Sequence record: OR413578.1
Length of the DNA stretch: 64,000 bases
Strand: one strand, 5' to 3'
Part shown: positions 1-64,000 of the stretch, piece after piece
Numbering within the stretch: position 1 is the stretch's first letter
How the letters are laid out: every line of letters begins with the position of its first letter
Program-made: the position numbers and the translations under genes
The notes under the pieces: model-generated
What the model was told of the DNA's origin: nothing
The model's input: only the letters and a program-made list of their open reading frames with translations
Database searches by the model: none

Positions 1-2
1 AC

Positions 3-143
3 TGCAGTGGGATATATGACCATCTGTTGCTGAGCGGATACGATGGCGCAATACACGCAGCCGAAGGCCCGCGCACGCCGGTAACTGTTTATCACACATT
101 TCACCCAGCGCGCATCACTTTCATCGAAACGTTGAGTGTGTAG
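3..143 (+). CDS. 3' end of a hypothetical protein truncated by the window edge
   Basis: Open frame from base 3 to TAG at 141-143, followed by a terminator hairpin. Confidence 0.6.
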   Translation, partial: CSGIYDHLLLSGYDGAIHAAEGPRTPVTVYHTFHPARITFIETLSV

Positions 144-148
144 TTTAT

Positions 149-190
149 CTCCAGTAACCACGAGGGTTACTGGAGTCCTCTTATTTTTTA
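149..190 (+). terminator. Intrinsic terminator
   Basis: CTCCAGTAACC/GGTTACTGGAG 11-bp stem, then a T-rich tract. Confidence 0.75.
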
Positions 191-222
191 CACTTAACTC
201 AAATTAATTTGAGGTGTGGTAT

Positions 223-810
223 ATGACAGAACGTATTTTACGACTGCAAGAGAACAGGTTAGAAGACCTGCACGTAATGCGTAGTCGTGGCTTGTTCCCA
301 GTGGGGCTTGACGTAAGTGGGTTAATAACTTCTGCGCAGCACGGGGACAAGGTCATTACAATGCATTCGCGTGGGAACGAAGTGGTCTCTGCGATTTTCA
401 TCGATAAGGTTATTCCGGACTCGGAAAGTGGTAAGGTGGCGGGACACATCATTTACGAATACTTTCGCAGCATTCTATACGAGGAAAAGATAAACGTCAA
501 AACTTTTATGGAATACGCTAAGCGAAATAACTACATCGATGCGCGGCTGATGGTCACGGAAGGCACTCCAACTATAAACGGTAAAGTCCACCATCGTTTA
601 CTTGGAGCACAGTTGCCGAGACTAGGCGAGATACCAACGACGATAGAGCTGCACCAAAAAACAGATTGGCGACACAAAATCGAAGTGCTTCACAAGCTTT
701 ACGATTTATCGATCGTTCAAATCAAACTGGTGGACTTTACGCCTGCAAATATGCAAATCGCTAAGCGCGCGTTGGGTTTTCGTATTCTTAACACAACCTT
801 CACATTGTAA
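223..810 (+). CDS. Hypothetical protein
   Basis: ORF track 214..810; ATG 223 preferred because GAGGT lies at 211-215. Confidence 0.8.
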   Translation: MTERILRLQENRLEDLHVMRSRGLFPVGLDVSGLITSAQHGDKVITMHSRGNEVVSAIFIDKVIPDSESGKVAGHIIYEYFRSILYEEKINVKTFMEYAKRNNYIDARLMVTEGTPTINGKVHHRLLGAQLPRLGEIPTTIELHQKTDWRHKIEVLHKLYDLSIVQIKLVDFTPANMQIAKRALGFRILNTTFTL

Positions 811-815
811 AATAT

Positions 816-840
816 CTCAGATATATATTACCTAGGTGAG
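816..840 (+). promoter_or_regulatory. phiKZ-type early (virion RNAP) promoter
   Basis: CTCAGATATATATTACCTAGGTGAG contains TATATTAC (reported phiKZ early consensus); near-identical copy at 57918-57943. Confidence 0.75.
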
Positions 841-860
841 AGTTAAGAGATTAACTCAAT

Positions 861-889
861 GGCTACCTTCGGGTAGCCTATTCTTTTTT
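861..889 (+). terminator. Intrinsic terminator-like hairpin in the leader of the 915 gene
   Basis: GGCTACC-TTCG-GGTAGCC followed by TATTCTTTTTT. Confidence 0.8.
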
Positions 890-914
890 AAACCAATCGA
901 CTATAGAGCAAAAC

Positions 915-1316
915 ATGACTATCAAGAAGTTCTTACAAACAGTAGTAGTTCTGGCCGCATGTGGTATCGCAGCAACTTATGCTTTCGATAAGCCAGACGT
1001 GACTGAATACGTATCTGCGGATTCCGATTACGGTATTGCACCGAATGAAAAACCGGAACTGATGCGTGAGGTCGAACAGTTACAAATCTACAAACTGACG
1101 GATGGTAAGAACTGCACAGGGCTGGTTATCGCTGATAAGAAACTGAAAATGTATCAGCGGTTATTCGACATATCGTGCGATCAACCAAAAGTCACTTCGG
1201 TCAGCGTATCGCCGTTGGAATTACCAGATCTGGTTGCTGTGAGTTTTTATCACAACGATGTGCTCGTTGGCCGCATCACCCTCATTCGTGGAGATATCAA
1301 AAATGAAATACAATAA
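915..1316 (+). CDS. Secreted/periplasmic protein, Cys-pair paralog 1
   Basis: Signal peptide MTIKKFLQTVVVLAACGIAATYA; NCTGLVIAD...ISCD motif shared with the next three ORFs. Confidence 0.8.
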   Translation: MTIKKFLQTVVVLAACGIAATYAFDKPDVTEYVSADSDYGIAPNEKPELMREVEQLQIYKLTDGKNCTGLVIADKKLKMYQRLFDISCDQPKVTSVSVSPLELPDLVAVSFYHNDVLVGRITLIRGDIKNEIQ

Positions 1317-1794
1317 CGTTAATCACCACTTGGCCAAAGTGGTGCTTTTTACTGTGCTGCTGATGGCACTTGTTGTTGGGCTACGGATTTCTAAGGCGCA
1401 CGCTGACGAATTCAGCGGGTTCCAGGGCAGTATTAACGGCAGCATTCCAGCATATACCCGCACCATCAATCTTAATGATAAGCCGTTCTGGTGCAACGCG
1501 CGTAAGCTGCTTAAGAAACAGTGTCGTGTAGTTGACATATCCTTCAACGGTCGTGTCGCTATCGTACACCGTCCGGGCGATAAAGATTGCCCAGGTGGTT
1601 GGTGGGGTGCAGTCGACCGTCACAACGGTGACGCGTTATGGCTTATCCCTAATCGTGATGAACTATCAGTGGAGAAAATTTGCAGCAAAGATTTCAGGGC
1701 CGGTTTTGTACAGCGACCTGATACCAAAACTCTGGCCTCCATCGCTATGTACTACGGTATGGAAACCATCAAAACAATCGACTATTCAGAATAA
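1303..1794 (+). CDS. Secreted/periplasmic protein, Cys-pair paralog 2
   Basis: ATG 1303 after GGAG; hydrophobic leader ending AHA; four Cys (FWC..C..DCPGGW..ICS). Confidence 0.8.
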   Translation: MKYNNVNHHLAKVVLFTVLLMALVVGLRISKAHADEFSGFQGSINGSIPAYTRTINLNDKPFWCNARKLLKKQCRVVDISFNGRVAIVHRPGDKDCPGGWWGAVDRHNGDALWLIPNRDELSVEKICSKDFRAGFVQRPDTKTLASIAMYYGMETIKTIDYSE

Positions 1795-1816
1795 CTCAAA
1801 AAATTGAGGTGCTATT

Positions 1817-2227
1817 ATGAAACATTTTTTATTACCAGTTTTACTTGCTACTCTGGCCATTAGCTTCTTCGCTCGTGCTGGAAGTATCGAGTTACCAAAA
1901 GTTGTTAACGATCACGAATACGGCGGACCCTTCTGGTGCCAGAACTCTGACGTACAAGGCGGTAGCTGCCAGATCGTTGCGATGTCCGATAACAACCGTT
2001 ACCTGTTAGTGAAAACTATGGGCGGCGTCGCATGTGGCGACCCTGAATACGGAGTTATTAACATGGCAACCGGGCAAGCCGAATCCATGAACTACAATGA
2101 TAACCAAGCCTGCAGTGGTGAAGCCGTTGCTGAGTTTACTCGCGACCCAGGTGATAATGCCCTGACGGTTATCATGTACGACCCTACGATTAAGAAAAAC
2201 GTAGGTATCAATAAACTCGACTTTTAA
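1817..2227 (+). CDS. Secreted/periplasmic protein, Cys-pair paralog 3
   Basis: GAGG RBS; signal peptide ending ARA; four Cys (FWC..SC..ACG..ACS). Confidence 0.85.
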   Translation: MKHFLLPVLLATLAISFFARAGSIELPKVVNDHEYGGPFWCQNSDVQGGSCQIVAMSDNNRYLLVKTMGGVACGDPEYGVINMATGQAESMNYNDNQACSGEAVAEFTRDPGDNALTVIMYDPTIKKNVGINKLDF

Positions 2228-2240
2228 GTAAGGAAACAAC

Positions 2241-2624
2241 ATGCGTGGATTTATGGGTATTATCGTGGCGGTGTTCTTTACCGCTTCTGCTTCAGCTACA
2301 ACCAGCGTAGAAGATTTACTACCAGGCACACCGTATCAGTACAATCCGCCTTCGTTCGAAGTCTGTACTGGCGACGATGGTAGATGTGAAGAAGTCAGCC
2401 GGCACGACGAGTATATCCTGGTCCACGCAAAGGGCGAGGAAACTTGTCCGGCAGGTTACTACTTTCTGTTGAACTCAAAGGCACAAGAGATTGTGCCTGT
2501 AGAGACAATAACGTGCGACCCGACGCTTCGCGCGTCGCTCGCATACAATACGAAAACCAAACAACGCCTCCTGGTTATTGAACAGCAAGGGGTGGTGCGT
2601 GGTTCAGTAGCGCTCGACCAGTAA
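2241..2624 (+). CDS. Secreted/periplasmic protein, Cys-pair paralog 4
   Basis: AAGGA RBS; signal peptide ending ASA; four Cys (VC..RC..TCPAGY..TCD). Confidence 0.85.
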   Translation: MRGFMGIIVAVFFTASASATTSVEDLLPGTPYQYNPPSFEVCTGDDGRCEEVSRHDEYILVHAKGEETCPAGYYFLLNSKAQEIVPVETITCDPTLRASLAYNTKTKQRLLVIEQQGVVRGSVALDQ

Positions 2625-2633
2625 CCGAAAAGT

Positions 2634-2658
2634 TTTCAGACAGATGTTATAACGTGAG
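2634..2658 (+). promoter_or_regulatory. Early promoter motif variant
   Basis: TTTCAGACAGATGTTATAACGTGAG aligns with the 816, 26228 and 57918 copies. Confidence 0.6.
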
Positions 2659-2678
2659 ATGACGACCCATCTCACTTT

Positions 2679-2723
2679 GGCCCTGCGGCGATATCCCCAA
2701 CACTTAGCCGCAGGGTCCTTTTT
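2679..2723 (+). terminator. Terminator-like hairpin in the leader of the 2754 gene
   Basis: GGCCCTGCGGC/GCCGCAGGGTC 11-bp stem, 17-nt loop, then CTTTTT. Confidence 0.6.
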
Positions 2724-2753
2724 AATCGACTATTACTCGTAAGGATTAAGCAA

Positions 2754-3254
2754 ATGAACATGAACATTCTCGACGATACCCGTTCTTCTTTCTTTACTCA
2801 GATGAACGTCAATCCCGAACGTACCCGCGCTATTCTTTCCACTGGCTGGAAGTTAAAACTGTTAGGCGAGTTAACCCTAAACCGCACCGACTGGCCAGAG
2901 GAAGCGACCGTATTGATTAACAGCATTCACAGCGAGTGGCTAGATGCTGCGTTGAATGCCCCACAGCTTCGCCCGTACTACCGGATGCTCCATGCAGGTT
3001 ATGAAGTGTACCGCAAGGGCTGGTACGATGCAGCCACCTATCGTAGCACCCCTGAAGGTCGTGAAGACAACACTGTCGACCACGTATTAGTAAACAATTT
3101 CTGGGGCGACCAAATCGAAGTCTTACAACTTTCCACCGGTGACCGTATTCCGGCCTGTGAGTTATTCGAAACTAACGCACAAATGTACGAACCGTATGCA
3201 ATGATACGTGGCCGAAAAGTCCCTATCATTTCCCTTATGCATATGGGGCTGTAA
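2754..3254 (+). CDS. Hypothetical protein
   Basis: 166-aa ORF, AAGGA RBS. Confidence 0.85.
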   Translation: MNMNILDDTRSSFFTQMNVNPERTRAILSTGWKLKLLGELTLNRTDWPEEATVLINSIHSEWLDAALNAPQLRPYYRMLHAGYEVYRKGWYDAATYRSTPEGREDNTVDHVLVNNFWGDQIEVLQLSTGDRIPACELFETNAQMYEPYAMIRGRKVPIISLMHMGL

Positions 3255-3261
3255 ATACGAG

Positions 3262-3290
3262 AGGTAGCCTACGGGCTACCTTCTTTTTTT
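3262..3290 (+). terminator. Intrinsic terminator
   Basis: AGGTAGCC-TACG-GGCTACCT followed by TCTTTTTTT. Confidence 0.85.
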
Positions 3291-3308
3291 GTTGAAGAAG
3301 GATTAAAC

Positions 3309-3935
3309 ATGAACGAAATTACCCTGATTCGTTTCATCGACGACATGGTGACGTGTCAGAAAGCGAATCGTCAGGACACGAAACTGCGCATCAATCTGAT
3401 GGAAGAAGAAGTCGAGGGGTTTCTGGAATACCCGCGGCTAGTAAAGTGGTTTAAAGAAGCATTACCACGTAGCTGGGAACAGCTCGAAGCGTGGTTTGCT
3501 CTACCTATTGCAGAACGTAATCCCAACAATACGATCTTCACCGGAACTACTGCATTAGATTTGGCTGGTTCGGTGGAGCAACCTAAACGTTTAGTTTTCT
3601 TCTACGTCAATGGCGATTCAATAATGGCTGATACAGTTAACTGGATTTCTGATGAGTTGACTGTAAACACCACTTTGGTCGGTAGCGCTGCTGATGCCTG
3701 GGTTGTTGGCCAGCACCAATCGCAACCGTACGAAGAAATCAAAACCGGCTATTTAATCCCGATATATCTCGACGGCGTGGCACCCGGTCGTAGTGCCGAA
3801 CTGTTCAAATTCCTGCTTACTGAAACGTTAAAGGTTGTCGATTCTGATGCCGGGCGGGCGTGGTATGAATTAACCAAAGAGCGCACCGATAGTTTTTGGG
3901 AATCACTCGGACACCGTAAGTTTATTCCGCAATAA
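3309..3935 (+). CDS. Hypothetical protein
   Basis: 208-aa ORF, AAGGA RBS. Confidence 0.85.
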   Translation: MNEITLIRFIDDMVTCQKANRQDTKLRINLMEEEVEGFLEYPRLVKWFKEALPRSWEQLEAWFALPIAERNPNNTIFTGTTALDLAGSVEQPKRLVFFYVNGDSIMADTVNWISDELTVNTTLVGSAADAWVVGQHQSQPYEEIKTGYLIPIYLDGVAPGRSAELFKFLLTETLKVVDSDAGRAWYELTKERTDSFWESLGHRKFIPQ

Positions 3936-3945
3936 CTCACCTCTC

Positions 3946-3978
3946 TGGAACCCTTCGGGGTTCCATTTCTTCTTTTTT
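3946..3978 (+). terminator. Intrinsic terminator
   Basis: TGGAACCC-TTCG-GGGTTCCA followed by a T tract. Confidence 0.85.
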
Positions 3979-4031
3979 ACGCATGACCTTTTGGATATGA
4001 ACGACTAATACTTTCTCATTAGAAGGCAAAC

Positions 4032-6542
4032 ATGCTCAAGGTCGAACGTATCATTTTGAAAGGATTTACCGGCATGGGGTTACATGAAATCGAAACGTTT
4101 GATTTCACCCTTAAGTCAACCGTTACCATCATCCTCGGTGGCAACGGCTGCGGTAAAACAAGCCTCCTATCTGTTTTTCTCCCCTTAGCTCCAGCAAAAT
4201 CAGAATTCCGTGAAGGTGGTTCCTACACTAACTACGCGTTAGTTGGGGACGACCGTCTTAAGTTTGAAGTCCTGCGACGCGGGTCTTCTTTGTCTTGTAG
4301 TATTTTCAATATCACTAAAGGTGTCTCCATCGTAGACTCGGTAAACGCCAAAGTTTACAACTCCATGGTGGAGCAATTAACCGGAATCACCAAAGAAATC
4401 AAAGAGTTAATTAATGGTGAGACCTTATTAACTGACGCCACTACCGAAGTTCGTCGTAAATGGTTTACGTTAATGTCAGAATCTGATCTGACGTACGTTG
4501 TTGGTTGCTATCGACGTTTGCGTAAACTCGCTTCCAGTTTAAGTGGGGCCATTGAGCACACCGGACGAAAAATCGGCGAAGCAAAAATGCGCGTCGTTGA
4601 TGATGAAGAAGATCGTGCACGTTTAGAAGTTCGTTTGAAAGAACTCGATGCTGAGCTTCAGGAATTAAACCGCACAATTGAAGCGAGACCCGGTTTAGAT
4701 AACGCCGTTTCGGTTGATAGTATCCGGAAACGCATTGCTTCGTTGCAACCGGCTGTAAAACTCATTATGGAACGTTATGGCGTTCTGCCTTCTGACGAAC
4801 TGATTAACGAGTTTCAAAGTCGTGTGGTTGCCTGGCGTGAGCAAGCTGCCTCTGCTGAAACTGAATGCAACATGTACAATAAAGAGTTGTCACAGCTACT
4901 GGATGAGGAGTCGCGTCAAGCGTATCTGATGCGCAACCATACCGGTCTAAAACAAACAATCGACAGCTTAAAACAGGAACTGGCAACGTTCCAACAGAAC
5001 TGGATGTTCCCGGCTCTGTTTGAAGGTACCCGCATTGATGTGGATAGCATTCAGAACGCGTTAAACGATGCCTGTAACTGGAATTTACCGTTGTCCATGC
5101 ATTTGGACCAGTTAAAGACAACAGATCGCCTGGGAGCGTTAGAGAAGCGTTTACAGGGTATGGATTTAACCTCTGCGGGTCTATCTGAAAAGCTGCAACG
5201 TTGTGAGAATGTGCTACACGGTTTATACCACGACCGTCAACACTTCTTAGAAACTGCAGAAGTTGATTGTCCACAGTGTAACCACCGTTTCCGTCCTGGG
5301 ATTCGTAAGTCGTTACCTGAAATTGAAAAGGCCATCAACGATAATGAAGGTTGGAAGAAGCAGCTGAAAGACGAAATGGATAGTCTTTTGCGTGACCGCA
5401 AAGAGATTGAAGAGGACGTCCGTAGCTTACGTACGATTCGCGAAATCGTCATGTCGTATTCCAACCATCCTGTTGTCGGTTTGTTTTTCCGTAAACTGCA
5501 GGAGCTGGATATCTTCACCACGGCGCGTGATCGTTACGGTGCCATTGCACGTGCCTTTACTGAAGAGCTAGATTCGGCCATGATGTATCTGCGTCAATCG
5601 GCGAAGCTTGCAACAGCGGAACGGGAATGGCAAGAGGCTGTTGCCGCAGTAGGTAACGTTGATGGTGCGCTGAGCCAGAAAATTGAACATATCCGTTCAC
5701 AACTGGACGGGGCTAACCGTCGACTGATAGAATACCGCAGACAAGCCAATGAGCTGGAACGCGAAACCACCCAACTGCAACAAACCAAAGAAGCAATCGA
5801 ACGTTTCCAAAAAGGCTACGAACATCTGGTATCGGAAATGAACATCTCCGTTAACAACGTCGTGGTTCGCGAGTTGTTAAACCGACGCGAAGCGAAGCTC
5901 GATGCGTACACTTCCGCTCGTGAGCGGTTTCGTCAAATGGAAGGGGCTATTGCACGTTTAGCGGAATTAGAAAAAGAGCAAGCTGAGTTGCTCAAAGAAC
6001 ACCATCATGCCAGATTGATTATCAATGCCGTCTCACCCGAAAAAGGATTATTGCGTCGTTACTTTTATGCTGCGATTACCCGCATCATGGATTTAATGAA
6101 TCGGTATATCGAAATGGTGTGGGCATATCCGATGCAGGTTATTCCATGCGATCTAACCGACGGGGATTTGGATTATACTTTCCCGGTGCGATTAAAAGAC
6201 CATGAAGAACTGGTGCCGGATGTGAAGAAAGGTTCGAAGGCACAGCGTATTATCTTTAACATGATGTTTCGTTTAACGGCGTATAAAGCGCTTGGTTTAC
6301 AAAACTATCCTTTGTTATTGGATGAACCCTCTGAAGGCATGGATGAAGAACACAAAAATCGACTGGTCAACTTCATTAAATCGTTGGCGTTGTCGGGAGA
6401 GTTTTCTCAATTGCTGGTCGTTTCGCATGAAGCGGAAGTTCATTCTAAACTTAACGAAGCCACCTACTGTGTCGTGGAGCCAGAAGGTGTAACGCTTCCA
6501 CCGGTTTATAACGAAGGGGTAATAATCAAATATGCATCATAA
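4032..6542 (+). CDS. sbcC: SbcC/Rad50-like SMC ATPase (recombination nuclease subunit)
   Basis: Walker A GGNGCGKT, long coiled coil with central CPQC zinc hook, signature-like GSKAQ, Walker B LLLDEP, H-loop VVSHE. Confidence 0.93.
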   Translation: MLKVERIILKGFTGMGLHEIETFDFTLKSTVTIILGGNGCGKTSLLSVFLPLAPAKSEFREGGSYTNYALVGDDRLKFEVLRRGSSLSCSIFNITKGVSIVDSVNAKVYNSMVEQLTGITKEIKELINGETLLTDATTEVRRKWFTLMSESDLTYVVGCYRRLRKLASSLSGAIEHTGRKIGEAKMRVVDDEEDRARLEVRLKELDAELQELNRTIEARPGLDNAVSVDSIRKRIASLQPAVKLIMERYGVLPSDELINEFQSRVVAWREQAASAETECNMYNKELSQLLDEESRQAYLMRNHTGLKQTIDSLKQELATFQQNWMFPALFEGTRIDVDSIQNALNDACNWNLPLSMHLDQLKTTDRLGALEKRLQGMDLTSAGLSEKLQRCENVLHGLYHDRQHFLETAEVDCPQCNHRFRPGIRKSLPEIEKAINDNEGWKKQLKDEMDSLLRDRKEIEEDVRSLRTIREIVMSYSNHPVVGLFFRKLQELDIFTTARDRYGAIARAFTEELDSAMMYLRQSAKLATAEREWQEAVAAVGNVDGALSQKIEHIRSQLDGANRRLIEYRRQANELERETTQLQQTKEAIERFQKGYEHLVSEMNISVNNVVVRELLNRREAKLDAYTSARERFRQMEGAIARLAELEKEQAELLKEHHHARLIINAVSPEKGLLRRYFYAAITRIMDLMNRYIEMVWAYPMQVIPCDLTDGDLDYTFPVRLKDHEELVPDVKKGSKAQRIIFNMMFRLTAYKALGLQNYPLLLDEPSEGMDEEHKNRLVNFIKSLALSGEFSQLLVVSHEAEVHSKLNEATYCVVEPEGVTLPPVYNEGVIIKYAS

Positions 6543-6723
6543 AGGTTGGCGCTTATGGGCTTGGTGGGGTTTTCAGTTCCTTCAGTTTGTTGTGATGGTA
6601 CTGTACCTCTCCTTTTGTGCAACCGTAGTGGTTATCGCTGCGGTCGTTTATTTAGCTGCTGCTCTTAAAGAACGTCTTTTTGACACGCGTTGTGAGTGGC
6701 GAGATATAGGGGAACGGACATGA
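6532..6723 (+). CDS. Small membrane protein
   Basis: 63 aa with a long hydrophobic stretch; overlaps the sbcC stop. Confidence 0.65.
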   Translation: MHHKGWRLWAWWGFQFLQFVVMVLYLSFCATVVVIAAVVYLAAALKERLFDTRCEWRDIGERT

Positions 6724-6824
6724 TTGAAGGTATCGTATTAACCGGTATTGCGCTGTGGTTGATTCGTGGTGCCTGGGGTTGGATTATCCGCACGAAAGGA
6801 TGGGCGTTCCATGGCAAGACGTAA
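6720..6824 (+). CDS. 34-aa hydrophobic peptide (not in ORF track)
   Basis: ATGA overlap with the previous stop; MIEGIVLTGIALWLIRGAWGWIIRTKGWAFHGKT. Confidence 0.55.
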   Translation: MIEGIVLTGIALWLIRGAWGWIIRTKGWAFHGKT

Positions 6825-7014
6825 ACCTGGTCGTTTAAAGTTTTGGGCAGTTGTGGTAATGCACACTGTAGTGTTGCTGGGTATTTTCATGTCTCGCGCC
6901 ACGCCTGCCTTTTGGGGCTTAGTTGTTTTGGTGTTCTTAGAAGGGGTTTACTTCGGTAATCTGTGGAGCAAGCCCCCGCGTTTAAGGGACCCGGCTTATG
7001 ACAGTCGTGAATAG
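6811..7014 (+). CDS. Small two-TM membrane protein
   Basis: ATG 6811 after AAAGGA; MARRKPGRLKFWAVVVM... basic N-terminus and two hydrophobic segments. Confidence 0.65.
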   Translation: MARRKPGRLKFWAVVVMHTVVLLGIFMSRATPAFWGLVVLVFLEGVYFGNLWSKPPRLRDPAYDSRE

Positions 7015-7129
7015 TGTCAACGCAGCCATGATTGCAACAGGTGCGTATGATGGTGCCACCTGGACAGACCTTGGCATTACGATTATCATCTGTGCAATCG
7101 GAGCATTTCTGGCATCATGGTTATTTTAG
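6998..7129 (+). CDS. 43-aa peptide with C-terminal TM (not in ORF track)
   Basis: ATG 6998 after AAGGGA; ends ...LGITIIICAIGAFLASWLF. Confidence 0.55.
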   Translation: MTVVNSVNAAMIATGAYDGATWTDLGITIIICAIGAFLASWLF

Positions 7130-7224
7130 TGAAGTGGGTTGGGTGTATCATCTGTAGCCTGGTACTAGGAGCAGGCGCATACGCCCTAGGCGCAATCCTT
7201 GCATTGACGCAAGGTTGGTTTTAA
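7129..7224 (+). CDS. 31-aa hydrophobic peptide (not in ORF track)
   Basis: TAGTG stop/start overlap; MKWVGCIICSLVLGAGAYALGAILALTQGWF. Confidence 0.45.
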   Translation: MKWVGCIICSLVLGAGAYALGAILALTQGWF

Positions 7225-7242
7225 CAGGAGGGTAATTACGAA

Positions 7243-7521
7243 GTGGGAGAAGTATCATGTGACAGTGAAACAGTCTCTGATCCCGTGGTCGTGGGTTCAG
7301 GGGCGGCCGAGCCAACCCGGCGTATCGTTCTTTCGAGCGTGGGGATGGCTATAGGGTCTTCAAAGAACCTTCTAGCAGACATCGCGGAAGTCTGCGGGCC
7401 GGATGATTTTGCAGTTTCACGCACAGTCGGGGAAGACTGGCGTGGTAATCAGAAGCGCCATGAGCGAATGTGGCGACGGAAGGTTACCTCAGCATCGCGA
7501 CGTTTTCAACGACGTTGCTGA
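7243..7521 (+). CDS. Hypothetical protein with Arg-rich C-terminus; start uncertain (GTG 7243 or ATG 7345)
   Basis: AGGAGG at 7226-7231; ORF track. Confidence 0.55.
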   Translation: MGEVSCDSETVSDPVVVGSGAAEPTRRIVLSSVGMAIGSSKNLLADIAEVCGPDDFAVSRTVGEDWRGNQKRHERMWRRKVTSASRRFQRRC

Positions 7522-7523
7522 TT

Positions 7524-7654
7524 AAAGACACGGTTCCGATAGAGAACTGGTCTTTACCTGCAGCGGTATACACCGCTAAGCTTTACCGGTAAACTTAAGA
7601 AAACACAAACGCAATTCTTCGTTACTCGCTTTCATCGCAGGTGAAAGCTCACTT
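7524..7654 (+). ncRNA. Candidate structured RNA or regulatory leader of the GNAT gene
   Basis: Five short stems in 130 nt of intergenic DNA plus a 9-bp long-range pairing 7553-7561/7637-7645; folded by eye only. Confidence 0.35.
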
Positions 7655-7667
7655 AGGAATTCAGCTC

Positions 7668-8156
7668 ATGGCCGAAATTGTCATTCTTTCCTCATCCTCA
7701 GATTTAACGGAAGCACAAAATAAACAGCTGTTGGGGCTGCATTATAAATTTCTGAACCACCAACGTACCATACTCCATATCGAAAAAGGTGAGATTCCGA
7801 ACCTCACTCTGGAGAAACTGTTGGCGGGGAACCGTGCCTGCGTTGCTCTGGAAGGGGGTACCCCTGTTGGTTACTGTTTGTATCGCGTAATCGCTGGGGT
7901 TCTGAAGATTCGTACGATGTTCGTGTCTGAAATGGCACGCCGCCGTAAAACGATGACGCAGATTTTTGATGCGCTTGATGTGAATGAACAGTTCACCAGT
8001 GCGCATGGGGGAATATACGCTTGCCAGGAAGCTGGTATTGCGTTCTTTACCGCTCGCGGTTTTGACAAGACCGTCTCTACAGACGGACAATGGCTTGAAT
8101 TTAAGAAGCAGGTTCCTGCGGAAGCAGATGAACCTTTAAGGCCTGCGGTAGCATAG
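7668..8156 (+). CDS. GNAT-family acetyltransferase-like protein
   Basis: VALEGGTPVGYC strand, LKIRTMFVSEMARRRK (motif A-like), AGIAFFTARGF (motif B-like); ATG 7668 after AGGA. Confidence 0.7.
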   Translation: MAEIVILSSSSDLTEAQNKQLLGLHYKFLNHQRTILHIEKGEIPNLTLEKLLAGNRACVALEGGTPVGYCLYRVIAGVLKIRTMFVSEMARRRKTMTQIFDALDVNEQFTSAHGGIYACQEAGIAFFTARGFDKTVSTDGQWLEFKKQVPAEADEPLRPAVA

Positions 8157-8182
8157 TCCTGTTTTAGCACTCCTTACGATTA

Positions 8183-8207
8183 TACCTCACTATGAGTGGG
8201 GTATTTT
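8183..8207 (+). terminator. Probable intrinsic terminator
   Basis: TACCTCAC-TATGA-GTGGGGTA followed by TTTT. Confidence 0.6.
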
Positions 8208-8226
8208 TACGCGAGGAGTGCTATTT

Positions 8227-8445
8227 ATGTTTCACCGTCCTGGGTTTTCAGCTTTAAACACCGATGTCTGTTGGGCCGAGTACGAGCGGGTGAAGGAGTT
8301 CTTACCCGTAAATCCAAAACACATCAACGTGGGTACTATCGGGCGTGTTGCGTTCGATGATACTCCGCTGAGTACGTGTATTAAAGCAGCGCTTGGTACG
8401 CTGCCTGAGCCTCACCACCACGACTGGGAGGCAACTTTACCCTAA
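8227..8445 (+). CDS. 72-aa protein with an EF-Tu N-terminus-like segment
   Basis: GAGGAG RBS then ATG 8227; contains HINVGTIGRVAFDDTPLSTCIKAAL. Confidence 0.75.
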   Translation: MFHRPGFSALNTDVCWAEYERVKEFLPVNPKHINVGTIGRVAFDDTPLSTCIKAALGTLPEPHHHDWEATLP

Positions 8446-8456
8446 GGAGCATTAAA

Positions 8457-8879
8457 ATGGTTACCGCTATTCGCGAAACAAAATCACTATACGATCATTT
8501 ATCAGAAGAAGAAACAGCCTTATTCTACGACCTGTTACCTGAAACCAAAGCAAATGTTCAGTGGTGGTTACGTTTAGCGCTACGTGATAAAGTTGGGGAA
8601 ACGCCGGTTAGTATTCTCGCGCACACGTTGGACATGACGCCCATGATTGAAATCGCGATTACCCGCCCTAAATTCTGGCGGCCTGGTATGGTGCGTGAGG
8701 CGTATCTACTCCAACGCTTAGGTGTTGACCCGGAGAAGTGTTGGCGTAAGATGGACGACCATCGCTACCGTGAAGAAATTACGAATAGCCTCAACACTAT
8801 GTTGGCAATGAAACGACTCGGTATCGAACACGAAGGTTTCGAGTCAGCGGTAAAAGCCTGGGTGAAAAGGAACAGCTAA
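8457..8879 (+). CDS. Hypothetical protein
   Basis: 140-aa ORF, AAGGAG RBS. Confidence 0.85.
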   Translation: MVTAIRETKSLYDHLSEEETALFYDLLPETKANVQWWLRLALRDKVGETPVSILAHTLDMTPMIEIAITRPKFWRPGMVREAYLLQRLGVDPEKCWRKMDDHRYREEITNSLNTMLAMKRLGIEHEGFESAVKAWVKRNS

Positions 8880-9128
8880 ATGCAAAAAACAATCATCGGA
8901 ATAACGGTTGGTTCTTTCTGTGGCTTCCCTACCCCACAAACAGAACCCCAATATTTGGGCGCAGGCAAACCTGACCCGGAAGTCCGTAAGTTGCGCGAAG
9001 AAGCAAAAGCCAGAGTTCTTACTGAGCTGGAATCGTTGCTTCAGTCTCCGGTTATTTCACAATGGGGTATGGCAATAGATGTCACTCGAACTGATCGACG
9101 AGGCCGTTATCTCCCACGACTTGTTTAA
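8880..9128 (+). CDS. Hypothetical protein
   Basis: 82-aa ORF abutting the previous stop. Confidence 0.7.
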   Translation: MQKTIIGITVGSFCGFPTPQTEPQYLGAGKPDPEVRKLREEAKARVLTELESLLQSPVISQWGMAIDVTRTDRRGRYLPRLV

Positions 9129-9579
9129 CGCGCCTGAGCGCTTCAAGGTCGTTACAGTTAACTGCGTTGGTGCAATGGGAAGGGGCATTGCCTTGGCGTG
9201 CCGAGAACGCTTCCCATCGCTTTATAATGACTATCGCCAGAAATGCCGTAAAGAGCAAATCGTTATCGGTGAGGTCTATTGTTATCCTGAGGAAGGGGTA
9301 ATACTCCTTCCTACTAAAACCCATTTTCGCTATAAATCGCAGATTTACTATGTCACGTCCGGCATTGATGCGCTGGCGCGACTAGGGGAAGACTTAGAAG
9401 GAGGGATTGCGATACCGCCCCTAGGGATGGCTAACGGTTGGTTACGTTACCATGAGCGATTGGAAATCTTTATACACTTACAGAAACGACTACAGCACAC
9501 GGAGCAGACTTATCGATTCTATTTACCGGACACCCTGCTGAGGGAAGCAGAGAAAATCATCCCAAATAGTTTCAAATAG
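9079..9579 (+). CDS. Macrodomain protein (ADP-ribose processing, DarG-like subgroup)
   Basis: VTVNCVGAMGRGIALACRERFPSLYNDY, LLPTKTHF, IAIPPLGMANGWL. Confidence 0.85.
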   Translation: MSLELIDEAVISHDLFNAPERFKVVTVNCVGAMGRGIALACRERFPSLYNDYRQKCRKEQIVIGEVYCYPEEGVILLPTKTHFRYKSQIYYVTSGIDALARLGEDLEGGIAIPPLGMANGWLRYHERLEIFIHLQKRLQHTEQTYRFYLPDTLLREAEKIIPNSFK

Positions 9580-9596
9580 ATATTATCATCAGGGCA
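9571..9596 (+). promoter_or_regulatory. Early promoter motif variant
   Basis: TTCAAATAGATATTATCATCAGGGCA aligns with the 18663 copy. Confidence 0.5.
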
Positions 9597-9613
9597 CATT
9601 ACAAAGGAGCACA

Positions 9614-9658
9614 ATGCCGTCCGCGCCGTCTTCCCGGATTGGGAACGGAAAAGTATAA
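9614..9658 (+). CDS. 14-aa upstream ORF (possible leader peptide)
   Basis: AAAGGAG RBS then ATG; MPSAPSSRIGNGKV*. Confidence 0.35.
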   Translation: MPSAPSSRIGNGKV

Positions 9659-9678
9659 ATCCGTTTGGAGATACATCC

Positions 9679-10401
9679 ATGTTTCGCACCATTTTATTTC
9701 TTCTGGTAGCAATGACTACGTTCAACAGCAACGCTTCTTACCAGACCACCAGTAACAAACACCAAAAAGAATTCGTCCTTATCCAGGACCAGTTCAATGA
9801 GATTAAACCTCTCATCGTCACCGCATCTCGAAAACAAGGCGTACATGCCGGGATGCTCGCGACCACCATTTATCGTGAATCCCGTTTTAATAAAAACGTG
9901 GGTAAGAATAAATCGAGCAGTGCTAGTAGTGTTGTCCAAATGACGACAGGCACTAAACGCTCCATGATACGTCTGTATGGGAAACAACTTAACATCCCAA
10001 AGAATGCGGACCTTAATAAACCGAAGTATGCTGTACAGCTTGCTGCCGTTTACATGAAACACATCGAGGATCATCTGACAAAACAACTCAAACGCAAGCC
10101 GAGCACAGCCGAAATCGCTTTAGGCTACCGCTTCGGTGAGGGTGCTGCTGTTGCGATGATTAAAAAGAAATCACCGGTCGGGAAACGCTGGATGGCCAGC
10201 TACCGAAAAGACGCAGCATTCTACGGTGCGAAAATGACACCACCGAAAGCTGAAACACGTCAGCTTGCTTTTGCGAAGGAAGACCGCGACCAACGCGTCG
10301 CCGAACTTCAGAAAATCTGGGATACGCTGTACACCAAAATATCACCTGCGGCCGGTACATTACTGGCAAATAACACTATCATGAAAGGAGCATTGCTTTG
10401 A
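9679..10401 (+). CDS. Secreted SLT-family lytic transglycosylase-like protein
   Basis: Signal peptide; IYRESRFN catalytic Glu motif, SASSVVQMT (GLMQ-like), AVQLAAVY and LGYRFGEG motifs. Confidence 0.8.
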   Translation: MFRTILFLLVAMTTFNSNASYQTTSNKHQKEFVLIQDQFNEIKPLIVTASRKQGVHAGMLATTIYRESRFNKNVGKNKSSSASSVVQMTTGTKRSMIRLYGKQLNIPKNADLNKPKYAVQLAAVYMKHIEDHLTKQLKRKPSTAEIALGYRFGEGAAVAMIKKKSPVGKRWMASYRKDAAFYGAKMTPPKAETRQLAFAKEDRDQRVAELQKIWDTLYTKISPAAGTLLANNTIMKGALL

Positions 10402-10991
10402 CACTCGTAACACGCCCCTGGTATCCAGGTCTTAAAACAGCCGCACAAATCACCGCCAAAGACGTTTACGAACTGATTCGCGCGGGTGCGGAACACGTTC
10501 AAACCAATCCGAACTACGTTGAGCGTCCTATCGGTGAAGTCGATGGGGAAGCTGTCGAAGCACCTGTCTACGTTGAGTACGGCGAATGGTTCGCAGAGAA
10601 CCACGGTTTCTACGACGCGTTAAACGCGGCGTTTGGTGATGACGAAGACGAAGGTATCGAATTCGACTGGAACGTTAATCTGGCGCTGATGTGGATTTGT
10701 GGTTTACGTCCAGCAATTGACGAAACCGAAGCAGGTTTCGTGCTGACGTGGCGACAGTCGGCGGGTTACAATAAAGAACTCGACTTCAAACAGGCGTATA
10801 TGGATGTGTCGATTGCACTGCAGAAACTGTTCTTCGGCGATCGTGCTTTCTGCCAGCTCAGCTGGTTGACCATCCTGGAAAAACTGGCAACGTGCCACAA
10901 ACTGTGGCGAGCAGAAGATGCCCCAGAACATCTTTTCGTGCTCGAATATGCAGTGGTACCGAACCAGCCGTTCTTTGAGGCCGAAGCGTAA
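10398..10991 (+). CDS. Hypothetical acidic protein
   Basis: TTG start after AAAGGAG; 197 aa. Confidence 0.8.
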   Translation: MTLVTRPWYPGLKTAAQITAKDVYELIRAGAEHVQTNPNYVERPIGEVDGEAVEAPVYVEYGEWFAENHGFYDALNAAFGDDEDEGIEFDWNVNLALMWICGLRPAIDETEAGFVLTWRQSAGYNKELDFKQAYMDVSIALQKLFFGDRAFCQLSWLTILEKLATCHKLWRAEDAPEHLFVLEYAVVPNQPFFEAEA

Positions 10992-10996
10992 TTAAC

Positions 10997-11030
10997 GGTC
11001 AGACCTTCGGGTCTGACCACCTTTTATTTA
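10997..11030 (+). terminator. Intrinsic terminator
   Basis: GGTCAGACC-TTCG-GGTCTGACC followed by a T-rich tail. Confidence 0.8.
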
Positions 11031-11042
11031 ATTCTTGGGTGT

Positions 11043-11309
11043 GTGTTCGTGAAACGTTTAATAAATTTTCTCTACTGGATGGAGAAACGCTATAGCCACA
11101 ACATTCCGATGATGTATAGTTTGTTATTCTCCACGGTAATGTTGGTGATCGGTGCGATCGTCGCGCATCTGATGGAACTCACGTCTCCATGGGCGCAACT
11201 CTTTCTTACCATCTGGATGTTGTTCTCAGGCTACCACATACGTGGTTTCATAACCCGATTCTTTCGCTGGCGTAGTACCTGGCACGTCTTTAATTCCGAC
11301 CGTAACTAG
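11043..11309 (+). CDS. Small two-TM membrane protein
   Basis: Two hydrophobic helices, basic C-terminus. Confidence 0.65.
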   Translation: MFVKRLINFLYWMEKRYSHNIPMMYSLLFSTVMLVIGAIVAHLMELTSPWAQLFLTIWMLFSGYHIRGFITRFFRWRSTWHVFNSDRN

Positions 11310-11369
11310 TTTTTTACAGCAGTAACTAATCATCTGAAAATACCATTGACTTTTATAAGGACTATTAAC

Positions 11370-12503
11370 ATGCAATTTCCAATTTCCGTAATCGAAGATA
11401 TGGCTCGTGTAGTACGTGACCGTGCGTATGTGCTTAGCTACGAGGGTATTCGTGCATATTCAGAAGCTCTGATTGCACAACACGTCACTGGCACCGGTGT
11501 TATCAACCCGGATCTTTACAATGCGCTGGTCGATAACAATGTGGAGGCTTATCTGCCGCTGCCGCACCTGCGTAATAAGTTGTGCCTTTCTTCTCAAACT
11601 CTTCAGTTTGATAACCTGCCGCCACTGAAATATTCGCCGGATGACCGTTGGGGAAGTATGCTGGGCGTAGCTTTCCAAAATTGCCACGCGCCTTATAACT
11701 GGTCTATACTCGTTGAAGGTGTTGATGGTGTCTGGTATGCCATTGCACATTCTGACGAATTCTTCTTCGAGCCAGGTGAACTGATTAAACCCGTAAGTGC
11801 TCCACATGGTCGTGTTAAGGTTGGGCATTGTTACATTGAATTGACTCATGTTCAGTGGACTATCGAAGACTGGCGTGCTGCCTCCGTTATCTTCGGTGAC
11901 GGTAAACCACACTCAGTTACTTTCGAGCGTTGTGAAGCAGAGCATGTTGAAGAGACTGACAATGACGAAGTGGGAGATCGTTACGCGCCGCTGGAAGTGT
12001 GTCGTAACATCGCGAATATCGACTGGGTGAAAGTCTTTACGGCCAACCCCGGTTTCCGTGGTCAGACTATCAACCCCGGCGAAGTAACCTGGGAAGGTTT
12101 CGTACAACTCGCAGATAAACTCGGTTATGACGTGTGGGATTACACCTACAAACGTCCATACCCGAATGCGTCGGAAGATGAAGACCACGATGAAATCATT
12201 CTGGAAAACCTGGCTGATATCGAAAACGTGTTCATCGATGATGAAATCTTCATCACCCTCGGCATTGAGCGTCCGAAATCAACCGCATATCCGGTATCGG
12301 TTGCCAGCGTTATTCAGGAACTGGGCAAGATGCAGGAGCAGACCGTCGAAGTGAAAATCGACGAAGAGCAAATGCATATCGTTGCACAGGTACAGAAAAC
12401 TCTGAACCTGGATAAACTGTACGCGGAAATCCGCAAGCAGCCGAAAAAGAAACGTACTGCTGCCACAATCAAAGCAATGATGCGTGAAATTATCGGCAAG
12501 TAA
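11370..12503 (+). CDS. Hypothetical protein
   Basis: ATG 11370 after TAAGGA; about 377 aa, acidic middle, basic end. Confidence 0.85.
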   Translation: MQFPISVIEDMARVVRDRAYVLSYEGIRAYSEALIAQHVTGTGVINPDLYNALVDNNVEAYLPLPHLRNKLCLSSQTLQFDNLPPLKYSPDDRWGSMLGVAFQNCHAPYNWSILVEGVDGVWYAIAHSDEFFFEPGELIKPVSAPHGRVKVGHCYIELTHVQWTIEDWRAASVIFGDGKPHSVTFERCEAEHVEETDNDEVGDRYAPLEVCRNIANIDWVKVFTANPGFRGQTINPGEVTWEGFVQLADKLGYDVWDYTYKRPYPNASEDEDHDEIILENLADIENVFIDDEIFITLGIERPKSTAYPVSVASVIQELGKMQEQTVEVKIDEEQMHIVAQVQKTLNLDKLYAEIRKQPKKKRTAATIKAMMREIIGK

Positions 12504-12509
12504 TGCGAT

Positions 12510-12558
12510 AAAAAATAAAAGCCTACCTACTCCCTTGGGAGTAGGTAGTTCTTTTTTT
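12510..12558. terminator. Bidirectional terminator between convergent genes
   Basis: A tract, CTACCTACTCCC-TT-GGGAGTAGGTAG, T tract. Confidence 0.85.
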
Positions 12559-12560
12559 CT

Positions 12561-13184
12561 TTAATTTGTTAACCCATTATCTTTCAGGATTTTCAACATC
12601 GCATCATTCAACGCCTGCAGTTCTTGATTCTGCTTAGTGAGTGTTGCAACTTGTTCTGTCAGAGGAACCTGCTCACGGATTTTGGCTTTACGCACCGCTT
12701 CCATTTGCAAGTGTTCTTCTTCCGTCACCGTCCCTTCGTAATCCATCGATGTGATGTCCACACGTGCATCGATTCCTAAACCGCGCTCTAAGATGCTTTT
12801 CAGGTCGTTCGTTAGCAGTGTGACATCGACGTATTCGGGTATTAATGCCAGGTCAATAACCACCACATTGCGTCTATAATTTAACCCGTTCAGTCCAGGA
12901 TACGTCTCAATGTACGTATCAGGCAACTCGTAGACTTGACCGTCCCTCGACTTTAATGTTACAATCGAGGCTTCGACATTAGCGTCGCTGATATAGTCGT
13001 CACGAGTTAGGCCGACAGGTTTATAATACTTGTTATAAACGTCAATATTATTACGTTGGAGTTTCGGAAAGTTCTGTACCGCGTCAACACGGTAAATCAC
13101 TTTATCTGGCAACGTATAAGGTGCCTTAACCTTGAACAACCCCTCAAGGTTAACCTGAGGCGTGTTAGGCAACAGTTGTGCCAT
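12561..13184 (-). CDS. Probable virion structural protein (SPN3US gp202-like)
   Basis: 207-aa ORF; size and synteny as recalled. Confidence 0.65.
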   Translation of the reverse strand: MAQLLPNTPQVNLEGLFKVKAPYTLPDKVIYRVDAVQNFPKLQRNNIDVYNKYYKPVGLTRDDYISDANVEASIVTLKSRDGQVYELPDTYIETYPGLNGLNYRRNVVVIDLALIPEYVDVTLLTNDLKSILERGLGIDARVDITSMDYEGTVTEEEHLQMEAVRKAKIREQVPLTEQVATLTKQNQELQALNDAMLKILKDNGLTN

Positions 13185-13194
13185 TTAACCCTCC

Positions 13195-14574
13195 TTAGGC
13201 TTCTGGCTCTGCCGCAGGGACATCCCAAACAGCTTTGCGGGCCAAGACACGATACTCCACGTTATCGAATTCGAAGACGTAGAAGTAAACGTTAGGATCG
13301 ACGTCGTCTACGAGCTTCACGATATCCAGCGGGGTGGAATGTGGGTGATACTCTTCCGCTGCGATTAACGCCTGGAAGAACAAGTCCAGCCACTCGGTGG
13401 TTTTCTTCGACATTCTCGCAATATCTGCATTGTTAGTGCCGATTAATGCGTAGTCGGGAATCGTATCGTGCAGGGTCGTTTTGCGTGAATCGTTTTCAGG
13501 GCCTGCGATAACTACAGCGTTTAGTGATTTATAGATGGACGGTAAATCCGTTACATCGGTAGTTGGAGTTGAGATTGCTCCACTATTTTTTTCCGTAATG
13601 GTTTGAACAGTCCACTCCCCAAATCGGGAGATTGCTTTGACCCAGAAATCATATGGGAGAATCGGCGAGTATAATGCCGCAACGTCTTCCTCATTTGGAA
13701 TCCCACGAATTGACCAACCGGGAACAATTGTGAACTTGGTGGTCGTAAAGATTTCTGGGAACACCTTGACACCCAATGCCACAGTAAAACTGGAGTTTGC
13801 CAAAATGTAATCACGTAACGCTTGTTTAATCCTGCTCGGGTTACGACCCGCGCGTCCGTAGATGATAGCCGACATCGGTATCGGTAAGGTGGAATCAAAG
13901 TCTTCCTGGTCGTGCCAAGTATAGATGTTAGTAATCAGGCTAGTGTACGGATAACCGTCAGCTAATTCGTTAATCTTATTATGGTGATCCGGAAGGTTGA
14001 ACCCTTCCATTGCCTTTTCGACTACAGATTTCACAGCCAAGAAAGTATCAACCGGTAATATCGGCATTTGGACTTCAATTTCAAATCCGGTATAGTCCTG
14101 ATTGAAATCTTCATCAGCAAACCAGAGAATAATCTGGTTATTCACATCAGATGGGTCTTCGACTTTATCTGCCGTGGTTTCAAGTTTCCAACTGACCCAA
14201 CGTGGGAACCAGTTACTGTTAGTCTGAATCATCGCGCCAGACTGAACACCGCTGATGACACTATTAAATTGCCCCAACAGCAAACGCTGGAATTCAACTT
14301 CGTCGTTTCTTAAGTTGCCCAGGATAGACTGTTGGTAGATCCATTGGGAAACAGTAAGAACGTGGTCGCTAAAGACGGCCGGGGTCTTAATAGGCAACTC
14401 GTCACGTTTAGAAGTAAAAGCAACCAGTTCCACCTGCAGATTTTCTTTAGTAAAATACTGCTTGCTTTTAGCGAACGAATATGACAGCTCAGACAACTCA
14501 CCTACCGGAGCGGTGTTGCCAGGGCCATTATCAATCAGAGCCGCTATTTGAATAAAGCCTTGTAAATCATACAT
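13195..14574 (-). CDS. Probable virion structural protein (SPN3US gp203-like)
   Basis: 459-aa ORF; size and synteny as recalled. Confidence 0.7.
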   Translation of the reverse strand: MYDLQGFIQIAALIDNGPGNTAPVGELSELSYSFAKSKQYFTKENLQVELVAFTSKRDELPIKTPAVFSDHVLTVSQWIYQQSILGNLRNDEVEFQRLLLGQFNSVISGVQSGAMIQTNSNWFPRWVSWKLETTADKVEDPSDVNNQIILWFADEDFNQDYTGFEIEVQMPILPVDTFLAVKSVVEKAMEGFNLPDHHNKINELADGYPYTSLITNIYTWHDQEDFDSTLPIPMSAIIYGRAGRNPSRIKQALRDYILANSSFTVALGVKVFPEIFTTTKFTIVPGWSIRGIPNEEDVAALYSPILPYDFWVKAISRFGEWTVQTITEKNSGAISTPTTDVTDLPSIYKSLNAVVIAGPENDSRKTTLHDTIPDYALIGTNNADIARMSKKTTEWLDLFFQALIAAEEYHPHSTPLDIVKLVDDVDPNVYFYVFEFDNVEYRVLARKAVWDVPAAEPEA

Positions 14575-14598
14575 AATTAAAAACTCTCCGAGGTGAGC

Positions 14599-15108
14599 AT
14601 GATAGCATCAGTTTTCAAACTGCTTCCATTCTTACAGATGCTGTGGGAAGCATTTAAACCGGGCGAGGGGGAGAAAGTAACACGAGCCGGGAAAATAGTG
14701 ACACTAGTGATAGTGGCACTGATCGCGTTCTCTGCATTTGTCTCATATGCCTATATTGTTCAATACCACACACTGGTTAGCGTTCAATCGCGTACTCAGT
14801 ATCTGGAGATATCCTATAAGGAGCTAAAAGAGAAGTCCGATCATGGCGAAGTGGAGAACAATAAGTTGTACGATCGTCTCTTCACGTGCCTGGGTTCTCG
14901 ACCGCCATATGATGGTACCAAATCCCCAACAGGAACAGGCACTGAGGCCGCGGTTCCGCCTGTAGAACTCAAGCCGGTAACACCGCCGGCACCGTTAAAT
15001 CCGTCTAGCCCACCTGCCAAGAAATACCAGGCCGCTTCTCGCCCGGTAGGGTCGCAGGAGGCAAATGATTTCCGACAGGAGATTATCAGTACGCTTAATA
15101 ATCCATGA
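14599..15108 (+). CDS. Putative inner-membrane spanin (Rz-like)
   Basis: Single N-terminal TM (IVTLVIVALIAFSAFVSYAYIV), helical periplasmic segment, Pro-rich tail; directly upstream of a lipoprotein. Confidence 0.55.
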   Translation: MIASVFKLLPFLQMLWEAFKPGEGEKVTRAGKIVTLVIVALIAFSAFVSYAYIVQYHTLVSVQSRTQYLEISYKELKEKSDHGEVENNKLYDRLFTCLGSRPPYDGTKSPTGTGTEAAVPPVELKPVTPPAPLNPSSPPAKKYQAASRPVGSQEANDFRQEIISTLNNP

Positions 15109-15117
15109 GGAGCATAC

Positions 15118-15597
15118 ATGAAGTTATTTTTGGTGGCGATACTGGTGCTATTGTTGACAGGATGTCCTGGAGCCGTCCGTCACGTAGACCCAGATTACTC
15201 CTCAACCGGAGATTGGCCTTTTCGTCCTTTAGAACACCCACCAGTTTATGCTGGTGGGAACAGTCCTGAGGCGAAAAAGCTGGCAGGGAAAATGTTTGTT
15301 GCGGATGTGAACGCTTATGCTTATTACGTTTATCTGTACGCTAAGTCGTTGAACAATTACGCAGAAGCTAAGGGGTGGCGCACCCCGATGGCCGCACCGC
15401 TTTGTGAAGAGTTTATTCGCCCCACTCTTCATGATATACCCTCCGGGATATATCTCGACCCTGGTTCTCGTAGCCCTCAGGACATTAGTCGTGATTTGTC
15501 ACGACAGATTAAGTCTCTCATACGCAGCTATCGCGAAGACAGAGAGTCTTTTAATCATGCCTACGAACGGCACAAAAGTAGTTGCCTTGTGCAATGA
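15118..15597 (+). CDS. Lipoprotein, putative outer-membrane spanin (Rz1-like)
   Basis: Lipobox MKLFLVAILVLLLTGC; Pro-rich start of the mature region. Confidence 0.6.
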   Translation: MKLFLVAILVLLLTGCPGAVRHVDPDYSSTGDWPFRPLEHPPVYAGGNSPEAKKLAGKMFVADVNAYAYYVYLYAKSLNNYAEAKGWRTPMAAPLCEEFIRPTLHDIPSGIYLDPGSRSPQDISRDLSRQIKSLIRSYREDRESFNHAYERHKSSCLVQ

Positions 15598-15601
15598 AAA
15601 C

Positions 15602-15640
15602 TCCCTCTTACCTTCGGGTAAGAGGGGATTTCCTTTTTTT
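15602..15640 (+). terminator. Intrinsic terminator
   Basis: CCCTCTTACC-TTCG-GGTAAGAGGG followed by a T tract. Confidence 0.85.
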
Positions 15641-15686
15641 ACGTTAATAGTCAATAGTGTGATATATAATCTCGTGGAGAGTTGAA

Positions 15687-16406
15687 ATGACATATCCTAA
15701 AATTCTGCCTGTTTTAACGCCCACCGTTGTTGTTGGGACGGACTTAGAGACCCTGGCTTTACGTCCAGATGCCTACATCTTAACGTTGGCAAACGTGGCA
15801 TTCGATGTTCCGACAATGAAAATGATCGGTTCATGTTACCACAAAATCGACCCCAATGATGCAAAAGCAAAAGAAATCTTCTACATCGATCCACAAACGG
15901 TCGGTTATTGGGAAGGTAAAGGCGACCCCGAATACGCACCGAGCGAGAAAGCACGTATTGAAGCGTTTTCTGGGACCACTCCACTGCCAGAAGCACTGTG
16001 GGCGGCCAAAAAATGGTTGGATGATCTGGGCAACGTGAAAATGGTTATCACCATGCGCGGTCCCGATTTCGATGCTCCAATTCTGATGAACGCATTCGCG
16101 CAGTGCGATATCCCGCCGGGCAAGTACCGCAAGTTTTCTATATTGGACTCTGACCGGACTGCAGAACGTATTGCATATGCGTTTGGCCTGGAACCGAACT
16201 GGCACGCAGAAGCGCACCATTGGACCCGTGGCAAAGAAGCGTACGAGCATAACGCTAGCTTCGATGCTGCGAAGGAAGCGTATTCTACGGCACGCATCTA
16301 TCATTTGGCCCTGGTCGCGCGTACGTACGGCTTCGAACGCATGTTAGAAGCCCACCGCGAAATGTGCACAGGTGAATACATTCCACCGCAGTTGCGAGGA
16401 GAATAA
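15687..16406 (+). CDS. DEDDh 3'-5' exonuclease
   Basis: GTDLETLALRPDAYILTLANVAFD, RGPDFDAPILMNAF, HNASFDA. Confidence 0.85.
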   Translation: MTYPKILPVLTPTVVVGTDLETLALRPDAYILTLANVAFDVPTMKMIGSCYHKIDPNDAKAKEIFYIDPQTVGYWEGKGDPEYAPSEKARIEAFSGTTPLPEALWAAKKWLDDLGNVKMVITMRGPDFDAPILMNAFAQCDIPPGKYRKFSILDSDRTAERIAYAFGLEPNWHAEAHHWTRGKEAYEHNASFDAAKEAYSTARIYHLALVARTYGFERMLEAHREMCTGEYIPPQLRGE

Positions 16407-17920
16407 TGAAAGACGTCGACGTAGCGGTTATTTATACCGATGGTAGTCATACTGAGTCCCCGAAAGGTTCGGGGGCTGGTATTCATGGTTATTTATTCAA
16501 CAACGGAGATTTGGAAGACAGTCAGGCTTATAGCCATCCGGGTGTTTCAGAACGGATTACCACTGTTGGATACAAAAAAGTGCCGCAGGATGTGAAGTCT
16601 CCGGAGTTGCCGGACACCGTTCAATTTGTCGACGCCGTTATTCCCGTTCCGAAAGAGTTCTACTCAGATGTGGGCGAGTTAATCGCCTTCATCACGTTGT
16701 TTGAGAACGCGCCCTTCCGCGCGAAGAACTATATCATCTACGTGGATGCCAGTTACGTTGTAAACACTTTTAACGAGTGGATAGACGGGTGGCATAAACG
16801 TGGTTGGGTTCGTGCTGACGGTACTCCGCTGGCGAACAAAGAACTTATTGTTCGTATCTGGGAAATCAAACAGCAGATGAAAAAAGAAGGACGGGGTGTT
16901 AAGGTTATCAAAATCAAAGGACACTCCGGGCACTACGGTAACGACCGGGCGGACGAATTGGCTAGAAAAGGTTCAGCTATCACCGCGACCAACGACGGTG
17001 TCCCATATCAGCCATACTGGTCGAAGGATGATTTGCCTGCATCCGCGGAACCCGAGCCCATCGCCGCTGGGATGAACCTTGCGGCATATCCGCCGATTTG
17101 TACGGTTAAATATTGCTATCCGTTGGTGAACGAGGACCATCCTACTGTAAAAGTGAAAGATGAAACTTTCTATTACATGTTTGGTGGCAACCATGCAAAG
17201 AACAAGGACGACTTGGTGTTTATTGGGAAAATGATTCCTGATGCACACTTTTCCGTAATGTTCACTAAACAACCGTGGGATAACATCTACACGATTGTAA
17301 ACAATCACGCCGCCCTGGCATGGAAAGATACACCGAAGATGCGGCAGTATGATCCAATCGGCGTTGTTAACAATGAGTTCGTTAAACGTAAGAAGTTCGT
17401 TGACGTGGCAGGTGATGGATTACCGGCAGACAAGATGCATTTCAGTGGAGAAGATTCCAATGTCTGGTTCTTTGAAGACCTGGCCATCTCCAGAATGCTT
17501 CGCCCGCCCTTATTGTCGTACCGTGCGCTGGATATTCGTGACGAACTCGCTACAACGTTGCGAGATGTTCTGCATCAGGAAAAGGGTTATGTCTTAAACG
17601 ACATTACCGACTTGCTATTCGACGACAAAGGTAAACCTGTCAAGGAATACTACCGTAGCGTCGATAAGTCAATAACGTTAAAGATTGACTTTCCGATGGG
17701 TAAACGACCTGTCTCGGTTATTTTGACTCGCGGTATCGATATTCCATCGCGTACGGAAATCAACCGTATTAAAGAACCGGAAGGCCGTTATTACATCGCG
17801 GTGTGTCGTCCTGAAAAATACTACATCCGTTACTTCTTAATCTATATCGGTAAAGAGTATCATGGGTTGTGGTGTGCGTATTACGCAAACCGTCGCATAC
17901 TGCGAGAAGAAGAGGTGTAA
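16406..17920 (+). CDS. rnhA: Ribonuclease HI with a long C-terminal extension
   Basis: IYTDGS, VGELIA, YVDASYV, WIDGWHKRGW, KIKGHSGHYGNDRADELA. Confidence 0.93.
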   Translation: MKDVDVAVIYTDGSHTESPKGSGAGIHGYLFNNGDLEDSQAYSHPGVSERITTVGYKKVPQDVKSPELPDTVQFVDAVIPVPKEFYSDVGELIAFITLFENAPFRAKNYIIYVDASYVVNTFNEWIDGWHKRGWVRADGTPLANKELIVRIWEIKQQMKKEGRGVKVIKIKGHSGHYGNDRADELARKGSAITATNDGVPYQPYWSKDDLPASAEPEPIAAGMNLAAYPPICTVKYCYPLVNEDHPTVKVKDETFYYMFGGNHAKNKDDLVFIGKMIPDAHFSVMFTKQPWDNIYTIVNNHAALAWKDTPKMRQYDPIGVVNNEFVKRKKFVDVAGDGLPADKMHFSGEDSNVWFFEDLAISRMLRPPLLSYRALDIRDELATTLRDVLHQEKGYVLNDITDLLFDDKGKPVKEYYRSVDKSITLKIDFPMGKRPVSVILTRGIDIPSRTEINRIKEPEGRYYIAVCRPEKYYIRYFLIYIGKEYHGLWCAYYANRRILREEEV

Positions 17921-17921
17921 C

Positions 17922-18662
17922 ATGTTGCGAGTCGTGAGTGAATCGCTCACGCTCCACACACAAAGTCTGATTAACTGTGTGGAGCAATACGGATGGATGT
18001 CGTGGATGGCAACGAACCGTGAGTTCGGTGCTGCGCCCATGGAAGATTACGACGTGTTGTACAAGTGGGGATTTGAAGCGGCTTGTGATGTTGTGGCAGA
18101 GCTGGTTACCGAAACAATTGCGCGTTACAATGCAAGATGTGACGAACCGATGCCTAAACAAGTCCCGCCGCAAATACCTCCGCTACCGACAATCGATCGT
18201 GAGCAGTGTCGTATCTGGACAATGGAAGAGTTGTACGACGAACACGTTAGAATGCTGAAACCGAACGAGCTAATAACCGGTGCGTTGAACTGGTTCTTAC
18301 ATCGTTTCTGGACAGAGTTGGTCGATGTGGCAGGTGACGAAGATAATTGTTCTCAGGTTATTTGGTACGATCGAGCGATGTTTCATCGCAGTCTTAAAGA
18401 TCGCAGTCTCTGCAACCTGTATATTGTTGACCCGTGTGAAGACATTGTAAAGGTTGCAGAAGGTAACTCTTATTCCGACTTGGTGATGCCCGTGGTAGAA
18501 AAACCGATGGGTATTTTCCTGCAGGGAGACGCTTGGGTTTTAACGGATGATATCTCGGGCTACCTGCTGGACCCGGATGACATTCACTCGGACGAACCTG
18601 ATACCATCGAGTATTTTCACTTTACAGAACAGGCAGCACGCTTCTTGCATCTCTTAAAGTAA
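17922..18662 (+). CDS. Hypothetical protein
   Basis: ATG 17922 after GAGGT. Confidence 0.8.
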   Translation: MLRVVSESLTLHTQSLINCVEQYGWMSWMATNREFGAAPMEDYDVLYKWGFEAACDVVAELVTETIARYNARCDEPMPKQVPPQIPPLPTIDREQCRIWTMEELYDEHVRMLKPNELITGALNWFLHRFWTELVDVAGDEDNCSQVIWYDRAMFHRSLKDRSLCNLYIVDPCEDIVKVAEGNSYSDLVMPVVEKPMGIFLQGDAWVLTDDISGYLLDPDDIHSDEPDTIEYFHFTEQAARFLHLLK

Positions 18663-18690
18663 TCTGAGATAGATATTATCTACAGGGACG
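18663..18690 (+). promoter_or_regulatory. Early promoter motif
   Basis: TCTGAGATAGATATTATCTACAGGGACG. Confidence 0.65.
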
Positions 18691-18715
18691 TAACCTTAAG
18701 GAGAATTTATTCACG

Positions 18716-19450
18716 ATGCTTAAAGTCGAAGTGCCAGTGCTTTTAAACCTCACGCCCCAGTTCTTTGAAGCGTTGTTCGAAAAGCATTGGCCCGCGTTCG
18801 CGAAGAACGAACTAAAGGATAACCCACAGTGGTATCCACTGCGCGATGAATTCAAGTACACAGCCATCAACGTCTGTATAGAAGTCTTCACTGCGTGGTT
18901 ACAAGAGATGTACGACTGCATCAACACCGAACGGTTGTTCACGCTAGAACATGTAGAGATTAATGTTGTTGACGTCTACGAAGGTTACACCTACGAAGAA
19001 GGCATTACTGCCACGGGGTTAAGCCAACAAGACGTTGAAGAACAAATCTTTGCGTGGATCGAGTGGTTCACGGAAAAGTTGATGCTGGCTGATTTTGTCA
19101 CGCAGGTGGAAGATGTATTCATCCCAATGTACGAGCGGTTAGCTGAGATACGTCGTAACCATCGTCTGCTCGGTTACTGGTATGACACTTATACCACCTC
19201 CTCAACATTGTGGTCTTCCGCTACCGCCGCATTTGGCATAACTGAAGGCGATTACGATGTCATTCATTCCGGTCCTTGGCAGTATGGTTTCGGCACCCTG
19301 TGGCACGAGCTGACCGATGCCATGTGTCTGGACTTTTATCTGTGTGGAGGTAAGTTTTACACGGATAACTGCGTGAGCCAAATTCCGAATGGTGCGATGG
19401 TGGTGATGTGTCGCATCCGTAAAGAAGTCGCTGAGAAACTAAACTACTGA
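18716..19450 (+). CDS. Hypothetical acidic protein
   Basis: 244 aa, AAGGAG RBS. Confidence 0.85.
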   Translation: MLKVEVPVLLNLTPQFFEALFEKHWPAFAKNELKDNPQWYPLRDEFKYTAINVCIEVFTAWLQEMYDCINTERLFTLEHVEINVVDVYEGYTYEEGITATGLSQQDVEEQIFAWIEWFTEKLMLADFVTQVEDVFIPMYERLAEIRRNHRLLGYWYDTYTTSSTLWSSATAAFGITEGDYDVIHSGPWQYGFGTLWHELTDAMCLDFYLCGGKFYTDNCVSQIPNGAMVVMCRIRKEVAEKLNY

Positions 19451-19463
19451 AGGAGTATTTAAA

Positions 19464-19841
19464 ATGACGCAAGACGAATTTGAAACGATGGTAAAACAGT
19501 ATTACAAAGAAGGTGTGATTCTCTATATTGTCGAACCGGGACAAGAAGCCTGGTTAAATAAAGCAACGCTGAGTGTCGCTATTCGTGGAGAAGTGACAGT
19601 AGAGATGCGCAATATGGCACGTCTTATTCGCGATACTGCGATTACTGGCGGTAAACTGGTGTCTCTTGCGCATTTCAGAACACAGGGTCGCGATCAGGTA
19701 TCGCTGGATGCTGAAGTTGATGTCGTTGCTACTGTTGGTTTTGATTTAGATGGTCTTCCAGGCTCGAACCTTGTCGTGATTAAGAAATGGCGTGGATACG
19801 ATGCAATCCCATCGCCAGGGGTGTGGCCGGCAACCAACTAG
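19464..19841 (+). CDS. Hypothetical protein
   Basis: 125 aa, AAGGAG RBS. Confidence 0.85.
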   Translation: MTQDEFETMVKQYYKEGVILYIVEPGQEAWLNKATLSVAIRGEVTVEMRNMARLIRDTAITGGKLVSLAHFRTQGRDQVSLDAEVDVVATVGFDLDGLPGSNLVVIKKWRGYDAIPSPGVWPATN

Positions 19842-19852
19842 AGGTGGTCGCT

Positions 19853-20260
19853 ATGTTAAAGGTGTATAGCGAGTCATTGATGGACTTGCAAGAGTATCTA
19901 AAGCATGTGGAAATTAACGGCAACCGTGGAATGATATACTCCATGGTTGTCGAGATTTTAATTAAAATCGTGCTTGTTTCATTCCACGTAGCAGAAAACG
20001 GCACTGCTGCACCAGGAGATGTTTATAAAGGCGTTATTAAGCATCTTAGCGAGCGCTACAGTTGTTTACGTGAACCGGATATCTTTAATGAGGTGCAGCG
20101 TGTTGTGTTGCTTATCCTCGACAACCGTGAAGATTTGGCGTACAAGCTTGCGCGTGAATTGGCAGATACGTCACAGCACGGCGGACAACTGAAATATAAC
20201 GTTGTGGATCTCGTAGCGTGCAGATACTGGTATACGCAGCCCGAGTTAAGTAACTTTTAA
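19853..20260 (+). CDS. Hypothetical protein
   Basis: ATG 19853 after GAGGT. Confidence 0.8.
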   Translation: MLKVYSESLMDLQEYLKHVEINGNRGMIYSMVVEILIKIVLVSFHVAENGTAAPGDVYKGVIKHLSERYSCLREPDIFNEVQRVVLLILDNREDLAYKLARELADTSQHGGQLKYNVVDLVACRYWYTQPELSNF

Positions 20261-20270
20261 GGAGCATTAG

Positions 20271-20810
20271 ATGCAAATCGTAATTGACTTCGCTCTGTCG
20301 GAGTCGAGACGTCAGCTAGATGAAATTCTGTTAGGATTAAAACGTGACGTGGAATTTGAACTTCACGATGCGTTGGCCGTCCACGAAAATCGTTTGTCTG
20401 ACGAAATGGGTTCAGGCGTAGATGTGGCTATCTGTGACACTGGGGATATGGTAAATCAGCTTATTGAACGTATGTTCACGCGGCTGCGTAACATTCTGAA
20501 CTATCCCCATCGTTTTGAACTGGTAGAAGGGACGGACCAAATCACCGACTTATTGAGTGAAGCCTTTGATAAGGTTGGTGAATCTCTGGCGGGGTTACAT
20601 CAAGAGAACCTGGGCGAGACATATGTTGCTGTGGTCATTAACGGGCAATCATCGAACGTTACGGACACGGTAACATGGTCTGATATCGTTGACCAGCCAA
20701 TCATTGACAAAATCACCAAGTTGTATCGTGAAGCAGAAATGAAAGTGCTGGCTATCTGTCGCCGTGAGTTGTTATACCTCGGCGAGAAATATGGGAAACC
20801 TGTTGAATGA
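20271..20810 (+). CDS. Hypothetical helical acidic protein (paralog of the next gene)
   Basis: 179 aa, AAGGAG RBS. Confidence 0.85.
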   Translation: MQIVIDFALSESRRQLDEILLGLKRDVEFELHDALAVHENRLSDEMGSGVDVAICDTGDMVNQLIERMFTRLRNILNYPHRFELVEGTDQITDLLSEAFDKVGESLAGLHQENLGETYVAVVINGQSSNVTDTVTWSDIVDQPIIDKITKLYREAEMKVLAICRRELLYLGEKYGKPVE

Positions 20811-21349
20811 AAATATTCATTGATTTACTCGATGACGAATTTCGTGAAATATTTCCAGCGGCGTTGTTCGAGTTTAAACGCAAGTGTGAAGACTATCTGA
20901 TACCGAAGAATATCGATCGTCAGCACCTCGCTGGGCTTATCTCTGCAGCGTATGTCAATATCGCGGTAAATGAAGTTCATCAACTCGCGCAACGTATTGC
21001 GTGTTTCGAATACAACGACGAAGACATTGAAGACGGCTTCCTGCAGTCTAAGATGGGTCGCTTCTCACTCGAACTCAAGACCGATGAGGTTATTGATAAG
21101 GTCGGTAAAGCCTTTGATGAAATGAAGGACATCGAAATGATGATTAAGATGTCTGGACCGGAAGCAGGTCCATTGAAAGAAGCGTGGGAACATCTCAACC
21201 GCGACGAGTATAAAGAGATGTACATGGGTGAGTTCACCACCATGCTACGTCACCTCGAAGCACAGGTCTGGGAGCATATCGTTTCACGTCTGAAAGAAAT
21301 ACTGATTGTGGTCGAGCCAATGCAGCCTCTTGCTATCAGTAAATTCTAA
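20807..21349 (+). CDS. Hypothetical helical acidic protein (paralog of the previous gene)
   Basis: 180 aa, ATGA coupling. Confidence 0.85.
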   Translation: MKIFIDLLDDEFREIFPAALFEFKRKCEDYLIPKNIDRQHLAGLISAAYVNIAVNEVHQLAQRIACFEYNDEDIEDGFLQSKMGRFSLELKTDEVIDKVGKAFDEMKDIEMMIKMSGPEAGPLKEAWEHLNRDEYKEMYMGEFTTMLRHLEAQVWEHIVSRLKEILIVVEPMQPLAISKF

Positions 21350-21358
21350 ATCGGTCCG

Positions 21359-21411
21359 AAATAAAATAAAGCCTACCCACTCCCGTAGGGGGAGTGGGTA
21401 CTGCTTACTTT
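21359..21411. terminator. Bidirectional terminator
   Basis: A tract, TACCCACTCCC/GGGAGTGGGTA stem, T tract. Confidence 0.8.
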
Positions 21412-22167
21412 TTATTTTTTGTTTGCTTTCAGGGTCTTGAGGCGATCACCGGTTACGTTCAGGCATTCTGTCAGTTCATTAATCTGTTTCATAAACAGTC
21501 CGAAGAGCTCAACCCAGTCAGCACCCATGTCAGCCATTTTCACTAACTCTGCCGCCACATTAGGATGGACTTGTGAATTAGAGATAATGTCTACAGAGAC
21601 GTTGATGCTTTCAACTGTACGGTCAATACCTTTCTGGAGTTTCTTAGTCACTTCCAGGTTCAGCGCTTTGGCACGATTAAACGCAACGTCAATCTCACCT
21701 GCACTGTGGTAGGTCTTTTCAATCGCACGCTGGTCGATCACATTGTTGGTGTACGACTTCGCCAGTTTTTCAACCAGGTCTTTCGGATTGATGTTTTTCA
21801 GTGGATAGTTCAGGTCTTTGAACTTAAACCCAATCGGCAGAGTTAACATGCCCAGGTCGTGTGTCATCGCGCCGAAACGTTTGTCGATGGGACTTAAAAC
21901 CCCTTCCTGAATCTTCTGGAGCACAGCCCATACAGATTCCAACCGTTCTATGTGGTCCATCACATACGTGTTGAAGCCCGGTGGTACGGGTACAAGCATT
22001 CCGGTAAAGTTTAAAAACTTCTCTTGCTGCATCCACTTGGACACATCAGACATGTCGTCATAGGTGGTCAGCGCGAGTTCCTGTTGAGAGCCGCTAAAGG
22101 CTTTAGGCAGAATCGTGGATGCTTTGGCAACAAAGCCCGACAACGCTGCAAGTGGATTAACATTCAT
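21412..22167 (-). CDS. Probable virion head protein (SPN3US gp214-like)
   Basis: 251-aa ORF; size and synteny as recalled. Confidence 0.65.
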   Translation of the reverse strand: MNVNPLAALSGFVAKASTILPKAFSGSQQELALTTYDDMSDVSKWMQQEKFLNFTGMLVPVPPGFNTYVMDHIERLESVWAVLQKIQEGVLSPIDKRFGAMTHDLGMLTLPIGFKFKDLNYPLKNINPKDLVEKLAKSYTNNVIDQRAIEKTYHSAGEIDVAFNRAKALNLEVTKKLQKGIDRTVESINVSVDIISNSQVHPNVAAELVKMADMGADWVELFGLFMKQINELTECLNVTGDRLKTLKANKK

Positions 22168-22265
22168 TCTATCAACCTCGAATATATAAGGGATTGGGCT
22201 ACATAGTAAGTCTTTTACGTATCACCCAAACCTTATGTACGAGAACTGCAAAAAGGTAACATCTG

Positions 22266-22565
22266 ATGAGAATCAAATTACTGACTCGCGCTTTAACCTC
22301 TCGTATCGAACCTGAGATTTACACCACCCCGACGAAGAAGAATACCGATGGTAGTCCGATCGTGGTTGGTAAAATCCTGAACGTGACCACACGTGCTGAT
22401 GGTCAACGCGTTCTGGAAATCGAAATCGACGAACGTAACCGTAACCGCTTCAAAAGCATTTCTAACATCAATCCTAAGGATGACAACCAAGTCACCGAGT
22501 GGGCAGAAGTGCATTTCGAAGTTTGGCATAAACGTCGTCTGTTACTCCCACTGAAAAAACGCTAA
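22266..22565 (+). CDS. Hypothetical protein
   Basis: 99-aa ORF. Confidence 0.75.
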   Translation: MRIKLLTRALTSRIEPEIYTTPTKKNTDGSPIVVGKILNVTTRADGQRVLEIEIDERNRNRFKSISNINPKDDNQVTEWAEVHFEVWHKRRLLLPLKKR

Positions 22566-22580
22566 TTGACGGAGCGCTAA

Positions 22581-24074
22581 ATGGCAGGTCCAGCTAAACA
22601 AGTCATGGGTGAAGTGATTCGCCCTCGTTTTAACGTATATACCATCATGGACCACGCTCTCGGTAACTACGAGCGCGGGGAAGATGGTTTGTACTACCTC
22701 AACGGTGGTTTTGCCCACATCATGGGCTTCGCAGGTCGTGGGAATACCTTTAAGTCCACCTTATTGGACTTCTGTATTTTCATGATTCTGCAACGTTATA
22801 ATGCAGCCTGGGGATCGAAATACGATACCGAAGTTACGGCAGCATTAAGTCGTCTGGAAACGGGGTACATTTCCGCAGCGAAAGCAAACGGATTAGAAGT
22901 ATCACCAACAGGCGGCGTGCTGGACCTGATCCACGAAGGTCGTTACAACATGGTTGGCTCGGATATCATGGCGGGTGAGGAGTATTACTCTGCTTATATC
23001 CGTGACGAAGTCGAAAAACGTTTCAAAGAGTACATGGCTGGTAAGGCACGCGAAACACCGTTCCCGGACCCAATCCGTCGCTCTGCGAAAAAGATTCTCG
23101 ACCCGTGGTTGTACTCGATTGACTCCCTGTCCGAATGGCACACTTCTTCCCTGGAAGAGAAACATGCCAAATCAGAAGTCGGTGATTCTGAACAGAACAT
23201 CCTGAACGCCCACGATGCGTTGCAGAAATCGAACATGATGAGCCGTTGGCCGTCTGCGTTTGCGCGTGGTGGTTTCTATATGGGCTTCGTTGCTCAGTTG
23301 GCCGACGATGCGGGTAAAGCAATGGCGGCAGGTGGCCGTGGTGGACCGAAGGCGAACGGTAAACTGTTGGACGATGCAGGCGATGATCTGAAGTTTGCGG
23401 GTATCCCGCGCCGTCAGTTGTCGTTCTTAACTAACTCCCTGCTGGTTGCAACCAAGTCTGGTGAGTTGAAGCAGGATCAGACTTACAACGCGAAGACCGG
23501 TGTAAACGAAGAGAAATACCCGACTGCGCGTTCGAAAGCAATGAATGCTTCGGTGAACGACCTGAAAGAAATTGTTTTCACGCAGTACCGTGCGAAGGGT
23601 GGTCACACAGGCGTTAAGTTCAAAATGGTCTTCTCGCAGGAGATGGGTCTGCTTTATCACCTCTCTCTGTGGCATTACCTGAGCGACACACTGAAAGATG
23701 AATGGGGCTACAAACGTAGTGGTGCTAACTATACCCTCGATTTGCTACCTGGTACATCTTTCATGCGTACCACGATTCGCGACATGTGTGACAGCAACCC
23801 GCGTTTGCGCCGTGCGTTGGAAATCACCGCCGCACTAGCGTACATGCAGAATAACTACCACCGACTGGAAATGAAGTACCATCTCTCACCGGCGGAGCTT
23901 TATAAAGTTATCGACGAAAAGTGGGACTGGAATGAAATTCTGGACAATACAGTGGAATACTGGATGTTCAAGGATCAGGAAGTCAAAGGTGGTAAGCGTT
24001 GCTTAACAGCAATGTCATTACTGGCGATGGCCGTGGATGGTCTGGAACCTAAGTTCTTGACTAAGAAGAAATAA
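22581..24074 (+). CDS. RecA/UvsX-like recombinase of phiKZ-type phages
   Basis: Walker A-like GFAGRGNTFKST, KYDTE, Walker B-like YSIDSLS; upstream of the RNAP beta C-terminal gene as in phiKZ-like phages. Confidence 0.75.
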   Translation: MAGPAKQVMGEVIRPRFNVYTIMDHALGNYERGEDGLYYLNGGFAHIMGFAGRGNTFKSTLLDFCIFMILQRYNAAWGSKYDTEVTAALSRLETGYISAAKANGLEVSPTGGVLDLIHEGRYNMVGSDIMAGEEYYSAYIRDEVEKRFKEYMAGKARETPFPDPIRRSAKKILDPWLYSIDSLSEWHTSSLEEKHAKSEVGDSEQNILNAHDALQKSNMMSRWPSAFARGGFYMGFVAQLADDAGKAMAAGGRGGPKANGKLLDDAGDDLKFAGIPRRQLSFLTNSLLVATKSGELKQDQTYNAKTGVNEEKYPTARSKAMNASVNDLKEIVFTQYRAKGGHTGVKFKMVFSQEMGLLYHLSLWHYLSDTLKDEWGYKRSGANYTLDLLPGTSFMRTTIRDMCDSNPRLRRALEITAALAYMQNNYHRLEMKYHLSPAELYKVIDEKWDWNEILDNTVEYWMFKDQEVKGGKRCLTAMSLLAMAVDGLEPKFLTKKK

Positions 24075-24120
24075 GCATGGGCGGGGCAACCCGCCTGTTT
24101 TTTCCCCCTGAGGATTAGCG

Positions 24121-24396
24121 ATGCGTTATCAGAAAGATATTGTAGAGCGTCTGTGTCTGGGTCTCGCTGGTATTAGCCAGGAACTTAGCACCGCGTTCCA
24201 TAACGAGTTCTCAGCACCGCGACATGCACTGTCTGAATTTAGTCATCAGGTAAATGCCCATTACGGCAACCTGATTAATGATAAACCGAAGGTTGATGCG
24301 GTCGGTGTGCCTGAACACAATGAAGATATCCCGTACTGGATTGAAGACCTGGAACGTGTGGTTCTTCCAGTGCTCCGTGAGAGGATGAAAAAATGA
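24121..24396 (+). CDS. Hypothetical protein
   Basis: 91 aa, GAGGA RBS. Confidence 0.8.
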   Translation: MRYQKDIVERLCLGLAGISQELSTAFHNEFSAPRHALSEFSHQVNAHYGNLINDKPKVDAVGVPEHNEDIPYWIEDLERVVLPVLRERMKK

Positions 24397-25061
24397 GATT
24401 AGACCCGGCACGGCGAAAAAAAGCAGAAGCTTATGCTTTACAGTTACTGAACTTAGTTGACCCGACCGGGATTAACGCGGAAGCTGCCAAGCGCGCTTTC
24501 TCACGAATGTCTGACGAAGAGTTCAATCGTCTGCGCGAAGGGTTGCCTGTTTACAACCCAACTGGCGGCAAGGTCAAAATTGACCATATGCGCAATATTA
24601 AAATTTGCGAAGCGATGGGACTGAACTTGTGTCAGCGCCTGTGGCTCACGGAACCGAAAACCGGTATCCTACAGCGTACCCGTTACCCCCATTTAGTCTT
24701 CCGGCTACCTGCACGTCGCCAGACGCAGATGCAAGAGAAGAAAATGGCGGTGGCGAAGAACGATAAAGTCCGCGATAAACTCTCAGGTCAGGTAGTAGGG
24801 CCTTCCAAAGCTTCGGGTGTTTCGTTTCCAGAAGCGTACATCATGTACTCGGATGGACACGACTCAACGCTCCAGGAGTTCCTGTGGGCGCGTGGTGGTA
24901 ACGATACGTTACAACGTGCGTTCTATCAATCGCTACGGCAAACCGGTAAAGGTCGCATCAACCTGGAAGGGGCTGAGCGTACCAGTTCAAAAGCGCCGCG
25001 TACATGGTCTTCGTACTTTAAAGCAATGCACATCGGTAACAACTTAGGACGCCCGGAATGA
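24393..25061 (+). CDS. rpoB: Virion RNA polymerase beta subunit, C-terminal fragment (SPN3US gp218 / phiKZ gp149-like)
   Basis: RYPHLVFRLPARRQTQMQEKK, RDKLSGQV, ASGVSFPEAYIM correspond to the RpoB C-terminal H..DDK.HAR / GQRFGEME region. Confidence 0.75.
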   Translation: MRLDPARRKKAEAYALQLLNLVDPTGINAEAAKRAFSRMSDEEFNRLREGLPVYNPTGGKVKIDHMRNIKICEAMGLNLCQRLWLTEPKTGILQRTRYPHLVFRLPARRQTQMQEKKMAVAKNDKVRDKLSGQVVGPSKASGVSFPEAYIMYSDGHDSTLQEFLWARGGNDTLQRAFYQSLRQTGKGRINLEGAERTSSKAPRTWSSYFKAMHIGNNLGRPE

Positions 25062-25786
25062 GATTAGGACGCCGTTTCTTAGTCGATATCGACACAATCT
25101 TCGATACACGAATTGGTTGGGCGAAAGTGCTGCAGCCTGATGTATTAGAGAAGCTTGATTTAGAAGTGTATCGGATGCGGTTCACTGATGCGTGGGCCGA
25201 AGTGGTAGGAATTCAGGACTGGAATAAAAAGTTCGCGGAGCGTGATAAACGCGCGTTGCAGAACGCGCAGCCAACAGAAATGTTGCTTACGCTAAAGAAC
25301 GAAGTACAGGCAATGTTAATGACGATACAGATGCACGCTCCTATCGAGCGGCCAGTCTTAACGTTTAACCTGTGGCCATACGCTGATCTCGATGATGAAG
25401 AACGTCATGCGTTTTTGGAAGAGCTGCGTTACTATTATAACGAAGTGCAAGTAGACGTCGTTGTTATTCCTCACAGCGATCTTACACCAGGACGACTTGC
25501 TTCGGCGTGGGACGGTTGGATAATGTACGACTGGTACCCGTGGATAGAACAACACGCGGGCCATTTCCAGAAACCGATTCCGGATTTCACCATTACCCGA
25601 CCGAGTATGCTGACCAGCGAATTAACGGAAGAAGCCATCGCGCAAATAAAAAGAGATAAGGTGAACCCCTTTAAGGAGTCCACCCGTTTTCTTGCTCAAT
25701 ACGTCGGTACTGACGTAAAGGACACTGCGCTGTTTAGTCTTCGTCGTCATCAGCAGGACGACGACTCGCAAACGCAGACGCCATGA
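25058..25786 (+). CDS. Conserved jumbo-phage protein with HAD-like DxD start
   Basis: RFLVDIDTIFDTR; ATGA coupling to the RNAP gene. Confidence 0.6.
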   Translation: MRLGRRFLVDIDTIFDTRIGWAKVLQPDVLEKLDLEVYRMRFTDAWAEVVGIQDWNKKFAERDKRALQNAQPTEMLLTLKNEVQAMLMTIQMHAPIERPVLTFNLWPYADLDDEERHAFLEELRYYYNEVQVDVVVIPHSDLTPGRLASAWDGWIMYDWYPWIEQHAGHFQKPIPDFTITRPSMLTSELTEEAIAQIKRDKVNPFKESTRFLAQYVGTDVKDTALFSLRRHQQDDDSQTQTP

Positions 25787-26204
25787 TCTGGTCAACGTCA
25801 ATCTTTTCGCCTACTGGTGCCAACTCACCTTCTTTCGGAGGCCGTACTGCGGCAATCTGTGGGACGGTGGGTTGGTATCCGTTATTTAAATCTTCTTCAT
25901 CGTCGTGACGTTTGATACCAACACCTGCACGGGTCATTAAGAAGCCGTTTAAACTGTTGGCCAAATCTTGAGTCGCCTCAGCGCCTTTCTCAGCAGCTTT
26001 AATTTTCCGCTTCGTCATGACCTGTTTGTCGATGCCGTTGATTAGGCGTTCGATTCGGTCGACGGCTTTTAAGTCTTTGTGTACTTCACCGTCGTTCACC
26101 ATATCCGTGACGAGCTTAACGCGTAGCTGTTGTGTTTGGCGGAGAAGCGAATCTTCGTTGTCCACATCTCCGTCGAACGCTTGGTATTTCACTTCTTCGC
26201 TCAT
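25734..26204 (-). CDS. Hypothetical protein; 3' end overlaps the convergent gene by 53 nt
   Basis: 156-aa ORF with GAGGT RBS on the minus strand. Confidence 0.75.
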   Translation of the reverse strand: MSEEVKYQAFDGDVDNEDSLLRQTQQLRVKLVTDMVNDGEVHKDLKAVDRIERLINGIDKQVMTKRKIKAAEKGAEATQDLANSLNGFLMTRAGVGIKRHDDEEDLNNGYQPTVPQIAAVRPPKEGELAPVGEKIDVDQIMASAFASRRPADDDED

Positions 26205-26220
26205 GGGATAACCTCATCTC

Positions 26221-26255
26221 AAAAAGAACTCAGACAGATATTATCTATCCGAGAC
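26221..26255 (+). promoter_or_regulatory. Early promoter motif
   Basis: AAAAAGAACTCAGACAGATATTATCTATCCGAGAC; upstream part matches 57911 AAAAAGAACTGAGA. Confidence 0.65.
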
Positions 26256-26280
26256 AACATCTCATAATAGGATAACACCT

Positions 26281-26811
26281 ATGCTTTTTAAATGGCTTTC
26301 AACACTCCTGCGTCGTAAGGCTGTAGAAGCTCGCAGACGCTCTTTGGAGGCTGAGTTTCATAAGAATACCCATAACACCCTACACAGAGTGATGGTGGGC
26401 TTAGAACTCATTACAGAGCCTCTGGAATATAATGGGAAAGAATACCTTCCTTTTTCATTGCGTGGACAACTCGAATTACGTATTCGAGATTTTGACACGT
26501 TGGTGGAGCGATTGGAATTCTTCATTTCTGAGTATAACCGTGTATCCAGTAGCAACATTCCCAATCAACGTTGGTTAGAGTTGCCTGAGGCAATCGATAG
26601 AAAAGGAGAGAGTTCAGAACCACGATGGCTTGATCATTATTTCGGTGCATCCGATCCTGAAGTCGCGCGTGATAAACTGCGCACAGTCTTCGCTATGTTA
26701 GAACTGTATCAGCGTGCATTTGATAAACAAACACCCGAACAGGATACGCTGTTTAATCAAACCGCACATATCTTCCGCGAGTTAGAAGTGATAGTGGAAC
26801 ACTATCTCTAA
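26281..26811 (+). CDS. Hypothetical protein
   Basis: 176-aa ORF. Confidence 0.8.
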   Translation: MLFKWLSTLLRRKAVEARRRSLEAEFHKNTHNTLHRVMVGLELITEPLEYNGKEYLPFSLRGQLELRIRDFDTLVERLEFFISEYNRVSSSNIPNQRWLELPEAIDRKGESSEPRWLDHYFGASDPEVARDKLRTVFAMLELYQRAFDKQTPEQDTLFNQTAHIFRELEVIVEHYL

Positions 26812-26844
26812 CTTTTAATCTATTCCCTTGTAACAAGGTGATGT

Positions 26845-27723
26845 ATGGATGATGAGAAAAAGCCGCCGCTGAATAGCACACGCGAGCAAATTTGGCACGG
26901 TACGCCACCGGCGTCAGATTCCAGCTACCCGTTAAGGAAAGCTTATTGGAATCTGGTTAAGTTGATGGGTATTAGCGACGGGATATGGAAAAACCTTATC
27001 CGTCAACATGTCAACGACCCGGAGTATCTGAAACAGTTTCGCGACAGCAAACTGACCACGATGACCGACCGCGTTAACCGGCTGAACACCTCACTTACGG
27101 GTGGTTCGGTACGTAACCTGACAGTCGATTTTACGTGGAAACGTTTCATCGAGGGATTAGTTATCCTGGAGATGCAAACGCTAACAGTCACCCTGCTGAC
27201 TAAGCGGGGAAGCTTTGACACGAAGTGTTTTGTATTCGACAGTACGTTTGTGCGTGAGGACTTCATTAAGAACTTACGTAATGAGAACAGGAAGAAACGT
27301 AAAGAGCGTTTCGAGCATCCTGCATCTTACGACGTTAACGAGTATGTCGCGAACATCGACCACACTATCGAACATGTGATGAAGCACATTCTCCTGCGTT
27401 TAATCTACAAAGTTATTCGTGGGTATAAAATCGATGGTGATAAACTGGAACGGTGGACGACGAACTACGTCAACAACCCTAAGTTGTGCCCAGGCACATC
27501 ATCCAAACGTGGGGACAGACGAAACAACATGAAACAGGCGATGCGTCACACCGAGGCAATCACCTGGCGTTGGTTTCTAATAATCTTACAAGCGCTGGAC
27601 GTACGTGAGTTCGAAATCACATTCAAAGTTCGTCATCGTAGTGGTAGAGAATATGAGGTCAGCGACGACGTTCCGTTAGCGACGTATAGATTCTGGAGTT
27701 CCAATGAAACTGAACAACCTTGA
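26845..27723 (+). CDS. Hypothetical protein with two internally repeated domains
   Basis: YWNLVKLMGI..HVNDP..FTWKRFIEGLVIL versus IYKVIRGYKI..YVNNP..ITWRWFLIILQAL. Confidence 0.8.
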   Translation: MDDEKKPPLNSTREQIWHGTPPASDSSYPLRKAYWNLVKLMGISDGIWKNLIRQHVNDPEYLKQFRDSKLTTMTDRVNRLNTSLTGGSVRNLTVDFTWKRFIEGLVILEMQTLTVTLLTKRGSFDTKCFVFDSTFVREDFIKNLRNENRKKRKERFEHPASYDVNEYVANIDHTIEHVMKHILLRLIYKVIRGYKIDGDKLERWTTNYVNNPKLCPGTSSKRGDRRNNMKQAMRHTEAITWRWFLIILQALDVREFEITFKVRHRSGREYEVSDDVPLATYRFWSSNETEQP

Positions 27724-28978
27724 TGGGATTACCAACCAGATAAGCAGCACAACGGGCGCAATAGAGAACAAAGTTAACGATGTTCAAAACCGTGTCCAGT
27801 CAACGATTGGTAATGCCGAGCGCGGTATTGAAAGTGCTCAAAATTTGTACAATAACGTAACCGCCAAAGCAGGGGAAACTTTCGACAAGATCTCCAACAT
27901 TGGCAACACGATAAGTGAAAAATTTGGTAACGTGTTCGGGGGTGGCGACCAAGTCACGGTAGGTGGTAAAAAGGCAGCAGGTTCAGCGGCTTCCGGAGTA
28001 TCGCCGCCTCAACGTGTGCCTACTTTTGCTTCCAACACGAAAGAAGCGCTGCCAGTTATCGATCCACAGAAGCGCGATGTGTCCGAACCCTTTCAGAAGG
28101 TAAACCAGGAAGGGAAAACTGCACTGAGCTATCTCTCACCGGGCGGCGCAGGTAGTCTGTTAAGTAAGGGATGGGATACACTGACTGATCTTCGTGATAG
28201 CGCTTTAAGCGCGGTCGGGACAGATTATGCGTCAGTGAAAGCTCGCCTGGAGTCCACGATGAACATCGCGGGACAGCTTGCCAAACTGCCTGGTGAGGTA
28301 CAGCGTGAAATCGGTAACTACGTCGATATGGCCAATAGCGCCAAGTGGCAAGTCACCGCACTGATTGACGATGTTACGCACACGTTTGATAGCTTTAAGG
28401 ACCTGGACGACTTCTTGTCTATCGACGGGATCATTGATAGCTTTACGGGCGGGAGTGGGAATTTCTCCTCGCTGGATATCAACACCTCGTCTGCGTTGAT
28501 ATACGGTATGTCCACAAAGCTCAATCAATACGGTCTGCCGAATCGCATCGATCCGATGATTCAGGCTATCACCGATCCTATTGCACAACAAGCGTTGTAC
28601 GGCGAACTGATGATACAGGCTGCGGCTGCTGGCAATCTCAATTCTGTTGAGTATTACTTGCCTAAACTACAGCCAGGTCAAGGTGCTGAAATTGCAGATA
28701 CTGTTATTCAGAATCTTCTGATGAACCTTAATGTTGAGCCGGGGGTGGGTTACAGCACCTACGGCCAACGACTGTTGACGTTGTTTAATGCGCTTAATCC
28801 AAACTGGGATATCTCTAAAACGAATCCTGGAATGGTTGAGCTTAAGCTTTACACGTACGCCAACAGTAATGCGATTCAAGCACTCCTGACCACCGAGAAA
28901 CGTCCGTACGTTATCGCCGGTGGTAGTGTCCAATATCAGTCTGCCAGTACGCTGGTGCAGAGCTATTTCGCCTTGTAA
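27704..28978 (+). CDS. Probable virion (tail/baseplate) protein (SPN3US gp223-like)
   Basis: 424 aa, helical S/T/G/N-rich N-terminus; size and synteny as recalled. Confidence 0.6.
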   Translation: MKLNNLDGITNQISSTTGAIENKVNDVQNRVQSTIGNAERGIESAQNLYNNVTAKAGETFDKISNIGNTISEKFGNVFGGGDQVTVGGKKAAGSAASGVSPPQRVPTFASNTKEALPVIDPQKRDVSEPFQKVNQEGKTALSYLSPGGAGSLLSKGWDTLTDLRDSALSAVGTDYASVKARLESTMNIAGQLAKLPGEVQREIGNYVDMANSAKWQVTALIDDVTHTFDSFKDLDDFLSIDGIIDSFTGGSGNFSSLDINTSSALIYGMSTKLNQYGLPNRIDPMIQAITDPIAQQALYGELMIQAAAAGNLNSVEYYLPKLQPGQGAEIADTVIQNLLMNLNVEPGVGYSTYGQRLLTLFNALNPNWDISKTNPGMVELKLYTYANSNAIQALLTTEKRPYVIAGGSVQYQSASTLVQSYFAL

Positions 28979-28987
28979 GGTACCTCT

Positions 28988-29839
28988 ATGTCGAAAGATG
29001 AAGGTAAGTTTTTGCGTAGTGCGTTGGAACGTCTACGCGTCGATGGTGCATCGGTGGATGCTTTGGCGGCTGCTTTTGGGTTTACGTTGCCCGCCTCGGT
29101 AGAAACTACATATCCTGTTTTACGTCCCATCCTCCCACCAGAAGAAAAGGAAGCCTTTGTACGCTATTTACTGCGTATGGGTTACCAGAGTACCTTGGTG
29201 GATATCACGCCGTCTACAGACGGTCTGAATCACTTCAACATCTATTCGCAGGGGCGAACTGAGATAGGTCGGATGGCGAGTAACTTCTATGCTCGCCCTG
29301 GTGAGTATTTTGTTACCCCCCACGGACCTTTCCGGACGCTCGAAGGTTATTATCATTACCTGCGTATTCTGGATTACTTAATGCGTGAAATTGATAACCG
29401 CACTTTGGTGATGGAATTTGATATCATGCGACAGGCAGTGAACACCTGGCCTGATATTGAGAAGTTGCGTGCACTAGATGGCACCGACTGTATCCGGCTA
29501 GGTCGTAATCTGAAAGCGGAAATCTACGGAGGAACCAGTTATAAGCCCGGTTCATTTACCCCGGTTACAGAAAGCCGCTTTATCCATGCGCTGGTAAATA
29601 AACTCTTTATACTGTCGGTCGACGGGACTTCGTTAGGTAATGTGTTTGCGGAGATTCTGCGGGCACGTATCCCGCTTAAGCATTATTACATGATGCAAGG
29701 GCGTAAGATATTCCCGGCACACTGGGACTGGCTACCGAATCTGATTGAGATGATAGCCGAACATATCGATCCTGAGGACAGTACGTTTGATCGAACCGAA
29801 CTTTTGAAGAAACTAGGAATCGACGATGGGACTATTTGA
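28988..29839 (+). CDS. Protein with a NADAR-like N-terminal motif
   Basis: HFNIYSQGRTEIGRMASNFY..P....TPHGPFRTLEGYYHYLR resembles NADAR SNF..P...G..W.T.EHYFQA.K. Confidence 0.5.
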   Translation: MSKDEGKFLRSALERLRVDGASVDALAAAFGFTLPASVETTYPVLRPILPPEEKEAFVRYLLRMGYQSTLVDITPSTDGLNHFNIYSQGRTEIGRMASNFYARPGEYFVTPHGPFRTLEGYYHYLRILDYLMREIDNRTLVMEFDIMRQAVNTWPDIEKLRALDGTDCIRLGRNLKAEIYGGTSYKPGSFTPVTESRFIHALVNKLFILSVDGTSLGNVFAEILRARIPLKHYYMMQGRKIFPAHWDWLPNLIEMIAEHIDPEDSTFDRTELLKKLGIDDGTI

Positions 29840-30485
29840 TATTCTCAAAAACCTCGACGAACAGCAGGAAAAAGAAGTCATTACTGTTGCGCGTGAGTCC
29901 ATCTCTACGGAGAAGGAACGTGAGTATTGCATGTGGGTTAAACCCACTGAAGAAGGTTGGCAATGGCTGTTTGGTCAGACAGGTGAAACGTTCCTGGATG
30001 TGATTATGCCGGTCGTTAACGGCAAACGTCGCGTGCGGTTGTCCACCGATAAAACCGCAGTCTTAACGTTAAAACGACAAGCATCTGATGGTCGTATCGA
30101 AGAGAACTCGGATATCGGGTTTGCTTCGGGTCTGACCTTCTACGAAGATGGCAATCTTGCACATCTCGTGCGTCGTATCAAACTCGAACCAGGTGAACTG
30201 GCAGAGCAAGGTGCGAAGCATTGGGATATCGACTTGTTCTTTAAACTGGCAGGTCACCCAGTTATCGAATCGCAGGCAGGTTTCGAAGACCTTGTCAACG
30301 AACTGCGCGACTCCACTACATTCGGCGAGTGGGTAAAAGTCGAACTGGAAGTTGAGCGATTTGAGCTGACGTCTATCAAGGACGTATTGCCGTTTGCAGT
30401 AGAAGACGCTATTCCAGGCAACCCGTCGGATGCTGAAGCCCAGGAAGTCATTCGGAACTACTGGGATAATGAAACCCGCATCTAA
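29826..30485 (+). CDS. CYTH/triphosphate-tunnel metalloenzyme-like protein (SPN3US gp225-like)
   Basis: EKEREY (ExE motif), RRVRL, AVLTLK, IEENSDI, WDIDLF, KVELEV. Confidence 0.7.
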   Translation: MGLFDILKNLDEQQEKEVITVARESISTEKEREYCMWVKPTEEGWQWLFGQTGETFLDVIMPVVNGKRRVRLSTDKTAVLTLKRQASDGRIEENSDIGFASGLTFYEDGNLAHLVRRIKLEPGELAEQGAKHWDIDLFFKLAGHPVIESQAGFEDLVNELRDSTTFGEWVKVELEVERFELTSIKDVLPFAVEDAIPGNPSDAEAQEVIRNYWDNETRI

Positions 30486-30490
30486 GTCGT

Positions 30491-30525
30491 GCCCTCTCCT
30501 TCGGGAGAGGGTATCTTTATTTTTT
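30491..30525 (+). terminator. Intrinsic terminator
   Basis: CCCTCTCC-TTCG-GGAGAGGG followed by a T-rich tail. Confidence 0.85.
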
Positions 30526-30543
30526 ATCTTAAGGAGTATGTAA

Positions 30544-30906
30544 ATGCAAATCGGCTTCTTCTTTAATCGTCACGGAATCGTGTTTGTTTGTGGTGTTCCG
30601 GATAGTGACGGGAGACGTGTACGCACGTTAGAACTCGACGAAACATCTATGGTCGAGTGGAAAGAGAAACTTGCTCCCTTCGCAGAAGGTAAGTTTCAAC
30701 TATTGCAACTCTACACGCAAGCTGCGTCGCCACGCGTTGCTTTCTCCCGACTTGGAGACGGCGAAGACACCACGCATCTGGTTATCTTCAGTGGGCAGCC
30801 TGGTCGCGCATTGTGCGAATTATTGATGGGATTCAACCCGCCTAGCGAGCCCAGGATGAATACGTACAATGTGCACGACAGTAGTCAAATTCTTATTCTT
30901 CGATAA
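30544..30906 (+). CDS. Hypothetical protein
   Basis: 120 aa, AAGGAG RBS. Confidence 0.8.
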   Translation: MQIGFFFNRHGIVFVCGVPDSDGRRVRTLELDETSMVEWKEKLAPFAEGKFQLLQLYTQAASPRVAFSRLGDGEDTTHLVIFSGQPGRALCELLMGFNPPSEPRMNTYNVHDSSQILILR

Positions 30907-30954
30907 TTTACGGCCACGGCTGTACGTATGTAAAAGACCTCAAGGAGAACTATA

Positions 30955-31377
30955 ATGAACAATATCGCGTTTGAAAAAGGCGTTGGCTTACTTCTGAACA
31001 ACACCATCATCGCTGGCACTAATAACGCTAACTGGGAAGCGTTAGCACAGCGTCTCAAAGACAAGCCTGTGAAGATTGTGGTAACGAGCGAGCTGCCGTT
31101 AAACGGCACGATGGCAGACTGTGGTCCAATGTTTGCAGCGTTTAATGTCGACTATGATTGCGGCTCCGCTTTCTTACAAAACGCCGCGTTACGTAGCCGT
31201 CTGTACAGCTGGCGTTTGCTGGGTCCGGTAAGTAAAGCCGCTGGCCAGATGGTTAACCAGGGCACACCGATGTCGGGTGTAGAAGACCAGACTATCGCCG
31301 TTGTCGTTTCTCGCGCAACCGGCCAGCTTAACTTTGCAATCTGCTACGCGTATCAGGAGGAGGAAGCCTGTGTTTAG
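30955..31377 (+). CDS. Hypothetical protein
   Basis: 140 aa, AAGGAG RBS. Confidence 0.85.
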   Translation: MNNIAFEKGVGLLLNNTIIAGTNNANWEALAQRLKDKPVKIVVTSELPLNGTMADCGPMFAAFNVDYDCGSAFLQNAALRSRLYSWRLLGPVSKAAGQMVNQGTPMSGVEDQTIAVVVSRATGQLNFAICYAYQEEEACV

Positions 31378-32239
31378 TATCATTCAGCAAGTTCAAGCGG
31401 TCGAAGAGTGGTTTCGCAAGACGGATATCTACCAACAGAAAGCGACTGAGCGTCAGTTGGTAAAGTTTTACGTCACACTCGGCAGGATCTCAGCAGGTGT
31501 CGATGAACTGGATAACTTAAAGGTGGCTGCCGGTATCGGTGAATCGATTTGGACATTTGCCGCGCTGCTACACCTCGGCCCACATTCTAACCTCGGTGAT
31601 ATTGTCGTTCCGTTGAGTGATGCGGTGTCTGTTCGTACTACAACTGGCACGAAAGAAGGACAACTGCAGCAACTCATGTTAATTGCGGTCGAGGCCGTTA
31701 GTGTTGTTTTGCGAGAACCAGAACATGACCCTAAGAGTTACAGCGCGTTGCTTCGTAAGTTGATGAGGCAGTATCAATTGTTAGCGTGTCGCTGCGGGCT
31801 GGAGTTTGACCGCGTTGTTTTTAATGGCCATCGTAAGCTCGTTAAGACGCCTGAAACGACAAGCACGCTCGGAGAACTGCTCAAAGCAACGTTGCCGTTA
31901 CCCGACGACGATTTGGCGAAACAAACCTATCAGACGGTGTACAAAACCAACGAGTCAGTTCACGACATTATTGTAAATTGTCTTTTGGCCACATCGAATG
32001 ATTTACAAACCGAGCATAACGGTGAAGTCGCCATGCCGCAGCTATTGCTGCGGATGGAGGACATTATGAACGAAAAGCTGCAAGAGCTTCTCAAGGCGCA
32101 CTTTGAACCGTGGATAGTAAGAAAACAAATGTTGTTCAATCGTAACCCTCGCGTTGATGTTAAGTTCGATGGTAACGCTGTAAACATTTGTGCGAACGAC
32201 GATTTAAGAGACATTTTAAATTTATTGAAAGGAAAATAA
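31370..32239 (+). CDS. Degenerate MazG-like fold protein
   Basis: GTG 31370 after GGAGGAGG; N-terminus aligns by eye with the MazG domain at 35599 but lacks the acidic metal ligands. Confidence 0.5.
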
Positions 32240-32241
32240 TT

Positions 32242-33279
32242 GTGAAACAGTATCTTGAGATGATGCAGAACATTCTGGACGAGGGTCATGTTAAGGGCGA
32301 TCGTACTGGGACAGGGACGCTCACCGTCTTTGGTCGCCAAATGCGTTTTGATTTGCGCAAAGGTTTCCCGTTAGTCACGACTAAGAAACTCCACCTGCGT
32401 TCTATTATTCACGAACTGCTGTGGTTCCTTAGTGGCGATACCAACACCAAATATCTGGAAGACAACGGGGTCACAATCTGGCGTGAGTGGCAAGATGAGA
32501 ACGGTGACCTAGGTGAAATCTATGGTGCACAATGGAGACGTTGGAAAGATGTGAAACTGGTGCCTAAGAAAAATGCAGCTTTACTCGAGAAACTGCAAGA
32601 TGCAGGATACGTGGATTATGGCGACGCGGACGACGGTTCACAAATGTTCGATGCGCGTGTACTTCTGAAACTACACGACCAAATCTCTAAGGTGATTGAC
32701 CAACTGCGTAACGATCCTGACAGTCGCCGTATTATTGTCAGCGCATGGAATGTGGGTGAGTTGGATCAAATGGCGTTAGCGCCGTGTCATGCGTTCTTTC
32801 AGTTCTACACTCGTGAGCTGTCTATCGACGAGCGTCTTGATTGGTTTGAAAAGAACCTTCCAGATCAATTTAACGATTCCCGCTTTAGTAATGAAGCTGT
32901 TGCAGACGACGCAGTGTTCCACGTTGAGATGGACGCACTTGAAATACCTCGCCGCATTCTTTCATGTCAGCTCTATCAACGCAGTGCGGATTTTTTCCTC
33001 GGCGTGCCGTTCAACATCGCGTCTTACGCATTACTCGTGCACATGGTTGCCCAGCAGGTTAACATGGTGCCGGGCGATTTCATTTGGACGGGCGGTGACA
33101 CACATCTCTACTCTAATCATCTGGAGCAGGCCAAGCTGCAGCTGACGCGTGAGCCGTTACCTTTACCGAAACTGATCATCAAGCGTAAACCGGAATCTAT
33201 CTTCGATTATAAATTCGAAGATTTTGAGATCGTTGGGTATCAGTCTCATGAAAAAATATCTGCGCCTGTCGCTATCTAA
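32242..33279 (+). CDS. thyA: Thymidylate synthase with two insertions
   Basis: [53 protein letters not shown]; GTG 32242 after AAAGGA. Confidence 0.97.
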
Positions 33280-33291
33280 TTAGGAGCGTTT

Positions 33292-33828
33292 ATGGTTGAC
33301 AACGTCGTTCCATTCAAACCTAAAGTGGTGGTTGCTACGGACGAGCCGCCGTTTATTCCTGTCGATGGACAGAAGATCATCGAGTTTCCAGACGAACATC
33401 GTGGACAATTGCACGTTCCACAACCGGACGGGACGATGAAAGCTATCGGTTTCCCGATAGCTGAACAAGAATGGTGGACGCTTCTGGCCATCCAGATGAT
33501 GTCGCGTGGTCTGGGTGTGTCTACGGAACCTGTCGTTCGCATTAATACCGACCCGTATATCCACGAACAAGGCAGTTGGATGGAACGACGTCGGACAATG
33601 GAGATGCAGATTAGCAAAGAAACGCTTTTGCAAATCGCAGAATCCACACCTTTCATCCTGACCTCATCTTTTAACGGGGATATGGATGAAGACCTCTACA
33701 TGCATCTTTCGGGTTTGGCAACTGAGCACCGCATTGCAGAAGAAGAGCCTATCTATACCGAAGCGATGATTATCCATCCGACCGGCTTAGAAGGTAATAC
33801 CTTTAAACTGATTTGGGTGGAGCTATGA
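33292..33828 (+). CDS. Hypothetical protein
   Basis: 178 aa, AGGAG RBS. Confidence 0.85.
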   Translation: MVDNVVPFKPKVVVATDEPPFIPVDGQKIIEFPDEHRGQLHVPQPDGTMKAIGFPIAEQEWWTLLAIQMMSRGLGVSTEPVVRINTDPYIHEQGSWMERRRTMEMQISKETLLQIAESTPFILTSSFNGDMDEDLYMHLSGLATEHRIAEEEPIYTEAMIIHPTGLEGNTFKLIWVEL

Positions 33829-34076
33829 CTGACCGACTCAGTAAAACAATTCGACTACCACAACAGCGTAACGTTCGCAAAGGCGATGTTTTCACGGCGG
33901 AAGAATGGGTTGCATTAAAGGCCCTGTTCCCGGACGAAACCGATTCGCATGTCGTCCAAATGGCATTGAAAGAGTTTGCAAAGAACGCTCCTGAAATGCT
34001 GCTGCGTAAGAAAGAAGAAGAACTGAATATGCTCCGTAACAGCGTAGACGTTCTCTTTAAAACAATGGAGAAATAA
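33825..34076 (+). CDS. Small protein, possibly ribbon-helix-helix-like with a coiled-coil tail
   Basis: ATG 33825 after GGAG; KTIRL strand, EEWVALKAL and SHVVQMALKEF helices. Confidence 0.55.
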   Translation: MTDRLSKTIRLPQQRNVRKGDVFTAEEWVALKALFPDETDSHVVQMALKEFAKNAPEMLLRKKEEELNMLRNSVDVLFKTMEK

Positions 34077-34077
34077 G

Positions 34078-34845
34078 ATGATGAAACTCTTTGCGTTCTC
34101 CGATGAATTCTACACAGTGGAATTCGACGACTACGAATACGGGTTATTAGGGGCCGTCGACATGGAAGACGCTAAACGGCAGCTTCCCACTAGCGAAATA
34201 GAAATCATTGAGATTGGGGAAACTAATCTTAGTGGGATTCTGATGCTGGGGCGGCGACCACGACCTGCGGAACCTGAGCAGGAAAGAGAGCAAGCGCAAG
34301 CGATTTGTCTGGTTTATGAGCCGATAGACCCTGCAGCGATAGCGAAGGTGGTCGATACACTACGGCCACAGATTGGCGTCGCGATTGAAAATTATCGCTG
34401 GGCTCGTTTCTCAGGCGATACGCCGATATTTTCGAATAAGCACTGGTTGCTGTGTATCAACAACGACACGATAATGGTACCGTTAACAGGGGAGAAGAAT
34501 TTTGAAGATAACTTCGTCCCTGGCGAAGAGTCTGTTATCTTCGAGTATACCCATGTTATCGGAAAGCCGAGCTTCTACCAAGTTCTGATCGATGTCTTGA
34601 CTCACGTCGGTCGAACCATCGAATACCACTACTGGGCACGCCAGGCGCGTTCTAAATGGTTCTCGTTGACGTACGTCGAAGGTTGGGAACGTGTTGTTGA
34701 AAAGATTGACGGGCGCTATGAGCAGATTTGGTTCCTGAACCCGGCATTCCGTGAAGAATTACCCGCATGGGTAAAAGAAGAGGCGAGCAAGCTGACGGTT
34801 GGCTTTACTAAGCAGGGCGCGCCGTATATGGTTAACTACAAATAA
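34078..34845 (+). CDS. Hypothetical protein
   Basis: 255-aa ORF. Confidence 0.8.
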   Translation: MMKLFAFSDEFYTVEFDDYEYGLLGAVDMEDAKRQLPTSEIEIIEIGETNLSGILMLGRRPRPAEPEQEREQAQAICLVYEPIDPAAIAKVVDTLRPQIGVAIENYRWARFSGDTPIFSNKHWLLCINNDTIMVPLTGEKNFEDNFVPGEESVIFEYTHVIGKPSFYQVLIDVLTHVGRTIEYHYWARQARSKWFSLTYVEGWERVVEKIDGRYEQIWFLNPAFREELPAWVKEEASKLTVGFTKQGAPYMVNYK

Positions 34846-34856
34846 GGTGAAAACAG

Positions 34857-35336
34857 ATGTCTATAACTCGGATCGATTATCGTGCCGTAGTAAAAGAACT
34901 GTCCAAAGGTCTTATCGAACTGGACTCCGATGAAGCCCGCAACTGTGGCTTCCTGCCACACATTGCACTGAGTGAGTTCCGTACCATCCGTTATGGTGCC
35001 GGTCGTCAGAAGGGCGTTACAACACACGCCGTTGATATGTCAGCAAAGTTCCACGGCAGCGTTCTGTATCTGGTCCACAATGAATCGTTACGAAACGAAG
35101 TAGTGGAGAAGTTCCATGAAAAGGCTGCCGGGAACGGTTGGTTGACCGTGCACTGTAACTACTTGCCTGAGGGTTGGAAACACGCGACGGGTGCTGGTAT
35201 ATCCGGCTACGAGAAATTCGGCTTGGTTATTGTCGACGAAGCGGGTTTCTTCTTCAACAAGTTCAGTTACGATAAAATCTATCGCAGTCTGGTCGACGTA
35301 GTAACGCCAGACGTTGTGATTCACCTGATTAATTAA
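34857..35336 (+). CDS. Single-domain P-loop NTPase (helicase/terminase-like, atypical Walker A)
   Basis: YGAGRQKGVTT, VLYLVHN, LVIVDEA. Confidence 0.6.
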   Translation: MSITRIDYRAVVKELSKGLIELDSDEARNCGFLPHIALSEFRTIRYGAGRQKGVTTHAVDMSAKFHGSVLYLVHNESLRNEVVEKFHEKAAGNGWLTVHCNYLPEGWKHATGAGISGYEKFGLVIVDEAGFFFNKFSYDKIYRSLVDVVTPDVVIHLIN

Positions 35337-35348
35337 GTAGAGGAAAGT

Positions 35349-35537
35349 ATGGCTGGAGAACTCGGTCGTGGGCAAGCCACAACGTTCATGTATCGTGATG
35401 GGTTAGGTGCGGATGTAAACATGTCTCCGGATGACGAGATGGTTATCCCTGGACTTGACCCGGACGCAGGTGTGGAAGGTGGCGTTGACCCGTCGAAAGA
35501 CGACGACAACTGCACCGGTGGTGCGTGCAAGATTTAA
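35349..35537 (+). CDS. 62-aa acidic peptide ending in an NrdA-like CX4C tail
   Basis: GAGGA RBS; ends DPSKDDDNCTGGACKI; followed by a terminator. Confidence 0.8.
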   Translation: MAGELGRGQATTFMYRDGLGADVNMSPDDEMVIPGLDPDAGVEGGVDPSKDDDNCTGGACKI

Positions 35538-35545
35538 AATACGTA

Positions 35546-35582
35546 TTAGGGTGTCCATATGGACACCCTACTTATTTTTTGT
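35546..35582 (+). terminator. Intrinsic terminator
   Basis: TAGGGTGTCC-ATAT-GGACACCCTA followed by a T tract. Confidence 0.85.
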
Positions 35583-35598
35583 TTAAGGAGCTATCAAA

Positions 35599-36555
35599 AT
35601 GGGCGAACGTTTCATTATCCAGATTCCGTATAACGTTATTGTTGAACCTAACCAGTACCTGGCACAGATTAATGAGCTTCTGGCTGGGTTCTGCCAACGT
35701 CAGTTTGTTAAACCGTGGTCCTTTGAGAAACTGTACACCCTGTGCGTGAACAGTGAAACCGGTCACACTTACGTCGAAGGTAAAGTCTTCACAGGCGACC
35801 AGCGTTTGGAAATAAATGATTTCGAAATGCCATGGACGTTGGAAGGTGTCGAATATCGTGGTACGGTTGATCGCCCGCGTTACGTGCCTTTGTACACCAT
35901 CCCACAATGTATTACTAACGTTATGGGTTGGTCTAAAGCGCGTGGTATTCTGGATAACGGCGTCTGGTATAGCCAAGCCACCAAACTCTACGAAGAAGAC
36001 GGTGAAGCAGCAACCGGCATCAGCAAAACCAAAGAACGTCTTATCATGGACGGCCTAGGCGATGCAATGGTGGTACTGGTTAACGTCAACGCCTTGGTAG
36101 GTATGCCATCCAAGTTGGTTTCTGTCATGCTGTCCCGTGGGCGCGCACGTCTCGAAAAGAACGTTCCATTTGGCGATGCCCATCGCTTGTTCCACAAAAT
36201 GCGATTGGCCTTCACGTTGATGCACGATATTGTCTATCAAGGGGCCGATCGTCGTAACCAGCACCAGGGCACTTATCGTTTTACCGAGAGTGACGACGAT
36301 CTGATTATCGAATACGAAGAGCAGATGACCGTGGCACTCTATTACATGGAAGCACTGGCGCGAACGTACAACATTACCCTGGAACAGTGCTTCTCACTGG
36401 CTTGGGATGAAATCAAAGACCGTAAGGGTTTCCTGAATGCGGATGGCATCTTCGTTAAAGAAGCAGACATGACCGCTGCTGAAATCGAAGTAAACGGTTC
36501 CCTTACTGTAAAAGATGAGGCGTTTACCGATGGCGAAGAAACTGTTCACGGTTGA
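35599..36555 (+). CDS. MazG-like NTP pyrophosphohydrolase with an extra N-terminal domain
   Basis: WSKARGIL..QATKLYEEDGE..DGLGDAMVVL..CFSLAWDEIKDRKG. Confidence 0.8.
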   Translation: MGERFIIQIPYNVIVEPNQYLAQINELLAGFCQRQFVKPWSFEKLYTLCVNSETGHTYVEGKVFTGDQRLEINDFEMPWTLEGVEYRGTVDRPRYVPLYTIPQCITNVMGWSKARGILDNGVWYSQATKLYEEDGEAATGISKTKERLIMDGLGDAMVVLVNVNALVGMPSKLVSVMLSRGRARLEKNVPFGDAHRLFHKMRLAFTLMHDIVYQGADRRNQHQGTYRFTESDDDLIIEYEEQMTVALYYMEALARTYNITLEQCFSLAWDEIKDRKGFLNADGIFVKEADMTAAEIEVNGSLTVKDEAFTDGEETVHG

Positions 36556-36952
36556 TTACGACGAATACGTTGATCGTTTACTGGTCAACAATATCGTCTG
36601 GGAAGACCACGGTCTAATGCCATGGCATCTGAAACTCCTAGCGGAGCGTTCAGAGCAATGCGGTGGTTTGGAGTTCGTACTCACCGACACGCCTATTCCG
36701 GTACCTCACATTGCGCCGGTAGAAAATCTGTACTTCTTCGATGCTAATGTGAAGTTATTACAGCAGGTACTCTATACGCACGATTGGCGTGGTGGTTGTC
36801 AGTTCCCAGAGAACGTTCTAAAGCTCTCTGAGCGCTTCGGCACCGACATCGCATACTGTCAAACGTTCCCAAAAGACTTGGGACGAAACAGCGTGGTACT
36901 GTGGTATTACCCTCCGGTAAAAGACATCGTGAAAGTGATTATCGAACGCTAA
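36530..36952 (+). CDS. Hypothetical protein
   Basis: ATG 36530 after GAGG. Confidence 0.8.
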   Translation: MAKKLFTVDYDEYVDRLLVNNIVWEDHGLMPWHLKLLAERSEQCGGLEFVLTDTPIPVPHIAPVENLYFFDANVKLLQQVLYTHDWRGGCQFPENVLKLSERFGTDIAYCQTFPKDLGRNSVVLWYYPPVKDIVKVIIER

Positions 36953-37005
36953 AAATAAAAGCAAACGAGTACCCCGTTAGGGGTACTCGCATTACTTATT
37001 TTTTT
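36953..37005. terminator. Bidirectional terminator
   Basis: A tract, CGAGTACCCC-GTTA-GGGGTACTCG, T tract. Confidence 0.85.
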
Positions 37006-37006
37006 G

Positions 37007-37558
37007 TTACGCTTGAGTCATGTCGGGGATGTCATAAACCAGACCGTTCAACTCAGTAACGGTGATCAGTTTACTGATATCGACGCCATCGCTCGGAACT
37101 TCGGTCAAATAAACTTCAACCGTACCCGTCCACGCCAGTGACTTTCCATTGAAACGCAAATTGTGTTTCGTGGAAGACGTCATTGACTCCGTCGCATAAA
37201 TCTCGCTCGCATCAATCAACCAATTGTACTTGGCCTGTAACAACGGAACGAGGTCGGCGGCTGTATTGGCGCTACTACCGTCCACAGACAGCACCACGTT
37301 TTCAAACAGGTGGGCTACGTCCAGTCGACGGTAAGTAAGACCCATCTTACCAAACGTACCTTTCTCAACGATACCAGAAACATCGAGACTGGTGTTCAGT
37401 CTGGTGTACTGTTCTGGGTCAGGATCGGCTGCGGTGATGTGTGCCGGGTTACCGAACGACAATTTATCGATGGTCACGCCCTTACCAGTCAGTCCAGGAT
37501 TCTGAGACACGATGAGATCGTAAACCAACTCTTTTGCGGTCTTTCCAAATAAACTCAT
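37007..37558 (-). CDS. Probable virion tail/baseplate-associated protein (SPN3US gp237-like)
   Basis: LVYDLIVSQNP..LTYRRLDV motif typical of jumbo-phage structural proteins. Confidence 0.65.
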   Translation of the reverse strand: MSLFGKTAKELVYDLIVSQNPGLTGKGVTIDKLSFGNPAHITAADPDPEQYTRLNTSLDVSGIVEKGTFGKMGLTYRRLDVAHLFENVVLSVDGSSANTAADLVPLLQAKYNWLIDASEIYATESMTSSTKHNLRFNGKSLAWTGTVEVYLTEVPSDGVDISKLITVTELNGLVYDIPDMTQA

Positions 37559-37580
37559 AATGCGCTACCTCTGTGGTGTA

Positions 37581-39842
37581 CTATCGCGCTTGTGGTAGGA
37601 AAATGTTCGCGATTTGTCGTGCTGGTATGATATCTAACGCGGCGTTGACGATGCTGCCCTGTGACCAGGCACTTGCCCAGTTCTGCGCCCAGATAGACGC
37701 GTTGATTTTAGCCTGCGCGATACCGTTGGTACGCTCGTAAAGCGTGGCAGCACCCAACACAGACATAAATTCACTGAACTTGTTATCATCATCAAACACA
37801 CCAATATCAGTTACAATCGGCATGTACATAACGCGTGACAGGTCGCGAATGGTTACCTGAATATCACACGACAACGGCAGGCCGTCTGCACGCCACCCTA
37901 ACCCACCTGTACCAAACTGGAGACTCAAGTTAGTTACCATGGCATTACGCATGGAATAACGACCACGAGAATAACACTCCAGATAGAACGGGTGCGTAAA
38001 CGATTGTTTACCGGTTGCTAACGGGCAAACTGCCGCTAACCAGAACGACAAAGGGACAATCAGATCCTGGAACACATCTAAGTCGTTACCCGACCAACAG
38101 CGAAGGGGAATGCTTAGCGAGATATCGTCACCTGAGGTGTCTGAGGAGTCCCACACTTCCGGGAAGTCAATCACTGACGAGTTGTACAGCGACATAATCC
38201 CTGATAAATGCAAGAAATCGAGTGCGCCTGTAAAGGCGGACTTCAACCCAGTAATGAGACCATCGACTGCGTCGAAACCAGTCTTACCACCAGAGAGGTT
38301 TACTTCCAAAGAACGTGCTTTCTGTGTGGCGGAGTTAACCGTGCCAGAGATTTCAGGTTCTTTGGTGGTGTTGGAGAACGAACGCCCTACGGTATCACGT
38401 CCATCAACACGCCAAGTAATCCACTGCGAACCATTGCGTATCTCCGAAGCGATGTTCGAAGTTAACCCATCCATAGCGCCTTCTAAAATATCGATATAGT
38501 CTTTGAAGACGCTACCGACAGATTCTTTCTGGCCTTGGTCCATCCAGTTTTCAATCTTCCCAATGTCGAGATTATTCTCATCCATTGAGTTTGCTTCGGT
38601 CTGACTTTTAGCAACCTGAGCCTGGTTCTTTTCAACCTGTGCCATACGCTCGGCAAGCTCTTTACGTTGCGCGTCACCTTCGTTTTCGAAGTTTTCAGCT
38701 TTACCTCCTTGTGACTGAGCATCCTGAATGCTTCCGTTCATCCCTGCTACCAGTTCGTCTTCTTTGTTATCGACGTTTTCAAAACCGGCATCGTACCCTT
38801 TACCGGCTTTGGCTACGTATTCAAGGTTACGTAAAGAAACCTCGTACTGCGCAGCTTTCTCCAAATGGGTTGTTGAGTACGTCGCTTCCAGATAGAAGTT
38901 TCGCAAACGTCGAGCCATGTCCTCTTCGTTACTCGACTCTTTACGAATTTTATCGATGGTTTTCGCCTGGTAGTTGGCTAATGTTTGGTAGCGGTTAATC
39001 ATTCGATAGATATCGAACTCACCATCAGCTGTCCAGATTTCTGGCAGCATGGAGTACCACTCTTTGCGGTCGCCGTTGTACTTATTAGCAGTACCGCCTT
39101 TCTCAGACCCATCTACAGCATTAGCAAGCTGGAAAGTCCCTAACACACCCGTTGGTACCAATCGGCGATAAACTAACTGGGTGTTGACCATATTCTGCAC
39201 AGCGCGCAGATACAAGTGCATTGTCGGTTTCACGTAGTAGTAGCGAGAAGTCTGCTTATTCAGCACCATCTTCAACATACGTGGCGTAATCAGAATAACC
39301 GCAAAGGCAACCGTACCTACCGCGGCCCATATTGCTGCGGCGGCAACATACGTCCCCATCGCACGTAACATACCTGGGTAGTCACCTGTGCGCGCCAGAT
39401 ACGCTAGGTTGGAATCGTACATATTCGCGAAGAATGCAGCGACCCCGATATATCGAGGTTTACCGAAACGACAATGAAGATAAAAACTGTTTTGGTTAAT
39501 AGCTTCGTAATAGAAAGTCCCTAGACGATAGGAACCACGTTGGTCTTGACCTTTAACGTACTTTGAGTACGAGCCACGACCTGCATCAGGTTGTGCAAAA
39601 GCACCTGTTGAACTCGGATCAGCAAACATCGTAAACTGCGGCGGCGCATTTAACGCTTGCGAACCACCCATCGTGGTATCTTCAAACGAGAGCATCGCGT
39701 TAGAGTAACGACGCAAACCCAGGAAACGCTCATCGCGTTGTGCGGTTGTACCGCCAAACAGGCCGGTTACCCATCCTGAATCTTTTAGTTGTCTTGCTTC
39801 CACGTAAAACCTCTCTGTAAGATGATTAGGGGGTGTTGCCAC
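37581..39842 (-). CDS. Virion tail/baseplate protein (SPN3US gp238 / phiKZ gp182-like)
   Basis: 753 aa, directly downstream of the tape measure. Confidence 0.7.
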   Translation of the reverse strand: MATPPNHLTERFYVEARQLKDSGWVTGLFGGTTAQRDERFLGLRRYSNAMLSFEDTTMGGSQALNAPPQFTMFADPSSTGAFAQPDAGRGSYSKYVKGQDQRGSYRLGTFYYEAINQNSFYLHCRFGKPRYIGVAAFFANMYDSNLAYLARTGDYPGMLRAMGTYVAAAAIWAAVGTVAFAVILITPRMLKMVLNKQTSRYYYVKPTMHLYLRAVQNMVNTQLVYRRLVPTGVLGTFQLANAVDGSEKGGTANKYNGDRKEWYSMLPEIWTADGEFDIYRMINRYQTLANYQAKTIDKIRKESSNEEDMARRLRNFYLEATYSTTHLEKAAQYEVSLRNLEYVAKAGKGYDAGFENVDNKEDELVAGMNGSIQDAQSQGGKAENFENEGDAQRKELAERMAQVEKNQAQVAKSQTEANSMDENNLDIGKIENWMDQGQKESVGSVFKDYIDILEGAMDGLTSNIASEIRNGSQWITWRVDGRDTVGRSFSNTTKEPEISGTVNSATQKARSLEVNLSGGKTGFDAVDGLITGLKSAFTGALDFLHLSGIMSLYNSSVIDFPEVWDSSDTSGDDISLSIPLRCWSGNDLDVFQDLIVPLSFWLAAVCPLATGKQSFTHPFYLECYSRGRYSMRNAMVTNLSLQFGTGGLGWRADGLPLSCDIQVTIRDLSRVMYMPIVTDIGVFDDDNKFSEFMSVLGAATLYERTNGIAQAKINASIWAQNWASAWSQGSIVNAALDIIPARQIANIFLPQAR

Positions 39843-39851
39843 CCCCTACGA

Positions 39852-42800
39852 TTAGCTTGCTTTCCGACTTACGTTTAACGACGGTGTCGGTTGGGTTATT
39901 TCCTGCCTACGTGCAGCTGAGCCAGGAGGAGGCACATTTGCCGCTTGCTGGATACTACCACCCCGTGTGTCGTTTGCCGCTCTTGGATTTGATTTCAAAA
40001 TATCACGAATCTCTTTCAAGTAATCGCGAGACTGAATCAGTACCTTGAGCTGCTGAACATCTATCGGGTCACCATTCAGCGTTGGCGTCGATGCTGTAGC
40101 ATCAGAAGTTGGAGCGGCAACTGGACGAGCTGCTGCGTTAACCTGCGCTTCCGCACCTGCTTTCACTTTAGCAACATCCGTCGCAGACAATCCTTCTGCT
40201 GCAGCTTGCGACGCTACGGTTTCGGCCGTTGTTGAGGCATCGGATGTTCCGGTACCGCCTGTGGTTGGTGTAGGTGCTGCTGGTCCTACATTACCTGCGG
40301 CGGTAGCCATTGCATCTTGTGCCGCCATGGCCCCTTTCTGCGTCAATGCGTCATCACGACGATTAGCATTATCTGCTGGCAGGTTATCTGCTGGCGACAG
40401 ACTCGGGTCATTAGCGGCCGGTGCACCCATTGCTGCTGCCGGGTTGGTTGGTGAATTAGGCGACAAGCCTGCAACCATATCCTTCGTCTTGCTCGGATCG
40501 GCAGCGACTTCGTTGGCGGAAATTGCGCCCATGCGGCGGTTCAGTTCCTGAATAACCCCGTCTACGCTACGTATACGACCGTTGCTGTAGAAGACGTTGG
40601 CATTCCCTCTCAATATTGCGGATGTAATCCCAGGAGCACTCGATGCCGCCATATTCGGATTACGCTTCCATGCTTCCAGGAATTTCTTACCACCGCCTGC
40701 ACCCAGGAAGTGGTACAGATAAGCCACGGCTGGAGGTGGTGCTTTACCACCCAGGTCACGTTGTGCTTTTTGGATGTTGTCACGAATGAACTGTACACCC
40801 AATATAGCATTCGCCCACGGGTCCATTTGGTTAACACGCGGAATACCAAACTTCCGCGAATACCCCTTCATCATCCCGTCCCACGTGCCGTTAACAAACT
40901 GGAACAACCCAGATGCCGAAGCATACGGGTTTTTAGCGGTGTAGTTAAATCCGGACTCCGCCTTAGCCATTGCTAACGCCACTGCAGGTGGCACGCCCAT
41001 CATGTTCGCTGCATCGGTAATCAATGCTTTGATATTCGGAACGTTCAACGCACCCTTTCTACCCAACATTTCTATCGGGTATTTTTCAGCCAGTGACTTA
41101 TAATCACCGTCTTTCACATCACTCAGGTTAATCGAAGACGAACCAGTGGTCATTGCAGCGTAGTTCCGCACACCGCCAACCGCATCGACGACTTGACCTA
41201 AGTTACCCGGCACACCGCCACTCGTGCCCGATGGAATGTAGCCTGAGGCGCGAGCACCGTCAGATGACAAAGAATCTCCCGAACTGATGTTCGAGTCTTC
41301 TTCATCTTCACCGGTGACTTCCAGAGAACTGCGGTTCTTGTTACGATCCTTCCAGCGTGCACGCTTGCCATTATTTTTAATGGCTTTAATCATGTTACGC
41401 ACGGCAAGGTCAGCTTCTTTTGATAACAGCTTCAGCGTTTCCAGCTCGGCTTTGATAGACGATGGGTTCGTGTTAGCATCGCCCCCTAATGGGTTGATAT
41501 TCACTTCCCACACCGACTGTCTTATACCGCCCTTCAAGCTATAAGCTGTTGACATCATCAAACTGATTTCGTACAGGTAACCGCCGGTCAGTTTCAAGTT
41601 CAGCGGATCAGCTGTTGGCAGGTAGCGTTTCACCCCAACCAAGTACGTCATGAATACCGGTAAGAAACGGTCAAAGAACCACCGCTTCAAACGATCTTCT
41701 TTCGGTGTGCCGATAGCGTCTGGAACCATTGAGGCGATTGCTTTCTTCCAGTCACCTTTATAGCTTGCGGTTTTCACGTCGATGTCTTTGATGACGTTCT
41801 TCTCGAATACCGTAATCAACGTGCGTGTGGCGTTGTCGATGGTGGTAAAACCATAAGTCTTCCAACGTACCGACTCCATCGCATTCATGTCTTTCTGGTC
41901 GAGCACCGCGTTCCAGTCTACCTGAATCTGAACCTGCTCTGTTCCGTCTTCCCAACCTTCTACCTTCGCCAGATTTTTATTACGTTCGTTATCCAACTGT
42001 CCAAGTTTGTTGATAGCTTCATCAACACCCGCGGACTTAATCCCCTCCACGGCCGGTGTCATTCCGTACTTACGTGCTTTCTTATCGTCCATTCTGAACT
42101 TGATTGCACGCTCGACTTCATTCTGCACTTCCATAACCTCTTCACCGCTCAAAAACTCCTTCGGTGTAAAGGTTACGACGTCCCAGGCTTTCGAGAAGAA
42201 ACCTTGGTTGACTTTGCGTGGGTCTGTTAACGAAGAGAACGCTTTTGCATCCTTAGTCATCTTCATTTTGTTGAAGAGTGTCTGCATGTCCTCTTTCGAT
42301 ACTTTCTTAGCATCGCCGACGTCAGCCAACTGGATACTGTTCGGCATTGATTTCAGTGCCGTAATCCAGCGGAGATAAATCGGAATAAAGCGCTGAAGCA
42401 TAAACGCTTGGAAGGCCAACATCTCGCCTTTTTCCTCAACGTTAATACCGAACCCTTCAGCTAACTTCTGAACGTCTTTTCCACCTAGCCCACGGAGACT
42501 GGCTTGGCCATCTTCCGCGTAAGACACATACTCACGCAATGCGTCTTCTAAGTAACGCGCTTTCGCCCCGTCGTCCGACGACCACTTATCGTAATCACGG
42601 AAACCGTACTGAGCTAAACGCATCTTATCCAGGTACTGGGTATAGGTAGTCGTTGCGATCTTGTACGCGGCGTAACCTGCCGCGGCGATCGCACCAACGA
42701 TAAGAATTGCCGGCCAGCCCACTGCTGTCACGACGGCAGATGCCGCAGTTGCCACAGCGGACACCGCGGGTGCCGCCAAACGGGTTACTGCGAACTTACC

Positions 42801-45800
42801 AACATTCCACGCAGCCTTACCTAAAAGACCTACGGGTTTTAACACACCCCATTTCGTGATAGAACCGAGTATATTACCCACAGTTCCCAAGATACTGACG
42901 ATGGGACCGATGATAGGTAAGCCTTTCACCATATCCCACAGACCGCCAGATTTCCCTTTGGAGCCCTGCGCCTTCTCTTTCTTCTCCTTACGTTTCTCAC
43001 GCCAACGTTTGAAGAAGTTAAAGTAGTCGCGTTTTTCATCACTTTCAGGTGGCTTGTTACGTTTACCGAACTTCGCAAACATGGTACGGATGATGCCATC
43101 GTCACCGCCTGCGCGGGATACTGATTCGCGCATGGTGTTAAACCACGACATCTCTTGCAAGCCAATCATTCGGTCCAAGCGTTCAAACAATCTTGCACCT
43201 GCAGATTTGGCAGCGTTCTTCCCTTTGTTGATAACCCGACCTGCTGCATCGCGCGCGGTCTCAAGGTCGTCCTTCGCGTCACCGTAGACTTTACGGCCAG
43301 AAAGACCACCTTTCGCGTTCAAATGGCTGCGATAAAACTCAGCAACATCGTCATCGCGTCCTGCCAATCGACGTTCAACTTCGTAGCGTGTAGCAATGTC
43401 GTGTCGTGCTCCACGATATCCATCGAGCATATCCCCAGCCCGGCCTCGGAAACCACTGAACCAACCACGCAGGCGGTCACGTCCACGACCAAAGAACGCT
43501 TTTGTTCTTGACCAACGTCCACCAAAACGTTCAGACAATGACGCTTTCGCACGATCATACGCCCCGCGTACTGCACGACCGATCGTACTACCGCCGCCCC
43601 CGACACCCTTCTCCATTTCCTCTGTCCAACTTTCGTCTTCCGGATCTCCCGGTAAACGTTGGTTCAACAGTTTATAGATACGGATAAGAATGTGGTTGGT
43701 TTTCTTGCCGGTTGATGAGAAGATACTGAAACCACCACCCCCACCATCTTTACGACCTTTCCACCAACGCGTTAGTGGGTTGTCGGTAATCATGTCTTTC
43801 AGGCGGTCGACACCACGTTTCGCAAAACCGAGCACTTTACCCGGTAAGCTCGTTACGCGGTTGAACGCTTTCTGGAGACGTGTCTTTTCTTCGCCTTCCG
43901 GAATCTCGTTCAGCCAGTCCTTAATCTTACCAACGATGCTGCCTGCTTTCGGTGACAGGAAATCCAGGAACCTTTTCGGTAGCTTAGCCACCTTATTAAA
44001 GCCTAAGCCGATCTTACTGGCCAGACCTTGGGTCAGCGCTTGGATTTTCCCACCTTTATAGTAGCGGAGTTTACCGGCAGCGGCTAAGTCAGCGGCCGCT
44101 AGTATCAGGTTACCTGCGGAGTCAACAATATCACTCCCCAGTTTGATATCGTCCAGCGTTTTCAACTGAACCATTTTACCATCAATGACCTGATAGTATT
44201 CCCCAGCTTCCAGACGTGCACCTTGTAGAACAACGTTACCGTGGTCATCGTAAACATCGCGGATACCCAGTAGTCCTTTACCGAAGGAACTTACCGCTTC
44301 AAAACCACCACGGACACTACCACTGATAAGGCCACGCATCCGGGTTAAGAAACCAGGACCTTCGCCACCTCCCATGCCTGCGATTTTACCGCGTGCCCAA
44401 CCACCGAACTGGTTCAGTTTATTCCAGGCACCCTTAACACCACGTTTCGCAAAGCCACCGATTCCTGCTGCGGTGTCGAATAACACACCACCCCAACGAC
44501 GAATAAGCCCATCCTCACCGATGATAATACGACGGCGTCTACCGCCACCGCCACCACCGCCAGGGCGAGGCGGACCCATTTCTTCATCACCAGAACCAGC
44601 ACCCCCTGCTAACGAAGCCAGGAGAACCCCTTCTTCGTCCATACTTCTGACGTGTTCCAGAATTTTCTGGAGGGTGTCACTGTTGTTGTTACCCCGAATC
44701 GCTTCGATGATACCGTCAAAGTTATTCCGTGGTGCTTCTTCGCCACGGTTACGTTGACTCAACAATTCAACAAAGTTAGTCGAAGTTTCACCGTAGAGAA
44801 CTGCGGCTAGCTGCCGAGGCGACATTCCGCGGCCTTTACCACCGCCACGTAAAGCCGGCGGTAACGACGTGTCATCGGCACCACCACTTGCCCCTTGGTT
44901 CATTCGGCGCAGATAGTCGCCTAACGCCGAACCATTTTGCAGCTTACGTTGAATCTCCTGGTCACGAGTCAATGCACGCCCGCTGCGTGTCTTACCCATT
45001 GCCAAGTCATTAAACAAGGTATAGGGATCGGACAGGTCTTTATCCACGCCGAAGGTGTCACTCTTCGCGTCGTAGTTAAAGATACCCGCATCACGCAACG
45101 CTCGCTCGCCGTAAATATTCACCGCCTCGTCGATAATTGCCTGACGTTGGGTGATAGATGACTGCACTGTGGAGATTTTGCGAGCCAGTTCGTTACTTAA
45201 TTCGTTGCTACCACCAGTAAGACTGTCTGAATGCCCCTGTAACGCTTCCTTAATGCGTTCTGCGGCGTTTCCTGGCATATACCGATGAAGATGCATCGGG
45301 TCTTTCAGAATCGCTTCTACGTCGAATGCGCGGCCCTGCGAGGCACGTGACTCGATATAGTCGGCAAGATGCTGTCGATCCTTCTGCGAGAGCGTTTTGC
45401 CACGGTCAACAAAATCCACAGTGCTGTTAATGGAATTTTGGAGACGCAGGCGCTGCTCATCGTTTGCAACCGCTTTGCGTACACGGTTACCGACCACTTT
45501 GCGGTCTACGAAACCACGACTAGTGATGTCGTATTCCAGATCGGCATGTTCGCCATAGCCACGACGAACAGATTTGTTAATCTCTGCCAGCCAGGCAGGA
45601 ATAACTTCAACCAGGCTAAGATACGCTTTACGGTCAAACTTCGCCGAGCGACTTAACGTTTCGCCATTACGCTCATCAAGGAAGGCTTTCTCACGGTTTA
45701 ACGGTTGGACAATACCGAGTTCATTCAGTACCCGGAACAAATCCGCCAAAGGTCCTTGCGTTTCGCCTGCGATAGCTGAGTTCGAGATAGAGGAAAGATT

Positions 45801-46973
45801 ACCAAAGGTGAACGCGCCCTTCTGCAGGCGTTTCATGACCTCTGGATTTTTCTCCATCTCCTCACGAGTCCATTTCTGGAGTTTCTCGATTTGTGGGCCG
45901 AGTAGTTTCTTCGCAAGGAATCCGCTACCCCATGCAGTTGCTTTATCGCGAGCATTTGTTTTGCGACGTTCGGCAGTCAACGAAGAGCTGTCGCTCATGC
46001 CGAAATCGTCTTCAACACCCATGCCGAGAACAGACTCTAACAAACCACGACCTTCGCCAAATATACCAGAAATTTTCTTCTTGGTATTTTCGCGAATCAT
46101 GTCCATAAACCCGTCAGCATAACGCAATGGGTTCATCCATTCCGCAGCCTGGCGTTTAACGTTTGCCCAACGGACTTCTGAGAAATCTTCCTTCGCGTAG
46201 TCTGGCAGCGCCGTGTTCTTCACGATGGCTTCTAAAGCAGGCGTGTTACGATCGAACTCCGACTGCTTCATCTTCACGATGTCTTGAATGGCGAACAGGG
46301 TACGGTATTGCAATTCGAGTTTCTTACGCTCGATGTTTAAGAATACCCCACGGCTTAACCCGGTTAGCAGGTTAATGTCTTTCGCCATCCCAATCATGGT
46401 TTGGTGCATTGCATCCGCGCGCATCTCTTTGATGCTGTCGCGGAGCTTATCCTCTACCATGCGGTCTTGCAGTTGACGTTGTTCGTCGGCGTCCTTTGGC
46501 ACGCCTGAGAAAACGTCGCCCAGTTCACGATCCATCAATGCCTGATTCGGATCGTAGTTCTGGTAATCTAACTGGTCAGATTTTGACCACTTGTCGAAGC
46601 GTTTAGTAACTGCATCCGGCAAGTATTTCTTCATTGTCGGACCGAGTTGACGCGCTTGCATCTTCAGCGTGCGCTCGGTCTTCTCAAGCTCCCCTTTCGT
46701 ATGGGCGTAAATGTCCTTTGCTGCAGCTGCCGCTGACTGATAGCCCTCGTATGCATCAGCTGCCGGCTTAGGCATCCCCTTGAGGATAACTTGGTCACGT
46801 TTCCCTTCTGGCCAGATAGTTGACAACGCCGACTTCCTGGCAACATTCAGGGTACTGAGTATCGGGCTTCGTTTTTTCTCGTCTTTGGGACGGGGTGGTT
46901 CACCGAAATCATCCCAGTCGTCGAGTCTATCTAAATCGATATCATCGAAACCGTCTTTGCCTCTTTTTGCCAT
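39852..46973 (-). CDS. Tail tape measure protein with C-terminal lytic transglycosylase (phiKZ gp181-like)
   Basis: 2373 aa, helical and Gly-rich, hydrophobic segment near residue 1400; SLT motifs AKAESGFN, ASGLFQF, YLYHFLG. Confidence 0.9.
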   Translation of the reverse strand: MAKRGKDGFDDIDLDRLDDWDDFGEPPRPKDEKKRSPILSTLNVARKSALSTIWPEGKRDQVILKGMPKPAADAYEGYQSAAAAAKDIYAHTKGELEKTERTLKMQARQLGPTMKKYLPDAVTKRFDKWSKSDQLDYQNYDPNQALMDRELGDVFSGVPKDADEQRQLQDRMVEDKLRDSIKEMRADAMHQTMIGMAKDINLLTGLSRGVFLNIERKKLELQYRTLFAIQDIVKMKQSEFDRNTPALEAIVKNTALPDYAKEDFSEVRWANVKRQAAEWMNPLRYADGFMDMIRENTKKKISGIFGEGRGLLESVLGMGVEDDFGMSDSSSLTAERRKTNARDKATAWGSGFLAKKLLGPQIEKLQKWTREEMEKNPEVMKRLQKGAFTFGNLSSISNSAIAGETQGPLADLFRVLNELGIVQPLNREKAFLDERNGETLSRSAKFDRKAYLSLVEVIPAWLAEINKSVRRGYGEHADLEYDITSRGFVDRKVVGNRVRKAVANDEQRLRLQNSINSTVDFVDRGKTLSQKDRQHLADYIESRASQGRAFDVEAILKDPMHLHRYMPGNAAERIKEALQGHSDSLTGGSNELSNELARKISTVQSSITQRQAIIDEAVNIYGERALRDAGIFNYDAKSDTFGVDKDLSDPYTLFNDLAMGKTRSGRALTRDQEIQRKLQNGSALGDYLRRMNQGASGGADDTSLPPALRGGGKGRGMSPRQLAAVLYGETSTNFVELLSQRNRGEEAPRNNFDGIIEAIRGNNNSDTLQKILEHVRSMDEEGVLLASLAGGAGSGDEEMGPPRPGGGGGGGRRRRIIIGEDGLIRRWGGVLFDTAAGIGGFAKRGVKGAWNKLNQFGGWARGKIAGMGGGEGPGFLTRMRGLISGSVRGGFEAVSSFGKGLLGIRDVYDDHGNVVLQGARLEAGEYYQVIDGKMVQLKTLDDIKLGSDIVDSAGNLILAAADLAAAGKLRYYKGGKIQALTQGLASKIGLGFNKVAKLPKRFLDFLSPKAGSIVGKIKDWLNEIPEGEEKTRLQKAFNRVTSLPGKVLGFAKRGVDRLKDMITDNPLTRWWKGRKDGGGGGFSIFSSTGKKTNHILIRIYKLLNQRLPGDPEDESWTEEMEKGVGGGGSTIGRAVRGAYDRAKASLSERFGGRWSRTKAFFGRGRDRLRGWFSGFRGRAGDMLDGYRGARHDIATRYEVERRLAGRDDDVAEFYRSHLNAKGGLSGRKVYGDAKDDLETARDAAGRVINKGKNAAKSAGARLFERLDRMIGLQEMSWFNTMRESVSRAGGDDGIIRTMFAKFGKRNKPPESDEKRDYFNFFKRWREKRKEKKEKAQGSKGKSGGLWDMVKGLPIIGPIVSILGTVGNILGSITKWGVLKPVGLLGKAAWNVGKFAVTRLAAPAVSAVATAASAVVTAVGWPAILIVGAIAAAGYAAYKIATTTYTQYLDKMRLAQYGFRDYDKWSSDDGAKARYLEDALREYVSYAEDGQASLRGLGGKDVQKLAEGFGINVEEKGEMLAFQAFMLQRFIPIYLRWITALKSMPNSIQLADVGDAKKVSKEDMQTLFNKMKMTKDAKAFSSLTDPRKVNQGFFSKAWDVVTFTPKEFLSGEEVMEVQNEVERAIKFRMDDKKARKYGMTPAVEGIKSAGVDEAINKLGQLDNERNKNLAKVEGWEDGTEQVQIQVDWNAVLDQKDMNAMESVRWKTYGFTTIDNATRTLITVFEKNVIKDIDVKTASYKGDWKKAIASMVPDAIGTPKEDRLKRWFFDRFLPVFMTYLVGVKRYLPTADPLNLKLTGGYLYEISLMMSTAYSLKGGIRQSVWEVNINPLGGDANTNPSSIKAELETLKLLSKEADLAVRNMIKAIKNNGKRARWKDRNKNRSSLEVTGEDEEDSNISSGDSLSSDGARASGYIPSGTSGGVPGNLGQVVDAVGGVRNYAAMTTGSSSINLSDVKDGDYKSLAEKYPIEMLGRKGALNVPNIKALITDAANMMGVPPAVALAMAKAESGFNYTAKNPYASASGLFQFVNGTWDGMMKGYSRKFGIPRVNQMDPWANAILGVQFIRDNIQKAQRDLGGKAPPPAVAYLYHFLGAGGGKKFLEAWKRNPNMAASSAPGITSAILRGNANVFYSNGRIRSVDGVIQELNRRMGAISANEVAADPSKTKDMVAGLSPNSPTNPAAAMGAPAANDPSLSPADNLPADNANRRDDALTQKGAMAAQDAMATAAGNVGPAAPTPTTGGTGTSDASTTAETVASQAAAEGLSATDVAKVKAGAEAQVNAAARPVAAPTSDATASTPTLNGDPIDVQQLKVLIQSRDYLKEIRDILKSNPRAANDTRGGSIQQAANVPPPGSAARRQEITQPTPSLNVSRKAS

Positions 46974-47002
46974 AATGTTTCTTCCAATTCAGGAGCTTAA
47001 AA

Positions 47003-48616
47003 GTGAGAAAGCTAAACTGGGTTGACTTTTACTTGTTAAACGTCAACAAGTCCCTGGTGTCGCATTTAAAACCAGTTACAACAACAGACACCTTTCAGGG
47101 ACTGACGAAAAACTTTCACCCTGAAGGACTGTATTCAACCGAAATTTTTGGCCTCACAGGGAGCGAAGCACGAGACTCAACGTTCTCGTACATTGATATC
47201 AAACTGGATATCATTTCGCCGACCGTTTGTTTGGCATTGTTCCAGCTGAAACAGCTGTACGAAGAAATCTGTTCCGGGAAGCGATTCGCTATCTGGAATG
47301 AGAAAGAAAAAGATTTCGAGCCGGCTCTGCCCAGTGATAAAGGTGCAGACACCGGCTTCAACTTCTTCCTACGCTACTACGAACAACTGACACCGGGACG
47401 CAACGAATCGATGCGTCGCGACGAGACAGTCGATTTCTTCAATAAGTTCCGTCCGGTCAGTCTCAGCCGCTATGTGCTGGTTCTGCCTGCGGGATTACGT
47501 GATTTGGTCATTCGTCAGGATGGCCGCGACCAAGAAGAAGAGATTGGCGGACTCTACCGCCGTCTGATTTCTCTGGCACGTGCAATCCCCGACCGCAGTA
47601 CGCGAACGGAACTGACTGACCCGGTTCGCTGGAAGCTCCAACAAACCTTTAATGATATCTGGATGTACTTCTTCAACATCCAAGATGGTAAAGGTGGTTT
47701 TGCACGTCGTAAAGTGACGTCACGTAAGTTAATGAACGGTACGCGTAACGTACTGTCGTCGTTCTCTACCGGTTCCAAGGTCATGGGTCGCGAAGATGCG
47801 ATTCGTCCAACGGATACCCGTATCGGTTTGTACCAAACCCTGAAGGCATTACTGCCTGTGGCTCAATACCACATCCGTGAACGTTACCTCAGTAACATCC
47901 GGGCAGGGGACGGCAACTTATACGGCGTTAACACCAAAACACTCAAGCGTGAGTTCCTGGAAGTCTCCGGGCGGGTGTATGACCTTTTCACTACTGACGA
48001 TGGCATCGAAACACTCATCAACAGAATGGAAGCGCGCGAGCTTCGACATAAACCGCTGATGATTGATCCGGACCATTACGTGGCATTAATCTACCAGGAC
48101 AAACGCAGCTTCAAAATCTTTTACGATATTGAAGACCTGCCGGAAGGACGTGACCGTAAGCTTGTCCGCGGACTGAGCTTAGCGGAACTCCTCTATTTGT
48201 CAGGTTACGATATTTGGAATGACTACTTCTCGTTCATCACGCGTTATCCGGTTACGGGACGCGGTTCGACTTACTCCTCGACCATAAGATTGGAGACCAC
48301 CACATCTTCCCTCTATTTGCATGAACTGGAAGACGATTGGGTCACGTTAAAAGAGAAGGGAGCAATTAGCTTCCCTGACCGTACCGTGAAAACCTTTGTG
48401 GAATCCATGGCACCACATCCATCCCGATTAGGGGGCTTGGGTGGTGACTACGATGGTGACACCGGCTCAGCAAACAGCCCGATGTCAACCGAAGCGCTCG
48501 AGGAAAATCGGAAGTGGGTCAGTTCGAAAAACTACTGGTTTGCAACAGACGGCAGTTTCAAAATCAATCCGGTTAACAACGTGATTAAAAGAACGACTGC
48601 TGCGCTGTTGAAATGA
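47003..48616 (+). CDS. rpoC: Virion RNA polymerase beta-prime N-terminal subunit (phiKZ gp180-like)
   Basis: EGLYSTEIFG, VLVLPAGLRD, catalytic GGDYDGD; GTG start after AGGAG. Confidence 0.92.
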   Translation: MRKLNWVDFYLLNVNKSLVSHLKPVTTTDTFQGLTKNFHPEGLYSTEIFGLTGSEARDSTFSYIDIKLDIISPTVCLALFQLKQLYEEICSGKRFAIWNEKEKDFEPALPSDKGADTGFNFFLRYYEQLTPGRNESMRRDETVDFFNKFRPVSLSRYVLVLPAGLRDLVIRQDGRDQEEEIGGLYRRLISLARAIPDRSTRTELTDPVRWKLQQTFNDIWMYFFNIQDGKGGFARRKVTSRKLMNGTRNVLSSFSTGSKVMGREDAIRPTDTRIGLYQTLKALLPVAQYHIRERYLSNIRAGDGNLYGVNTKTLKREFLEVSGRVYDLFTTDDGIETLINRMEARELRHKPLMIDPDHYVALIYQDKRSFKIFYDIEDLPEGRDRKLVRGLSLAELLYLSGYDIWNDYFSFITRYPVTGRGSTYSSTIRLETTTSSLYLHELEDDWVTLKEKGAISFPDRTVKTFVESMAPHPSRLGGLGGDYDGDTGSANSPMSTEALEENRKWVSSKNYWFATDGSFKINPVNNVIKRTTAALLK

Positions 48617-48634
48617 TACCCATAAGGCACATGT

Positions 48635-51600
48635 ATGATTTTTCTGAAACAGTTTAACCAGCGCTTTACCGTGCGCAAGACCGATGAGTTCGGTCGTCCG
48701 CGTATTATCCCGCTGGAGAAGCTCCAGCTCCCACGTGGTTCTATCTACCACACCATCGATTTAGACCAGGTGGTTTTAGCGCCACCGTTAACTACACCAT
48801 GTTTTGGCCAGCTGGAAAAACCGGCGATGATTCGCCACCACTTCCAGCTGCCTGAAGACGGCATTATTGGCCATCCGCGTAAGAAACCGGTTGTTGGCCA
48901 AGAACGTCAAATCTTCCAGTACCATCGTAACAATCGTCGTATTCGTCGCATGATTGAAGACGGCGTGGTACGTTCCGATCCGAAAGTGCTGCTCATCGAA
49001 AACTACACCCCGATGCTGCCGCATTATTTCTACCCTGATACTCTGATGTCCTGGTACGAACGTCTGCACAACATTCAGCTGCTGATAACTAACCAGATGA
49101 AAACTGACTCGCGTGAGTACATGCGTCAGAACTACTACATCATCGAACTGGGTAACGTACTGCCTTCTTTCGATCGTTTTAAAATGACGTATAACGATCG
49201 TGTTAAAACCAAACTGGAGCGCTTTAAAGACTTTAACCTGCTGTGGTTACTGGAGTTGTTCGGTTGGGTGTACGGCGATCAGCAAGCAACACTGTTTGAC
49301 GGTATGGACATGAACCAGCTGTCACGTGTGAACTTTATCTTCACACACAACGGTGGTTTTACATCCATGAACATGGGTGTAATTGAAAGAATGCGTAAGT
49401 CTGCCGGTGGTCGTTTGACTGACGTGCAGATGGGCAGAATGTTCTACCGTACACTGACTACGGTGATGACCACACCGCCGTCTACCGACTACGAAGATGA
49501 CGAGTTCGTTACACCGGAAGGGGATGAACGCGTACATCTGGGAGAGGACGACGATGCTGTTGAAAGCGTTGCCAGTAAACCGGAAGAAAGCCTCGATATC
49601 GTCGACGATGAAGCAACACAAAGCGACAACGTTGACGATACATTGAACGATCATGAGTTCGATGAGAAAGAAGATCTGGTCATCGAAGCGCCGAAAGAAG
49701 ATGTCAAACCAACCACCATCGTCGTAGAACGCACCATCCCACACGATGCTGTGATTAAACAGGAAGTTGAGCGCCTGGCAGAAGCGGGCCGCGTCACCGC
49801 CAAAGCGTATCAGTTCCTGAACGAATCTTCTAAACGTTTCGTAAACTTACCCAACCCGTACAATCCTAAAGAGACGTACGGCGAAGGTCTGACCATCGAT
49901 CCGAAGAAACTCGAAGTTAAAGCCGAGCCTAAGAAGATTGAACGCTTAGTTACGGATGAAGCCTGGGCGGAAAATACCACCGACCAAATCATTCGTCAGT
50001 ACAACCAGGAAATCTTCCCGAAAGATGTTCTGGGCGCAGTGGCGTCATCCCAACGTCTCGGTTTGGCGATTCACAATCACACTGTTGAGAAAGAGATTTC
50101 CGTTACCGGGAATATCGAACACCACACGTTGCGTATTCAGCCGATTGGCGGAGAACCAACCACGGTACGTTTCTCAATTCCTGCATTAACCGAAGACGGT
50201 ACTTGGGTTGCAAATGGTGTGGAATATACAATGCGTCGTCAGCGTGTTGATCTTCCTATCCGTAAAGTGTCCCACGATACTGTAGCGTTAACCACTGCCT
50301 ACGGGAAGAACTTTGTCCGTCGCAGTGATAAAGTCGTCAATGATTACGGACGTTGGCTCACTAACGCGATTATTACTCGCGCGGTCGATCCAAAGAACAC
50401 CGAAATCACTGATGCAAAACTGGCGAATGTGTTCGATCCGCTGTCTAAACTGCCGCGTCAATATACCGAAGTGGCGCGTCGTGTAGCAGCGTTCAACGCA
50501 ATTGGGTACCAATGGAGCTTTGACATTAAACAGAAAGCGGCATTCTTTAACGAAGGGCAACTGGCAGACGCGGACCGTGTCGAGCTGGTACCTGTGGCGA
50601 AGAAACCGCGGAGTCATGTCATCGTCGGTATGGATAAAAACTCCCAGCTTTATCGAGTGGATAAGGATAAGACCGAACCACTGGGTACACTCGCCGAGGT
50701 CTTTGGCGTGGACACCTCTAAGGCTCCACGAGAAATGACCGAACTGTCACTGATGGGCAAATCAATCTCGCTGGGCTTTGTGTTTGCGTACTATCTCGGA
50801 TTAACCGGGATGTTGAAACACTTTGGTATCAGTTACGAGGTTCTCTCTGTCGGACAACGTATCGATAAAGGTCAGTTCGACTCCATTATTCGTCTCCAGG
50901 ATGCGAAAATTGCAATTGTCTGCGAGAACGATCAACAGAGGATGATTGTCAACGGCTTAGACCGTTACATTAAACATTTTACCACGTATACCGAGTCGGA
51001 AGTTGACCGGGAAGACATTTATCTGAACCTGTTACGCGATGCAGATGGGCTAACACCACGCTACATCAAAGAGCTGAAACTGATGCGGACCGCATTTGTT
51101 GACGACATGCACGCGCGTATACTCAGGAAAATGGGCGAGCCGGAAACCTTTATCGGCTTACTGGAGCGTTCTAATGAACTGCTGCAGACGGACCACACGT
51201 TACCGGAAATTAACGGTGACGAAATGATGTTCATCGGGAACCAACGTATTTCGTATCACATCTACACCGCGATGGTGCGGGCGATGCGTAACTACAACAA
51301 CGCGCCTAACTCGAATCGTAAGTTTGAGTTGACGCAGGACATGGTGTGGGGTGCAATTAACTCCGACCCGTCTGTTCTGCTGGCACCTGGCGCAAACCCG
51401 GTACAGAACATCAAAGAAAAAGATGTTGTTACCATGGGCGGTACAGGTGGTCGTAACCGCAAGACCATGGTCTACAGTACCCGTGAATTCCAACCGAGCG
51501 ACCTGGGGATTGTCTCCGGTAACACGGTCGATAACGGCGATGTAGGTATCACCGCCTTTGCAACAAACAACCCACGCTACGATACCGTGGACGGCACGAC

Positions 51601-52840
51601 CTTTAAAAAGGACCTCGATAAACTGAAGCCAGGTGAGGCACTGTCATTTATTGATGGCTTGGTGCCGGATACCCTGATGGACGATGCTAAGCGTCAGAAC
51701 TTCGTTGGGATTCAATTCGGTTCTGCGACCAGTTGTGTTGGCGCAACCACCACACCGTATCGTACCGAGCAAGAAAAGTTCGTGGCACACCGTACTTCTG
51801 TGAAGCACGCACGCGTAATCGATAAACCTGGCAAGATTGTGGAGGTTCTTAACGACCACGTTAAAATCAAATACGACGACGGAGAGGAAGAAGCTTTCCC
51901 ACTGGGCCGTTGGTTCGGTCCGCACGAAGGGACTTACTACCCACACACCCTGGTAACGAAATGGAAGCGCGGAGATAAACTCCCTGCCGGTGCCGTTATC
52001 ACGTACAACGAACAACACTTTGAACCAGACATCTACGATCCAACGCAGGTCAGTTTTAAAAACGGGATACTGGCAACTGTCGCTTTGATTGAAGGGGAAG
52101 AAGTAATTGAGGACTCCAACGCCATTAGTGAGCGGTTCGCTGCTAAGGCTGAAGCCGATGTTACCAAACTCAAAGAAGTCACAATGACGTTTACCCAGAA
52201 CCTGTTGGAGATGGTAAAAGAAGGGGACCACGTAGACGTGGATTCAATTCTATGCACCTTCACCGACAACCTGACCGGCGATATGAGCGGGTTCAGTAAA
52301 GAAGCAGCGGAAACGCTGCGTGAGTTAAGCTCCTTTGCACCACGCTCTGGTGTTCGTGGGTTTATCGACAAAATCGAAGTGGTTTACCACGGCGAGGTGG
52401 AAGATATGACCCCGTCTTTGGCGGAGATGGTTCGTAAATACGACCGTATACGTCGGAAGACTGCGCTGGCTCTCAAACGTGACGAGCCGAAGGACGGTCG
52501 AGTCAACGGTGATTTTCGTGTTGAGGGGGTGCCGTTAGCGTACAATAGCCTGTGTGTCCGATTCTACATCACACACCGGGTAGAGATGGCAGCAGCGGAT
52601 AAGATGGTTATTGCTAACCAGCTGAAAACGACGGTTCAGGAAGTGATGTATGGAACCAACAAAACGGAAGACGGGCAGGAACTCGACATTATCTTTGGTC
52701 GTGATTCCGTCGACGCACGTATCGTGGGTTCTATCATGCGCATCGGAACCACCAACGCTGTCGGGTATCGTGGTGGGGAGAATATCGGACGCATCTTAGA
52801 TGGTGAAGACGTCCCAGCCTTGCCGGCTAAAATCAACTAA
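48635..52840 (+). CDS. rpoB: Virion RNA polymerase beta N-terminal subunit (phiKZ gp178-like)
   Basis: WVANGVEY..RRQ, MGGTGG, TVDNGDVGI, DDAKRQNF..IQ, EDSNAIS, DKM..NQLK. Confidence 0.9.
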   Translation: MIFLKQFNQRFTVRKTDEFGRPRIIPLEKLQLPRGSIYHTIDLDQVVLAPPLTTPCFGQLEKPAMIRHHFQLPEDGIIGHPRKKPVVGQERQIFQYHRNNRRIRRMIEDGVVRSDPKVLLIENYTPMLPHYFYPDTLMSWYERLHNIQLLITNQMKTDSREYMRQNYYIIELGNVLPSFDRFKMTYNDRVKTKLERFKDFNLLWLLELFGWVYGDQQATLFDGMDMNQLSRVNFIFTHNGGFTSMNMGVIERMRKSAGGRLTDVQMGRMFYRTLTTVMTTPPSTDYEDDEFVTPEGDERVHLGEDDDAVESVASKPEESLDIVDDEATQSDNVDDTLNDHEFDEKEDLVIEAPKEDVKPTTIVVERTIPHDAVIKQEVERLAEAGRVTAKAYQFLNESSKRFVNLPNPYNPKETYGEGLTIDPKKLEVKAEPKKIERLVTDEAWAENTTDQIIRQYNQEIFPKDVLGAVASSQRLGLAIHNHTVEKEISVTGNIEHHTLRIQPIGGEPTTVRFSIPALTEDGTWVANGVEYTMRRQRVDLPIRKVSHDTVALTTAYGKNFVRRSDKVVNDYGRWLTNAIITRAVDPKNTEITDAKLANVFDPLSKLPRQYTEVARRVAAFNAIGYQWSFDIKQKAAFFNEGQLADADRVELVPVAKKPRSHVIVGMDKNSQLYRVDKDKTEPLGTLAEVFGVDTSKAPREMTELSLMGKSISLGFVFAYYLGLTGMLKHFGISYEVLSVGQRIDKGQFDSIIRLQDAKIAIVCENDQQRMIVNGLDRYIKHFTTYTESEVDREDIYLNLLRDADGLTPRYIKELKLMRTAFVDDMHARILRKMGEPETFIGLLERSNELLQTDHTLPEINGDEMMFIGNQRISYHIYTAMVRAMRNYNNAPNSNRKFELTQDMVWGAINSDPSVLLAPGANPVQNIKEKDVVTMGGTGGRNRKTMVYSTREFQPSDLGIVSGNTVDNGDVGITAFATNNPRYDTVDGTTFKKDLDKLKPGEALSFIDGLVPDTLMDDAKRQNFVGIQFGSATSCVGATTTPYRTEQEKFVAHRTSVKHARVIDKPGKIVEVLNDHVKIKYDDGEEEAFPLGRWFGPHEGTYYPHTLVTKWKRGDKLPAGAVITYNEQHFEPDIYDPTQVSFKNGILATVALIEGEEVIEDSNAISERFAAKAEADVTKLKEVTMTFTQNLLEMVKEGDHVDVDSILCTFTDNLTGDMSGFSKEAAETLRELSSFAPRSGVRGFIDKIEVVYHGEVEDMTPSLAEMVRKYDRIRRKTALALKRDEPKDGRVNGDFRVEGVPLAYNSLCVRFYITHRVEMAAADKMVIANQLKTTVQEVMYGTNKTEDGQELDIIFGRDSVDARIVGSIMRIGTTNAVGYRGGENIGRILDGEDVPALPAKIN

Positions 52841-52887
52841 TGTAGGGCGGGTCGCTCCCGCCCGGTAAATAAACTCCGGAGTTAATA

Positions 52888-53181
52888 ATGGGAATTTTAG
52901 ATACGCTCAAGCAGCAGCATGGGATTCCGGTGGGCCGTAATAGCACGAATCCGGAAACGGAAGGTTATTCCCCACAGCAACGCATGAACTTTGTTGTTCT
53001 GGGCAATGCGGTTGAATTGGCCACCGAAATTATTCACGGACTGCTGAAGGGCAGCAATGGCCTGTCTGACCGCATGGGCGATCAGCGTTTGCTGAAACGA
53101 GACATCGCTGATATGGTGGGTGCGCGTATTACTGGTCGCATCCAGGATTCCATCAGCACCAAAAACGGGGGTCAGGCATGA
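52888..53181 (+). CDS. Small virion protein (SPN3US gp242-like)
   Basis: 97 aa, GGAG RBS; synteny. Confidence 0.7.
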   Translation: MGILDTLKQQHGIPVGRNSTNPETEGYSPQQRMNFVVLGNAVELATEIIHGLLKGSNGLSDRMGDQRLLKRDIADMVGARITGRIQDSISTKNGGQA

Positions 53182-54653
53182 TCAACTTATATTCACTTAA
53201 TGCTGTCACCAACGCAATGAAACTGGCGAAACAACACCAGATTCGTTTGGAAGCTGACGTTGACAGTCCTGTTGGTCTACTGACAAAAGCGACTACGCAG
53301 CAGAGCGTTTTCGATACGCAGATAACTGACGAAGAGTTCTTCCAGTCTCTGCCGGATATCACTGCACTGAAAACGCCGCAGGCCGGTACAGGCGAAGCGT
53401 CTGTAATCGCAGATACTGCAGCGGGTCCAGAAACGCTGAACGTCGAAGACCACGAACCGACACTGTTCGAACTGAAACGTATGGCTATCCAACGTTGTCA
53501 GGGTATGCTTGACTTTGCCCGTAACGTTATTCAGCCGTTTGTTCAACTGGTTATCCAAAACAACCAGGGTATTGAAAACCAGGCAGTTAGCGAAGAATGG
53601 GCACTTGTGCCTGCAGGTATGGACCCGGCGTTGAACTCCCCGGTGGTACAGGCATTAATTGATTCGGTAGAAAACCCGCTGGGCAATGGTACTACACACC
53701 CTGCAGTTAAAGCCAACGTCCCTGCCAATATCGAACTGCCAGAAACCGGCAGCAAAGCATACGACGATCTGGTTAAAGAACTGTTGAATGCGCTGGGTTG
53801 GAACATCAACGAAGCCGTTCGCAACATGCTCGAAGGGAACATGCTCTCTCCGGTAAGCGACCAGGCACCGCACAACCTGAAACGCAACATTCTGTTTATG
53901 CTGCTTTCTGGCTACTACCTGGAAATGCCGTGGAAAGACTCTGGTCTGAATAGCGGGCAGTGGAAAGCACAGATGCTGCCATTGCATTACAGCTATATCG
54001 GTTGGGTTTACGCCTACACCCAGAACATCGTTACCCGCATCAAGACCGGTAACATTGTCTTCGGATACGACAACGTTGAGAAGAAAGTGTATATCTGTCA
54101 GGAAGTGATGGACGACTATCTGGAAAAAGGTGGTAGCGTTGAAGCGTTACTGGGCGCTATCTACCAGCTGGACGAAGGTGACACCAATGTCTCCACGCGT
54201 GTAGCTTCACTGTTGGAAAAACAGAAAGACTACATCGCTGCCTGGGGACACCGTTCTGCGATTCAGCGTGCTAAGCTCGACAGCAGTTGGGTAACACGCA
54301 ATCGCCAGTCACTGAAACAAGCGTTTAACGTGGCCATCGATGCAACCGATCCTGAACTGTTCTGGCGTGGACAGGACGGTCAGGTAGCAACGCCGGAGTT
54401 CGTTAAGAAATCAACGGCAAGCTTCATCGATTCGTTCTTCACAACCGACACCACAGACATCACTGAGTTCGTTATCAAAGTCTCCGCGACTGAGGTCTTC
54501 GGCGAATACGAACTGTCCAAGCTGATGCTGGATATTCATCGTGGTATGATTGCTAACCGTCAACCTGACGAGGTGGCAACCGACTGGATGATTAACTACG
54601 TCCTGGATTGGATTTGTGGCGGTGTGGTTATTTCTGTACCGAGCAAAGTTTAA
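53178..54653 (+). CDS. Virion head protein (SPN3US gp243-like)
   Basis: 491 aa, ATGA coupling; synteny between the RNAP and protease genes. Confidence 0.7.
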   Translation: MINLYSLNAVTNAMKLAKQHQIRLEADVDSPVGLLTKATTQQSVFDTQITDEEFFQSLPDITALKTPQAGTGEASVIADTAAGPETLNVEDHEPTLFELKRMAIQRCQGMLDFARNVIQPFVQLVIQNNQGIENQAVSEEWALVPAGMDPALNSPVVQALIDSVENPLGNGTTHPAVKANVPANIELPETGSKAYDDLVKELLNALGWNINEAVRNMLEGNMLSPVSDQAPHNLKRNILFMLLSGYYLEMPWKDSGLNSGQWKAQMLPLHYSYIGWVYAYTQNIVTRIKTGNIVFGYDNVEKKVYICQEVMDDYLEKGGSVEALLGAIYQLDEGDTNVSTRVASLLEKQKDYIAAWGHRSAIQRAKLDSSWVTRNRQSLKQAFNVAIDATDPELFWRGQDGQVATPEFVKKSTASFIDSFFTTDTTDITEFVIKVSATEVFGEYELSKLMLDIHRGMIANRQPDEVATDWMINYVLDWICGGVVISVPSKV

Positions 54654-54668
54654 TAAAGAGAGGTGGTC

Positions 54669-55391
54669 GTGAGCGCCATTGAAACAGCACGTCGTGACGC
54701 GACGAAAATTCATGCAGATTTAGTGGACCAAGGCACGGCCACCATCACCAAAGGGGGATGTTACATTTACATCCCTGTTGGCTTCGTGGCTAAAGAGCTG
54801 GCGGTAATTTCTTCGCAAGTAGAAATCGTCGGTATTTTCGCTATCTCCACTGACCGCAAAACCTACGGGGTATCGAACGTCACGACGTTCATTGAAATTA
54901 CCCCGTCGGCGTTTGAGGAAATTGACGTTCAGGGTGTGCCGTATTACGAGTTCCGTTTTGACCCCGGCACGGTGGTGTTCCCCAACCGAATGCTGCAAGT
55001 GCTATCCTCGCCAGTCTACAACATCGCTTCGTACATCTACGACTTCGGAAACCGGCCTTTCTGGTACACCGCAGTAGATGACGCTGAGCTATTGTCTGAC
55101 ACTAAGACGTGGAACGGCTTTACGGTCTTTAACGACCAGATCACCGCTGACTGTTATGCTGCCCACACACAGCGTAAGGTTGGCGACCCGCGGACGTATT
55201 TCCGCTACACCCTGAAAAAAGACAGCGATTTGATGAATCGGGTGCAGTTTATTCCGCTGCGTTCAGGTTCATTGAACAAAACTTCCCGGTTGGCCAAGAT
55301 TGCAGATGTGGAACTGAAACAGGGTATCCGTTCTGCACTCCAGGTCGATCCGGTACGTGCAGAGCCACTCGAGGATTTGTATATGAGGTAA
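54669..55391 (+). CDS. Probable small virion RNAP subunit (SPN3US gp244 / phiKZ gp176-like)
   Basis: About 240 aa directly upstream of the protease; assignment by synteny only. Confidence 0.6.
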   Translation: MSAIETARRDATKIHADLVDQGTATITKGGCYIYIPVGFVAKELAVISSQVEIVGIFAISTDRKTYGVSNVTTFIEITPSAFEEIDVQGVPYYEFRFDPGTVVFPNRMLQVLSSPVYNIASYIYDFGNRPFWYTAVDDAELLSDTKTWNGFTVFNDQITADCYAAHTQRKVGDPRTYFRYTLKKDSDLMNRVQFIPLRSGSLNKTSRLAKIADVELKQGIRSALQVDPVRAEPLEDLYMR

Positions 55392-55453
55392 CTGAGGTAG
55401 GGTTATTGTACGTCCCCAATAACCCGCTTCGGTAATAACAACTGGGGAAACCA

Positions 55454-56257
55454 ATGGAAAACTTGTCACTACGTTATAACTGCGTGGCACTCGCTGGGGT
55501 CAATAAAGGGGCAACGCTAAAGAAAGATGCGGACGGATATTACTACGTCCTGTTAGGTGCACTGAATATTTTCAACTCTGAGAATATTTACTACGCCTAT
55601 AACGAGTCAAAACATGTCTTCGAGCGCTCTAACGTTTTCATGCGTAAAGTTTTGGCGGGGAATCTCTTCGGTGAAGAAGACCATCCGCAATACGAACAAG
55701 GCATGAGCGAAGCCCAGTGGATCGAACGTAACGAATGGATCGAAACGCGTAACGTGTGTATGCACATTCGCGAAGTAGAAGTGAAGCCGACCGACCAGAT
55801 GTGTAACGGTCTGCCGGTGATGGAAATTTGGGGTTGGATTAAACCTAACCGTGAACGTGGTCCGCTTCTGGCGGAAGCACTAGAGAACCCACATCAGAAC
55901 GTGTGTTTCTCGCTGCGTGCTATCGTTCGTGAAGGTCGTCTGGGTACGACTATCGTACGCCGCATCGATAAACTGGTCACCTTTGACTGGGTTATTGAAG
56001 ATGGCCTGCAAATCTGTAACAAATACTCTGCGATTCAACGCGGTAGTAAAGTGGCACAGGAATCTACTCGCACTTACGTCGACCGCCCTATCAGTCGTCA
56101 AGTGTTGGAAGACATTCTGTACAATCCGACAACGACCAGCGCTGTTGCCACTGAGTCCCGTCGTGGTGCTCTCCAGCAACTCGCGCAGGAATACCTGCAG
56201 CTGGCTCCGAAAGTGTCCAATCTGCGGGTAATGGGCATGGGTGTAAGGAGCTGGTAA
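55454..56257 (+). CDS. Prohead serine protease (SPN3US gp245 / phiKZ gp175-like)
   Basis: GEEDHP with His77, CFSLR with Ser153, LVTFDWV; C-terminal AQE/ATE self-cleavage-type sites. Confidence 0.92.
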   Translation: MENLSLRYNCVALAGVNKGATLKKDADGYYYVLLGALNIFNSENIYYAYNESKHVFERSNVFMRKVLAGNLFGEEDHPQYEQGMSEAQWIERNEWIETRNVCMHIREVEVKPTDQMCNGLPVMEIWGWIKPNRERGPLLAEALENPHQNVCFSLRAIVREGRLGTTIVRRIDKLVTFDWVIEDGLQICNKYSAIQRGSKVAQESTRTYVDRPISRQVLEDILYNPTTTSAVATESRRGALQQLAQEYLQLAPKVSNLRVMGMGVRSW

Positions 56258-56260
56258 AAA

Positions 56261-56890
56261 ATGGCAGAACATATCGACCCGTCATTAGAGCGGTGGTGTG
56301 AACGCCAGATGCCGCACGTCGCCAAAAAGTTGACGTTGCGTAAACTGACTGAACAGCCGCTGCATTTAAGCAAGTGTAAGATACCGACGTTTTCGCCGCG
56401 TATCCCACTTTCGTGCGCGCCGGATGAAGACAAGACCGTACCCAGGATTTGCTGCTCGGTAGATTTAGAGCGAGCGATTAAGGGTGCACGTCACAACTTC
56501 TCTGCAATCGAAATACCCACACGATTGTATCTTTACGGTTTTGATGAACGTGATGTAGCGCAGCCTTCGGTCAACTTGACGCAGGAACCGAATCGGGCGG
56601 GTGAAGTATGGATTGTACCACACCGCATGTCGAACTGGGATATCAAACCGATTTACCTGGGCGAGATGCGGTTGTCAGAACTTCGCAACGGTGGCCATGT
56701 TTTTGTCTATCACTTAAGTTTCGGACAAGATGTGCGCCTGTCTACCAGTCAACTGCTGAAAGCCGGCGAATTTTATCGACTGATTATCAGCGTCAACTGG
56801 GAGCGCGGTGAAGTTAAGGTCTCGGAGGCGGTCGCCACTGCGCGTACTGCTTTTGATAACGCACTGAACGAATACGTCGTTTCACCGTAG
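56261..56890 (+). CDS. Probable virion protein (SPN3US gp246-like)
   Basis: 209 aa; synteny. Confidence 0.65.
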   Translation: MAEHIDPSLERWCERQMPHVAKKLTLRKLTEQPLHLSKCKIPTFSPRIPLSCAPDEDKTVPRICCSVDLERAIKGARHNFSAIEIPTRLYLYGFDERDVAQPSVNLTQEPNRAGEVWIVPHRMSNWDIKPIYLGEMRLSELRNGGHVFVYHLSFGQDVRLSTSQLLKAGEFYRLIISVNWERGEVKVSEAVATARTAFDNALNEYVVSP

Positions 56891-56945
56891 TGCCTAGTTC
56901 GTGGTCTGCAAATCACAACTAAAAACCACTACAGTAGGGGGACGC

Positions 56946-57245
56946 ATGAAGGTCGTTAACATCGCAATACCTCCGACCCTTCGTTGTTTGACGCCGGAAG
57001 AACTGAAAGCGTTAGCGATCTACGCCATCCAAGGAAAGGCTGGTAAGGAAGTGCTTGCCGAAATCTTATCGGAACGATTTGATACAAAACGCAAGGTTAA
57101 TAACATTATCTCCGGAATCGCGTCGCTAGATATCATGGCGCTCTATTGCGACATTAAAGAGGCTGGAGTGACAATCGACTATCGCCGTACTTACTTTCTA
57201 CTCACTGAGCCGTATCGTTCGAATATGGCAATAAAGCAGATGTAA
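56946..57245 (+). CDS. Hypothetical protein
   Basis: ATG 56946 after GGGGGA. Confidence 0.7.
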   Translation: MKVVNIAIPPTLRCLTPEELKALAIYAIQGKAGKEVLAEILSERFDTKRKVNNIISGIASLDIMALYCDIKEAGVTIDYRRTYFLLTEPYRSNMAIKQM

Positions 57246-57298
57246 TTTTTTACATGACGTTGGTTTCATGTGTTGGGGAACAAAATAAGGACAAGAAA

Positions 57299-57847
57299 AT
57301 GTTTTATCTGGATAGCGATGGCGTTTTTGCACGCTGGCGTAAATACGTTTTATCCACACATTTTCCCGGAATGACGATTAAAGAGTTTAACGCATTACCT
57401 GAACTCCGTCGTCGTAGTTTGGTTCGTTCGATGTATCAGGACGATCCTGACTTGTTTTACAAACTCGAACCAATTGAGGGTGTAGAGCGAATCCTGGAAA
57501 CGGTAGATAGACTTTGCGACAGTTGGGCAATACTCACCTCTGGGTCAGAAGATCACTACGACCACCAATTGGTTGTGGATTCAAAACAACGGTGGTTCAT
57601 GAAACACTTTGGGGTACCAGCTGACAAAGTCATCGTCACCGAAAGTTCAGGGCAGAAGAAAGCTTACGCCTCGCGAGGTAATTTGCTTGTCGACGATTAT
57701 GGTCGTAACTGTCGAGAATGGATTTTGCAAGGTGGCGCGGCAATATGGTCGCGAACTGAAGAACCGAACATTGACGGCATTTGCCTCCAGTGTGAAGCGT
57801 TCTACAATGACCCGATTAGTCACTCGGGGACACTACTGCAAGTCTAA
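57299..57847 (+). CDS. HAD-family 5'(3')-deoxyribonucleotidase-like protein
   Basis: FYLDSDGVF (DxD), AILTS, LLVDDYGRN; ATG 57299 after AAGGA. Confidence 0.85.
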   Translation: MFYLDSDGVFARWRKYVLSTHFPGMTIKEFNALPELRRRSLVRSMYQDDPDLFYKLEPIEGVERILETVDRLCDSWAILTSGSEDHYDHQLVVDSKQRWFMKHFGVPADKVIVTESSGQKKAYASRGNLLVDDYGRNCREWILQGGAAIWSRTEEPNIDGICLQCEAFYNDPISHSGTLLQV

Positions 57848-57855
57848 ACTCCACT

Positions 57856-57892
57856 AGGCTCATCCTATCTTCGGATACGGGTGAGCCTTTTT
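57856..57892 (+). terminator. Intrinsic terminator
   Basis: AGGCTCATCCTATC-TTCG-GATACGGGTGAGCCT followed by TTTT. Confidence 0.8.
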
Positions 57893-57910
57893 AATTTATT
57901 AATTGCATTC

Positions 57911-57943
57911 AAAAAGAACTGAGATATATATTACTTAGGTGAG
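57911..57943 (+). promoter_or_regulatory. Early promoter
   Basis: AAAAAGAACTGAGATATATATTACTTAGGTGAG; TATATTAC core. Confidence 0.75.
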
Positions 57944-57993
57944 CGTTACACGTTAACGCTTTAATCGACTATTACCCAGAAGGAGTATTTACA

Positions 57994-58392
57994 ATGACTA
58001 ACCAACTACGCCAAGACCCGTTTGTTGCCATGATGCTTTGTGCTAAAGCCGAGAGCAACGAAGCTGATTTAATTCGTCTGTTGACTGATGACGAATACCT
58101 TATCTCTGAACGTGATAAACGTTTAAAAGAACTCTACAAGCCAGAAACCGGCGAATCGCTCGGTAATCAAAACGCCTGGAAATTTCTTATTCTCGTTGCT
58201 GATGAAAAGTGGCGAGCAGAAAATCCCATCGTCTGTGATATTACAGACCTACCGTACAAATACGGCGGACTCATCACCAGCGACCTGCATCTTAAAGCGT
58301 ACTTTGATGGCGAAGCAATACAAGAGCTGCAAGATGTTCTTATTACAGCAACGAACACTTTGAGACGTTTGCGCGCTGAGCAGCTGATCTGA
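57994..58392 (+). CDS. Hypothetical early protein
   Basis: 132 aa, AAGGAG RBS. Confidence 0.85.
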   Translation: MTNQLRQDPFVAMMLCAKAESNEADLIRLLTDDEYLISERDKRLKELYKPETGESLGNQNAWKFLILVADEKWRAENPIVCDITDLPYKYGGLITSDLHLKAYFDGEAIQELQDVLITATNTLRRLRAEQLI

Positions 58393-58446
58393 TCTCTCAA
58401 AAATAACGAATCGTACAAATCCTTTGACTGTGTAGGAAGGAATAAA

Positions 58447-58836
58447 ATGAAAATCGCAGAGGGGTTAGTAGATGCGTGCAGAGATCCATTTACGCTATGG
58501 GTTCTTTGTGGCTTGCGCCGAGACGATCGTTTCGGTGAGTTTGTTCGAAATCCAGATGCTTTACTAAGCTTCGTAGAAAGCGAGGAGAAGCGTTTAGAGG
58601 AGATTAAAGAGGAAAGTAGTACCCTTACACCAGATATGGTGGTTTATAGCCGTATGACGTCACACAGGTGGCGTACGACCCATCGGCTGAAGGGAACCAC
58701 AATGAAGGAATTGATTGAAGGGTTATCAAAGGCGCTTTCGTCTGATAACATTATCTGGCCGGTGGTGTATACCAACGAAGACCATTCTGATAACGTGAAG
58801 GTTACACTGACACGTTGTTATCACACATTCTCGTAG
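58447..58836 (+). CDS. Hypothetical early protein (possible paralog of the previous gene)
   Basis: 129 aa, AAGGA RBS; DPF..LC and KRL.E motifs shared. Confidence 0.8.
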   Translation: MKIAEGLVDACRDPFTLWVLCGLRRDDRFGEFVRNPDALLSFVESEEKRLEEIKEESSTLTPDMVVYSRMTSHRWRTTHRLKGTTMKELIEGLSKALSSDNIIWPVVYTNEDHSDNVKVTLTRCYHTFS

Positions 58837-58870
58837 TAGTTAATCGACCATTATCGTAAGGAATATTTAC

Positions 58871-59542
58871 ATGCAGGGCACTGAACTCAACAAACTTTGG
58901 GAAAAACTGGTTCGTCAATTCCGCGACTTCTATCGTTATACCGATAGTGCGCATCGCATGGATCACATCAACTCAGTTAAATCAAATGCGATTCGTATCG
59001 CGTATATGCTTGGGCAAACCGAACACCTGAAGCTGATACTGATTGCGGTGGCAGCTCACGATATCTTCTCTACCAAAGAAGACCGTGCGTCACACCACAT
59101 CAAAGGCTATAGCTGGATACTGGATAACAAGCCGGTGCTCAAGCGTAAGTATAAACTTACCGATGATGATTGTTTGACGATTGCTCACGCCGTCTTAGAA
59201 CACCGCAGTTCTCACAAAGGGAACTACAACGGGATTGTCTCTGAGATAGTTGCTGCCGCTGACCGTGGCATACCGTCTGTAGACGATGTAAGCAATTACA
59301 TGCACCGTTCTTATCTGTTTGCCCGTGAACAAGGTAAAAGTAAGGGCGATGCAAAATTCCATGCCGTTGGTCACGTCCAACAGAAATTCGGACGCAACGG
59401 TGTTAGTAACGTCCCTAGCTGGTACGGCACGCTCTTCGCAGAGCGCATTCTGGAACGCAGGGATTTCGTGGAACAGTTAGATATTAACTATTTCACAGAT
59501 ACCATTATCGACGACCTCGAAGCTCGTCTTTCTCACGATTAA
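58871..59542 (+). CDS. HD-domain phosphohydrolase
   Basis: AHRMDH, VAAHDI, AVLEHRS, IVAAADR. Confidence 0.85.
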   Translation: MQGTELNKLWEKLVRQFRDFYRYTDSAHRMDHINSVKSNAIRIAYMLGQTEHLKLILIAVAAHDIFSTKEDRASHHIKGYSWILDNKPVLKRKYKLTDDDCLTIAHAVLEHRSSHKGNYNGIVSEIVAAADRGIPSVDDVSNYMHRSYLFAREQGKSKGDAKFHAVGHVQQKFGRNGVSNVPSWYGTLFAERILERRDFVEQLDINYFTDTIIDDLEARLSHD

Positions 59543-59568
59543 TCACACTGACCTTAAGGAATATTAAG

Positions 59569-60057
59569 ATGGCTGAAGTAACTTCAATGAAAGCACTGCA
59601 CAAACTGATCGCTGAACTGGACACTCCGGCGGCAACCCTGTCCGAAGACCTGGCGCTGAATGCTGACCCGCTGGTTAAGATTTATGCTGACACACTCCCC
59701 GTAACGAAAGTGGGCGATGTGGACTATCGTTTCACGCTGGAAGATGCGGATGCGCTGCGTCAGCACGACGCAAACTTCACTGAACTGTTTGGTGGTGTTG
59801 CCGGTGGTCTGATTGCCGAACGTGCAAAAGCGGACAGCGATGTCGGTGCACTGGATTTAACGCTGGATATCGGTAACGCGGCATTCTCTACCGTGTTCTC
59901 TCGTCCGGTTACTGAAAACCCAACTCAGAAAGAATGGGCGGCGTCCATCTCTTACGGTTTCGGTTCTCCGAAGTCTAAGGCGTTGGAAGGCAAACTGCGT
60001 AAAGAGTTTGCCAAATCCATGATGGCAACTGATGAAGAAGACGAAGACGACGAATAA
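59569..60057 (+). CDS. Hypothetical protein with an acidic C-terminal tail
   Basis: 162 aa ending ATDEEDEDDE; strongly biased codons. Confidence 0.85.
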   Translation: MAEVTSMKALHKLIAELDTPAATLSEDLALNADPLVKIYADTLPVTKVGDVDYRFTLEDADALRQHDANFTELFGGVAGGLIAERAKADSDVGALDLTLDIGNAAFSTVFSRPVTENPTQKEWAASISYGFGSPKSKALEGKLRKEFAKSMMATDEEDEDDE

Positions 60058-60260
60058 TGATTCCGTCCAGCCCAAAGGAACTCGCTGAGCTACTCGGGGC
60101 TAAAGTGGAGTGCCATCCTAATGTGAATCCGGCTACTGGGTTACGTTGGGATGGTACCATTGCGCCACACGAGGAAATCGGTCTTACCGTTACCTTCCCT
60201 AAACCTATGCCGAGGCCGCCGAAGTTAGAAGGGCTTGCTTCGCTATACGGTCGGAAGTAG
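60057..60260 (+). CDS. Small Pro-rich hypothetical protein
   Basis: TAATG coupling; 67 aa. Confidence 0.7.
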   Translation: MIPSSPKELAELLGAKVECHPNVNPATGLRWDGTIAPHEEIGLTVTFPKPMPRPPKLEGLASLYGRK

Positions 60261-60269
60261 TAATCAATG

Positions 60270-60300
60270 GGGTGGTCTTATGACTGCCCTATTTTTTTTT
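60270..60300 (+). terminator. Intrinsic terminator
   Basis: GGGTGGTC-TTAT-GACTGCCC followed by TATTTTTTTTT. Confidence 0.75.
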
Positions 60301-60315
60301 GATTTTGGAGCTACA

Positions 60316-60969
60316 ATGAAGCAACTTAATACTCTCGGTCAGGATGATATCAAACCGATTCCGTCCGATATGAAACGTGAAGACATCATACGCCACATCA
60401 ATCAGATCGGTGACGTGTTTACGTTGTCCATGAAAGCTATACTGGAAGATGCTTTCGAAACCATTGCCGAATATCCGGTTGAAATCATCCCGCACACCAT
60501 CAACGGCTACCAACGTTTCCTCGACACCATTACCAAAGGTAGTAGCGGGCGTATTATCGCGGGCTTTATCATCCGCTTTAAGTGCTTGTTGCAAGTAGAG
60601 CTGGGTGACGAGGTACTCCGTCGGCTGGAACACGAACTCATTAGCATGACCACCAACGACATTCTCGCGGCAGAATCAGGGCAAGGTTATAAAGACGGTA
60701 TGTCTCTCTGGAAGATTGCCCACCCTGACTTGGGCGATGTTCACGAACTCATTAGCATGACCACCAACGACATTCTCGCGGCAGAATCAGGGCAAGGTTA
60801 TAAAGACGGTATGTCTCTCTGGAAGATTGCCCACCCTGACTTGGGCGATGTTCAGCCACCGTCTGAATTCGATGTGCTTGTAACTTATCTGTTATTGCTG
60901 CAAATCAAGAACTTGCTGATTCGTGCCAATGCGCAGCGTGAAATCGATGCTGGCCAACCGAAAAAATAA
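60316..60969 (+). CDS. Hypothetical protein carrying a duplicated 37-aa block
   Basis: ATG 60316 after GGAG. Confidence 0.8.
   Translation: MKQLNTLGQDDIKPIPSDMKREDIIRHINQIGDVFTLSMKAILEDAFETIAEYPVEIIPHTINGYQRFLDTITKGSSGRIIAGFIIRFKCLLQVELGDEVLRRLEHELISMTTNDILAAESGQGYKDGMSLWKIAHPDLGDVHELISMTTNDILAAESGQGYKDGMSLWKIAHPDLGDVQPPSEFDVLVTYLLLLQIKNLLIRANAQREIDAGQPKK
60631..60852 (+). repeat. Perfect tandem duplication, 2 x 111 bp, in frame
   Basis: 60631-60741 identical to 60742-60852 (HELISMTTNDILAAESGQGYKDGMSLWKIAHPDLGDV twice). Confidence 0.98.
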
Positions 60970-61017
60970 AACGTACCTCTCTCCATTTGGAGAGAGGTAA
61001 CGCTTGTTTTTTTTTGT
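60961..61017. terminator. Bidirectional terminator
   Basis: A tract, TACCTCTCTCCA-TT-TGGAGAGAGGTA, T tract. Confidence 0.85.
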
Positions 61018-61018
61018 C

Positions 61019-61894
61019 TTAGCGCATCTGGTTGGCCATCTGCTCGTCGGAGACAGAGTTGTAGCCACCTGGGGTTGCGTTGACGTCCGGGTTGATACCA
61101 TCGGTCTGCTGAGACGGAGTGAGCCACAGTTTGCGTTCGTAAGGACGCAGACCGTACAGCTTCATACGGTCCAGCTCTTTCGCAGCGGCCTGCATCGGAC
61201 CCCAACCTGTCCATTGCTGGGAGGTAAAGGCGATTGACAGTTCGTTAATCTGCGGACCGGTGTTGGTTTCACGCTCACCGATATCCTGGCCAGCGGTTTC
61301 CGGAATCATGTTCGTTAACCACCACGCGTTCTGCGGTTTACGCTGATACGCATCCGGTTCGATGAACAGCACGGTCATGCTGTACATATCCGGCAGGTGG
61401 TCAGGAACGTTCGGGTTGATTGCGGCCAGGCCTGGGTGACCAGTCTGGGGATCACAAACACCGTAAACCAGCCACGCCCACAGCATGTTTTGGTACACCT
61501 TCCCGAGTTTATCCGGGGTGGTGAAGGTAACAGAGGACAGTGCTTCCGTTACCAGACCAGCTTCATACTGGGTGCGGTTGTTACGACCCTGCTGAGTTTC
61601 AACAGCCGCATGGCTCAGGGTTTTATCCAGGCCAGTAATCTCGGAGTGAACCTCGATAAAGGACTTGATAGCCTGACGCCACATCTGCGGGTTCGGCATG
61701 TAATCCACCCAACGAGGGAATTCCATGACGCGCGCAATGACGTTACGACGCAGACGAGAGGCGTTAGTAACGAACTTGCCAACCTGTCCAACCGGGCCGT
61801 TTTGGCCCGAGGAGAACGCGTTGACCATATCGTACTGGCCGCCGTCGACGTGCAGACCCTGATCAGGCAAAATGAGACGATCTTTGATTGCCAT
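61019..61894 (-). CDS. Tail tube protein (SPN3US gp255 / phiKZ gp30-like)
   Basis: 291 aa directly downstream of the sheath gene; LFIEPD..WWLTNMIP motif. Confidence 0.85.
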   Translation of the reverse strand: MAIKDRLILPDQGLHVDGGQYDMVNAFSSGQNGPVGQVGKFVTNASRLRRNVIARVMEFPRWVDYMPNPQMWRQAIKSFIEVHSEITGLDKTLSHAAVETQQGRNNRTQYEAGLVTEALSSVTFTTPDKLGKVYQNMLWAWLVYGVCDPQTGHPGLAAINPNVPDHLPDMYSMTVLFIEPDAYQRKPQNAWWLTNMIPETAGQDIGERETNTGPQINELSIAFTSQQWTGWGPMQAAAKELDRMKLYGLRPYERKLWLTPSQQTDGINPDVNATPGGYNSVSDEQMANQMR

Positions 61895-61897
61895 CTA

Positions 61898-63943
61898 TTA
61901 GCTCTCCCGACGGTAAACTTTGATAGTGGTGTTGAACTGGGTGAGCAGCACACCGCCTTCAGCGATCAGGTCCAGCGTCACAGAGTAACCATTGGATTTA
62001 TCGTCTGCAGTGAAGTACGCCTTCGGAGTGACGACAGCAACGTTATCGAGACGGCCTTCCAGACGTTCGATAATTTTGTTCTCAATCATCTTCGCACGTT
62101 CATCATCCGTCATGGCCGCTTCGCCAGACATGTCCGCCCATACACGGTCGGAAACACGATAGACGTAGGTCATCATGAAGTTGAACAGGGCGTTGTTCAG
62201 TACAGAACGATCTTCGCTGTAGATTGACTGAATCGCCGGAATGAACAAGCGATAGTAGTCGTAGGAACGGGCAGTGATCAGCGACACATCCCAGTCAGAC
62301 GCATACACTTCGTTGCCTTTCCACGGCATACTCAGGTCAGTCAGATCTTCGATAATCGTCAGTTCGCCACGGCTGAAACGATAAGCCGGTTTTGCACGAC
62401 CGTCGCCTGCACCCAGGTACTTCGAGAAGAAGTTCGCCAGGGAGTAGTTCATCGGAACAGGCTTCTTGTAGGAAGAGTTCTTGATGAACGCCGATTGGCC
62501 GGTGACCATACCACGTGCAGCCGGAGTGCCGTAATAGGCAGATTCCGGTACCGCTGTGATCAATTCGATCAGGGCGATTTTTGCACTTTCTTCTGTCTGC
62601 TCATCGTTACGGCCTTGGCTGTAAACATGAGTCGCCAGCGTCAAGAAGGTGTTACGTGAACGACCGATGAAGTTCACGAGCGCAGCTTTAGTATCGAAGC
62701 TAAAGCCAGAGTCCCAGAAACAACCCAGCGAGTATTTCAGCTCGTTGTCGTAACGGACTTTACCGCCATCCGGGAACAGCAGCATTTCACGGCGAACGAG
62801 TTCGTCGTAAACGTCGTTGTTCATGGTACCATCGCTACCACCTTGCAGGTAGTGGATGTTGGATGCGGAGAACACAACTTTACCGGTTTCAGTAGCCGGG
62901 TTTACCTGAAGACCATCGTAAGGCTGGCCCAGTAAATCATAGCCGCCAAAGATGTCAACCATATACGGGTCAGCAGGCGCATCAGTTGTGATAGCGGCCT
63001 GAGCCAAGCCCAGTACAGTTTCCAGGTTCTCGCGATACAGATAGAACTGCTCGAAAGGACCATAATCTGGCAGCTCGCCAATGTCAGGCATCGTCTGACG
63101 ATATGCATCCGCAACAACAACTTCGAAGTCGAGTTGCGTTCTCATCGGCTGATAGTATGCATCGGGCTTAAAGCTAAAATTGATGCTACTCATGCCAGTG
63201 AGAGTTTTCCACACTACCGGAGAAGTCACGCCTGCCAGGGTTTCGAACCATTGCAGGGTGTAAACACGACCACCGACTTCATTTTGATAGGAGGAGGTCA
63301 TAGCCGGGCTGGATTTCTCGCTGAGTGGGATCAGTTTGAAACCGAAACCGTTGACGTCAGCACCCGCATACGGGCCTGCGATATCGAACAACGGATACAG
63401 CTTCGATTTCGTGCCGCCTTCGCCAGTCATCGTCCCCTCGATAACCACACCTGCGCCGATGGCCGGGGTAGTTTCGTCGATTACGACAGAACGGAAGACG
63501 ATTACCAAACCGTCAACTTGTTCTTTGATCTTGGGCTTGCCCGAGTTGTCGTACTGAACGATCCCGTTGCTGTCGCGTTCGTAGGACGGAACTTTCGTTT
63601 CGAGTACGTCGGCGAATACGCGAACACTTGCGGTTTTCGCATCTTCAGGGATCAAGCGCTGATACATACACTCGTTTGCGTTAGCGTTGAACATCGCCTG
63701 ATAGGGCGTGTTGAACGTCGCGTAGGGGCCTCGCAAGTCAAAGACATTGCGACCAAGCAGAGACAGTGCATTATCCCCGGTTAACGGGAACGCCTCGTTG
63801 TCTACCCCGCGCGCGGCAAAGGTGAAGATCAGCGGCTTATGAATTGCGTCACCCGTAGGGGTACGCACAAGCTCGGGGACAGAGTTATCCTGCCAACCTT
63901 GCTTGTTATTCAACGGCGCGCCGTTTCGTGGAATAAAAGTCAT
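61898..63943 (-). CDS. Contractile tail sheath protein (SPN3US gp256 / phiKZ gp29-like)
   Basis: 681 aa; YLQGGSDG, FWDSGFSFDTK, YYGTPAARG sheath-type motifs. Confidence 0.88.
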   Translation of the reverse strand: MTFIPRNGAPLNNKQGWQDNSVPELVRTPTGDAIHKPLIFTFAARGVDNEAFPLTGDNALSLLGRNVFDLRGPYATFNTPYQAMFNANANECMYQRLIPEDAKTASVRVFADVLETKVPSYERDSNGIVQYDNSGKPKIKEQVDGLVIVFRSVVIDETTPAIGAGVVIEGTMTGEGGTKSKLYPLFDIAGPYAGADVNGFGFKLIPLSEKSSPAMTSSYQNEVGGRVYTLQWFETLAGVTSPVVWKTLTGMSSINFSFKPDAYYQPMRTQLDFEVVVADAYRQTMPDIGELPDYGPFEQFYLYRENLETVLGLAQAAITTDAPADPYMVDIFGGYDLLGQPYDGLQVNPATETGKVVFSASNIHYLQGGSDGTMNNDVYDELVRREMLLFPDGGKVRYDNELKYSLGCFWDSGFSFDTKAALVNFIGRSRNTFLTLATHVYSQGRNDEQTEESAKIALIELITAVPESAYYGTPAARGMVTGQSAFIKNSSYKKPVPMNYSLANFFSKYLGAGDGRAKPAYRFSRGELTIIEDLTDLSMPWKGNEVYASDWDVSLITARSYDYYRLFIPAIQSIYSEDRSVLNNALFNFMMTYVYRVSDRVWADMSGEAAMTDDERAKMIENKIIERLEGRLDNVAVVTPKAYFTADDKSNGYSVTLDLIAEGGVLLTQFNTTIKVYRRES

Positions 63944-64000
63944 GGAACGTCTCCATATATTCGTCTTAAAGACCTGATGGTCATACTAAGGATCATACTC

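Follow-up and report, generated by a model that had tools for sequence, protein, structure and literature searches.

The window analysed here, 64,000 nucleotides of record OR413578.1, comes from the genome of the Salmonella jumbo phage SPLA1a (Seoulvirus). Near its beginning lies a tandem array of four open reading frames, A to D, which occupies positions 915-2624 just as an earlier note on this DNA had described (Table 1). The four are orthologues of SPN3US gp180-183 (SPN3US_0180-0183), every one of which is annotated as hypothetical. Genes A and B overlap by 14 nt, and the length of B is counted from the ATG used in both the SPN3US and SPLA1a records. Once processed, the predicted products would be small proteins that differ in charge and cysteine content—mature A has 110 aa, a pI of 4.8, and a single cysteine pair (C67, C88), and four cysteines each are found in mature B (129 aa, pI 8.4), C (115 aa, pI 4.3), and D (108 aa, pI 4.7). 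Searches of Pfam (at E<=1), NCBIfam, and PADLOC returned no match for any of the four, and matches in a PHROG search were limited to four families of unknown function. Published work was similarly silent: gp180-183 are not mentioned in the main text of the study of SPN3US essential genes and virion, we found no report of a periplasm-acting protein in the literature on jumbo (nucleus-forming) phages, and superinfection exclusion and secreted proteins go unmentioned in the jumbo-phage reviews that we searched.

Table 1. Genes and regulatory features of the four-gene array and its leader (positions in the window).
Feature	Position	Strand	Description
phiKZ-type early (virion RNA polymerase) promoter element	814-839	+	core TATATTAC at 824-831
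Small leader hairpin (GAGTTAA ... TTAACTC)	840-857	+	read from sequence
Intrinsic terminator	861-889	+	7-bp GC-rich stem, TTCG loop, T-run; terminator scan
AATCGACTAT box	895-904	+	10 nt before ATG of A
Paralogue A (SPN3US gp180 orthologue)	915-1316	+	133 aa; predicted signal peptide 1-23
Paralogue B (gp181)	1303-1794	+	163 aa; predicted signal peptide 1-34
Paralogue C (gp182)	1817-2227	+	136 aa; predicted signal peptide 1-21
Paralogue D (gp183)	2241-2624	+	127 aa; predicted signal peptide 1-19
Double hairpin and T-run, end of four-gene unit	2654-2724	+	read from sequence

The early promoter that the earlier note had placed ahead of the array proved to be one of six near-identical copies (TTTCAGATATATATTACYTAGGTGA), all on the plus strand, in the SPLA1a genome, for which this and the other genome-wide counts were made on a record assembled from twelve regions. 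The element fits the early-promoter consensus of phiKZ and 201phi2-1 (PMC7058600, Table 2), and AT-rich motifs of this kind sit at about -10 of early genes (reviewed in PMC7598289). The small leader hairpin (GAGTTAA ... TTAACTC) recurs at the other five promoter copies. The intrinsic terminator that separates the promoter from gene A is unique to this copy among the six, and it may keep early expression low. The AATCGACTAT box is repeated before C (1776-1785) and before the gene that follows the array (2724-2733); nine exact copies were counted in the genome, all on the plus strand, against 0 for a control pattern. Four of these follow an early promoter at a distance of 36-71 nt, and a variant with one mismatch is found at two further early promoters. 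The terminator scan also assigned a separate terminator to every one of the neighbours gp179, gp184, and gp185. RNA-seq contigs from two libraries span the whole array, with a depth above that of the flanks, though such depth cannot rank genes and was read as presence only. Taken as a whole, it is strongly supported that positions 915-2624 form one operon encoding four small paralogues.

We called signal peptides with a heuristic of hydrophobicity and an AXA-type site, and it agreed with the earlier note in assigning one to all four proteins. Each begins with a K/R-containing n-region followed by an h-region of 10-15 residues and a small-x-small site, with cleavage predicted (at the slash) at TYA/F in A, AHA/D in B, ARA/G in C, and ASA/T in D. 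Each protein has one hydrophobic segment and no further membrane segment, the profile of a Sec (type I) signal peptide by this heuristic, and cytoplasmic retention is predicted for none of them. When the whole genome was scanned crudely, 17 of 273 ORFs were flagged for a signal peptide, among which A-D form the sole adjacent run. By prediction, then, the four proteins are exported through Sec to the periplasm, where A would be stabilised by one disulfide and B, C, and D by two. The cysteine motif previously pointed out as common to B, C, and D was recovered as four conserved cysteines; across the family alignment (34 sequences) one is invariant and the remaining three are at least 90% conserved, and aromatic residues are conserved directly after Cys3. 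Profile alignment with hhalign places the cysteines of A on Cys3 and Cys4, bearing out its description as a divergent member that keeps only the second pair.

These N-termini could also be read as uncleaved signal anchors, or in A as a lipoprotein signal, such that the proteins would be tethered to the membrane. Residues 13-16 of A in Seoulvirus (LAAC) do resemble a lipobox, and B has a long n-region ahead of an h-region of 15 residues. We nevertheless regard tethering as very unlikely, given that a small-x-small site follows the h-region in all four proteins, that none has more than its single hydrophobic segment, and that the cysteine of A lies out of lipobox context in Asesino, Huxley, and ChrisDB and is missing in Wellington. 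More generally, A orthologues show IAVC or AVVC in the middle of the h-region or have no cysteine there, and the signal peptides of B, C, and D contain none. We rejected the idea of A as a lipoprotein of the Llp/Cor-type exclusion class because the lipobox ([LVI][ASTVI][GAS]C) is not conserved among its orthologues.

Paralogy of B, C, and D, also proposed in the earlier note, was upheld by BLASTP (B-C, 4e-9; C-D, 0.007) and by PHROG models that cross-match. The A-type profile aligned to the B/C/D profile with 85.9% probability (hhalign, E 5e-6), and the A-type and C-type models reciprocally retrieved each other's families in BFVD (TM 0.5-0.62). AlphaFold (AF2) produced models of C (pLDDT 95.4, pTM 0.88) and of A (pLDDT 85, pTM 0.77), the latter with two four-stranded sheets; rather than differing in fold, the modelled A and C share a single all-beta architecture. 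DSSP assigned 4 + 3-4 strands to these models, as in four-stranded antiparallel blades. It is strongly supported, at the level of the models, that A and C adopt two four-stranded beta-sheets resembling adjacent blades of a TolB/PD40-type beta-propeller. In the A and C models, the N-terminal strand appears to complete the second sheet.

The top structural matches were all two-blade propeller segments, among them those of TolB, WD40 proteins, and S9 peptidases as well as the designed two-blade protein Pizza2. The A and C models align to pairs of successive blades in many propellers, covering 73-96 residues, with moderate Z scores (5-6.7), which fall in a range (Z <7) that is common for unrelated folds. 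Of the 82 residues in Pizza2, 78 align with model A (Z 5.7, rmsd 3.3), and Pizza3 aligns with model C (Z 5.2; PDB 3ww7, 3ww8 for Pizza2/Pizza3). In TolB, PfCyRPA, and IFT-A, the two models fall on identical two-blade segments. Unlike propeller fragments, however, the phage proteins have no sequence repeat linking the two sheets in the A and C models and possess an extra, disulfide-bonded N-terminal segment. Against the PDB, Foldseek returned no match at E<=1e-3, PDB sequence and profile searches with the B/C/D and A-type alignments gave chance-level rows only, and a search of the ESM Atlas with one homologue gave only unnamed clusters.

The family is small, with 34 representatives among 1.84 billion proteins. 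Homologue searches that started from one sequence found close relatives only, and a single-sequence search for related loci returned SPN3US only. The order A-(B)-C-D is retained in every related jumbo-phage lineage examined—Seoulvirus, three genera of Erwinia jumbo phages, and uncultured relatives—and the array always lies upstream of an SMC/SbcC-like gene. Membership varies with lineage among three, four, and five genes; B, the fastest-evolving member, is missing from Machinavirus-type arrays. Phage records that contain A number 64, as do those that contain C, and the two sets have an identical breakdown by organism name. Wel_203 and the small genes (~80 aa) upstream in Erwinia arrays were considered and found not to be family members. 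The SPLA1a genome carries a fifth paralogue, with a pI of 8.4, at a distance of 77 kb from the array; it matches both the A-type and the B/C/D profiles. Values of dN/dS for the array genes were 0.07-0.19 against SPN3US and 0.09-0.13 against STsAS. The earlier note had described a diversified set, and this part of it did not hold up: because the orthologues are 1:1 and ordered across genera and evolve under purifying selection, the sequences point instead to an ancient, fixed set. The same two observations speak against a rapidly diversifying array shaped by an arms race, which we rejected.

Relatives of the array genes also occur outside phages, as a conserved pair in enterobacterial integrative islands where a C-type gene adjoins a gene that fuses an Ivy-like domain to a D-type domain. 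The C-type protein of E. coli islands (136 aa; L042:3525-3935) is 42% identical to C over its full length (BLASTP 1e-41). The N-terminal domain of the fusion matched the Pfam Ivy model with E 1.4e-3 and 19.2 bits, below the cut-off of 21; the top four matches of the fusion protein among PDB profiles were all Ivy (E 0.01-0.03), and several of its members are named 'Ivy family c-type lysozyme inhibitor' by NCBI. The C-terminal domain (L041:4594-4944) aligned to the D-type alignment in hhalign (92.5%, E 4.8e-7) and hmmsearch (2.6e-5), its D-type assignment being one of profile comparison at 74-92% probability. Fusions of this kind (~310 aa) are widespread in E. coli, Salmonella, Serratia, Klebsiella, Citrobacter, and Yersinia, and these 'Ivy family' island proteins thus carry a D-type domain of the phage family.

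Ivy inhibits C-type lysozyme, and the P. aeruginosa protein inhibits MltB in vitro, with weak inhibition of MltA and MltB by that of E. coli (PMC10139938). Ivy proteins are small, periplasmic, and disulfide-containing, as is predicted for A-D; they differ in that the phage proteins match no Ivy domain (PF08816), lack the protruding inhibitory loop CKPHDC, and have a fold modelled as two propeller-like blades. The loop of the island Ivy-like domain reads CE-x-GNCG at the CKPHDC position, with the inhibitory His absent. The fusion is moreover a feature of bacterial relatives and not of A-D, and a fused domain might serve for anchoring or as an adaptor instead of inhibiting an enzyme. The presence of the fusion beside a C-type gene nonetheless lends indirect support, through gene and domain organisation, to a link with inhibition of muramidases or transglycosylases.

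Both the blade-like models and the constancy of the array bear on the possibility that A-D are lectin-like subunits of a split propeller, each contributing two blades to a closed ring of six to eight, either mixed (A-B-C-D) or of one kind, with a protein or an envelope glycan (LPS, peptidoglycan, or ECA) as its ligand. The good Pizza2 and Pizza3 alignments, a fixed gene order with tight or overlapping spacing, the coinciding tallies of A and C over the same 64-record breakdown, opposite charges (pI 4.3-4.8 for A, C, and D; 8.4 for B and the fifth paralogue), and the conserved aromatics after Cys3 are all consistent with such an assembly. A ring of fixed composition would not easily tolerate arrays of three, four, or five members, however, and islands retain only C and the D-type fusion; moreover, the N-terminal strand that seems to complete the second sheet suggests a self-contained domain. 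We judge the split propeller unlikely on balance. Bacterial lectins with two blades trimerise, and designed two-blade Pizza2 likewise provides a precedent for binding as a ring, by trimerising.

Among characterised phage proteins, Spackle (Sp) and Imm of T4 mediate superinfection exclusion; both are expressed early and exported to the envelope, and Spackle, which has a helical fold, blocks the tail lysozyme of incoming phages. A-D would resemble them in being phage-encoded and, by prediction, early and envelope-exported. Spackle shares no sequence similarity with A-D, though, and the A and C models are all-beta; in addition, Spackle and Imm are single genes as opposed to a multi-paralogue set. 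The PliC/MliC, PliI, PliG, and T6SS Tsi proteins provide a second comparison, as small periplasmic binders of peptidoglycan hydrolases that are often disulfide-bonded, but A-D differ from them in matching none in Pfam, NCBIfam, or PADLOC, and their folds are absent from the fold-search lists of A and C. The one exception is the immunity protein Tni2, in a single weak Foldseek row (E 0.11, TM 0.25-0.32). Kinship with Spackle, Pli/Mli, or Tsi proteins, the functional class that the earlier note had in mind, is accordingly not supported by sequence or by the fold of A and C, which matched no known lysozyme or amidase inhibitor in our fold searches, Ivy and Spackle included.

Given the predicted export, the early-type expression, and the island pair of a C-type gene with an Ivy-like::D fusion, we tentatively propose, with a little less than even confidence, that A-D are periplasmic modules that neutralise a peptidoglycan-cleaving enzyme, whether for envelope protection or for superinfection exclusion. 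The proteins would bind in the periplasm, probably together (at least C with D), and early in infection would neutralise such an enzyme or an envelope-penetrating device. As a result, the wall of the infected cell might be protected, or phages arriving later might be excluded.

Export and an early-type promoter would equally suit modulators of host envelope machines, which might bind the flagellar basal body, Tol-Pal, or outer-membrane receptors and remodel or mask them over the course of the long jumbo-phage cycle, independently of any peptidoglycan hydrolase. The blades resemble those of TolB/PD40 proteins, and flagella are the reported receptor of SPN3US (PMC11428620). Yet the likeness to TolB is one of generic blades (Z ~5), nothing ties the family to flagella, and its occurrence in Erwinia phages and E. 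coli islands requires a broadly conserved target. This reading also leaves the Ivy-like fusion unexplained, and we think it improbable.

A peptidoglycan-cleaving target could also be the phage's own, in which case A-D would restrain an SLT-domain enzyme or a lysin of the tail until the time of lysis or assembly, the second option raised in the earlier note. An SLT-domain ORF does lie in the same window at 9679-10401 (Pfam SLT, 27.7 bits against a cut-off of 21.3), and the Ivy family has been linked to control of lytic transglycosylases. The operon is not adjacent to this gene, however, and its promoter is of the early type rather than late with the lysis genes. Islands, too, keep the C/D pair, although the stretches of them that were examined contain no phage lysis genes. 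Because of this early-type expression and the persistence of the pair in non-lytic islands, we consider it less likely that A-D restrain the phage's own SLT enzyme, and we give this reading very little credence.

A more specific version of the neutralisation proposal, which we regard as a long shot, would join several of these elements in a new two- or multi-component periplasmic 'anti-lysin' immunity module common to jumbo phages and enterobacterial integrative islands. C and D would form the pair at its heart; in phages, a split propeller of six to eight blades completed with A and B would capture the enzymes with which the tips of incoming phages cleave peptidoglycan, and islands would add an Ivy-like warhead to D. 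Were this true, the module would stand for a structurally new kind of superinfection exclusion and would provide a function for a very common, unannotated gene pair of E. coli and Salmonella islands.

Conserved, early-type, exported by prediction, and confidently modelled, with a fifth copy elsewhere in the genome, the operon offers a clean experimental handle. Evolution links it directly to a widespread, uncharacterised gene pair of E. coli and Salmonella islands; should that link extend to function, phage exclusion would be tied to the control of peptidoglycan-cleaving enzymes and to the cargo of mobile islands, and hundreds of annotations that now read 'hypothetical' or 'prophage protein' would be explained. 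Even without a functional link, the family would be a natural stand-alone two-blade propeller-like domain.

Window positions 800-2800 are identical (100%) to Salmonella jumbo phage SPLA1a (OR413578) and share 98% identity with SPN3US; the two belong to the jumbo-phage genus Seoulvirus, which is assigned to Chimalliviridae (PMC11428620). Four tightly packed genes, A to D, lie here, with A and B overlapping by 14 nt and gaps of 22 nt between B and C and 13 nt between C and D; their products are annotated as hypothetical in every record inspected. The earlier note had described four tandem paralogous ORFs of which A keeps only the second cysteine pair, and both the coordinates and our paralogy tests agree. 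In BLASTP, B matches C (4e-9) and C matches D (0.007), the PHROG models of B, C, and D match one another, and the most conserved columns of a 34-sequence alignment are their four cysteines (Cys1-Cys4). BLAST of A against B, C, and D gave no match; at the profile level, A-type (12 sequences) and B/C/D-type profiles align with 85.9% probability (E 5e-6), placing A's two cysteines on Cys3 and Cys4, and AlphaFold models of A and C find each other's subfamilies in BFVD (TM 0.5-0.62) ahead of nearly all else. A fifth, 129-aa family member is encoded outside the window, ~77 kb upstream (SPLA1a 99833-100222; L032:834-1223; WNT47520.1), downstream of an acetyltransferase gene and last before a terminator; it has a signal peptide, the second cysteine pair only, and a CPGGGFY motif, and matches both the A-type and B/C/D-type profiles (3e-8 and 3e-5).

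Coordinates of the four-gene array and its terminal hairpin in the window
Feature	Position	Strand	Identity or basis
A	915-1316	+	ORF, SPN3US_0180
B	1303-1794	+	ORF, SPN3US_0181
C	1817-2227	+	ORF, SPN3US_0182
D	2241-2624	+	ORF, SPN3US_0183
Double hairpin ending the four-gene unit	2654-2724	+	sequence

The sequence shows the operon structure and the type of its promoter. The sequence TATATTAC at 824-831 forms the core of a ~25-nt element, TTTCAGATATATATTACYTAGGTGA, with six copies in the 240-kb genome, all on the + strand; it fits the early-promoter consensus of phiKZ and 201phi2-1 (PMC7058600, Table 2; see also PMC7598289), upholding the early promoter previously proposed here, and the operons behind the other five copies carry genes of typical early type. 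A small hairpin follows all six copies, and next comes an exact AATCGACTAT box in four and a one-mismatch variant, AACCGACTAT or AATCGACCAT, in the other two (68884 and 125552). The ribosome-binding site (SD) is strong at the five other copies and weak at the copy before A, which alone has an extra intrinsic terminator (861-889) separating the hairpin from the box—an arrangement of promoter with terminator directly after that has been proposed to serve timing of expression in 201phi2-1 (PMC11512511). As a composite of ~70 nt (early-promoter box, small hairpin, AATCGACTAT box, and strong SD), the six-copy element occurs in the window at 814-904 and 57917-57972, and the remaining four copies lie in other parts of the genome. 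The AATCGACTAT box itself has nine exact copies genome-wide, all on the + strand, including copies without the promoter element at 1776 (before C, inside the unit), 2724 (before gp184), and 57173; possible roles are those of a processing site, a signal for translation, or a promoter of a second class. Each of the neighbouring genes gp179, gp184, and gp185 has a separate terminator, and contigs from two RNA-seq libraries, whose depth cannot rank genes, cover the operon. At four Erwinia-phage loci (L012, L015, L016, and L018), a GC-rich hairpin with T-run ends 15-25 nt before the A-type ATG; thus an array start immediately after a terminator is conserved in distant lineages, even without a nearby TATATTAC.

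All four proteins are predicted to be exported, as the signal peptides noted earlier implied: each N-terminus has an n-region containing K/R, then a hydrophobic stretch free of charges, and a small-x-small site, with predicted cleavage at TYA|F (A), AHA|D (B), ARA|G (C), and ASA|T (D). Seventeen of the 273 ORFs in a crude genome-wide scan look signal-like, and A-D are the sole adjacent run. None of the four has a further hydrophobic segment, and we regard it as highly doubtful that they are membrane-tethered rather than free in the periplasm. A contains a lipobox-like LAAC; because in its orthologues the cysteine is missing or sits in the middle of the h-region, outside a lipobox context, we rejected a lipoprotein and assign A an ordinary signal peptide. 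On the opposite strand, ~5.5 kb upstream of the array, SPN3US gp094 (L001:396-605) encodes a protein with DUF1471, an enterobacterial periplasmic family, so that the neighbourhood may contain a further exported protein of host-like kind.

Searched exhaustively by profile, a set of 1.84 billion representatives yielded 34 family proteins at E<=1e-3. A and C each occur in 64 phage-collection records, and their tallies by named organism agree (33 Salmonella, 27 Erwinia, 2 Escherichia, 1 Proteus, and 1 Enterobacteria phage). Across Seoulvirus, Erskinevirus, Machinavirus, Wellingtonvirus, and metagenomic relatives, an A-type gene always comes first, followed by two or three four-cysteine genes; C-type precedes D-type in every array examined, and an SMC/SbcC-like gene lies downstream wherever the fetched stretch extends that far. 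One metagenomic relative (L035:4250-5774) has an extra 112-aa secreted one-disulfide gene, matched by neither the A-type nor the B/C/D-type profile, between its A-type gene and its C-type and D-type genes, and the SMC-like gene follows this array directly, with gp184/185 homologues absent from the interval. In STsAS (MH221128), a 69% identical D orthologue is present (L033:6309-6844) and left unannotated in the record. Where measurable, dN/dS is 0.07-0.19 in the comparison with SPN3US and 0.09-0.13 in that with STsAS; A, C, and D are at least as conserved as gp177-179, B evolves faster, and in the STsAS comparison gp184 shows somewhat stronger conservation than A, C, and D and gp185 about the same. 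The low dN/dS and fixed order do not fit the diversified set envisaged in the earlier note; the array has long been fixed, and its members are non-redundant.

In AlphaFold models, mature A (12 sequences; pLDDT 85, pTM 0.77) and mature C (34 sequences; pLDDT 95.4, pTM 0.88) share one all-beta fold of two sheets and 7-8 strands. Foldseek against the PDB gave no match at E<=1e-3. Every match in an exhaustive VIA search (Z 5-6.7) covered two consecutive beta-propeller blades—among them TolB, acylaminoacyl and prolyl peptidases, DPP-IV, WD40 proteins, and the designed two-blade Pizza2/Pizza3—and the segments and chains aligned were the same for both models; since the search tool rates this Z range as common, we describe the modelled fold as two-blade, propeller-like and claim no homology. 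Oligomerisation of such units into a split propeller or lectin seems unlikely. Lysozyme inhibitors and Spackle-like proteins were absent from the fold-search lists, and the immunity protein Tni2 appeared in one weak Foldseek row (E 0.11, TM 0.25-0.32).

One distant match (P0041) lies in a bacterial chromosome, within a CP4-like integrative island that also carries antirestriction, RadC, DUF987, and CbeA/CbtA genes. Its neighbour is a 295-aa protein, predicted to be secreted, whose ~310-aa homologues occur widely in E. coli, Salmonella, Serratia, Klebsiella, Citrobacter, and Yersinia, several being named 'Ivy family c-type lysozyme inhibitor' by NCBI. Assignment of the N-terminal domain to Ivy is borderline: it falls just under the Pfam threshold (E 1.4e-3, 19.2 bits versus 21), the best four PDB matches of the family profile are all Ivy (E 0.01-0.03), and the island proteins have CE-x-GNCG where Ivy has its inhibitory CKPHDC loop. 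After a proline-rich linker comes a C-terminal domain with the four-cysteine pattern, which matches the D-type profile in hhalign as a single sequence (92.5%, E 4.8e-7), profile against profile (74-81%), and in hmmsearch (2.6e-5). By these sequence comparisons, the D-type domain is therefore physically joined to a putative domain of a peptidoglycan-hydrolase-inhibitor family. In each of the four E. coli chromosomal places displayed, the fusion gene directly follows a gene whose product, a secreted protein of 136 aa, shares 42% identity with phage C along its entire length (1e-41); C-D adjacency is thus common to phages and islands. The pair (L042:3525-4939 in an E. coli chromosome; also L043-L045 and L041:4060-5459) is very common, with P0073 in 1457 index blocks.

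Ivy inhibits C-type lysozyme; the P. aeruginosa protein also acts on MltB in vitro, and the E. coli one is a weak inhibitor of MltA and MltB (PMC10139938). Control of the phage's own transglycosylases had also been suggested, and the SLT transglycosylase domain named in the note does exist in the window ORF at 9679-10401 (Pfam 27.7 bits versus a cut-off of 21.3); however, self-regulation, which we consider very unlikely, fits poorly with an early type of expression and with islands that carry the pair and are non-lytic. The ORF just upstream (9079-9579) matches a Macro domain at a borderline 21.7 bits (cut-off 22). That A-D modulate host envelope machines is quite improbable. Our tentative preference, in which both target class and biological role are what we infer, is that A-D are periplasmic binding modules neutralising a peptidoglycan-cleaving enzyme or penetration device. 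Their role would then be envelope protection or superinfection exclusion, with C and D probably acting together.

Follow-up and report, generated by a model that had tools for sequence, protein, structure and literature searches.

A free-standing copy of the redox tail of ribonucleotide reductase in a Salmonella jumbo phage with no reductase of its own

Introduction

Ribonucleotide reductase (RNR) is the only de novo route to DNA building blocks, and re-reduction through the C-terminal tail of its large subunit, NrdA, is half of its catalytic cycle. In class I RNR, the cysteine pair of the tail (C754/C759 in Escherichia coli) re-reduces the active-site disulfide after each turnover, and the tail is then itself re-reduced by thioredoxin, glutaredoxin or NrdH (PMC6187632, PMC11903788). 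The redoxins of this electron-supply chain can be encoded separately or fused to the reductase, as with the glutaredoxin domain fused to NrdB in Facklamia (PMC6187632). In eukaryotes the large subunit is also regulated by small disordered proteins, namely Sml1 of budding yeast and Spd1, Dif1 and Hug1. Sml1 is reported to interfere with regeneration of the large subunit by its C-terminal tail (Zhang et al. 2007, PNAS). No bacterial or phage equivalent of these regulators is known to us.

Here we examine a small open reading frame (ORF) in Salmonella jumbo phage SPLA1a (OR413578.1, genus Seoulvirus), within a window of 64,000 nucleotides that comprises the last 64 kb of the phage genome, with 100% identity over a 3-kb test stretch. 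An initial annotation, made from the sequence alone, had proposed that this ORF is a stand-alone mimic of the NrdA redox tail. That observation is confirmed by our analysis. Its interpretation is supported in part: the ORF is a stand-alone protein whose end copies the NrdA redox tail, whereas nothing shows that it re-reduces RNR in trans, raises dNTP supply, or acts as a decoy for thioredoxin or for a defence sensor.

Results

A 62-residue acidic ORF with a ribosome-binding site and a terminator-like hairpin

The ORF lies at 35349..35537 (+) and encodes 62 residues plus a stop. It is annotated ‘hypothetical protein’ in SPLA1a (SPLA1a_PHROGS00233) and corresponds to SPN3US_0234/ACQ60_gp032 of phage SPN3US. 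A ribosome-binding site, GAGGAAAG, is found at 35340..35347 (+), five bases before the ATG. The stop codon is followed by an intrinsic-terminator-like hairpin of 10 bp with 6 G-C pairs (35547-35570) and a T-run, together spanning 35547..35582 (+) and ending the transcription unit. The protein is acidic (13 D+E, 4 K+R, pI 4.05), rich in Gly and Pro (15 residues), and ends in DDNCTGGACKI. AlphaFold2, run with an 8-sequence alignment, predicts no secondary structure (mean pLDDT 55, pTM 0.13), consistent with a disordered chain like that of the NrdA tail.

Three parts can be distinguished. Residues 1-32 (35349..35444, +) form a variable, acidic N-terminal part that is not conserved in any of three alignments of homologs. 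It contains LGRGQ, which recurs in some longer homologs, and also the TFMYRDG segment that the initial annotation had likened to a stretch of NrdA; as this lies in the non-conserved part, the resemblance is probably chance. Residues 33-51 (35445..35501, +) form a conserved middle segment (IPGLD...VEGGVD...), which is shared with the phage and Neisseria-type peptides but is absent from NrdA. Within it P34, G35, L36, D37, P38, V42, G44, G45, V46, D47, P48, S49 and K50 are invariant in 8 phage sequences, and G45 is invariant and D47 at least 90% in 24 family members. Residues 52-62 (35502..35534, +) form the NrdA-like tail, with C55 and C60 in CX4C spacing, ending at the free C-terminus. C55, G58, C60 and K61 are invariant in the 24 sequences.

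The last 11 residues follow the NrdA tail motif

To test the likeness to NrdA without presupposing any NrdA sequence, the end of the peptide was back-translated into the pattern C-x-x-G-A-C-K-I-stop, which occurs once in the window and in 0 of 100 shuffles. A scan of one genome per bacterial species with this pattern gave at least 120 loci. Of the 120 listed, 99 are the C-terminus of NrdA-like ORFs of Gamma- and Betaproteobacteria, about 760-800 aa long where the ORF is complete in the locus, and in 72 loci an NrdB-type gene follows. About ten matches are chance, in line with the number expected. The NrdA-like ORFs include those of Escherichia, Klebsiella, Citrobacter, Enterobacter, Erwinia, Proteus, Vibrio, Shewanella and Neisseria; a Salmonella NrdA itself was not among the 120 loci, and the enterobacterial tails seen are from Escherichia, Citrobacter, Klebsiella, Enterobacter and Erwinia.

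In the 99 tails, Cys -8, Gly -5, Ala -4, Cys -3, Lys -2 and Ile -1 are invariant. Three positions that were not in the search pattern also agree: at -11, -10 and -9 the NrdA tails have D 79/99, D 92/99 and G or D 94/99, while the stand-alone peptides have D 27/33, D 27/33 and G, N or D 29/33. The two free positions between the cysteines use the same residue sets. An Escherichia sp. NrdA ends DDGCESGACKI, so that 8 of 11 residues are identical to the phage peptide. Searches of PDB sequences with the peptide and with its last 20 residues gave nothing relevant, and a profile search gave only a weak hit (E 4.7) to RNR alpha of Neisseria (7mdi_A), matched end on end over its last 12 residues; SMAD4 hits of similar weakness are chance.

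We also asked whether the acidic/aromatic N-terminal motif mimics the NrdB tail that docks on NrdA. A PSSM of 50 distinct NrdB tails was scored against 2000 composition-preserving shuffles per peptide. The median p was 0.48, 5 of 33 peptides had p<0.05, and the window peptide had p 0.70; thus, the idea is not supported.

No reductase in two phage genomes

The initial annotation had noted that no catalytic RNR domain is adjacent to the ORF, and this holds for the whole 240-kb genome. No RNR gene, and no redoxin, is annotated among the 255 features of SPLA1a, and tblastn with the 761-aa Escherichia NrdA and with its NrdB found no catalytic homolog. The best NrdA hit in the genome is its last 15 residues on the C-terminus of the peptide. 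The same lack of NrdA and NrdB, and the same tail-on-tail best hit, were found for Cronobacter phage CR5, which belongs to a different genus; these are the two genomes for which the absence of RNR was shown. Both phages carry thyA, thymidylate kinase and a MazG-like gene, and a dihydrofolate reductase is annotated in SPLA1a. Two adjacent radical SAM genes of unknown role are also conserved in both genera (SPLA1a record 151505-153740, outside the window, at 1505-3740 of the extracted locus L007; CR5 locus L142, 32830-34978).

The gene is under purifying selection in a conserved module

By tblastn the peptide was found in 72 phage records, from Salmonella, Escherichia, Proteus, Cronobacter and Erwinia jumbo phages, with tail-bearing copies aligned end to end in 37 of the 72. 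In the more distant records only residues 33-62 match, and in alignments the N-terminus varies freely while residues 33-62 are almost fixed. In Salmonella phages SPFM1 and SPFM5-SPFM15 (hits H45-H54) the region matches only in many short pieces and the peptide is split over frames, which suggests indel-rich assemblies rather than biology. A scan of viral contigs added only relatives of the same jumbo phages.

Over the last 30 codons the synonymous sites are saturated (pS 0.5-0.9) and pN is 0.03-0.19, giving dN/dS of about 0.04-0.2. For example, the window and CR5 differ by 18 synonymous and 2 non-synonymous changes in these 30 codons. The C-terminal 30 residues are 70-93% identical where the neighbouring gp232 is about 25% and ThyA 61-67% identical. 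A distant DNA search of the 3' end against E. coli genomes found no match, so this is not a recent capture of host nrdA DNA. The CX4C...CKI end is kept in every intact homolog aligned, although a few database copies are frameshifted and lack it. The two conditions that had been set beforehand as refuting the mimicry, an end not conserved among homologs or a broken nrdA remnant, were therefore not fulfilled.

The gene order thyA, gp230, gp232, gp233, peptide, MazG-like is kept in Seoulvirus, Derbicusvirus and Erwinia phages, with a small rearrangement in CR5. The module begins with thymidylate synthase at 32260..33279 (+) (Pfam PF00303, E 3e-114), with synteny conserved in the compared phage loci L130-L135. 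The initial annotation had placed the peptide between thyA and a MazG-like gene, but thyA is not adjacent: four ORFs lie between it and the peptide. The MazG-like nucleotide pyrophosphohydrolase, at 35599..36555 (+) (PHROG 7855, E 1e-126) and annotated as such, is directly downstream. A second, divergent MazG-like ORF (31301-32239, +; PHROG 10269, with weak hits to MazG PHROGs) lies just upstream of thyA, so that the module is flanked by two MazG-like genes. In L131, from a metagenomic jumbo phage, thyA is matched in three separate pieces with unmatched DNA between them (2502-4396), which suggests an interrupted gene (intron, intein or homing element).

Immediately upstream of the peptide is gp233 (34857..35336, +), a 159-aa stand-alone P-loop NTPase-like protein with Walker A/B-like motifs, which is always next to the peptide in Seoulvirus and Erwinia phages and is 50-76% identical in Erwinia phages. 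Its AlphaFold2 model has pTM 0.71, and a Foldseek search with it found only generic RecA-like ATPase domains, giving no lead to a partner function.

Relatives on bacterial chromosomes

The genome scan also returned small ORFs with the same end in Neisseria (two loci), Rheinheimera (four loci) and a Pseudoalteromonadaceae MAG. A profile of 8 phage sequences, searched against 1.84 × 10^9 representative proteins, found 26 clusters at E<=1e-3, all of small proteins (39-157 aa) and all matched at their C-termini, one being a Neisseria meningitidis protein (P0023). A search with the Neisseria peptide found 74 clusters, named ‘hypothetical protein’ in N. meningitidis, Eikenella and Moraxella. The phage and Neisseria types share the segment that reads VEGGVD in the window (residues 42-47), which NrdA lacks, and the peptides are therefore one family and not independent copies of the tail. 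The window peptide has both features that define this family, the VEGGVD-like segment and the NrdA-type 11-mer at the extreme C-terminus. Several database copies of the Neisseria small ORF (P0060, P0073, P0075, P0077, P0087 and P0088) have a shifted reading frame near the 3' end and lose the tail, which could be sequencing error or phase variation.

The bacterial contexts differ. In Neisseria flavescens (locus L020, 497-1439, -) a 232-aa ORF that looks as if it has a signal peptide, plus the 42-aa tail peptide, lies between iscS and iscU of the isc operon; the 232-aa protein is unrelated to phage gp232 and gp233. In two of the five Rheinheimera-type loci the peptide is directly upstream of a catalase, and in Moraxella it follows aroE. 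None of these neighbourhoods contains nrd, trx or grx genes, although the bacterial relatives occur in taxa whose NrdA has the same tail. In one MAG, ‘bacterium CG10_46_32’ (locus L125, 3297-3785, +), a glutaredoxin domain, a Cys-rich middle part and an NrdA-like tail occur in one 162-aa protein, next to a restriction-modification pair. The extension of the family to bacterial chromosomes, which the initial annotation had missed, argues against a purely phage-specific (anti-defence) role.

Pfam (no hit at E<=0.1) and NCBIfam have no model for the family, and literature searches found no description of it. The window protein matches PHROG 38753 over residues 1-62 of 62 (E 3.8e-46), and also PHROGs 14561 (E 6e-16) and 24014 (E 7e-14), all of unknown function.

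Discussion

The only strongly constrained parts of this predicted disordered protein are the middle segment and a C-terminal 11-mer that reproduces the redox tail of cellular class Ia NrdA. We propose, with moderate confidence, that the peptide is a trans-acting tail, recognized by the same partners as the tethered tail, namely the host redoxins and the NrdA active-site entrance. It would therefore act on the re-reduction half-cycle of the host enzyme, which appears to be the only de novo dNTP source for this RNR-less phage. We favour a booster role, as an extra diffusible electron shuttle, over a blocker, because the phage depends on host RNR and because the bacterial relatives sit in oxidative-stress or Fe-S-stress contexts, where more dNTP supply is the usual response. 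This proposal rests on sequence, without experimental or structural evidence of any interaction. A tethered tail has a high local concentration, so it is unclear that a free copy adds flux; the conserved middle segment has no counterpart in NrdA, and the bacterial gene neighbourhoods are inconsistent. What the analysis establishes is the mimicry, its conservation and the selection on it, the (predicted) disorder, the absence of a reductase from the two phages and the distribution of the family, whereas translation of the ORF, the partners, the redox chemistry and the direction of the effect are inferences.

The same mimicry could serve other ends. A free tail might occupy the site used by the tethered tail, or form a mixed disulfide there, and so stall re-reduction in a manner functionally analogous to Sml1. 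Invariant cysteines fit a covalent trap as well as a shuttle, and the stress-linked bacterial contexts could equally fit a checkpoint, but SPLA1a and CR5 have no RNR of their own while carrying other nucleotide-metabolism genes, and blocking the host enzyme would starve the phage unless host DNA breakdown suffices; we consider an inhibitor unlikely. The main alternative, though also a doubtful one, is a decoy or substrate for thioredoxin or glutaredoxin, which would soak up or redirect host redoxins, or a small dithiol redox buffer or sensor whose target is not RNR. The NrdA tail is a redoxin substrate, the bacterial copies lie next to catalase and inside the isc operon, a glutaredoxin-plus-tail fusion exists and the acidic lead-in is kept. 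However, this does not explain the fixed position in a nucleotide-metabolism module, nor why the whole NrdA-type end, including the terminal K-I and the free carboxylate, is kept.

A metal- or Fe-S-related role, in which the Cys pair on a very acidic chain would bind iron or a cluster and serve Fe-S or NrdB cofactor maintenance, is suggested by the position between iscS and iscU. It is very unlikely, as the isc context is confined to Neisseria, two cysteines alone make a poor cluster site, and the 11-residue match to NrdA would be left unexplained. We also rejected a ribosomally made, post-translationally modified peptide precursor (RiPP). The protein is small and Cys- and Gly-rich and the phages have radical SAM genes, but these are about 58 kb away in SPLA1a and about 30 kb away in CR5, the neighbours are ThyA, proteins of unknown function, a P-loop NTPase-like protein and a MazG-like protein, no maturase lies near the bacterial homologs examined, and the conserved part is the end that equals an unmodified enzyme tail. 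Although the ORF is short and its similarity to NrdA is limited to 11-15 residues, a non-functional nrdA remnant or a chance ORF is refuted by the selection on the last 30 codons, the C-terminal match in all 26 clusters, the end-to-end phage copies, the lack of DNA similarity to E. coli genomes, the ribosome-binding site and terminator, and the absence of the pattern from 100 shuffles.

A broader reading, which we offer only tentatively, is that detached RNR tails are a so far unrecognized class of small proteins, diffusible copies of the NrdA redox tail that carry electrons to, or gate access to, the class Ia RNR active site. Bacteria (Neisseriaceae, Moraxella, Rheinheimera) would use them under oxidative or Fe-S stress, and RNR-less jumbo phages would have adopted them to tune the host's dNTP factory. 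This would be the first bacterial or phage counterpart of the eukaryotic small RNR regulators, and the first case of an enzyme's mobile tail encoded as a separate gene. A separately encoded tail would be a new way to regulate or hijack RNR, conserved from jumbo phages that lack the enzyme to human-associated Neisseria. It would give RNR biochemists a natural probe of the poorly seen tail-docking step, and phage biologists a handle on how nucleus-forming jumbo phages secure dNTPs without their own reductase. It also assigns a testable role to three PHROGs of unknown function and to a widespread Neisseria small ORF that is usually left as hypothetical.

Compared with the tail of class Ia NrdA, the peptide follows the same motif column by column, with an acidic lead-in, CX4C spacing, a free K-I C-terminus and a disordered chain, but it has no catalytic ten-stranded barrel (Pfam Ribonuc_red_lgC/lgN) with the active-site cysteines, no ATP-cone and none of the rest of NrdA, and it is encoded alone in a genome without RNR. 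Like Sml1, Spd1, Dif1 and Hug1 it is a small, predicted disordered protein that plausibly acts at the interface between the tail and the active site of the large subunit; there is no sequence relationship to them, as judged by the absence of any Pfam hit, and those eukaryotic proteins do not copy the tail. Like the redoxins dedicated or fused to RNR it may be an accessory part of the electron-supply chain, but it has no predicted thioredoxin fold and no CXXC motif, and copies the substrate end of the chain, not the reductase. PHROGs 38753, 14561 and 24014, to which it belongs, carry no functional annotation and are not linked to each other or to the bacterial homologs. The tails of phage-encoded NrdA also have a cysteine pair near the C-terminus with an acidic lead-in, but those of T4 and GAP32 have CX2C and that of PhiPA3 ends differently; the peptide matches the cellular, host-type tail instead.
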